A stretch of 28,572 bases of DNA from a virus (lineage: Duplodnaviria; Caudoviricetes): positions 1-28,572 of IMG/VR virus record IMGVR_UViG_3300033129_000617; one strand, 5' to 3'. The position numbers and the translations under genes are program-made. Below the pieces are notes generated by a model. That model made no database searches, had not been told where the DNA came from, and saw only the letters and a program-made list of their open reading frames with translations. Of this stretch, positions 1-28,572 are shown piece by piece. Numbering within the stretch: the stretch's first letter is position 1; each line of letters starts with the position of its first letter.

Positions 1-1244
1 ATGCCTACAGGCAGGATGCTATTTAATGGAAATACCTCACCTACAGATACTAGATTTTCTAGGCTCTGCCCTGAAAACTGAGTAGATAAAACATTAGCCT
101 CACCACTAAAATCCCCTGCAGGAGTAGTATCTTGTATTTTAATTTTTACTAGATCTCCTGCTGCTAATGTAGCAGTAAATTTACCTGATAAAAATCTATC
201 AGGCTGGATAGTAAATGATACTCCTCCAGGTACTAAATCATTAACATCATGCAGGATAAAATCTGCATCAGTTCCATTTACCTCTAATACTACTTTAAAC
301 TGAGCAAAATTCTCACTATAAAGCCCTCCATCTATTACAAATAAATAATTAAACTCAGTAGATCCTGCTATGCCTGCCTCATATCTATTATTAGCAATAT
401 CATAACTGCCTCCATTAAAATAAGTAGGAGCAGTAGCATCATCATATACAGGATAGAGATAACCTCCTGAGCCTATATTAGGGATAGAAAATGGATAACT
501 CTCAGAGCTGTTGAGATAAAACTGAGTAGCATATAAATCTGCATTAGATTTTTTAGGGATGCTATCAGTACCATAGGGGATATACAGATGATTAAAATCA
601 TCATCCTCAAAAAATGGGCATTGATAGGTATATCCTGCATCAGAAAAAATCCTATCTATGATATGCCTGATGGATAGAGCAGGGTAGAACATCCCTGTAG
701 TATAAAATGCAGAGGCTGGATTATTCTCCCTCTCTACTGATGGGATCTGCCCATAATCAATTAAAGGATAGGTATAGGGCTCTATAAAATCATTAGCCTC
801 TAATCTATCCCATGCCTGCTGTACAGATCCTGCATTCCATTCATGGTCAGCATCTGAAAAATCTAGATCAGTTACTAGCTTATTATCAATTTCTCTAAAT
901 AGGCTTACTGCCTCTCCATAAATGCCTACCTCATATCTTACTATCTCATTTAGGATAATGATCCTGAGCAGCTGCCCTACCCCTGTAAACTGAGGGATGC
1001 CATTTACTACTACCTCAGCTAATACCTTTGCTGATGGATCAAAATTAGTTACCTGAGCTGATAGATCAAATAAATAACCTAGAGCCTGATCATTGTTAGG
1101 AGTAGATGGGAGGGTAATAGTTTTACTATATGCAGAGCCTCTATCTGTAGCATCCTCTATATTAGCTAGATTAAATGAGGTATCTATTGCAATATCCTCA
1201 GATAAATCCATGTAAAAATTGCCTAACCTTAGCTGAGTATTCAT
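1..1244 (-). CDS. 5' part of a ~739-aa tail (hub/baseplate-like) structural protein; continues across the circular junction at 28572
   Basis: ATG at 1244 overlaps the TGA of the upstream ORF (ATGA). The frame is open to base 1: MNTQLRLGNFYMDLSEDIAIDTSFNLANIEDATDRGSAYSKTITLPSTPNND...YPLIDYG...FYPALSIRHIIDRIFSDAGY...LNSILPVG. It is missing from the ORF track because it has no stop in the linear window. Confidence 0.8.
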   Translation of the reverse strand, partial: MNTQLRLGNFYMDLSEDIAIDTSFNLANIEDATDRGSAYSKTITLPSTPNNDQALGYLFDLSAQVTNFDPSAKVLAEVVVNGIPQFTGVGQLLRIIILNEIVRYEVGIYGEAVSLFREIDNKLVTDLDFSDADHEWNAGSVQQAWDRLEANDFIEPYTYPLIDYGQIPSVERENNPASAFYTTGMFYPALSIRHIIDRIFSDAGYTYQCPFFEDDDFNHLYIPYGTDSIPKKSNADLYATQFYLNSSESYPFSIPNIGSGGYLYPVYDDATAPTYFNGGSYDIANNRYEAGIAGSTEFNYLFVIDGGLYSENFAQFKVVLEVNGTDADFILHDVNDLVPGGVSFTIQPDRFLSGKFTATLAAGDLVKIKIQDTTPAGDFSGEANVLSTQFSGQSLENLVSVGEVFPLNSILPVG

Positions 1245-2518
1245 CTCTGAGTAAATTCCTTATATGGATAAATAAAATTGATAACTAAATTTTGCACCCC
1301 ATCATAGAGCCCTTTCTTAGGGTTATAGTTGGTATCTGTAATAATGATAGGAGTAATATCCTGCAGAGCCTCATCATAGATATATACTCTAGGGCTGGAG
1401 AATAAATCAGTTAAATAAATAAACTGCTCATTAGTTAGGTTATCAGAGATGAGATTTACTGCCTCAGTTTTCTCAGTATCAGCAATAAAATCAGAGTAGC
1501 CTCTAGAGCTGTATAGGCTGCTATTCTCCCCATATCTCCTAGTTAGAGGCTTAGCTGCCTGTAGCCTATTATATGTATAGGTAGATCTCTTAGGCTTAGT
1601 AAATACAAAGCTATCTATCCCTCCCTTTCTATTCTGCCAAAATATCTGAGCTCTGCCATAGATGCTATTACATAAATTAGGATAGATATAGTAGGTATCA
1701 GAGATAGGGCTACCTCCCTGCTCATCATAAAAGGTAAAGCTATATCTAAATCCCTCAGAGCTGATCTCAAATAAATCAGTAATTAGGTTACTATCAGAGA
1801 TATAATCTACCCCAATCTCCATTAATGAGGCAGGCAAAAATGGGATTATCTGTACTACCTCCTCATTATCATCTCCTAATGTATGAGCTGCTATATTATT
1901 ATTATTCAATAAATAAAAATCCCTAGTAGGATTATAAATACCTCCATCCGCCATTTCATATACTACCCTAATAGCATCAGCTGTTCCTGTAGCCTGCAGT
2001 ACATTTCCAAAATAGATCCAGCCATAATCATTAGGAGAGGCATAAAATGTAGTAGGATAATTGCTCATGGGCTTAAATCCTGCTGATCCATCAGCAAAAT
2101 AATCTGCAATATCAAAGCCTGAGGTAATTTGCTCACGAACTCCAAAAGCTGCATTATTTACTCTGCCACTAAAAAACTCAGTAGAGAGCTCATCAGGTAC
2201 AGGAGGAGAGCCCCATTCTGCCCCGAAATTAATAGTATATGCAGCATAATTTTTAGGAGCATTCCTAAATCCATCTAGATCTATATCAGGCTCAGATAAT
2301 GATAGAGCTGTACTAATTATTTTACTAAATTCAAAGTAGCCATTATTATCTACAGGATCAGGATAAACTTTTAAGGTAGTTACCCCTACTCCATTTAATG
2401 ATACCTCAGCAGTAAATCTAAAATTAGGCTCTGCTGTATCTGTACTGCTAATAACAAAAGCTAAAGGATTAAATCCTGAGCTATAAATACTAGGCTGCTG
2501 TATAATTGATAATCCCAT
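1241..2518 (-). CDS. Tail structural protein (425 aa)
   Basis: Long ORF in the tail module. The C-terminal 'IFWQNRKGGIDSFVF...LISDNL...DLFSSPRVY' pattern is typical of Bacteroidota phage tail genes. Confidence 0.6.
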   Translation of the reverse strand: MGLSIIQQPSIYSSGFNPLAFVISSTDTAEPNFRFTAEVSLNGVGVTTLKVYPDPVDNNGYFEFSKIISTALSLSEPDIDLDGFRNAPKNYAAYTINFGAEWGSPPVPDELSTEFFSGRVNNAAFGVREQITSGFDIADYFADGSAGFKPMSNYPTTFYASPNDYGWIYFGNVLQATGTADAIRVVYEMADGGIYNPTRDFYLLNNNNIAAHTLGDDNEEVVQIIPFLPASLMEIGVDYISDSNLITDLFEISSEGFRYSFTFYDEQGGSPISDTYYIYPNLCNSIYGRAQIFWQNRKGGIDSFVFTKPKRSTYTYNRLQAAKPLTRRYGENSSLYSSRGYSDFIADTEKTEAVNLISDNLTNEQFIYLTDLFSSPRVYIYDEALQDITPIIITDTNYNPKKGLYDGVQNLVINFIYPYKEFTQR

Positions 2519-2522
2519 ATTA

Positions 2523-3128
2523 TTACTTTTTTTCTACTATAATTAATTCGCTTAGCTCCTTTTTAAAAAACTGAGCCATATAATCCTGCATCTCATTTAT
2601 CCTCTCCCTGTTAATTGCAGCATTCACAAAGGGAGTAGCTTTAATGCCTCTTTTAAAAATGCTTTTCTGCATATTTTTAGCTACTACCTTTCTGCCCTCA
2701 GGGCTATCATCTACTCCGAAAATAGTAGCTAATCTAGTTCTTACCTCAGGGCGAAAATTAAGCCATTTAGTAATAGCCTCTAATGGAGGGTATCTAGATG
2801 TAAACTTAAAAGGGCTATTAGGTGCTTTAGTTCCTGATCTAGCTCCCTTTACTCCTAGATCAATAAACTTCCAATAATAAGCAGCTTCTATTTTTAGGGC
2901 AAAGCCTGCAGTTTTTTTCTCTATAGGCAAAGGATCAAAGGATGAGGATAAATTACCTGTACTATTTTTATCCTTAGATAATAGCTCCTCTCTCCATATC
3001 CTGATAGTTTCTGTAGCCCATTCATATAGGTACTTCTCTCCCTCAGTCATGTTTTTAGTAGGATCATCAGGGATAGCTCCTGCTATCTTATCTAGATCGG
3101 TTTTTATCTCAAAAAATTTCCTAGCCAT
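2523..3128 (-). CDS. Putative neck/tail-completion protein (201 aa)
   Basis: Basic protein with 'STGNLSSS', 'YWKFIDLGVKG', 'PPLEAITKW' and 'IFKRGIKATPF' motifs seen in phage virion morphogenesis proteins. Confidence 0.6.
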   Translation of the reverse strand: MARKFFEIKTDLDKIAGAIPDDPTKNMTEGEKYLYEWATETIRIWREELLSKDKNSTGNLSSSFDPLPIEKKTAGFALKIEAAYYWKFIDLGVKGARSGTKAPNSPFKFTSRYPPLEAITKWLNFRPEVRTRLATIFGVDDSPEGRKVVAKNMQKSIFKRGIKATPFVNAAINRERINEMQDYMAQFFKKELSELIIVEKK

Positions 3129-3142
3129 TACCTAAAAATATA

Positions 3143-3421
3143 TTAGCTTAATTTCTTGGATTTATGAGCTAGCTCTATAGATCTCCTCTCATCCATTAGA
3201 TGCTGAGCATGGAAAAGAAAATAGAGAGCCTTCCATTTAAATATGCGCTCCCATTTAGTTCTATCCCCTCCTGCTATATTGTGCACCACGTTTAAAAATC
3301 CATAGGTTACATAGGGATCAGGATTAAAACTAGATTTATCAGGCTCTAGCTCTCCATCCTCATCTGCTGGATGATGCTCTTGCCTAAATACTGAGGGATA
3401 ATTTTTAGATACTGCTCCCAA
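3143..3421 (-). CDS. C-terminal (-1 frame) part of the tail assembly chaperone, gpGT-like
   Basis: Has only a TTG start. It lies in the -1 frame of the upstream ORF, directly after a T10 slippery run (plus strand A10, 3427-3436). Confidence 0.65.
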   Translation of the reverse strand: MGAVSKNYPSVFRQEHHPADEDGELEPDKSSFNPDPYVTYGFLNVVHNIAGGDRTKWERIFKWKALYFLFHAQHLMDERRSIELAHKSKKLS

Positions 3422-3966
3422 ACTAGAAAAAAAAAACTAGCTAGATCAATAGCATCAGAGGCTAGAAAATGCTTTTTTACTAGCTCTGCTCTTTTCTCAT
3501 GCTCATCAGCATCATAATCCTGTATCATGCCTAGCTTAATCTCCCTGAGCATGGATGCTATCTGATAATGGAGAGTATCTAGGTTATCATCCATCTCCCT
3601 AAATTTAATGATCTCCATCATCTGAGCTGCCTGCTGCTCCTCTATCATGCTGGCTATGTAGTATTTCCTTTTCCCTAGCTCACAATATTTAGGCAGAGGC
3701 TTAGCTATCCTCTGATCTATCTGCTCCTTAATCTCTTTATACCTAGCAGAGAGCTCATCATAATCATATAGCTTTACCTCTGCAGGGCTTTTCCTATCTA
3801 CTATAGATATTACTGATACTGCTAGATCAATAGGATTTTTTAAGATCCTCTCTGCCTCTAGAATATCCTGCAGATTTTCTATAGTTAATGTAGCCCATAG
3901 GCTTTTATCCTTTGCGTAAAAAGATTTTAAAAAACTCTTTACCCTTTTTAATTTATCTAATAACAT
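3346..3966 (-). CDS. Tail assembly chaperone, gpG-like (206 aa; start revised to ATG 3966)
   Basis: Helical ORF ending ...LASFFFLVW with a slippery T run. ATG 3966 overlaps the terL 3' end. Confidence 0.6.
   Translation of the reverse strand: MLLDKLKRVKSFLKSFYAKDKSLWATLTIENLQDILEAERILKNPIDLAVSVISIVDRKSPAEVKLYDYDELSARYKEIKEQIDQRIAKPLPKYCELGKRKYYIASMIEEQQAAQMMEIIKFREMDDNLDTLHYQIASMLREIKLGMIQDYDADEHEKRAELVKKHFLASDAIDLASFFFLVWEQYLKIIPQYLGKSIIQQMRMES
3427..3436 (-). other. Slippery sequence for a programmed -1 ribosomal frameshift
   Basis: The minus strand reads AGT TTT TTT TTT CTA. A -1 slip gives F-F-S-S-L-G-A-V-S-K-N-Y-P, which is the frame of ORF 3143..3421. Confidence 0.7.
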
Positions 3967-5113
3967 ATACCCCTTTATTTTTCTCTGATAGTTTCTCCAT
4001 GCAAATATAGCGCAAAGCATCTAGGCTATGATTTGCAAAATCTACAGGCTCATCATCAGGATCTCCTGTTTTTTTTACTTTCCATTTATACTGCCTCAGC
4101 TCTTTAATGGTGTTAATGCTCCTCTTAGTTACTAGGAGCTTAAATCTTTTTACTATATCTATCCCTGCATTTACTGATCCCTGAGGTTTATGAGCTCCTT
4201 TAATCCTCCAGCCTAAATTCCTGAGCTCCTGTATAGCCATAGGGTTAGAGCTATCTGCTACTATTACCTCAGTTTTAGGTACTGATGAGGCAGTAAATAA
4301 TGCAGATAATTGAGTAGCAGTTTTATCAGTTAAATATAGCAGCTCATCTACTACTATATCCTCATTAAATTTGTAGATAGCTACTAATGCAGAGGGATCT
4401 GCAGAAAATCCAAAATCTAGCCCATAGCCTAAAAGCTGAGCATTAGGAGGTATCTCATCTATAGTTACCCAATTCCTGTAAATCAGCCCCTCCAGCTTTC
4501 CTGTAAATCCCCTAGCATTGATTTTCCATAGGTTAAAATCTTTATCCTTTAGAGCCTCTAGTTTTTCTCTAATGCTGTTATCTACAAAAGGGTTATGTCT
4601 ATGATCAGATATGATTAACTCTACTTCAGGCTCTCCTATTAAATGCTCATGCACCCAAAATTCAGCAGTAGGATTATAATCCATAAATACCTGCTTGGTA
4701 GATCGCCAATAAACCTCATTAAATACATCCTCCCTAATACCATTTACCTCATTAAAAAATGCGTAATCTCTTTTACCACTTTTGGCATCCTGAGCATTTT
4801 CATAACTTTTAAACTCTATAAATGAGCCATTGGTAAAATAGTATATCCTATCTGAGGCATTGAATTTATCTATATGCCTAGCGAAAAATGGAGTATCATT
4901 AATGATATTACCTAGATCCCTCATGGCTCCTACCTTTAAATTAGGTATATCCTGCCCTACTATGGTTATCCTATTTCTCTGCTCTATAGCCCTGATGCAT
5001 AAAACTTGCAGGATGCTATAGGTTTTCCCTGAGCTAGAGCCTCCCTGATTTACCACTATCTTAGCTCTGCTGTTGTAATTAGCATAGAAAACTGATGATA
5101 CCTGTAAATCCAT
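3953..5113 (-). CDS. terL: Terminase large subunit (PBSX/SPP1-like)
   Basis: Walker A QGGSSSGKT, Walker B AFFNE, DYNP motif III, and nuclease motifs GLDFGFSADP and DFANHSLDALRY. Confidence 0.95.
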   Translation of the reverse strand: MDLQVSSVFYANYNSRAKIVVNQGGSSSGKTYSILQVLCIRAIEQRNRITIVGQDIPNLKVGAMRDLGNIINDTPFFARHIDKFNASDRIYYFTNGSFIEFKSYENAQDAKSGKRDYAFFNEVNGIREDVFNEVYWRSTKQVFMDYNPTAEFWVHEHLIGEPEVELIISDHRHNPFVDNSIREKLEALKDKDFNLWKINARGFTGKLEGLIYRNWVTIDEIPPNAQLLGYGLDFGFSADPSALVAIYKFNEDIVVDELLYLTDKTATQLSALFTASSVPKTEVIVADSSNPMAIQELRNLGWRIKGAHKPQGSVNAGIDIVKRFKLLVTKRSINTIKELRQYKWKVKKTGDPDDEPVDFANHSLDALRYICMEKLSEKNKGVYVIR

Positions 5114-5607
5114 TAGGATAGATCTATATCTGCCTCTGATCTAGGTAAAGCTGGAGCTGGCAGTACGTTAATATTAATGCCTGTTATCGTGCTGTTATTT
5201 TCAATTATCTGCCTCTCATTTAATCCATGATGCACCTTTAAATCAAAGATTAAGCCTGTAGTATTTCCATCTCCATTTATCAGAGCATCCATTTTCTCAT
5301 TAAAGAAAAAATCATTTATCTCTGATACTATCCCATGATACTCTTTATAGGCATCCTCTTTACCATAGTTGAGCCATGTTTGAGAGGTTATTTTTAGATA
5401 GCTGAAAAATCCTCCTTTATTAGGTACTCTAGGTTTATTTACTTTTAGGATCATTCCGCTATTAGTAGGATGATCTATGCAGTAACATTTGCAATAGTTT
5501 ATATAATCCCAAAATCCCTTAACAATATCCTCAGGCTGGAGCTTCTTTCCTTTCTTAGTTAGGTAGCCTCCGTTTGCGTGTAAATAAATAATCTCTGCCT
5601 TTTCCAT
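5113..5607 (-). CDS. terS: Terminase small subunit (DNA-packaging gp3-like)
   Basis: Directly upstream of terL with a TAATG overlap. Pattern 'FWDYINYC...KPRVP..GGF..YL.I...TW.NY...IFDLK'. Confidence 0.8.
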   Translation of the reverse strand: MEKAEIIYLHANGGYLTKKGKKLQPEDIVKGFWDYINYCKCYCIDHPTNSGMILKVNKPRVPNKGGFFSYLKITSQTWLNYGKEDAYKEYHGIVSEINDFFFNEKMDALINGDGNTTGLIFDLKVHHGLNERQIIENNSTITGININVLPAPALPRSEADIDLS

Positions 5608-5613
5608 TTCCTA

Positions 5614-6309
5614 TTATTCAAATTTTACTGCTATCCTTAAATGATGAGGATAAAGATTATTTACTTTCCTGATCTCATTAAATAGCTTAGCATCATCAGT
5701 AATTACTAGGCAATAATCAAACTGATATAACTGCTTTACATTAGGCAGCTCCTCTACCTTTGTAAATTCTAAAGTAGGGTATTTTAGCTTATATACTGAT
5801 GCATCAGATTTACTATAGATCAGAGCTTTAGGAGATACAGCAGAAAATACTGATAGCATCTGCAGCTCTTTTAATTTACTATCTGCCCATCTTTTAGCAG
5901 CAGCACCGCCCCATAGGAGATAGGAGATATATCCACAGCTTTTAGTATCATCTGCCTCCTGATAGTAAACCTCAGCTCTAGATAGATAGGAGTACATTCT
6001 TTTAATTACATTGATACTTACAGCATCCCCATTTGCTAACTGCTGAGCTCTAATCTTTCCTACCTGAGTAGCGCATTTATTACCTACAGCCTCATTTAAT
6101 TTAATGCCTCTCTTAGCATTATTTTTTACAGCATCAGGATAATCTGCATAGCTCTCCATATCATGCCTAGTATTATACTTTGCTGCACCTGAGCAGATAG
6201 CATAACGCTGAGCAGGATCATCATACTCTGATACCATTTGAGTATTGCTCATGCATCGGGATATAAATTTATCCCTCTCCTCTCCTTTGCTGATTTTTGG
6301 TATAGGCAT
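5614..6309 (-). CDS. Modular phage protein (start revised to MPIPK at 6309), possibly head-morphogenesis associated
   Basis: N-terminal 'MPIP....E....FISRCM......EY.D..QR.AIC' module plus a 'SY.DYP.AV.NNAKR....C.T.VG..RA.QLA....KRM.SYLSR....CG.I.Y.LWGG' module. I recall both as modules in phage head-related proteins. Confidence 0.55.
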   Translation of the reverse strand: MPIPKISKGEERDKFISRCMSNTQMVSEYDDPAQRYAICSGAAKYNTRHDMESYADYPDAVKNNAKRGIKLNEAVGNKCATQVGKIRAQQLANGDAVSINVIKRMYSYLSRAEVYYQEADDTKSCGYISYLLWGGAAAKRWADSKLKELQMLSVFSAVSPKALIYSKSDASVYKLKYPTLEFTKVEELPNVKQLYQFDYCLVITDDAKLFNEIRKVNNLYPHHLRIAVKFE

Positions 6310-6313
6310 CTCT

Positions 6314-6616
6314 TTATCCTTTAGGCTTTCTACCTCTTTTAGCTGGAGCATCCTCTACAGGAGCAGGCTCTGCCTCTGCAGGAGCTACCTCTGCAGGCTT
6401 ATTCTTTAGATACCATGAGGCTACATAGTTAATAGCTGATATGATGCAATCATTACAAGTAGCTACATAGTTAGGCATAATAGGCAGCTTAGTTTTATTG
6501 TAGGTATCTCTCAGCTCATCATGGAGATTAAAGCCATAGATACTCCCTAGCTTATTTAAAATGAGATACCATTTATAGATATTCTCTGCCGATTTAATTA
6601 GATCCTGATTTACCAT
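6314..6616 (-). CDS. Hypothetical protein with CxxC and an Ala/Pro/Glu tail ending KRGRKPK (100 aa; start revised)
   Basis: ATG 6616 overlaps the end of the upstream gene. Contains TCNDC. Confidence 0.6.
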   Translation of the reverse strand: MVNQDLIKSAENIYKWYLILNKLGSIYGFNLHDELRDTYNKTKLPIMPNYVATCNDCIISAINYVASWYLKNKPAEVAPAEAEPAPVEDAPAKRGRKPKG

Positions 6617-6849
6617 AGTTTTACTTCTAAAATTAATACAAAGATAAGGGATAGAGCTCCTACTCCTGCAGCCATTAATACAGATAGAGGAGAGATACCA
6701 TAGTAGGCTAATGTATATGCTACTCCTACCCAAAATGATAAACATACTGAGCAGGTAAAAGGCTTAAATTTTAGCACCTTAGGGAGGATAGTATAGCCTA
6801 CTAATACATATCCTAGAGATGCTGCTAATAAACTGATAATTAAATACAT
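6610..6849 (-). CDS. Small membrane protein with a CxxCxSFW motif (DUF1360-like)
   Basis: Hydrophobic segments flank 'KPFTCSVCLSFW'. Confidence 0.6.
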   Translation of the reverse strand: MYLIISLLAASLGYVLVGYTILPKVLKFKPFTCSVCLSFWVGVAYTLAYYGISPLSVLMAAGVGALSLIFVLILEVKLW

Positions 6850-7343
6850 ACTTTAAATTTAGTTTTTAGTTTTATCTTAATTGCATTTAAACTATTATAG
6901 ATACTCCTACGTGGGATATTGGTTAATCTATGTAGCTCTGATACATTCTGCCCCATCTCTAAATACTTTGCTAATAGCTTTCTCTCATAGTTCGTAAATA
7001 GCTCACTATTTAGGGCATCTACTACCTGAGGATAGAGTATATCAATCTCATGGTTATAAACATCTGCCTGAGGTAAATCAGTTTCTTTAATCTCTACTAC
7101 AATATCATAGAGCCTATACTTTTTACCTACTGCCCCTGTTTTACTCATCATATTAGATAAGCTCCTAACTGCCCAAAATTTAAAATATTTAGCAGCATGG
7201 AGGGCATCTAGCTCAGGCTCAGATTTAGAGCAGATCATTAGCATAAACTCCTGCCATAGATCCTCCCCCATAGAGCCTCCAATTTTATGAGCTATCTCCT
7301 GATACTCCTCATTATCTATCAGATGAGCTATTAGTTTATGCAT
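6840..7343 (-). CDS. ECF-like RNA polymerase sigma factor (candidate late transcription factor)
   Basis: Region-2-like 'EDLWQEFML....FKFWAVRSLSN' and region-4 HTH 'ERKLL..Y....NVSELHRLTNIPRRSIYNSL'. Sits before the packaging genes. Confidence 0.75.
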   Translation of the reverse strand: MHKLIAHLIDNEEYQEIAHKIGGSMGEDLWQEFMLMICSKSEPELDALHAAKYFKFWAVRSLSNMMSKTGAVGKKYRLYDIVVEIKETDLPQADVYNHEIDILYPQVVDALNSELFTNYERKLLAKYLEMGQNVSELHRLTNIPRRSIYNSLNAIKIKLKTKFKVCI

Positions 7344-7626
7344 CTTTCTTTACAGGGAAATATTTATTTATTAAATACTCTACTCCCTGCAATCCGATAA
7401 AGCCTAAAATAAATGCCATGCCTCTCTCCATCTTTTCTCCCTCCAATCCTAATGAGGCAGTAATTACAGGAGTAACATAGTTAGCACATAAAATCCCTGA
7501 GGTAAAAGCTATAAAAGCTCCGCCCCATGTTTTCTTTTTCTTATTATAAAACATGATAGCAGAGCCTAAAAATCCAGCTGCTGAAAATGTAATATCTATG
7601 CCTAATGAGTGTAAAATATCTTTCAT
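7336..7626 (-). CDS. Putative holin (96 aa, about 3 TM segments)
   Basis: Three hydrophobic segments, a basic loop KKKK, 'AFILGFIGL.GVE' and a charged C-terminus. Confidence 0.6.
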   Translation of the reverse strand: MKDILHSLGIDITFSAAGFLGSAIMFYNKKKKTWGGAFIAFTSGILCANYVTPVITASLGLEGEKMERGMAFILGFIGLQGVEYLINKYFPVKKDA

Positions 7627-7647
7627 AATCTTAAATATAATTTAGGG

Positions 7648-7860
7648 CTATTCCTGATACTTTTTTAGCTCATGAAGTAGATAAAATTTAGCTTTCTCTA
7701 GATCAGCCTTTGCTGCCTCATTTGCATCCATTCCCTCTACTTTCTTTCCAGCTCTGCAGATGTATTTAATAGCATTCCCTAAATTAAAATTTAAATCATA
7801 GGCATCTATAATATCTATAGCCTGTACTCCTGAGGCTGTTTTATAATGTTTATTATCCAT
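7648..7860 (-). CDS. DUF3310 (SaV-like / T7 gp1.7-like nucleotide kinase family) protein
   Basis: 'HY......AIDII....LNFNLGNAIKYI.RAGKK....DL.KA..YL'. Confidence 0.85.
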   Translation of the reverse strand: MDNKHYKTASGVQAIDIIDAYDLNFNLGNAIKYICRAGKKVEGMDANEAAKADLEKAKFYLLHELKKYQE

Positions 7861-7933
7861 CTTTTTTGATCAGCTTTAAAAAAAAGAAATAGAGGTTAAT
7901 AGCTCCTATGATATAAAAGATAACTGCTAGCAT
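7853..7933 (-). CDS. Unannotated 26-aa single-TM peptide MLAVIFYIIGAINLYFFFLKLIKKDG
   Basis: ATG overlaps the upstream stop (TAATG) and its end overlaps the next start, so it fills the gap exactly. Confidence 0.65.
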   Translation of the reverse strand: MLAVIFYIIGAINLYFFFLKLIKKDG

Positions 7934-8148
7934 TAATCTAGAGGATTTTTTTCAATAGGTTTACTCTCTTTAGCATAATGAGTAGCTTTACTCTTAGGAT
8001 CAGCCTCTTTTCTTTTACCTACATAGATTTTAATACAGCCATAGGCATCTACTGGCAGTTTCTTTAGATCCTCTAGATTAAGCTGGAGATTAATCCCATA
8101 ATCATTAGCCCATCCTTTCCCTACATAATTTACTTTATCATCCTGCAT
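7933..8148 (-). CDS. Small hypothetical protein, possibly ssDNA-binding-like
   Basis: 'YVGKG....YG...L..EDL......G.IK..V.KRKE.D.....THY' is a small beta-rich family I recognise from Bacteroidota phages. The function is an inference. Confidence 0.5.
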   Translation of the reverse strand: MQDDKVNYVGKGWANDYGINLQLNLEDLKKLPVDAYGCIKIYVGKRKEADPKSKATHYAKESKPIEKNPLD

Positions 8149-9010
8149 ACGCAATAAATTTTAAATCTCTTTTAAAGTTTCTAGTATCTCCTTTACATCT
8201 ATAAATATCTATCTCCATCATGTAACATCCTAGAGGCTTAGGTAGCCTGCCCTTTTCAACATGATAGCCCATATATCCTCCATCATGCTCCTCCTTATAG
8301 GTAGCAGTTCTTACTATATGCTGATTAACTAGCTTTACCTCCATATTATCAGTTAATACCTCTCTCTTATTGATATGATGGTATAGCTCATGTACGTGCC
8401 CCTGCCATATTACCTCAGCATCTAAAAACATCTGCAGCCTGCTATCTTGGATTACTCCCTTAGTAATTACTCCTCCTCCTCCGTGCCCATGATGATAGCG
8501 CAATTTTATCTGATGTACTCTCCTTTCAGCTAATACAGGAGTAATAATGAAATAACCTCCATAGCCTCCTAGCTGGATGTTAGTATTATTCTTATAGTTT
8601 AAGGCTGTTACAAAATGCATCAGTACATCAAACTCATGCATTTTTAAAATGCTAGTTTCATGGTTTCCATAACCGATCATTAAAATCCTGCTAGCATAGG
8701 GAGAAAAAAACTCTACAGCATCTCTAATAATTAAATCAAAATAGTTAGCTCCATTATGCTCAGGTCGTATATCTGATTTATTACCTCTCCTATCATATTT
8801 GCCCTGCATGAGGCAGAAAGTATCTCCATTTAGGAGTATATATGCATCCTGCTCTACTGCCATATCTAGATGCTTTTTTAAAAGCTCTCTATTGCATTTA
8901 GGATTATCCCAATGCAGATCAGATAGCAATAGGTATTTTACTTTAGTTTCTGAGCTATAGGGGAGCTGCAGGCTATGCCTGATAACGTTTTTATTCTCTC
9001 TGATTATCAT
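8138..9010 (-). CDS. Calcineurin-like metallophosphoesterase
   Basis: Motifs SDLH, NGD, GNHE, HHG and GHVH in canonical order. Confidence 0.9.
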   Translation of the reverse strand: MIIRENKNVIRHSLQLPYSSETKVKYLLLSDLHWDNPKCNRELLKKHLDMAVEQDAYILLNGDTFCLMQGKYDRRGNKSDIRPEHNGANYFDLIIRDAVEFFSPYASRILMIGYGNHETSILKMHEFDVLMHFVTALNYKNNTNIQLGGYGGYFIITPVLAERRVHQIKLRYHHGHGGGGVITKGVIQDSRLQMFLDAEVIWQGHVHELYHHINKREVLTDNMEVKLVNQHIVRTATYKEEHDGGYMGYHVEKGRLPKPLGCYMMEIDIYRCKGDTRNFKRDLKFIAYAG

Positions 9011-9318
9011 ACTTTCCTGTAAAAGTTATGCCTGTACTCTCCGAATACATGAGGCTCTTTCTTGTAAATATAACAAACTGAAAAATAAAAACTACTGAGA
9101 GGCTTCATAAAGCCCATGAGGTTATTGTAAAAATACGTTCTTTCCTTTTTTAAATCATCTACATTTACCCCTGATGCTGCCAATAGATCAGGAGTATTAA
9201 GCAATCTATCCAGCCCTCTCAGGTAATCAAAATAAAATCTAACATAATCAATTTTATCAGCCATGCCGTAGCGTTTCTGAAAATTGTAATTATACTGCCC
9301 ATCTCTTTTGAAATTCAT
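9007..9318 (-). CDS. Hypothetical protein (103 aa)
   Basis: ORF preceded by a (TAAAACC)3 leader. ATGA overlap with the next gene. Confidence 0.7.
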   Translation of the reverse strand: MNFKRDGQYNYNFQKRYGMADKIDYVRFYFDYLRGLDRLLNTPDLLAASGVNVDDLKKERTYFYNNLMGFMKPLSSFYFSVCYIYKKEPHVFGEYRHNFYRKV

Positions 9319-9319
9319 A

Positions 9320-9340
9320 GGTTTTAGGTTTTAGGTTTTA
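9320..9340 (-). repeat. (TAAAACC)x3 leader repeat directly before ATG 9318
   Basis: Plus strand ggtttta x3. The same unit precedes starts at 12625, 13404, 14784 and 16672. Confidence 0.9.
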
Positions 9341-9341
9341 T

Positions 9342-9512
9342 TTATGATCCGCATCCAAAGCATTCAAAGCTGGAGCTCTCAGGCTTTTTATACTGCTGCT
9401 CCTGATCCTTTAGCTCTTTAATCCTTTTGTAAATCTCTGCATCATGCTCTGAAAAATCCCCTCTCAGCTGGAGGGTTAATGCCTCTATAGTTTGGTAATT
9501 TTGCATATCCAT
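9342..9512 (-). CDS. Unannotated 56-aa protein ending in CxxCGS
   Basis: MDMQNYQTIEALTLQLRGDFSEHDAEIYKRIKELKDQEQQYKKPESSSFECFGCGS. It fills the gap, uses genome-typical codons and has a promoter just upstream. Confidence 0.8.
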   Translation of the reverse strand: MDMQNYQTIEALTLQLRGDFSEHDAEIYKRIKELKDQEQQYKKPESSSFECFGCGS

Positions 9513-9517
9513 AATTA

Positions 9518-9530
9518 CAAATATAGCCGC
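9518..9530 (-). promoter_or_regulatory. Bacteroidota-type -7 promoter element GCGGC-TATATTTG
   Basis: Matches TAnnTTTG in an intergenic gap. Nearly identical to 14805-14817. Confidence 0.65.
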
Positions 9531-9854
9531 TTAATTTTTGTAGTTATTTTTTTTAACATTTTTCGGTAGCTCAGTTTTACTCATTTTGCTCATAAAATCA
9601 TGCAGCATAGTATTTACATTATGCATCATTTTATCCTGAGCTAGCTCTATATACTCTGAAAAATCCAGCATAATAGTAGAGGCAGTTAATAGGCTCATCC
9701 CTAGCACATCATTTCCCTCCTCTTTAGATTTTTTATGGAGATCATTTAGCAGCTCTATCATTAGCAGATAAATCTCAAAGGGAGATGCATTATTTTTAAT
9801 TGCATCCTCTAGCTTAGTTTCTATGTTTGGAGTAATTAGTATCTTTTCTTTCAT
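9531..9854 (-). CDS. Hypothetical protein (107 aa)
   Basis: Co-oriented ORF, tightly packed. Confidence 0.7.
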   Translation of the reverse strand: MKEKILITPNIETKLEDAIKNNASPFEIYLLMIELLNDLHKKSKEEGNDVLGMSLLTASTIMLDFSEYIELAQDKMMHNVNTMLHDFMSKMSKTELPKNVKKNNYKN

Positions 9855-9865
9855 AGCTTTTCAAT

Positions 9866-10333
9866 TTAACTGCCTACCTCAAAATGCATCCAATCATAAT
9901 TTTTAGCTCTACCTAGAGAGATAAAGCCATGCCTATAGAAAATATCTATCATGGGCTTATACTGAGGCTTAGCGAATTGAGCAGTTTTAGCTGTAGCTTT
10001 TAATCCATTCCTTGCAGGATCTAGATCAATGGCAATCCCCCAGCTATGCCTGCTATAATCATTCCCTCCTCTCATCTTTCTAAAAGCAAAGCATCCCCCG
10101 AAAAGGTCAATACCTAGAGCTCTGATCTGCTCTAATCCATAATGAGCTAGAATATCAGTAAAGATATTTGTAACCTGAGTAGCTACTAAACTATGAACTC
10201 TCATTTTTGTAATAGTATTTTTAGGATCCCATGCTAATCTCATAGGATATGGTAGGGTAATAGTTACTAGATAATCAGAGCCATCATCATCAGGATCTCC
10301 GTACTTTCTAATAATTTGTTCAGTAGTTAGCAT
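9866..10333 (-). CDS. Endolysin, M15-family Zn peptidase
   Basis: 'R....[10 protein letters not shown]' (SxHxxxxxxD) and 'DWMHFE' Zn-binding motifs. Confidence 0.9.
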
Positions 10334-10336
10334 AGT

Positions 10337-10567
10337 TTATTTTTTAAATTTGTTTTTAAAATACTCAGAGCCATAGGCTAGATCAGATGCCCCATTTCCA
10401 TAATTAAAAGCCTCTATGATCTGCTCCTTCTCCATTGCTTTGGCTTTCTCTAGAGCATCTATAGGTAAATGGAAAATAATGGTATCAGGCTTATCTGCCC
10501 ATTTGCATCTAGTTCCATCTATAAACTGATCCATTAACCATTGAACAGCTGTATTTTCTTGTTTCAT
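10337..10567 (-). CDS. Small protein of the 'MKQ..TAV.W...AKAMEKEQII.A' family, copy 2
   Basis: Paralogous to 10564..10767. Confidence 0.8.
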   Translation of the reverse strand: MKQENTAVQWLMDQFIDGTRCKWADKPDTIIFHLPIDALEKAKAMEKEQIIEAFNYGNGASDLAYGSEYFKNKFKK

Positions 10568-10767
10568 TTGCCGTAAATTTCGTTGTAGTATGTTTCTCCG
10601 TCATCTTTTATTTCATCACAATTAGGATCATAATAATAAGCATCTATTATCTGTTCCTTCTCCATTGCTTTGGCTTCTTTATATGCTTCTAACATATCAT
10701 TACCAATAAAGTATTGCATTCTTTCAAGTTCACTAAAGAACCACTCTACTGCTGTTTGTTGTTTCAT
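10564..10767 (-). CDS. Small protein of the 'MKQ..TAV.W...AKAMEKEQII.A' family, copy 1
   Basis: Paralogous to 10337..10567, with atypical codon usage. Confidence 0.8.
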   Translation of the reverse strand: MKQQTAVEWFFSELERMQYFIGNDMLEAYKEAKAMEKEQIIDAYYYDPNCDEIKDDGETYYNEIYGK

Positions 10768-10768
10768 T

Positions 10769-11089
10769 TTATACCTCCGTTATTGTTACTTTATATTTAG
10801 CCTCTATTATCTTTTTCTTTAATCTATATAGAGGTAGCTTTTTAGTTACTTCTGATTTTACATCTTCAATAACTAGCTTTTTTTTCTTTACATCAAAGTA
10901 GGCAAAATCTGCGATGTAATTAAAAACTTTTTCCCCATTCATGTAAAAGGGCATTTTTACCTGCAGCTTTAAATCTATGATCTCTCCTGCTCTTACTAGG
11001 AGCTTTAGCTGCTGGTATCTGCCAGCCTCTTTTTTGCTATCAAAGATATGCCCATCTAGCTCCGTTTTAATGTTATGATATTTGCTCAT
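10769..11089 (-). CDS. DUF1064-family PD-(D/E)XK endonuclease
   Basis: 'SKY.N.KT..DG..FDSKKEA.RY..L....G.I..L.LQ....YIADF.Y....VIEDVKS....YRLKKK'. Confidence 0.9.
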   Translation of the reverse strand: MSKYHNIKTELDGHIFDSKKEAGRYQQLKLLVRAGEIIDLKLQVKMPFYMNGEKVFNYIADFAYFDVKKKKLVIEDVKSEVTKKLPLYRLKKKIIEAKYKVTITEV

Positions 11090-11294
11090 CTGCTATCAGG
11101 TTTAAAAGGTCGTAATAGGTGTTAGTTAGTTTAAAAGTTTCTCCCTCAGTTAGCTCAGGATTTTTGAGGCTCTTAGCTACAAATTTTAGGGCTGCCTTAG
11201 CTGCCTCTACCTCTGAGATAATAATTACCTCAGTATCTACCTGAGCTCTAGAAAATCTCTCCAGCAGGGCATTAGTATAATCAGATCTGCTCAT
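11073..11294 (-). CDS. Hypothetical protein (73 aa)
   Basis: Overlaps both neighbours, consistent with translational coupling. Confidence 0.65.
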   Translation of the reverse strand: MSRSDYTNALLERFSRAQVDTEVIIISEVEAAKAALKFVAKSLKNPELTEGETFKLTNTYYDLLNLIADEQIS

Positions 11295-11497
11295 GCTTTT
11301 CTTTTTAGCTTTATTCTTTTCTGATCTATCAGGTAGTAAAAGGTTTTTACTCTGAGATCTGATCCAATGCCTAGAGCTATCTGAAAATCCTCATAGCTTA
11401 TCAGTTTATCATCTAGGTAAATATCATAGCTTTTAGTTACCTGATAGAGCCTACTTGGAAATATAAAATCGGTTTCTTTCTTTGTAGTTTTCATCAA
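11291..11497 (-). CDS. Hypothetical protein (68 aa)
   Basis: Co-oriented and overlapping its neighbours. Confidence 0.6.
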   Translation of the reverse strand: MMKTTKKETDFIFPSRLYQVTKSYDIYLDDKLISYEDFQIALGIGSDLRVKTFYYLIDQKRIKLKRKA

Positions 11498-11714
11498 TTT
11501 TCTTTTTTACTGATCTCAGATTATCAGCCTCATTTAATGAGGTAGCAGCTTCAATCTTAGCATCTATGTAGCTATCTACTTTCTCTAGTGTATCTAGCTC
11601 TAGCTGATAGATATTTAGGCTATTAGTAGCCTGATACAGGGTATAAAGTTCTTTTCTAAATCTCCAATAAATCTGAGCTGCTTTTACATCAGAGCTTAAT
11701 AAGGTTTCATACAT
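11451..11714 (-). CDS. Hypothetical protein (87 aa)
   Basis: Co-oriented and overlapping its neighbours. Confidence 0.65.
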   Translation of the reverse strand: MYETLLSSDVKAAQIYWRFRKELYTLYQATNSLNIYQLELDTLEKVDSYIDAKIEAATSLNEADNLRSVKKKIDENYKERNRFYISK

Positions 11715-12423
11715 GGTTAATAAAATTATCTAGTTTACTTAATAGGTATTTATGCATAGCCTCATCCTCTATAAATCTCTGCAGGGCATAGGCTTTAGCT
11801 CTAAATGATAGATCTCTACTCTGCTGAGGCATAACTAGAGAGGCTATCATGCTCTTTATATTTTTCCCCTCAAAATATCCTGCATGGTTAGCAGCCATTT
11901 CCAGCTCATGGATAGCATCCTGATAATCATTATCCTCTAGGGTTATCTCTGAGAGCTTATGCTTTAGGATAAAATCATAGACAACTGATGCAGGGATAAA
12001 AGGAAAAGTATCTGCTACAGCTCCTAGCCCTCTGCTGGAGAGTAGATCTAGATATGGGATAACTACTGATGAGGCGAAATCTATCTGCCTAGCTTTAATT
12101 ACCTCCTCTGATGGGATCTCATACAGATCATAGCTATTAGATCTATCCTGTTTATTAGCTGCAGCTTTCTCTGCTGAGATGATTTTAAAGATGATAAATG
12201 GAGAGCATTTAAATACTTCATGCTTTTTCCTGCCCTGAGTAAATAGATCATCCAGCTCATCTGCTTTTAGGTTAGGGATGGAGGATAGATCAGCTGCTAG
12301 AGATCCTGCAGATAGGGCTAAATCCTCAGCCTCTGCATTAGTTCCATAGTAATTATAGGCAGTAGCTAGCAGATTTACTGCTACTATTTTCTGCTCCTGC
12401 TTACTTAGTTCTTTAAAAAGCAT
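11707..12423 (-). CDS. Hypothetical protein (238 aa); positional candidate for a helicase loader/recruiter
   Basis: Helical ORF two genes downstream of the initiator. No Walker motif seen, so the function rests on position only. Confidence 0.45.
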   Translation of the reverse strand: MLFKELSKQEQKIVAVNLLATAYNYYGTNAEAEDLALSAGSLAADLSSIPNLKADELDDLFTQGRKKHEVFKCSPFIIFKIISAEKAAANKQDRSNSYDLYEIPSEEVIKARQIDFASSVVIPYLDLLSSRGLGAVADTFPFIPASVVYDFILKHKLSEITLEDNDYQDAIHELEMAANHAGYFEGKNIKSMIASLVMPQQSRDLSFRAKAYALQRFIEDEAMHKYLLSKLDNFINHV

Positions 12424-12424
12424 T

Positions 12425-12625
12425 TTAAAAAATGTTTACTTCCTTAACTGCTCTATCTACAGAGGCATTATCCCATCCGAGATCATAGAGAGCTAAAAAT
12501 GTAGAGCTAACAATAGAAGTAAGATTATCATAATCTCCTGTATATGGGAGCTGGATCTTTACTTCTTTAGTTTCTTCTCCGATTTCAGTTACAAAACTGA
12601 TAGTGAATTTTGGTGATTTTTCCAT
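12425..12625 (-). CDS. Hypothetical protein (66 aa)
   Basis: ORF with its own -7 element and a TAAAACCTAAA leader. Confidence 0.7.
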   Translation of the reverse strand: MEKSPKFTISFVTEIGEETKEVKIQLPYTGDYDNLTSIVSSTFLALYDLGWDNASVDRAVKEVNIF

Positions 12626-12645
12626 TTTTTTAGGTTTTATGTTTA

Positions 12646-12653
12646 CAAAAGTA
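12646..12653 (-). promoter_or_regulatory. -7 promoter element TACTTTTG
   Basis: TAnnTTTG in a 29-bp gap, upstream of the TAAAACC leader. Confidence 0.55.
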
Positions 12654-12654
12654 T

Positions 12655-13404
12655 TTATTTTTTCTGAGCTAAAATATCTAGAGCTTCCTGCTGTTTACTT
12701 TTTAACGATTTTTTAGAGGTCGCTTTATTCTTGATCTCTGAGAGTTTTCTGCAGTAGTTAGCAAAATGCCTCAGGATCTCCTGATACTTTGCATAGGTAG
12801 AGCCCTGTAGCCTTGCATGGTTAATAAATTCCTCCCTAGCTAGAGCATAATCCTCTGAGCTTATTCCAGCATTCATGCAGTAGGTTTCTAGATGCATCTG
12901 ATCCTCTGCAAACTGCTCTAAAAGTTTCTCTGTTAATCCCTTAATATCATCATAATAATATTTAGTATTTACTTCTTTACCTATATATAAGGAGTGCCTA
13001 TGCATTTTTTGTATAGGCATTTGTTGAGGCACTTGTATAGGCATAGCATTTTGCTCCTGCATTTTTTGCATAGGCAAATGAGTAGGCAAATGAGTAGGCT
13101 CTGATGGGATGCCCAGCTTGATCTCTACCTGCATAGTCCTATACTGATTTTTAGCCTCAGAGATGATGGAAATAAATGAGGCATTTTTAAGCCTTTCTAG
13201 GCTCTTGTAAATCGTTCTAGTATCTACGCCTATTATTTGGCTTATCTCCTCGCTATAAAGAGATAAATGCCCTCTACTGCGATTTAAATTGTAAAGATGG
13301 GAGATATAAAAAGCTACTGCAAAATCTATAGGCTTAGCTCCTACGTTTGGCAGATAATCAAAGATCCATCTGCTGATACTATAGCCATCATATTTTTTAC
13401 TCAT
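12655..13404 (-). CDS. Replication initiator (lambda O-like architecture)
   Basis: N-terminal winged HTH (EEISQIIGVDTRTIYKSLERLKNASFI), a repetitive central linker encoded by DNA repeats, and a helical C-terminal domain. Confidence 0.75.
   Translation of the reverse strand: MSKKYDGYSISRWIFDYLPNVGAKPIDFAVAFYISHLYNLNRSRGHLSLYSEEISQIIGVDTRTIYKSLERLKNASFISIISEAKNQYRTMQVEIKLGIPSEPTHLPTHLPMQKMQEQNAMPIQVPQQMPIQKMHRHSLYIGKEVNTKYYYDDIKGLTEKLLEQFAEDQMHLETYCMNAGISSEDYALAREEFINHARLQGSTYAKYQEILRHFANYCRKLSEIKNKATSKKSLKSKQQEALDILAQKK
12961..13100. repeat. Putative replication origin: iteron-like repeats plus an AT-rich flank inside the initiator gene
   Basis: AGGC(A) cores at 13015, 13027, 13039 and at 13072, 13084, 13096 (12-bp period). 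TGCATTTTTTGYATAGGCA at 13001 and 13058. Inverted TGCCTA at 12995. Confidence 0.65.
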
Positions 13405-13420
13405 GGTTTTAGGTTTTAGG

Positions 13421-13428
13421 CAAAGATA
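13421..13428 (-). promoter_or_regulatory. -7 promoter element TATCTTTG for the initiator gene
   Basis: TAnnTTTG followed by (TAAAACC)2 and ATG. Confidence 0.65.
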
Positions 13429-13460
13429 AAAAAGCTCCCCTATCAGGAGAGCCTTTTTTT
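13428..13460 (-). terminator. Intrinsic terminator, possibly bidirectional
   Basis: GCTCTCCT-GAT-AGGGGAGC then T6 on the minus strand. T7 on the plus side. Confidence 0.75.
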
Positions 13461-13677
13461 ACTTTTGGAGATTATTTAGCTTTTCCTTTAGCAGCATAGT
13501 TAGCTCTAGGCTGATCTGAAGATTATCCTCAGCATTGATTTTAAATGGCTGTTTATGGTAGTATTTATCCATGAATAGCTGCAGCATCTTTTCTATCTGT
13601 AGTTTATGCTTAGGATCATTCGCTGGATGAGATACTATCCTATCTAGTTTCTGATAATCTTTAATAATGCCCATCAT
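13459..13677 (-). CDS. Hypothetical protein (72 aa)
   Basis: ATGA overlap with the upstream gene. Confidence 0.65.
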   Translation of the reverse strand: MMGIIKDYQKLDRIVSHPANDPKHKLQIEKMLQLFMDKYYHKQPFKINAEDNLQISLELTMLLKEKLNNLQK

Positions 13678-14141
13678 AACAAACTAATTTTAACTGATGT
13701 GGTAGAGTATTTTTTAGGAGGATAGATCTCATAGCTCTCCCCTGTTTCAGGATGGATAACTGCTGTAGGCTTGGTAATAGTTTTTAGCATTTTCTCTCTC
13801 TCCTTAAATAGTTTTTCTAGCTCCTGCTGCTTTTCTAATAGTTCCTGATAGTATAGATCTTTGCAGCTCTCATAATCATATCTACTCCCTACCTCTGCTA
13901 TGCTGAATTTAGCACCATGCAGGCAATCACCAGCTTTACCATACTTCTCAGCCTCAGCCAATGCATAAAAATCTATCTCTTTTATAGCCTTAGCTAATGC
14001 CTCCTGCAGGATCTTAGCCTTAATTTTTACCTCCAATGGGTTAGCTCCTCCCTCATCTACTGCATTAATGATAGCTGATGAGATGAGATCTGCAGAGGCT
14101 TTACCATTAAGCCCCTGCATGATAGTTAATAAATTATCCAT
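13674..14141 (-). CDS. Hypothetical recombination-module protein (155 aa)
   Basis: Follows ERF. Coiled coil with '.YDY..C.D', 'EREK.LK' and 'ETGE' motifs. Confidence 0.6.
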   Translation of the reverse strand: MDNLLTIMQGLNGKASADLISSAIINAVDEGGANPLEVKIKAKILQEALAKAIKEIDFYALAEAEKYGKAGDCLHGAKFSIAEVGSRYDYESCKDLYYQELLEKQQELEKLFKEREKMLKTITKPTAVIHPETGESYEIYPPKKYSTTSVKISLL

Positions 14142-14784
14142 TAATATCTTCCTTTACTTTATTCCACTTTTTAGCCTGCTCATCTGAGAGCATATAGTTA
14201 TTAAATAAATAGCTCTCTATTTTAGCTCTCTCTGCTGCTGCTCCTGCTTCCTGATATCTAACTATAGCTCTAATAAATAGCTCCTCTGATACTTGCTCTA
14301 ATACTTTCTCCTGAGCTTTCTCTACAGGCTTAGCTGCTACAGGCTCAGGCTTACTATATACAGGCTTAGCCTCAGGTTTTTTAGGAGCTGCTTTATCATG
14401 CTGATTAGTAGCATCTGCATCCTTATTATCATCAATCAGTAGCAGAGCATTTAGGGCATACTTTCTAGCATAGCTGGATGCTGCTCCTGTAATCTGAGAT
14501 CCATCCATGCCCTTTTTATTCTCCTCCTCCCTAGCAAATGAGGTAGAAAAGATAGTATCTATCCCATCAGTATAGATAGCAGTAGCTTTAATATAGTACC
14601 TCTCCCCTATTAGCATGATCTCATCCTGCAGATAGAGAGAGATGCCCTCAGGTAGCAGAGGTTTTACACCCTCTACTATATCCTCACAGGATCTGTAGCT
14701 ATAGCCTCCAAACTTATTAAACTGATTTTTAGGAGCTTTTAATTTTACCTGTAGCTCTCTCAGGCTTTTTACCAATTTTTCCAT
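14134..14784 (-). CDS. erf: ERF-family single-strand annealing protein
   Basis: 'LKAPKNQFNKFG.Y.YRSCEDI.E.VKPLL' and 'KGMD.SQITGAASSYARKYAL......D..KDADA'. Confidence 0.92.
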   Translation of the reverse strand: MEKLVKSLRELQVKLKAPKNQFNKFGGYSYRSCEDIVEGVKPLLPEGISLYLQDEIMLIGERYYIKATAIYTDGIDTIFSTSFAREEENKKGMDGSQITGAASSYARKYALNALLLIDDNKDADATNQHDKAAPKKPEAKPVYSKPEPVAAKPVEKAQEKVLEQVSEELFIRAIVRYQEAGAAAERAKIESYLFNNYMLSDEQAKKWNKVKEDING

Positions 14785-14804
14785 ATTGTTTAGGTTTTAC
14801 TTGA

Positions 14805-14817
14805 CAAATATAACCGC
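14805..14817 (-). promoter_or_regulatory. -7 promoter element GCGGT-TATATTTG
   Basis: TAnnTTTG upstream of the TAAAACCTAAACAATATG start of erf. Confidence 0.65.
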
Positions 14818-14824
14818 TATTTTG

Positions 14825-15073
14825 TTAGCTGTTTCTTTTTTTACTTTTTTTAGGATATTCGCCTACCTGCCTATTATGGATGTACCTGATTAAAGTAGAT
14901 ACCATTTTTAGCTGTAGATCTTTCCTGATGCTGCCGCCATTTAAGGCTTTCCTGATAGTAGCTCTATTTACTTTAGATGATAGATGTAGCTCCTCTCTAG
15001 TGATGGAGTATAGATCCATCTGATTTAAAAAAGCCTCTCTAGTATCCTCAGGCATTATGATCATGTTACTCAT
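14825..15073 (-). CDS. Small HTH (Cro/Xre-like) DNA-binding protein
   Basis: 'ITREELHLSSKVNRATIRKALNG' helix-turn-helix pattern. Confidence 0.7.
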   Translation of the reverse strand: MSNMIIMPEDTREAFLNQMDLYSITREELHLSSKVNRATIRKALNGGSIRKDLQLKMVSTLIRYIHNRQVGEYPKKSKKRNS

Positions 15074-15380
15074 TTACTGATGCAATTAAAATTATCTGAT
15101 ACATTTTAGATTTTAGATTTACCTCTATCCTAGTGAGGTTAGTATTATTCTTTTTTATGCTAGGATCATAGAGCTCAGTAGGGATATAGCTAATACTTTC
15201 ATATCCATTATTTAGCCTGCCTACTGAGGTTTCATTTATGTATTTTACTAGCTCTCCATGAGTAAAATACTTTAGGCTGTAGATCTCCTTAATAAATGAT
15301 CCCTCTCCTACCCCAATGGTAGCAGCTGGATGGAAATTTACTAAATAGGCTACCTCAATATTTTTAAATGTTAGTTCCAT
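15066..15380 (-). CDS. Hypothetical protein (104 aa)
   Basis: TAATG coupling with the upstream gene. Confidence 0.65.
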   Translation of the reverse strand: MELTFKNIEVAYLVNFHPAATIGVGEGSFIKEIYSLKYFTHGELVKYINETSVGRLNNGYESISYIPTELYDPSIKKNNTNLTRIEVNLKSKMYQIILIASVNE

Positions 15381-15616
15381 TATTCGTTAATTAAAAGGGT
15401 GTTAGTATTGTTATCAGGGAAAAATCCTGAGGTAGCTTTACTCCTCTCAGTTACTTTTACATAATCTACTTCTACCTTAGCAGAGTTTACAATAACCTGA
15501 GCTATATCTGCTATAGCCTTAGCTCTATCTAGCTCTAATGGTTTCTCATCATCTAACAGGGCTTCCATTGTGGCGAAAAGATGATTACGCAAATCTTCAA
15601 TTTTGTTCTTTGGCAT
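15380..15616 (-). CDS. Conserved phage protein that accompanies HNH genes
   Basis: 'KN.I.DLRNHLF..ME.L.D......DRAKAI..IAQ.IVNSAKVEVDY'. Confidence 0.75.
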   Translation of the reverse strand: MPKNKIEDLRNHLFATMEALLDDEKPLELDRAKAIADIAQVIVNSAKVEVDYVKVTERSKATSGFFPDNNTNTLLINE

Positions 15617-16217
15617 TGATTTTATTTTTTAAGTTTTTTAAAATTTTGATTACTCCTACTAAATCAGATGGATAATTATGGATAGTATTTTTTAGCATAT
15701 TCTGTACCCTAGTTTGAATACCTAGATTTTCAATAGCTAGGTTATTTCTATTCCCATCCTTAAAGTAAACTATGTAGCCCTTAGGGATAGCTCCATGATG
15801 CAGCTCATAGATATAGGTATGCTTTTTAATGTACTTACCATTTGTTTTGATATAGGTATATCCATCTTTATCTACCCTCTCTGATCCATCAGGTTTAAAG
15901 TTTGGAGGCATAGTACCTTTTTTAAACATGGTTTTCTTTACCTTAGCATATACCTCTGCAGGCATTTTCTTTCCTTTGTTAAATGGCTCATGATCTTTAG
16001 AAAATCTATGAGCCTGCCCTGATGATTTTAATCTATCAGCCTGCCTCTGCAGTTCCATCTCTCTAAATGCTGGATCTTTTTTAATCCCTCTAGTAAAAGC
16101 TACATTATAAACACAACTCTCAGAGATAGATAAATGCTGAGCTATATCTTTTGCATATTGGTAGGGATAGTTTTTAATGATATACTCTACTTTATCCAAT
16201 GGGATCCTTTTGCTCAT
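15597..16217 (-). CDS. HNH-family endonuclease-like protein (start revised to MSKRIP at 16217)
   Basis: 'F.K...PFNKG' and 'FKKG..P.N' repeats, then 'H.YIYE..HG.IPKG..V.FKDGN..N..IENL'. ATGA overlap. Confidence 0.85.
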   Translation of the reverse strand: MSKRIPLDKVEYIIKNYPYQYAKDIAQHLSISESCVYNVAFTRGIKKDPAFREMELQRQADRLKSSGQAHRFSKDHEPFNKGKKMPAEVYAKVKKTMFKKGTMPPNFKPDGSERVDKDGYTYIKTNGKYIKKHTYIYELHHGAIPKGYIVYFKDGNRNNLAIENLGIQTRVQNMLKNTIHNYPSDLVGVIKILKNLKNKINAKEQN

Positions 16218-16429
16218 TCCTCTCCCTCCTGTAGCATCTCCTTGAATAGATGGAAAAATAGAGTAACTAGCACCCATACAAAAGCTAGAAAAGCCAGCAA
16301 TAAAATTGCTTTACCATTCCATGCAGATAGATCATAGCAATCTGCAGTAAATCCCATCAGCAGATAAATAGCTGCAGGGAGAGAGATGAGATAAAATGCC
16401 CATCTCAAAAATCCTTTTAAGTTTTTCAT
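16214..16429 (-). CDS. Early 2-TM membrane protein (71 aa)
   Basis: Two hydrophobic helices. Start context AAACAATATGAAAAAC. Confidence 0.75.
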   Translation of the reverse strand: MKNLKGFLRWAFYLISLPAAIYLLMGFTADCYDLSAWNGKAILLLAFLAFVWVLVTLFFHLFKEMLQEGEE

Positions 16430-16459
16430 ATTGTTTAAAGTTTAAAGGTTTCTACTTAA

Positions 16460-16672
16460 TTAGCCCTCAGCATCTACGATATAGGCTCTATAATCAAAGC
16501 CTACCCCTCCAGCATGATGATAATCTGAGGATAGAGATAGATCTAATACATCTGCTACCTCCTCTAGATAGTTAATAGCTTTCTCCTTACTTGCAAAATC
16601 CCTGCAGTAGTTAGGCTTTTCAGAGATATGCTGCTGCATAGGCTCTACTTTTACCTGATAAATAGTTTTCAT
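16460..16672 (-). CDS. First early gene, hypothetical (70 aa; start revised to MKTIYQ)
   Basis: The ORF track's longer start runs through the promoter. ATG 16672 follows AAAACCTAAAACCTAAAGAA. Confidence 0.7.
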   Translation of the reverse strand: MKTIYQVKVEPMQQHISEKPNYCRDFASKEKAINYLEEVADVLDLSLSSDYHHAGGVGFDYRAYIVDAEG

Positions 16673-16711
16673 TTCTTTAGGTTTTAGGTTTTTTGTTTCT
16701 TTACTATGTGA

Positions 16712-16741
16712 CAAATTTAATACCTTTTTTGTCATTGTCAA
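16712..16741 (-). promoter_or_regulatory. Main early promoter TTG-N19-TAAATTTG
   Basis: Matches the Bacteroidota -33/-7 consensus and spacing. Preceded by a long T-rich tract and two terminators. Confidence 0.85.
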
Positions 16742-16773
16742 TACCCAAAATGAAAAAAAATAAAAAAAGGCAT

Positions 16774-16802
16774 AAAAAAAGCCCTGCAGATATTGCTAGG
16801 GC
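16774..16802 (-). terminator. Intrinsic terminator (second of a tandem pair)
   Basis: GCCCT(A)GCA-ATATC-TGCAGGGC followed by T7. Confidence 0.7.
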
Positions 16803-16827
16803 ATAAACATTTTTTTTCTTAATAAAT

Positions 16828-16890
16828 AAAAAAGCCCCTGCAATTAAGCAGAGGCTCTATAAAACCTAAAGCCTACTATGAAAAGGCAGT
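16828..16890 (-). ncRNA. Candidate antisense sRNA-1 (about 60-65 nt) ending in an intrinsic terminator
   Basis: ACUGCCUUUUCAUAGUAGGCUUUAGGUUUUAU-AGAGCCUCUGC-UUAAUU-GCAGGGGCUUUUUU. It has its own -7 element directly upstream, and its 5' part is complementary to early-gene leaders. Confidence 0.6.
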
Positions 16891-16891
16891 A

Positions 16892-16899
16892 CAAAGATA
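16892..16899 (-). promoter_or_regulatory. -7 element TATCTTTG upstream of candidate sRNA-1
   Basis: TAnnTTTG directly after the TAG of the last late gene, with no minus-strand ORF before the terminator. No clear -33. Confidence 0.55.
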
Positions 16900-17157
16900 C
16901 TAATTTTTCTCAGTATCATCTACAGCCATTTGAGAGATAGTAGTAATAATAGTGCCTGCAGTAATTAAATAGCCTGATAAAGATACTACAGCTAGAGGCA
17001 AAGCTACAGGAGTAGCAGCTAATGCCCCTCCGATTACTCCAGCTACTATCCCAATAGTTCTCAGCTTAGCGAAAAATGGAGGAGTAGGAGCTTTAATCCT
17101 CTCCATTACATCCATCTCATTAGCTTTTTTAGGTAGCAAATTTTTTAAATTTTTCAT
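16900..17157 (-). CDS. Membrane protein, possibly holin-like (85 aa; start revised to MKNLKN)
   Basis: 'ERIKAPTP.FF.KLR.IG' followed by two hydrophobic segments. Last gene of the late unit. Confidence 0.6.
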   Translation of the reverse strand: MKNLKNLLPKKANEMDVMERIKAPTPPFFAKLRTIGIVAGVIGGALAATPVALPLAVVSLSGYLITAGTIITTISQMAVDDTEKN

Positions 17158-17188
17158 AATAACTCTTTTAGTTAGTTCGTATTTATTT

Positions 17189-17338
17189 TTATGGTAAATG
17201 GATTTCAGCATAGGAGATACCTCCATTTTCTGATACCCATAATCTACAGCCATTTTCATAAAATGCCATAGCATCCTGATAATTTAAATCATACTTTGTA
17301 GATCCATCTACTAAAGTTACTGCATAAACTTTTATCAT
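17189..17338 (-). CDS. Unannotated 49-aa protein coupled to the tail fibre
   Basis: MIKVYAVTLVDGSTKYDLNYQDAMAFYENGCRLWVSENGGISYAEIHLP. ATGA overlap with the fibre stop. Confidence 0.7.
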   Translation of the reverse strand: MIKVYAVTLVDGSTKYDLNYQDAMAFYENGCRLWVSENGGISYAEIHLP

Positions 17339-18753
17339 GGTTTCAAAATTTCTATAAATGCTGCCTCCAAAATTGCTGTATCTGCTCCTACTGATTTTAA
17401 TACATTAAAGGAAAATGCAGTAGTAGTATTTAGATCTATTGTATTATTAGTAAATGCATTGCTAGATGTTCCTATGCCTGCTACGTTTGTTGATGCCCAT
17501 ATACGCAAATTAGTAGTAGATGTAACAATCATAAAAAGCTCTCCCTGTACCATTGTTAAAGATGCTCCCTGAGCTGCAGTACCTAAAATACTATTTCCTG
17601 AGGTAGTATTATTACCAAATCTAATCCTAATCTGTTTAGTTCCTGAGTTACCACTAAATGAATATATAAAACCTAATCTCAGAATATCCCCTGAAGATAA
17701 AGTATTAGCAGGGATGGATAAAGTTTGGATTACAATCTCATTACCATTACCGGGATTACCTGCTAGGGCTGATCCCGAAAAATGAACTGCAGGAAAAGTT
17801 ACTCTAGGGATGCGAGCATTAGCAAATACTCCACTATTAATTTGAGATGCTGAAAATGTTTTACTTGCATCAGAGGTATTATCTACATTTGATAGCCCTA
17901 CCTGCGTTTTAGTTAATGGTCTATTTTTCCATAGTCCATCAGAGGCATAGTATAAATAATGATCAGTAGCAGGGCTAGTAATTTCTACCCCATGCAGCTC
18001 TCCTAGCTCATAGCCATTCTGAATAGCAATAACCATTCTGCCCTCAGTAGGATGAGCCCTAACTACATAGCCGATAAATACAGCATGAGCTGGCTCTGCA
18101 GGAGGAGTATTAGCTACATAATCTCCAGCAGTTTCTGAGAGCCATAGCATATCCCCTGCAGCAAAGGCAGATAAATTAAGATTATGCAAAGTGCCATTAA
18201 TTGCTACAAATCCATCAGTATTATCAGGTATATCTGCAGATACTATGCCTATAGTTTTAGTAGCAGTAGCCTCTAGAGATGCATCAGCTAATAATGCATT
18301 AGGTCTATTACCTGTAGAGCCTGATAGATAAACTGCTTTACCTTTAGCCAATGTAGATCCTGTACTATTCCTAACTATGATCTCTATCCTCTCAGCTTTA
18401 TCTACTACCCCATCAGCATCAGTATCATATACTGATTTAAACATATCCCCCTTTAGATCTAATACAGCATCTAGGTTAGCATTATCTGAGGGCTGCCCTG
18501 TAATATCAGCAAAAGCTACTGATCCTCCTCCTCCTGTAGGCATAATAATTAAATCCTCATCTGCTACTCCATCCCTATAATAATACTTTACTGCCTGGCC
18601 TGCAGTAATAACTACTACCTCTAGCCCCTGTACTCTGAACTCCTGAGGGATGGATGCATTAGCCTCAGCTACTGAGCTATAATTACCTACCCTATTATCT
18701 AAATGCTTAGGAGCATCTAGCTGAAAATTATCATTGATATTAGTTAATGCCAT
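17335..18753 (-). CDS. Tail fibre / receptor-binding protein (472 aa, modular)
   Basis: Gly/Ala/Ser/Thr-rich, with a 'TKTQVGLSNVDNTSD' tail-fibre repeat, a GGGGS linker and a beta-rich C-terminal domain. Confidence 0.75.
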   Translation of the reverse strand: MALTNINDNFQLDAPKHLDNRVGNYSSVAEANASIPQEFRVQGLEVVVITAGQAVKYYYRDGVADEDLIIMPTGGGGSVAFADITGQPSDNANLDAVLDLKGDMFKSVYDTDADGVVDKAERIEIIVRNSTGSTLAKGKAVYLSGSTGNRPNALLADASLEATATKTIGIVSADIPDNTDGFVAINGTLHNLNLSAFAAGDMLWLSETAGDYVANTPPAEPAHAVFIGYVVRAHPTEGRMVIAIQNGYELGELHGVEITSPATDHYLYYASDGLWKNRPLTKTQVGLSNVDNTSDASKTFSASQINSGVFANARIPRVTFPAVHFSGSALAGNPGNGNEIVIQTLSIPANTLSSGDILRLGFIYSFSGNSGTKQIRIRFGNNTTSGNSILGTAAQGASLTMVQGELFMIVTSTTNLRIWASTNVAGIGTSSNAFTNNTIDLNTTTAFSFNVLKSVGADTAILEAAFIEILKP

Positions 18754-19571
18754 TAGCTAAAATTTATGTATCTGCCTGTAGTTATGTAGTTAGTAATATA
18801 GAGAGTATATGCCTCTGCATTAATCTCTATAGCCTCTGAGGTAAATAGCTCTCCTACTCCTATCTCTCCTCTATTTATGTTGCTATTATACCATGCTGTA
18901 TAGGTTACTCCTGCAGCATCAGGGATAGCTAAATAAAGATACCCCTCTGAGCTTGCATAGTTTACTCCATAGCTGGATAGATCTCTTACAAAAGCATTAG
19001 GAGTAGCCTCTGATAAATCTACTGATGAGCTCTCTGAGATACCAAAATAAACTGCATAGGGCAGAGTATAGGTAGGGATGGAGCAAATATCTCTGCCAAA
19101 GGGCATAGAAAAATCTAAAGATAAATTAGCTCCTGCTAAAACATCATTTTGAATATCAAAAAAAGGCTGTATATTATTCTGCTCTGATACTTGCATATCA
19201 TCTGCTCCATCATTAAAATAATGATTAACAAAATCAGATGCAATTAAAACGCAATCAGATACCACCTCATCTATTACATCCTGATTAAAATCATTTAAGG
19301 ATCTCCCAGCTGCATACTTCTCAGGATTTTCTACCCTATCCATGATATTTAAGGAAATGGTATAAACTAGAGAGCTCCCCTCAGTTCTGCATCTCTCTAG
19401 ATTAATAAATACTAGAGGATAATTAACGTGCTCCTTTCCTTCCTTTCTAAAGCTGAGGATATTTGCACTATGCAGCTCTAAAGGATTACCCGTACCGAAA
19501 CTATTTATTAAAGGATGAGCCTGAGAAAATTCTAAAAGGCTCTTTTTTATCCTGTTGTAACTGCTCTGCAT
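18753..19571 (-). CDS. Putative tail terminator/completion protein with a C-terminal extension
   Basis: 'H..INSF..G...YPLVFI...SDC..I..D...QPF......LAG' core, then an extra beta-rich domain (VYFG...GYLYLAIP). Confidence 0.5.
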   Translation of the reverse strand: MQSSYNRIKKSLLEFSQAHPLINSFGTGNPLELHSANILSFRKEGKEHVNYPLVFINLERCRTEGSSLVYTISLNIMDRVENPEKYAAGRSLNDFNQDVIDEVVSDCVLIASDFVNHYFNDGADDMQVSEQNNIQPFFDIQNDVLAGANLSLDFSMPFGRDICSIPTYTLPYAVYFGISESSSVDLSEATPNAFVRDLSSYGVNYASSEGYLYLAIPDAAGVTYTAWYNSNINRGEIGVGELFTSEAIEINAEAYTLYITNYITTGRYINFS

Positions 19572-19618
19572 AAACTTTATTTAATTTTTCAATATTAGAA
19601 AAGTTAGCTCCTCTCTTT

Positions 19619-20182
19619 TTAGAGGTCGCTTTCTCTCCTATTCCCATAAAATCTCCCTTTGCAATCATGGCAATCATCTAAAATTAAACCTAATGTATAT
19701 GCATCTCTGATAGGTAGCATCTTATCTATAGTACTATTAGCAGAGTAGGCTGGATAGCTAGAGCTATTAGCAATTAAATACTTTACCAACCTCTGCCCAT
19801 AAAACTCTGCTTTAATTCTATTCTTTTCAGTTACCTCTCTGATCTCATTTAATGATGCATAATTAGAGCCCTCTCCATTGTTTCTAGTTAGATCCCTGTT
19901 TACGAACTTATAGGAGATAGCCATAGGTAGCTCCATCATAATATAATAAACTAGGCAGGGCTTAATATAGCTCCTGAGCAGAGTAATATTATTAGTGCTA
20001 ATATCATCAGCTATAATCTCATCTGAGATCTCTACAAATAAATCAGTACCTAAAATAGGCTGCAGATACATATCCTGAGCTAGTAAAATAGTAGGTCTGA
20101 TTTTATCCATAGATAAATTTTCATCTACTATACTATACTCTTTTAGCCCCTGCTCAGTAATAAATAATGCTCTCTCACTCAT
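19619..20182 (-). CDS. Head-tail adaptor-like protein (start revised to MSERALF)
   Basis: Follows the portal with an ATGA overlap. 'LFI....LK.....N....I.P.I..AQD.YL.PILGTDLF...YIKP.L' helical family. Confidence 0.65.
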   Translation of the reverse strand: MSERALFITEQGLKEYSIVDENLSMDKIRPTILLAQDMYLQPILGTDLFVEISDEIIADDISTNNITLLRSYIKPCLVYYIMMELPMAISYKFVNRDLTRNNGEGSNYASLNEIREVTEKNRIKAEFYGQRLVKYLIANSSSYPAYSANSTIDKMLPIRDAYTLGLILDDCHDCKGRFYGNRRESDL

Positions 20183-22116
20183 GATTTTCTTTTTACTAAT
20201 TTCTGCATCCAAATATGCCTACAAAATGGATAGGTTAATCCTGTTTTACTATCAGTATAAAATCCTCCTCTTAGCTCCCATACGTTTCTGCCTGTAATAT
20301 TTGAGATAGTATCAATCTCCTCCCTACTAAATAGCTTAGGATTATCCAGCATATAGGCGCAAAATTCACGAGTAGTAGGTAGCTTAGCTGCTCCTGAGAA
20401 TTTTGGATTTTTTTCATACTGATATTTTACCTCCAAAAATCCCTCAGTAGATTTAATATAATCATCTACATCATCCCCGATTTTCCTAATACCTCTATCT
20501 ACTTTGATTAATCCCTTTTCTGTTAGGTAATTAAGCCTCTCAGATACTAGCTCCTCAGTAGCATCTACTTTATCTGCAATATCTCCAGCAGGCATATTAG
20601 GATCATCTTTCAAAATCTTTAAAATTAATTTATCTAGATCATCATACTGAGATGCGAAAAGCTGAGCCTCTGATTTTACTACCTCCTCAAAATTCTGAAA
20701 ATCAAAAATCTCTGCTTTTAATACCTCATAATTATCTGCATTCTCTCCATACTCAGAAAAAATATTAAAATCAAAATCATGAGCATTAAAAGATGCTGCA
20801 GGAGCTGGAGCTGCAGAAGTAATAGGCATTAATCCTACTATAGCTCTGATCTCATCTGCACTCATGCTCTCTAGCACCTTATTAGCTACTAATGGAGATA
20901 GCTGATTAATAGCATTGATTAATTGCTGCTGAGAGCCCTGAGTAGTATCAGGCAAAGGAGCTAGCCCTGCTATAGCTCTCATCTCATCCTTTGTAGATAC
21001 TTGTAATAATGTTTGCTCTGATAGCTGAGCAGTAATAGGCTCTAGCTGCTTAATCTCTAATGCATCATCTACCCCTTTAAAAGATAGGATATAATTAAAA
21101 ACTGAGCAGATGATATTCTGCCGATCTGATGCATAGATATTTTTAAATAGCTCATACGCATCTATCAGCTCATTTCTATTACCTAGAGAGCCTGCCTCCC
21201 TGATACCAAAAATCAGAGGGCTAGTAATTCTATGCGCTACAAATAACTCATTTTGCACCTGATCATTTAGTAGATTAAACTGATCAGGTAGATCAGAGGT
21301 AGGGATAGCATCAATAGTAGGAGCATTTTCTTTGCTATCATGGAACGTAATAAACATCCTGCCAGCATTATTAGTACCTCCCCATTTATCATTAATCTTT
21401 CTCTCTATAGTTCTAGCAGCATCCTCTGAGGGCTTTCCATCATTAAAGGAGATCATAAAGCCTCCCCAAAAATTATTATTTAGGTTATTAAGATGGAAAT
21501 TACTGATCTCTTTATCAATCTCTATATACTTTAGAGCCCCGATATAATCAGGGATAGCATATACTTTACCTCCAGCTGTATATTTTTTGTAAAATATCAT
21601 CTGCTTTCCTACCTTATTTTCAGGATCAAAAGCAGGGATTTTCTCAGCCTTATCAATTTTTGCGCTAGTTCCCCAATTTTCTAGAACATAGAAATAATTT
21701 AGCTCCTCATCAGTTCGTACCTTATTATACCCTACATGAGATACAGATACAGGCTGCTGATTTAAGCCCCATATAACCTCTAAATAAAAGCCATTAAATA
21801 GCTCAAAATCTGCTGCTACTTTATTAAGCAGATCATTAGCATCCTCATACGGATTAGGAGATGCTAGAAAAGCCTTTACTATATTCTGCTGCTCAGGGTT
21901 TAAATTTTTATTCTTAATGCTAAATCCGTTACCAATGATAAAGTTAATTTTACCATTGATCAGAGCGTTATGCTTAGCTGATTTAAGATAAAGATCTAAA
22001 AGTTTATCAGGATAATCATTCCTATCCCCTGAAAATACAATGCCTTTTACAGGCTTTTCTTTATACTCCTCAGGAGCATAGGCAGATAAATCTACTCTTT
22101 TAAATATTTGGCTCAT
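20179..22116 (-). CDS. Portal protein with a long C-terminal extension
   Basis: 'G..N.YP..L..LY..S..H.A.I..K...I.G.G', 'Y..PDY.GAL', 'AHRITSPLIFGI' and 'DE.R...GL.P'. Confidence 0.85.
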   Translation of the reverse strand: MSQIFKRVDLSAYAPEEYKEKPVKGIVFSGDRNDYPDKLLDLYLKSAKHNALINGKINFIIGNGFSIKNKNLNPEQQNIVKAFLASPNPYEDANDLLNKVAADFELFNGFYLEVIWGLNQQPVSVSHVGYNKVRTDEELNYFYVLENWGTSAKIDKAEKIPAFDPENKVGKQMIFYKKYTAGGKVYAIPDYIGALKYIEIDKEISNFHLNNLNNNFWGGFMISFNDGKPSEDAARTIERKINDKWGGTNNAGRMFITFHDSKENAPTIDAIPTSDLPDQFNLLNDQVQNELFVAHRITSPLIFGIREAGSLGNRNELIDAYELFKNIYASDRQNIICSVFNYILSFKGVDDALEIKQLEPITAQLSEQTLLQVSTKDEMRAIAGLAPLPDTTQGSQQQLINAINQLSPLVANKVLESMSADEIRAIVGLMPITSAAPAPAASFNAHDFDFNIFSEYGENADNYEVLKAEIFDFQNFEEVVKSEAQLFASQYDDLDKLILKILKDDPNMPAGDIADKVDATEELVSERLNYLTEKGLIKVDRGIRKIGDDVDDYIKSTEGFLEVKYQYEKNPKFSGAAKLPTTREFCAYMLDNPKLFSREEIDTISNITGRNVWELRGGFYTDSKTGLTYPFCRHIWMQKLVKRKS

Positions 22117-22468
22117 AATATGTTACATTATCTGCATAGCTACTAAATGCAGTATCATTATATAAATGCTCTGCTAGCCCTGCCTCTAATACCTTTACTA
22201 AATTACTATCATTAATATCTACTGCTACTCCATCAGATAAAAACACGCTGTATCTATACTGCCCATCCTTTAGAGCTGGAGCTGTAAAACTAAATCTATT
22301 AAATCTCTCAGGGTTAGGGCTCTGATCATTTCCTAAATCTATGAAATAGGAGGTATTAGTAGCAATATGCAGTAAAGATAAATAATAATAGGGAGTAGCT
22401 ATATCAATAGCCTCATCTCCTATAGTTATCAAAATGATATTCTCTATATCCTTAGTTAAATAAATCAT
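22100..22468 (-). CDS. Hypothetical structural-module protein (122 aa)
   Basis: Beta-rich ORF overlapping the portal start. Confidence 0.65.
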   Translation of the reverse strand: MIYLTKDIENIILITIGDEAIDIATPYYYLSLLHIATNTSYFIDLGNDQSPNPERFNRFSFTAPALKDGQYRYSVFLSDGVAVDINDSNLVKVLEAGLAEHLYNDTAFSSYADNVTYYEPNI

Positions 22469-22506
22469 CTATCTATAAATAGAGATAGCCTCAAAAATGA
22501 GCAAAT

Positions 22507-22564
22507 AAAAAGCCCCTGCTAATGCAGGAGCTCAAAACAATATGAAAAACGGAAAAGGTATTTA
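22507..22564 (-). ncRNA. Candidate antisense sRNA-2 / 3'UTR element with an intrinsic terminator
   Basis: UAAAUACCUUUUCCGUUUUUCAUAUUGUUUUG-AGCUCCUGC-AUUA-GCAGGGGCU-UUUU. Sixteen nt are an exact complement of the start region of gene 16214..16429. The terminator is solid, the ncRNA call is tentative. Confidence 0.55.
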
Positions 22565-23080
22565 TTAACTTAGCAATCCTGCTACTACTCCTGAGCTGAT
22601 GCTATATGCTTCCTCAGGCTCTTCTGATGAGATAGTTAGGTTATAGCCATTCATATCTCCCATAGCTGTACCCGTTACTGCAGTTTTAGTAGAGATCTCA
22701 CAAAGGTTCTCTTTACCAATAAACCAAAAATCATTATTTTGGGTTTGCACAATGCAGTAAAAGCGGCTGCCTGCCAAAAGTTTTAGCTCATTTCTAGTTG
22801 CAGTATCTTGTTTATGTAAAACTACAGTAACCTCAGTAGTAGTAAAGCGAGTACCATTAGCTCTAGAGCCTGTAGTAGTTTCTGTTACCTGAGATAATCC
22901 CTTAGGTAGATCATACTTAAAAAATAATTTGTCTGCAGCTAAAGTAATAGCAGAAATAGCTCCTGCTGATGCAGTCATGCTACTGATGCTATCTCCATCT
23001 CCTACATAGATAGCTTTAATACCACCTACGTTATCACGGCAAACTGATAGGGCTCTGCCTGTTGTTAATGCACAACTCAT
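22565..23080 (-). CDS. Major tail (tube) protein
   Basis: 'MSC.LT.GR...C.D.VGGIK.IY', 'NGT.F', 'GTA.GD.NGY.LT...EE'. Follows the capsid gene. Confidence 0.7.
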   Translation of the reverse strand: MSCALTTGRALSVCRDNVGGIKAIYVGDGDSISSMTASAGAISAITLAADKLFFKYDLPKGLSQVTETTTGSRANGTRFTTTEVTVVLHKQDTATRNELKLLAGSRFYCIVQTQNNDFWFIGKENLCEISTKTAVTGTAMGDMNGYNLTISSEEPEEAYSISSGVVAGLLS

Positions 23081-23100
23081 ATATAATCCTCCTATTTTTT

Positions 23101-23133
23101 AAAAAGGAGCAGAGGATGTTACTCCCCTGCTCT
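23101..23133 (-). terminator. Intrinsic terminator after the major capsid gene
   Basis: GAGCAGGGGA-GTAACA-TCCTCTGCTC then CTTTTT. Confidence 0.8.
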
Positions 23134-23142
23134 CGTTAATTA

Positions 23143-24066
23143 TTACGCTCCCAAATGGTACTCTACCACCTGATCAATAAATGCTACCTGAGCACCAATA
23201 TTAGCCTCCCAAACGAATTTAAAATTGCGATCGGATTTATCATAGTAAAGCTCAAAGGTTTCATTATCGCTTTCTAAATCTACTCCATAAATGAAATTAG
23301 ATTTCAAGCCTGCATACATTTTATTCTGCCCTGTTAATCCAGCTACAGGAACGATTTTCATGTTAGTAGCAGGGTGGTAAAAATCACCCTCAAAAGATCC
23401 TGTAGGAGCAAAGGCATAAAGGTTAGCAGTACGCAAAGCCTGAGTATAGATGCGGAACCAATCATAGCCCATAAACAACTGCAAATCTTCCTTATCCAAC
23501 AAAGCAGAAGGAGTATTAGTATAAAGCTCATCTACAGATGCCAAAGCATTAGCAGTAGTAAAGGTAGCAGTATTAGAGGTATTTCCATCTACGCAACCTG
23601 TAGATCCGCTAGTGCCGATAGTAGTAATCAATCCAGTAAACTGAGTAGAGCTGCCTGCATTCTGCCAAATTGCATTTTCCAAAGCTACGCCAATAGCTCG
23701 GATTTTCTCATTTACATAGCTCTCTTCAATAGGCATATCCTGAGCTCCTGCCATAGCTCCAGCAGTCATTAGCTGGCGCATCCAATACTGCTCTAATGAT
23801 GATACACAAAGTGCCTCATGGGAAAACGTGTGCTTAGCTCCGATCACACGCTGAGAGATAGTAGTATCTCCTGATGCAGTAAAGGTACAGCCTGAGCCAT
23901 ATTGCAAGCCTGCATCTGTAGCGATGCGGTTAATAGCTGTATCTCCTTTACAACCTGTTTGGATAGTCATGTTTTTAGCAGAGCGAGGAGAGGCTACTGC
24001 TTTAGCCAATAGAGGCAATTTATTTTGCTCTACATAGGCGGTCAATGTTCCTAGTGAAAATGCCAT
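23143..24066 (-). CDS. Major capsid protein
   Basis: 307 aa, placed after protease and scaffold and followed by a terminator. 'C.FT.SG.T...QR', 'LE..IW', 'F.GL', 'N.I.G.DL.SD'. Distinct codon usage. Confidence 0.8.
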   Translation of the reverse strand: MAFSLGTLTAYVEQNKLPLLAKAVASPRSAKNMTIQTGCKGDTAINRIATDAGLQYGSGCTFTASGDTTISQRVIGAKHTFSHEALCVSSLEQYWMRQLMTAGAMAGAQDMPIEESYVNEKIRAIGVALENAIWQNAGSSTQFTGLITTIGTSGSTGCVDGNTSNTATFTTANALASVDELYTNTPSALLDKEDLQLFMGYDWFRIYTQALRTANLYAFAPTGSFEGDFYHPATNMKIVPVAGLTGQNKMYAGLKSNFIYGVDLESDNETFELYYDKSDRNFKFVWEANIGAQVAFIDQVVEYHLGA

Positions 24067-24079
24067 AATTTAGTTTTTT

Positions 24080-24688
24080 TTAATTGGTAAATCCTTTTGA
24101 AATTTCTTTTAATCTGTTTAATTTTTCCTCATCAGTTTTCACTGCTTTAAATGCGTTAAAGTAGTTAGGCTTAGAGGGCTCTGCTGTAGGCTTTTTAGAA
24201 AGCTCATCTACTACCTCAATTAATGAGAAGTTAGCAGAAAATAGAGAGCTCATTTTACTCTCTGCCTCCATCAACTTAGCTTCAATAGCTGCTACTTTAG
24301 CCTCTAGCTCAGCCATTTTAGCCATCATCATAGCCATCATTTCCTCAGCATCAAAGGCTGCAGGAGCTTCCTCAGCTGGAGCATCAGAGCTCATCTCCTC
24401 AGGCTGTTCATCAGCAGGATCAGTAGAGCTCATCTCCTCTTCGATAGGCATGATCTCAGTAATAATACCTCCCTCAGTTTTTACCTTAGCTACTCCCTCA
24501 ATAACATGAACTGCATCAGGAGCAGGGCTAGTAGATCCATCAGCTGCTACTACTGATACAGCAGTACCTACTACTAAATCTCCCTCTACTCTGATTACTG
24601 CCCCACTATCTAGGGTATAATCTGCAAATTTTTGAGCCTGAGAAAATTTTAAAATGTTCTTTAGGCTTTTTAATACTACTACATCCAT
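24080..24688 (-). CDS. Capsid scaffolding-like protein
   Basis: Acidic protein with 'PAPD..H......KT.GGII.EI', a low-complexity linker and a coiled coil. Lies between protease and capsid. Confidence 0.65.
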   Translation of the reverse strand: MDVVVLKSLKNILKFSQAQKFADYTLDSGAVIRVEGDLVVGTAVSVVAADGSTSPAPDAVHVIEGVAKVKTEGGIITEIMPIEEEMSSTDPADEQPEEMSSDAPAEEAPAAFDAEEMMAMMMAKMAELEAKVAAIEAKLMEAESKMSSLFSANFSLIEVVDELSKKPTAEPSKPNYFNAFKAVKTDEEKLNRLKEISKGFTN

Positions 24689-24723
24689 AATAATTCTATT
24701 ACAATTTTAAATATCAATTTAGT

Positions 24724-25347
24724 TTACTTTGTGCCATTTGCTATCAGCTCATCTATCAGAGTAAAGATTTCACTATATAGCTGCTGCCTCTCATCATTTT
24801 TCTCTAATGGGATATGCTTAAAAATACCCTCTACTGAAAAGCCTCTAAAAATTCCCTTTTCAATAAACTCACTCCATACATCATCATTATCTACTTTCCA
24901 TGATCCCCACCATGCCCCATCTTTTAAGCCATAGCCTGTAGGAGGGATGATGCCCCTAGAGCTATCAATTAATAAACTCTCAAATAAATAAACTCCCTCA
25001 GTTTTAGCTTTATGATCTAGAGTAACAGCATCTAAATAATGATTTTTAAAAAACTTTTGTACGATCTTAAAAATGCTCTCTGCTGTAAATGTTACATAAT
25101 ACTCTTTTACTCCTCCAAATGCATCAGTATCTCTCCTTAAAATAAGCTCATCAGGGATCATAATAGCACCGCTAATAATTCTCCTGCTCTCATTCGCTGT
25201 AAATCTCTGCTGCCCTAGTTCGTTAAAGGCTAGAAAGTTCTTTTTAATTGCAGGATTTTCTACCAATGATACTGCAAATACTCCACTATCATCATTATCA
25301 TCTAGATTAATATCTAGGAGATAAATAGGTAAATTTTCTTTTATCAT
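24724..25347 (-). CDS. Prohead serine protease (XkdF-like)
   Basis: 'SLVE.PAI..NF..F', 'RII.G..MIPD..I.R', 'H', 'G.W..S.KV....VW....G...GFSVEG'. Confidence 0.85.
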   Translation of the reverse strand: MIKENLPIYLLDINLDDNDDSGVFAVSLVENPAIKKNFLAFNELGQQRFTANESRRIISGAIMIPDELILRRDTDAFGGVKEYYVTFTAESIFKIVQKFFKNHYLDAVTLDHKAKTEGVYLFESLLIDSSRGIIPPTGYGLKDGAWWGSWKVDNDDVWSEFIEKGIFRGFSVEGIFKHIPLEKNDERQQLYSEIFTLIDELIANGTK

Positions 25348-27581
25348 AATCTACTATTAGTTTTTAATCGGTTAGCTCTTTTCTGTTTACTGCTAATATC
25401 ACTCTCTACTACATAGGCTCTGATCTCTGAGCCTTTATCCTTATTTTGTAGCTGAGTAGAGATAGGCATAGCTGGCGTAATAGCTGCCCCTGATGCTGTT
25501 AGGCTAGGAGCTGCAGTAGATCCTTTACCTCCTGATGAGCTAGATCCTCCTGCATCAGATTTATATTTTTGAGCTCTAATTTGCGCTACGTTCGCTAGCC
25601 CTGCTGCTACTGCTGCTGCTGCTGCCACAAATGGAGCACCGGGAAAGGCTGCAGTTAATGCAGTATTAGCTGCTGTAGCATTAAAGGCATTGATAGCAGA
25701 GCTATAGGTAGCTACTAATGCAGAGGCAATATCTAGGGCTTTCTTTCTTTCAAAGGATTTTTTTCTTAGCTCCTCCTGCTTAGCCTCATTTCCCTCAGCC
25801 TCAGCTATCTGATTTTTATAGTAGCTCTCTATTAGTTTTGAGGCAGTACCTATAGAGCTGGATAATTGCTCAGTAATAAAGTTATTTAATGCTATCCTGC
25901 TAGCTTTCTCATCCTCTGCTAGTGTTTTACGTTCTTGCGTTAATTTAAATACTCCCTCATTAAACTGCTCCTCAGTAATTAGCTGCTTATCTCTAGCATC
26001 TTTTAGGGCTTTCTCCTCTAAATCTAGAGTATTTTTTCTTAGCTCAAAGTTAGATTTATTAGCCTGCATCTGCATATCTAATACTTTCATAGTATTAGTA
26101 AATGCAGCCTGAGCATCATTTACTGCATTAATGCTCTCCTGCTTTTTTCTCTTTTCTGCATAGAGCTGATTAATCTGATCTATTTTTTTATTTCTCTCCT
26201 CAGTAGATAGCACCTCAGCATCTAGAGCCTTAATATCTGCTGCCTTTTGTAGATCCAGCTCCTTTAATGCTCTCTGCCCCTCATTTTGGATAGTAGCTAA
26301 AAATGCCTCATCTTTGATAGCTTGCATCTGAGCCTCAAAATCTAGAGCCTGCTTTTTATCCTCCTCATTAAATTTATTAATGAGCTCTACTCTCTCAGAA
26401 TTTTGTTTTTTATCTAGGGCAGCTGTTAGCTTAGCTCTCTCCTGCTTTGTTAGCTTCATAGTAGCTAGCTCATCCTTTTCTTTCTGCTGCTGAGATACTA
26501 GATTAAATAGCTCTCTATCTCTCTCATCTTTTATCCTGAGTAGAAAAGCCTCAGCCTCTATATCTCTGAGCTTATTAGCTGCAGCTCTAGCTCTATCCTG
26601 CTCCTCTTTTCTTAATCTCTCAGCCTCTTTAGCTTTATCTGCAGCCTCTTTTTTTCTTTTCTCAGCCTCCTCTTTAGCTTTCTTTTCCTTTTCTGCTAGG
26701 CTTTTATTATACTCTACATCAGCAATCTGTAAATCAACCTTTAAATTTTCAATATCATTTTTGAGCTCCTTAATTTTCTGCTTTCTCTCCTCAGTAGCAT
26801 CCTCTGCCTGAGCTTTTTCTAGCAATCTTAGAGCTGCTTGGTTATCATGGATTTTACTCTGTAGGGCTAATGTTTGCTCAAAATATGCTAACTGATCATT
26901 ACCCTGAGCCTTAGCTAATTTAGCCTCCCTCTCATATCCAGCAGCATTTAAATCTGCAGCTGCTTTAAATCTTTCTGCTGCCTCCTCTGCTGTAGTTCCT
27001 GTTTCACTCATTAGGGAGATGATCTCAGTTAACGCATAGATCAAAGCTCCTACCCCTGTTGCAACTAATGCAGCTCTAAATGCCTTAGTAGCCAATGTAG
27101 CTCCCTGAGTAACAAAGGTATAAACCTTCATAACTCCCTCTTGGATCTTCATGCCTACTACGTTATTTTTCTGAGTAAGGTTAGCTAGCTCAGTTATCCC
27201 CTGCAGCATAGCCATAGCTCCCTGTACTTTCATTAGAGCCTTTTCTACCTCTTTATTCTCAGAGCCAAACAAAGCCATAGCACCCTGAGCAGCAGCAAAG
27301 CCTGCAGCTATTCCCTTAGCTACTCCTACAGCTAAATCTAATTTAGGGAAATCTGATGATAGGATATTTACCCTATCATTCATATCCCCTATCCTATCCT
27401 TTAGCTCCCCTGCTCTGCTCTCTAGCTCTCTAAATTTCTCGCTGGCTGTATCTCCTGCAGCTGCTAAAGTTCTGAGCTCCTTTTGTACCTGCTTAAATTC
27501 AGTACGCAAATCAGTAGTGCCCTTTTTACTACCTGAGGCATCTACGTTAATATCTATTACAATCTCTCTTTTATCAGCCAT
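25344..27581 (-). CDS. Tape measure protein (745 aa)
   Basis: Long Ala/Lys/Glu coiled coil with hydrophobic segments (ALVATGVGALIYAL; FVAAAAAVAAGLANVAQI) and a C-terminal 'IRAYVVESDI'. Confidence 0.85.
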   Translation of the reverse strand: MADKREIVIDINVDASGSKKGTTDLRTEFKQVQKELRTLAAAGDTASEKFRELESRAGELKDRIGDMNDRVNILSSDFPKLDLAVGVAKGIAAGFAAAQGAMALFGSENKEVEKALMKVQGAMAMLQGITELANLTQKNNVVGMKIQEGVMKVYTFVTQGATLATKAFRAALVATGVGALIYALTEIISLMSETGTTAEEAAERFKAAADLNAAGYEREAKLAKAQGNDQLAYFEQTLALQSKIHDNQAALRLLEKAQAEDATEERKQKIKELKNDIENLKVDLQIADVEYNKSLAEKEKKAKEEAEKRKKEAADKAKEAERLRKEEQDRARAAANKLRDIEAEAFLLRIKDERDRELFNLVSQQQKEKDELATMKLTKQERAKLTAALDKKQNSERVELINKFNEEDKKQALDFEAQMQAIKDEAFLATIQNEGQRALKELDLQKAADIKALDAEVLSTEERNKKIDQINQLYAEKRKKQESINAVNDAQAAFTNTMKVLDMQMQANKSNFELRKNTLDLEEKALKDARDKQLITEEQFNEGVFKLTQERKTLAEDEKASRIALNNFITEQLSSSIGTASKLIESYYKNQIAEAEGNEAKQEELRKKSFERKKALDIASALVATYSSAINAFNATAANTALTAAFPGAPFVAAAAAVAAGLANVAQIRAQKYKSDAGGSSSSGGKGSTAAPSLTASGAAITPAMPISTQLQNKDKGSEIRAYVVESDISSKQKRANRLKTNSRL

Positions 27582-27596
27582 ATCTATAAATATAAA

Positions 27597-28572
27597 TTAC
27601 TCAGGATTAGTAGTAGCAGTAGGAGTAGAGATAATAGGCTTTCTCTCTCCATCTAGATCAGCTCCAGCCCCATCTACTACAGCAAAAGTAGTAGGAGAAA
27701 ATGCAGTTATAGGAAAATCTAGCAGTAGCTCTACCTCCGTACTATTGTACCTAATATTATCTACGTTGTTTACATTTTGAACTTTCCACCTCTGCCCCTT
27801 AAAAAATACCTTATTTCTAAAGCTAAAGGTATTAATATCCACCTCATTAAGAAAAAAGCTAGCAGTAACATATTTAGCATTAGGATTAATAATACTATTT
27901 AATTTGTTTCTATGTAGCCAATTAAAAAGATTATTATTAGTGTAATTAAATAAGGTAGGATTTTCGGGAGTATTAGAGTAGTATAGCTCTCTAGGCATCC
28001 CGAAAAGAAAATCTATAGTAGGATTATAGGGATTATTTAAATGCCCTGCATAGGGATATTTTTCCATAGGTACGCTATTGAAAACAAAAAATCCAGCAGT
28101 TACAGGATAGGAGATATAATCAACATATACAAACCTACAGCCTGCAGCTATTTTCTTTAAATTACCATTCTCAAAATCATAAAATCTAGGGATCAGCCTA
28201 GAGCTGTTACCATAGTTTACTACTACAGGAGCAGCAAAGATAGATCTATGCTCCTCTGCCTCTGCAGCAAAATCTGAGGTATTGATAAAATCTCTATAGC
28301 TGTAGTTTTCTGCATAGCTATTAAAATACAGATTATCAAAATATCCACCTCCTCTATTATGGCTATAGATAAATCTCTTTTTAGCTAGAGCTCCAGCTGG
28401 ATCTATACTGATCTCCTTTGAGGTATCTAGTTTATCATCCCAATTTAATAAAGTTCCTGAGGTATAAAAATCATCATAGGTATCTATAATGATATTTTTA
28501 GGGTTATTCTTATCAGGCTCAGCAAATAAATTAAAATCTCTGAGCACCCCTCTCAAAAAATCTCCCTGCTTA
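27597..28572 (-). CDS. 3' part of the ~739-aa tail protein that starts at 1244
   Basis: Joining base 1 to base 28572 reads ...LPVG-I-KQGDFLRGVLRDFNLF..., in frame with ORF 27597..28556. Confidence 0.8.
   Translation of the reverse strand, partial: KQGDFLRGVLRDFNLFAEPDKNNPKNIIIDTYDDFYTSGTLLNWDDKLDTSKEISIDPAGALAKKRFIYSHNRGGGYFDNLYFNSYAENYSYRDFINTSDFAAEAEEHRSIFAAPVVVNYGNSSRLIPRFYDFENGNLKKIAAGCRFVYVDYISYPVTAGFFVFNSVPMEKYPYAGHLNNPYNPTIDFLFGMPRELYYSNTPENPTLFNYTNNNLFNWLHRNKLNSIINPNAKYVTASFFLNEVDINTFSFRNKVFFKGQRWKVQNVNNVDNIRYNSTEVELLLDFPITAFSPTTFAVVDGAGADLDGERKPIISTPTATTNPE

Follow-up and report, generated by a model that had tools for sequence, protein, structure and literature searches.

A compact unit of promoter, anti-start block and terminator lies between the late and the early genes of a small phage. 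We read it, with somewhat more confidence than doubt, as the source of a predicted FopS-like small RNA that acts as a delayed brake on early-gene translation. The unit has a defined anatomy and is complementary to early start regions beyond what shuffled sequences give. It is conserved in relatives, and pairs better with the starts of its own genome than with foreign ones. FopS and GibS have so far been described as metabolic regulators of the host, in gut Bacteroides. If the reading is right, phages have redirected the FopS design onto their own early genes, which would give a simple account of how recombination and replication proteins are limited without a classic repressor circuit.

The phage and its promoter-to-terminator unit

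The window analysed here is a whole virus record of 28.6 kb, with a CheckV completeness of 98%, and its minus strand holds every called gene. The late side encodes terminase, portal, protease and tape measure, and the early side encodes Erf, an HNH nuclease, a resolvase-like gene and a protein with a weak DnaD-like match. The identity of erf, a ssDNA-annealing protein, was confirmed. We infer a host in the Bacteroidota, placed to phylum only, because TAnnTTTG boxes precede the genes and the leaders are A-rich.

A preliminary description of this DNA had placed a -7 element, about 30 non-coding nucleotides and a strong terminator directly after the last late stop codon. This arrangement was recovered, with 33 non-coding bases between box and terminator (Table 1). 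The distance from a Bacteroidota -7 box to the start site is given as 4-5 nt in the available text of PMC6847099, and the predicted +1 of the unit falls at 16887 on the minus strand, 4 nt after the box. The -7 motif by itself is no evidence, because 32 copies are found in the window against 28.7 expected. Support for this particular box comes from its position and its conservation, and its promoter activity is a prediction from sequence. The terminator (16858-16831) folds at -23.1 kcal/mol, with a z score of -4.1. At the 5' end, a GCCU/AGGC stem of 4 bp is predicted between 16887-16884 and 16874-16871 with pair probabilities of 0.95-0.98, placing CAU in a 9-nt loop. Opposite the unit, a 20-codon open reading frame begins at 16878 on the plus strand. 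The RNA runs X1-X3 correspond to contigs of related strains, and the unit regions of the window and of the relative L045 lie outside them.

Table 1. Features of the unit, its predicted targets and the second anti-start stretch (window coordinates)
Feature	Position	Strand	Remark
Last late gene, 85 aa	16900..17157	-	No PHROG or Pfam match; served as synteny anchor
Bacteroidota -7 box TATCTTTG	16892..16899	-	Immediately 3' of the TAG of gene 16900-17157
Predicted small RNA, about 60-62 nt	16826..16887	-	From folding and architecture kept in relatives
Anti-start block UUUUCAUAGUA	16874..16884	-	Same 11 bases as the FopS-10/GibS 5' end
Anti-leader seed UUUAGGUUUUA	16860..16870	-	Predicted single-stranded
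Intrinsic terminator, 11-bp stem and U tract	16826..16858	-	Also ends the late operon
Second hairpin and U tract	16774..16802	-	Separates the unit from the first early promoter
First early -7 box (16712-16719), leader, start of 16672	16666..16719	-	Predicted target, 12-nt and 7-nt match
-7 box, leader, erf start	14778..14812	-	Predicted target of both anti-start units
-7 box, leader, putative initiator start (weak DnaD-like)	13400..13428	-	Weakest predicted target
-7 box, leader, start of 12625	12619..12653	-	Predicted target, 12-nt match
Tandem TAAAACC leader and start of 9318	9312..9341	-	Strongest predicted target
Second anti-start stretch (22550-22535), terminator (22533-22510)	22504..22550	-	Putative tail-tube 3' UTR; without full -7 box
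Gene 16429 start region	16421..16436	-	Exact 16-nt complement of 22550-22535; 0/500 shuffles

Predicted pairing with the early start regions

The complementarity is concentrated on a few early genes. On the minus strand TAAAACCTAAA occurs in exactly six copies (9323, 9330, 12629, 13408, 14789 and 16676), all of which sit just ahead of five starts (16672, 14784, 13404, 12625 and 9318), and its inverted form occurs once, in the unit at 16860-16870. With at most one mismatch there are 12 matches against 1.44 expected, a number seen in none of 100 shuffles. The 11-mer that had been noticed before five ATGs is thus real, and so are the match lengths given for it: 12 nt at 16672 and 12625, 11 nt at 14784 (erf) and 13404 (initiator), and 17 nt with one mismatch at 9318. 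The second block described at 16672, UUUUCAU:AUGAAAA, was likewise found, adding 7 nt to the 12.

Comparison with shuffled sequences upholds the proposed pairing. Matches of at least 10 bases to the RNA body fall on exactly these five among the 47 starts, and five were reached in 1 of 3000 dinucleotide shuffles. The pairing was computed as ViennaRNA duplex and co-folding energies; the mean duplex energy of the best five starts is -19.7 kcal/mol, compared with -15.1 +/- 1.2 in shuffles (1 of 1000 shuffles). When the folding of both partners is counted, 9318, erf, 16672 and 12625 take ranks 1-4 of 47, and 2 of 31 shuffles equalled the observed value in this folding-corrected test.

Two points of the earlier picture need trimming. 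The targets had been taken as the first genes of early units, and a -7 box does precede four of the five; however, 9318 is second in its unit here, behind 9512. That gene has a -7 box at 9512-9525 (-), whose position would leave it nearly leaderless. The initiator was also named as a target and has its 11-nt match, but its -7 box lies so near that a transcript from it would keep 9 of the 11 motif bases, and the start drops to rank 8 of 47 because its promoter would trim the motif.

Under the delayed-brake reading, the host polymerase would transcribe an RNA of ~60 nt from 16887. This RNA would pair in two blocks, with the seed UUUAGGUUUUA on the A-rich leader and UUUUCAU over the AUG, and would block translation initiation, as FopS-10 does. 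Since the unit and the early genes share a promoter type, the RNA would build up during infection and act with delay on Erf, the initiator and their neighbours; this timing is the most speculative part.

Conservation and covariation in relatives

Loci in relatives were found through the upstream-gene anchor, which gave 42, some of them redundant. The -7 box is present in 41 of the 42, and box, anti-start block, GGUU block and terminator occur together in 39 of 40 syntenic loci that reach far enough (19 distinct sequences). A strict finder reports one unit per genome in 23 of 28 genomes or loci, two more were read by eye, and the junction of L113 holds no unit. Two close relatives, at about 87% protein identity, keep the unit behind a different upstream gene. 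In clade C the unit lies within the late operon, on the opposite strand and upstream of a conserved scaffold start, and therefore must be its own transcription unit there; in further clades it stands at the end of the late block. The clade C terminator has changed on both sides in 4 of 8 pairs. In L045 (7633-7936) a gene for 101 aa is inserted directly 3' of the unit, its -7 box overlapping the terminator U tract.

The 5' stem fares less well. In clade C, 64% of its cells are paired and one pair has double changes; elsewhere it is present with other letters in several clades and absent in others. With this level of pairing in clade C and no double changes in several clades, it was rejected as a family-wide structure. 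The GCCU/AGGC stem that was said to present CAU in a loop is therefore predicted for the window and only partly conserved across clades.

Among the 39 loci the anti-start codon reads CGT in 27 and CAT in 12, and CGT drops the ATG of the opposite strand yet keeps a G:U pair with AUG, which argues for RNA pairing on the minus strand. The discrete multi-target anti-start RNA of the preliminary description, still a prediction, is strengthened by this change from CAT to CGT, by the conserved promoter, anti-AUG block and terminator, by the clade C placement, and by better pairing with own than with foreign starts.

These observations bear on a quite improbable alternative with no functional RNA, by which TAAAACC would represent Cro-like operators or plain composition, and the inverted copy an extra site or the leader of the 16878 frame. 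The sites do lie right behind -7 boxes and in 7-bp tandem repeats, the window genome prefers AACCT over AACCA by 60:17, and the small plus-strand frame exists. However, the orientation is strict, with six sense copies and one antisense, the anti-AUG block is conserved, and no gene stands between promoter and terminator. The CGT of 27 of the 39 loci removes the plus-strand ATG and retains the G:U pair, and clade C does not keep the frame that would start at that ATG. A candidate for the Cro-like protein is the 82-aa product of 14825-15073 (-), a lead that is Cro/XRE-like by features and predicted structure and has no PHROG match; the TAAAACC repeats could be its binding sites.

A matrix of each RNA against the start regions of each genome covered 16 genomes or loci in 11 clades, with self-overlaps removed. 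It took 16 of 25 candidate rows; G031, G032 and L174, where the finder saw no unit, were not entered, and the gene starts in relatives came from a custom ORF caller. Own starts beat foreign ones with p 0.00005 over the 11 clades, and among six clades with structural genes in common it was reached in 1 of 720 orderings, the lowest possible value. Internal ATGs, used as a control, gave 81 of 720 when scored by energy, 6 of 720 when scored by longest match, and p 0.02 for 11 clades; this weaker preference indicates that part of the signal is composition.

The seed and the leaders move together in part. In clade A an AGGUU seed goes with AACCT leaders (6:0, 6:1, 6:0), and in clade B a UGGUU seed goes with leaders that are mostly AACCA. 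The seed is AGGUU in clades C and D too, though their leaders are mostly AACCA, so that covariation fails at one position. The genome-wide use of AACCT and AACCA moves in the same way as the A and B seeds. The expected covariation of seed and leader is seen in the own-genome preference and in clades A and B, fails at that one position in C and D, and owes a share to composition. In 11 of 12 genomes the erf start is among the top 4 partners of the genome's own RNA. RNAs of clades A and B place each other's erf much lower: clade-B erf starts take ranks 5-27 with the window RNA, and the window erf takes ranks 11-36 with clade-B RNAs. In two close relatives the anti-start block reads CUCAUAGG, and their orthologs of erf, 9318 and 16672 begin with ATG-AG, not ATG-AA/GA, although after ACCTAA leaders ATG-AG is found in only 4 of 7 and 3 of 6 cases.

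Another reading would make the RNA an immunity or carrier-state repressor in place of a protein repressor. The host-type promoter fits it, as do erf and the putative initiator among the targets and the lack of a divergent gene; in clade C, transcripts of the late operon would cancel out the RNA like an anti-immunity transcript. Nevertheless, we consider it unlikely. No tyrosine integrase (PF00589) was found in 18 records, four of them with terminal repeats, and serine integrase and partition genes had no match in the window. The Cro-like gene and a sigma-like gene are present as leads, the initiator pairs weakly once its promoter position is counted, and there is no sign of a silent state. The earlier suggestion of RNA-only immunity is thus not supported. 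The accompanying claim of no divergent repressor holds in so far as every called gene is on the minus strand; the Cro/XRE-like lead qualifies it. The sigma-like lead, at 6840-7343 (-), encodes 167 aa and falls, by features, near sigma70-r2/r4 and GerE-type clusters; it has no PHROG match and is a candidate late activator. The portal gene (20179-22116, -) has an HTH-like segment in its C-terminal part, at residues about 492-549.

RNA-level control of phage genes is known from P1 C4, P4 CI and P22 sar, which guard lysogeny via one or two loci. These had been offered as precedents; unlike them, the window phage shows no sign of lysogeny, and its unit has the anatomy of FopS. The real precedent is FopS/GibS of Bacteroides.

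Resemblance to FopS and a second anti-start stretch

FopS (RF04319) and the phage unit are built alike. In both, a canonical TAnnTTTG -7 promoter lies directly upstream with the start 4 nt on, followed by a 5' part that is rich in U and contains UUUUCAUAGUA, then by an (A/U)GGUU block and an own terminator. In the unit, 11 of the 11 bases of UUUUCAUAGUA agree with the FopS primer AWO-881 of the PMC11697453 supplement, and the flanks differ. According to the available text of the same paper, FopS of B. thetaiotaomicron is 65-70 nt long, pairs with the start codons of first genes and blocks translation in vitro; its targets are host SusC-like genes, and FopS RNAs are the main RbpB ligands through their 5' part. 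That text mentions a single phage copy, and treats it only as something that may carry the FopS family.

The predicted phage RNA, at about 60-62 nt, is slightly shorter than the 65-70 nt of FopS with its intrinsic terminator, and the pairing over start codons of unit-first genes is predicted to be the same. The differences lie in number, target and predicted fold. FopS has 12-15 chromosomal copies, whereas the small, apparently non-integrating phage has one full unit and one 3'-UTR stretch; FopS targets host SusC transporters, and the unit's predicted targets are the phage's own early genes; the 5' region is unpaired in the Rfam FopS consensus, while a short 5' stem is predicted in the unit. 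Over the full RF04319 model the unit scores 15.9 bits against a gathering cut-off of 56 bits, so we regard it as built like FopS and, by prediction, working like it, and do not file it as a member. A model made from the phage units gives FopS-type loci 9-19 bits and the window's own unit 17.3, a weak likeness of primary sequence. The Rfam scan of the whole window returned nothing at gathering level, and 1 of 33 other viral records, of gut type, passes the RF04319 cut-off.

GibS (RF04182) has the same 5' core (primer AWO-241) and pairs over start-codon regions, but it is 145 nt long with a non-canonical PM2 promoter and metabolic host targets, in the available text of PMC7366714; RF04182 gave no match at E up to 10 on 16800-16920. 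Among phage small RNAs that pair with host or phage mRNAs are lambda PreS, VpdS and antisense OOP, as given in the accessible part of bioRxiv 10.1101/2024.10.31.621285. By that account, these RNAs are Proteobacterial; PreS is Hfq-dependent and activates host dnaN, and OOP is cis-encoded with one target, unlike the multi-target phage unit. They are likened to the unit by function, and no sequence relation is implied. In the accessible portion of a 2026 review (PMC13750123) the word phage is absent, and a search of open-licence PMC and bioRxiv, with subscription journals outside its scope, found no paper on a self-targeting FopS-like phage RNA.

Similar units on chromosomes raise the question of whose mRNAs are addressed. 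The strict unit pattern was found in 7 of 301 genomes of a phylum sample, so the unit is not general on chromosomes at that strictness; collection-wide, about 1300 stretches are estimated, the named ones mostly in Bacteroidales. Look-alikes on Bacteroidales chromosomes in some cases pass or approach the RF04319 cut-off. Units of promoter, anti-start block and terminator (L307-L424) were seen in Tannerellaceae, Paludibacteraceae, Prevotellaceae, Porphyromonas, Alistipes and Cryptobacteroides, a range wider than the Bacteroidaceae stated for FopS, and they pair well with the window's early leaders. Over the five leaders, the mean pairing of look-alikes, which were chosen by a pattern that includes the seed, is -17.1 and -18.8, compared with -18.1 for the phage RNA. 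Equally good pairing by look-alikes means that the targets belong to a general class of strong start regions, and it keeps alive a rather doubtful alternative. By this, the unit would encode a genuine FopS-like RNA whose main targets are host mRNAs with strong start regions, e.g. those of outer-membrane transporters; the match to phage leaders would be a by-product, since RNA and leaders would each reflect the strong start region typical of Bacteroidota.

That alternative agrees with the host SusC-like targets of FopS (PMC11697453, available text), with the near fixation of the anti-AUG core over clades and chromosomes, and with look-alikes ranking the five phage targets as high as the phage RNA does. 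Most of 64 viral pattern matches turned out on inspection to be ordinary gene starts of the opposite strand, and the plus strand over the 13404 leader outscores the unit on RF04319. However, own-genome preference and the reciprocal specificity of clades A and B speak against it, and the exact leader ahead of an ATG is rare on the host side: it precedes five genes in the window, whereas five Bacteroidota-type genomes, the phage's own host being placed to phylum only, gave 10 matches compared with 13 for a reversed control. The plus-strand match, at 13342-13464 over the initiator leader and an upstream hairpin, scores 24.5 bits and has a TACGTTTG box under it at 13342-13349; it is possibly a cis-antisense RNA, or possibly chance. 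The exact 5'-hairpin pattern had one match in viral contigs, the unrelated L001, and was dropped.

The RNA might also serve as a decoy that occupies an RbpB-like RNA-binding protein of the host, or act as a sponge, with leader pairing secondary. RbpB binding through the 5' part of FopS RNAs (PMC11697453, available text) would suit it, but the leader-specific covariation would be left unexplained, and we hold it to be very improbable.

The delayed-brake reading gains a possible late component from the second anti-start stretch, which has a 10-base match between 22550-22535 and the erf start. Late transcripts of the window genome, ending at the shared terminator, would together with the tail-tube 3' UTR add anti-start RNA late. 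In clade C late transcription would yield the complement of the unit, so late amplification cannot hold as a general explanation. Of 89 distinct tube 3' UTRs, 29 contain T[TC]CAT, compared with 7.2 in shuffles (maximum 14), these sequences being related and not independent. In G340 the tube 3' UTR carries CGU, and erf ranks 1 of 45. When tube UTRs were compared with the starts of their own genomes, 4 of the 8 genomes gave a significant match and the remaining 4 did not. A near-box, TACCTTTT, precedes the second stretch, and the -7 box at this site is complete in some relatives (L498, L536).

We suggest, tentatively, that a large family of small non-integrating Bacteroidota phages times its expression by a stand-alone FopS-like RNA and a second RNA cut out of the tail-tube 3' UTR, which co-evolve with the early leaders and converge on erf. 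One short RNA could then silence the whole early program, because Bacteroidota leaders lack a Shine-Dalgarno sequence and have one motif in common. If true, host FopS-like RNAs could attack the same phage leaders as a defence. Should the delayed-brake reading hold, the unit would also be a small scaffold for knock-downs in Bacteroidota and a clue to the origin of FopS.

Two further motifs were noticed on the late side. TATTTATAGAT stands just 5' of two late start codons, at 27581-27592 and 22468-22481 (-), looser copies precede 7626 and 3128, and the relatives L221, L260 and L128 have their own repeated motif ahead of the same late genes; motifs of this type are a possible late promoter that yields very short leaders. 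In L530, L540, L544 and L545 the region 3' of the tube gene holds a different conserved -7 box, a body of about 40 nt (GAATTA...ATACCGCAT) and a terminator, another candidate small RNA.

Follow-up and report, generated by a model that had tools for sequence, protein, structure and literature searches.

A candidate start-codon-pairing RNA element behind a tail-tube-like gene in a probable Bacteroidota phage

FopS (RF04319)/GibS RNAs of Bacteroides thetaiotaomicron block translation by pairing at start codons; FopS binds RbpB, FopS-10 acts on susC, and FopS-14 is described as 3′-derived (PMC11697453). Among phage RNAs, c4 RNA (P1/P7) and sar RNA (P22) pair with the initiation region of the phage's own mRNA, block translation, and control one antirepressor in temperate enterobacterial phages; the self-targeting phage RNAs in the same review mostly concern single genes in temperate phages of Proteobacteria (PMC12197685). 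To these systems we compare E2, a candidate small RNA of ~63 nt (positions 22502..22564, minus strand; fold z −3.08) made up of a predicted 31-nt single-stranded leader and an intrinsic terminator. It lies in the 28,572-nt phage record IMGVR_UViG_3300033129_000617, the whole of which was analyzed and is called the window below. A further class for comparison, the 3′UTR-derived bacterial sRNAs, shares the terminator of the parent mRNA.

E2 resembles FopS/GibS in its single-stranded 5′ segment with a Rho-independent terminator after it, its length (~65 nt in FopS), its UUUUCAUA seed mirroring the start codon, and its membership in a set of paralogous copies, here E2 and E1 (PMC11697453). Matches to the FopS R1 seed number 13/17 positions in the window, 14/17 in L004, and 16/17 in L003, and on these counts homology and convergence are indistinguishable. 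Unlike FopS, E2 lacks the 3′-extended seed R1′, its terminator following directly after the seed, and the canonical TAnnTTTG promoter of most FopS members is absent at E2 (5/5 clade members) although present at E1. The E2 seed also appears tuned to phage starts, with a second anti-AUG register for the terminase small-subunit gene (terS), and the phage is not of gut type. With the FopS covariance model (threshold, 56 bits), E2 gave no match at E ≤ 10 and E1 scored 15.9 bits; across Rfam, no family reached its gathering score in the window, and the 20 weak matches at E ≤ 10 were unrelated. By its sequence, E2 is thus FopS-like in design but outside the FopS model. The likeness may be convergent, both RNAs mirroring one style of start.

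The c4 and sar RNAs share with E2 the principle of a phage RNA directed at the phage's own initiation regions, by prediction in the case of E2. They control a single gene, whereas E2 is predicted to act on several unlinked starts, those of a membrane protein, Erf, and TerS, and family searches of the window proteins matched no integrase, repressor, or antirepressor family. Like 3′UTR-derived sRNAs, E2 has its leader right behind a stop codon and a terminator, 31 nt past that codon, shared with the upstream and probably abundant tube mRNA; it differs in that loci homologous to E2 carry an internal promoter box. The nearest annotated phages, Nonlabens phages P12024S/L (Inhavirus), have a similar gene order, a tube-like gene 30 to 31% identical, and a portal 27% identical, but in them a convergent gene comes after the tube 3′ leader, which lacks a CAT seed. 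No self-targeting anti-start RNA in Bacteroidota phages was found in the literature searched (subscription papers lay outside it). The known role of FopS is that of a host regulator; if true, a multi-target RNA directed at the starts of a phage's own early and packaging genes would be a new form of infection timing in Bacteroidota.

Genome setting and promoters

The window is 98% complete, and its minus strand carries nearly all of the genes. Identified proteins comprise the portal, the terminase subunits, Erf, the tape measure, and a protease. We infer a Bacteroidota host; of ten genome matches to the large terminase, nine belong to Sphingobacteriales or Chitinophagales (48 to 57% and 36% identity). 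The capsid protein had no relatives among the genomes or annotated phages searched.

TAnnTTTG is the Bacteroidota sigma-A −7 consensus, and flavobacterial sigma-A motifs are described as variations around it (PMC9723704). Minus-strand occurrences of TAnnTTTG lie 8 to 70 nt before a start in 7 of 20 cases, against 10% expected. A promoter-like site, TTG-N19-TAAATTTG (16712..16741, minus), stands upstream of early genes 16672 and 16429, and the same TTG-N19-TAnnTTTG spacing can be read in the relatives L002 and L040. Boxes of the form TAnnTTTA/T occur 12 to 14 nt before the ATG at minus-strand positions 27594, 18766, 7639, 6861, and 3140; being near the ATG of several structural or late genes, they suggest near-leaderless late mRNAs. 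Gene 6840-7343 has weak sigma-70 matches (E 0.0006 to 0.008).

Anatomy of E2 and its paralogue

The parent gene of E2 (22565..23080, minus; phrog_19091) encodes 171 aa and is tail-tube-like by weak fold matches, many of them to tube chains (best E 0.004, none at E ≤ 0.001). The U-rich leader (22564-22534) begins at the tube stop codon and is predicted to be unpaired, with a mean unpaired probability of 0.6 in a 300-nt context. The terminator (22502..22533, minus) consists of a 10-bp stem (22533-22510) and a U-rich tail. Within the leader, a 3′ seed (22535..22550, minus) can pair with two gene starts, over 16 nt at gene 16429 and over 15 bp with one G:U at erf, and an overlapping 5′ seed (22545..22558, minus) is complementary to the terS start (14 bp with three G:U). 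An imperfect −7 promoter box, TACCTTTT, lies at 22553..22560 (minus) and is the same in all four close relatives. RNA-library contigs from related strains lie on both flanks of E2 in X1 and X2 (one study); none spans 22466-22658 in either, and X3 has no contig there, but contigs cannot show RNA ends. The three RNA runs contained 0.07 to 0.17 of the words, as contigs.

The initial annotation had called E2 the second of two related elements, and this holds: E1 (16824..16899, minus) aligns with E2 in the seed core and in the terminator, which in E1 occupies 16858-16831. The E1 seed faces TAAAACCTAAA leaders. E1 has a perfect −7 box at 16899-16892, with a predicted start near 16887; a G stands five nucleotides further on, as in FopS-type copies, and the box overlies the end of the upstream gene. 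Because of this box, E1 is probably a stand-alone gene rather than a 3′UTR-derived RNA. In relatives (L002 and L040) E1 follows a different gene. Where the E1 anti-start UUCAU is replaced by CUCAU in relatives, the homologues of 16672 and 9318 open with ATGAG in place of ATGAA. A motif scan for E1 returned 2 loci. Compared with the relatives, E1 and E2 in the window have their 5′ terminator arms interchanged (22510-22533 and 16831-16858; L002 3126-3190), and the capsid terminator (23107-23132) has arms like those of E1 and E2 in reversed order.

The 16-nt match and the predicted targets

The exact reverse complementarity reported between plus 22535-22550 and 16421-16436 was confirmed, as were the pairing over the erf start (15 bp, one G:U) and the lack of an upstream TAAAACCTAAA at gene 16429. 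With a 2×2 loop, the pairing with gene 16429 extends to 22 bp over 16413-16436. In a listing of inverted repeats, the length of this match proved ordinary by itself (2 exact 16-mers and 29 repeats of at least 14 nt in the genome), and what stood out was that it lands on a start. Among 40 fourth-order Markov genomes, 92.5% contain at least one inverted 16-mer (mean, 2.75). The 31-nt leader was therefore compared through 1,000 dinucleotide shuffles against 47 curated starts; the E2 leader had been picked post hoc among a handful of terminator leaders, at a cost of a factor of a few on the following counts. A 16-nt helix on a curated start arose in 0/1,000 shuffles, the top-three energy was reached in 0/1,000, the top-three helix sum in 1/1,000, and the best single energy in 5/1,000. 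None of 715 non-start ATG windows pairs over more than 9 nt with the leader. Random sets of such windows gave a weaker result, matching the best energy in 302/5,000 and the top-three energy in 120/5,000. Of 101 genomes from a single Bacteroidota order, 3 carry the exact 16-mer, each time opening an open reading frame of 59 to 503 aa, and it is therefore not a generic start consensus there. A 16-nt match from the E2 leader onto a start codon is not ordinary, although such a match is ordinary genome-wide.

The first predicted target is the start of gene 16214-16429 (paired region 16413..16436, minus; rank 1/47), the second gene after the early promoter, which encodes 71 aa with two hydrophobic stretches. 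The erf start (gene 14134-14784, PF04404; paired region 14777..14791, minus) and, for the long forms, the terS start (gene 5113-5607, phrog_606; paired region 5598..5611, minus) follow at ranks 2 to 3 of 47; erf has its own −7 box at 14812. By full folding, 16429, erf, and terS are the top three of 47 starts for both the 63-nt form and a 183-nt form that includes 120 nt of coding sequence. The three energies for the 63-nt form are −21.5, −17.1, and −16.8 kcal/mol, against a median of −7.5 kcal/mol over the 47 starts. For a 49-nt form, 16429 and erf remain the top two of 47, in that order, but terS falls outside the top seven. When the whole sense strand was scanned for plain duplexes, an internal coding site at 1933-1972 came first (−25.4), followed by 16429 (−24.5) and terS (−21.3), with erf tenth among the 15 sites listed.

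Close relatives

Four contigs at 85 to 87% protein identity retain E2. The 14 nt past the tube stop are identical in the window and all four, compared with agreement at 282/398 fourfold sites (P about 0.008). An A/G change in E2 lies opposite the U of the terS AUG, where either letter pairs. L209 and L210 retain the terS start, with which the relatives' E2 pairs over 14 to 16 bp. By these sequence comparisons, the terS start, whose seed the initial annotation had not mentioned, is the best conserved of the predicted targets. An E2 motif scan returned 42 loci, a terminator following only in the four close relatives, and a metagenome scan returned 46 loci, none above 45% identity.

The 3′ seed mirrors AAACAAT-ATG in the window and CTAAAACT-ATG in the relatives. 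When elements and starts were exchanged, window gene 16429 paired at −24.1 with the window E2 and at −11.3 to −16.7 with the relatives' E2, and window erf at −16.9 and −13.1, respectively. The relatives' erf paired at −10.4 to −13.3 with its own E2 against −8.0 with that of the window, and three early starts of L040 paired at −14.3 to −20.7 with the sister-clade E2 against −4.9 to −11.3 with the window E2. For terS, cognate pairing reached −21.3 against −19.0 to −20.1 in the window and −20.3 to −23.9 against −17.8 in L209, with cognate and swapped values equal in L210. These sister-clade pairings cross contigs, none of which holds E2 together with terS or with the three L040 starts. The only relative with both E2 and early genes, L129, shows modest pairing (−7.9 to −10.5; starts scored were those of the first gene, the g16429 homologue, erf, and the 9318 homologue). 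Co-variation is seen in part: cognate exceeds swapped pairing for the early targets, but the early-seed change is one event between two lineages, and L129 is modest.

Distant homologues

An alignment-based scan of tube homologues, from 11 of 64 collection parts, gave the best 80 among 592, and 62 viral loci chosen to span distinct leaders were tallied and placed in a quick tree. In 21/62 loci a TAnnTTYG box stands no more than 26 nt from the tube stop, 19 of these loci falling in one 20-row branch (SH-aLRT 90); box and CAT occur together in 17/62, and 30/62 have neither. In that tree the window clade had no clear sister. As read from sequence, distant phages can have at the same spot a promoter box and a terminator, in most cases with an anti-start seed; the majority of distant tube homologues are without this design.

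In G014 the tube element pairs at 15/16 nt with the start of a DnaB-like gene, and it is also a mirror of the AAACCTCA leaders on early genes of this phage; G015 and G016 (85% and 61% complete) share the element without the matching leaders, a point against tight co-evolution. In G017, a second element (L446 2941-3030; promoter, seed, and terminator) has a seed mirroring ACACA-ATG early starts and fits 5/62 of the genome's starts, while the tube element fits none. By an anchored score over eight genome sets, with the relative set pooled from three contigs and G001 and G006 selected by seed pattern, own starts were best for 6/9 elements, or 5/7 without the window's two; the exceptions were window E1, the G017 tube element, and G001. 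Elements of the R1 type from other phages have high scores on many genomes.

A seed-plus-U-run scan returned 121 viral loci, 51 with a FopS-type 5′ end, many of these behind a −7 box. The FopS paper notes a FopS sequence in one phage, as possible dissemination only (PMC11697453). Among 13 other records examined, seed and hairpin lie 0 to 29 nt behind a gene in G001, G003, G005, G008, and L287 and behind their own −7 box in G004, G006, and G009; the seed is also the reverse of an open reading frame start in G005, G010, and L246. FopS-like seeds with a terminator follow holin-like or lipoprotein-like genes at L345 8506 (G001), L287 1423, and L359 (G005), 130 to 180 nt before the next gene, an E1-like position. 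In the L363-L424 group, a fold is predicted in which the seed behind the tube gene reaches across the terminator onto the AUG of the following gene. In two subclades UUCAU/CUCAU goes with ATGAA/ATGAG at this gene, and the seed may act in cis on read-through RNA. A scan of 338 locus strands for start-matching terminator leaders found the window elements and 3 further loci, under a rule that was too strict (146 terminators; known relatives missed). A pattern of promoter, seed, and U-run gave no sign of a host family in 41 Bacteroidota genomes (6 matches versus 5 in the control) or in three genomes (7 matches versus 11 in the control).

Proposed mechanism and alternatives

We think it somewhat probable that the phage encodes in E2 a small RNA that works by base pairing, or an RNA 3′ end with that function, and that it lowers translation of gene 16429, erf, and terS. 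Bacteroidota mRNAs lack a Shine-Dalgarno sequence, and their initiation is tuned by structure and upstream adenines (PMC6847099). Since such starts need to be unstructured, a duplex of 14 to 22 bp over the AUG would be expected to block initiation. By analogy with FopS on susC, the E2 leader would cover the AUGs of 16429, erf, and terS and so reduce their translation. The RNA would most likely come from the 3′ end of the capsid/tail-tube transcript and accumulate late; this origin is favored on two grounds, the imperfect state of the ancestral −7 box here and the retention of the terS seed by the long form only. Late E2 RNA could then curb the early membrane protein along with the recombinase and keep terminase at a low level, while E1, from its own promoter, would cover the TAAAACCTAAA-led genes. 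The initial annotation had proposed a late RNA switching off early translation: the anti-start design directed at the phage's own genes stands, but terS is a late-module gene, and E2 is therefore not a pure early-off switch. More tentatively, and with real doubt, the tail-tube position in small Bacteroidota phages could be an RNA slot re-tuned to each phage's own starts, the promoter here having been lost and a two-seed 3′-end RNA serving as a protein-free lytic timer. If true, the structural transcript itself would shut off early recombination and membrane genes and meter terminase.

Host mRNAs may be additional targets of E2, a reading opened by the likeness of its seed to that of FopS/GibS and absent from the initial annotation. 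That a FopS-like RNA acts mainly on them, such as on transporters of the SusC/TonB type, for example to close a receptor or free ribosomes, with the phage matches a by-product of host-style starts, seems to us unlikely, though it is compatible with action on the phage's own genes. Its appeal lies in the seed, a FopS-type 5′ end at 13/17 positions and 16/17 in L003, in the susC starts that FopS targets (PMC11697453), in the single element common to G014, G015, and G016 despite differing early leaders, and in the high scores of other phages' R1-type elements on many genomes. Yet the window seed deviates from R1 exactly where its own targets do, and the exact 16-mer occurs in only 3/101 genomes of one Bacteroidota order. 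A less probable reading is that nothing regulatory pairs at all, a U-rich spacer before a terminator fitting A-rich starts by composition, with the CAT incidental. A 16-nt inverted match is indeed expected somewhere in the genome, the energy-only tests against non-start ATG windows are weak, and wherever a gene start comes after a terminator the opposite strand looks like an anti-start with its terminator, for which reason plus 13394-13464 scores 24.5 bits on the FopS model. Composition-preserving shuffles nevertheless fail to reproduce the pairing (0 to 5 in 1,000), the leader is conserved with changes that keep or re-tune pairing, the design recurs in the paralogue and in distant positional homologues, and the strand opposite E2 has no gene start.

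A perfect TAnnTTTG box stands at the TACCTTTT position in distant homologues and E1 has a perfect box, so that an internal promoter is a live alternative to the 3′-end origin, and conservation of TACCTTTT could reflect a promoter. In its full form, this alternative makes E2 a stand-alone sRNA of ~49 nt, transcribed from the degenerate box by the host main sigma factor, that damps 16429 and erf early and continuously; an RNA starting at the box loses the terS seed, leaving terS untouched. The box counts among tube loci (21/62, 19 in one 20-row branch), the E1 box, the top two ranks of the 49-nt form, and the variation of flavobacterial motifs around TAnnTTTG all fit it. We nonetheless hold it to be quite improbable: the box lacks its last G, ending in T, in 5/5 clade members; TTG is not at the usual distance, none lying 15 to 23 nt upstream in four relatives and the window having one at 13 nt only; and the box stands 7 to 8 nt from CAT, against 11 to 12 nt in E1 and FopS-type copies. 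Hardly credible is a local role, as a tiny plus-strand gene (22542-22568, 8 codons), a remnant of an opposite gene, or a cis hairpin hiding the AUG of the next gene. The plus strand does read as a typical start, and in the G014 clade a fold of the seed onto the AUG of the following gene is predicted. In the window, the start of the following gene (22468) scores −4.5, outside the top seven of 47 partners. The mini-open reading frame itself was rejected, a 1-nt indel breaking its frame in 3/4 close relatives.

Other features of the window

The segment at plus 13394-13464 reads as the replication-gene start in reverse together with a bidirectional terminator. It may be a cis-antisense RNA, or it may just exemplify the origin of such elements by inversion. 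Contigs L040 (near 7740) and L001 (near 4050) jump to the opposite strand of another genome part, and these strand switches are probably assembly artefacts. A 48-nt direct repeat (90%) at 10399-10446 and 10629-10676 lies in two small adjoining genes. Related-strain contigs show joints and loose ends at this repeat, and the region 10399-10676 is suggested to be a variable cassette.
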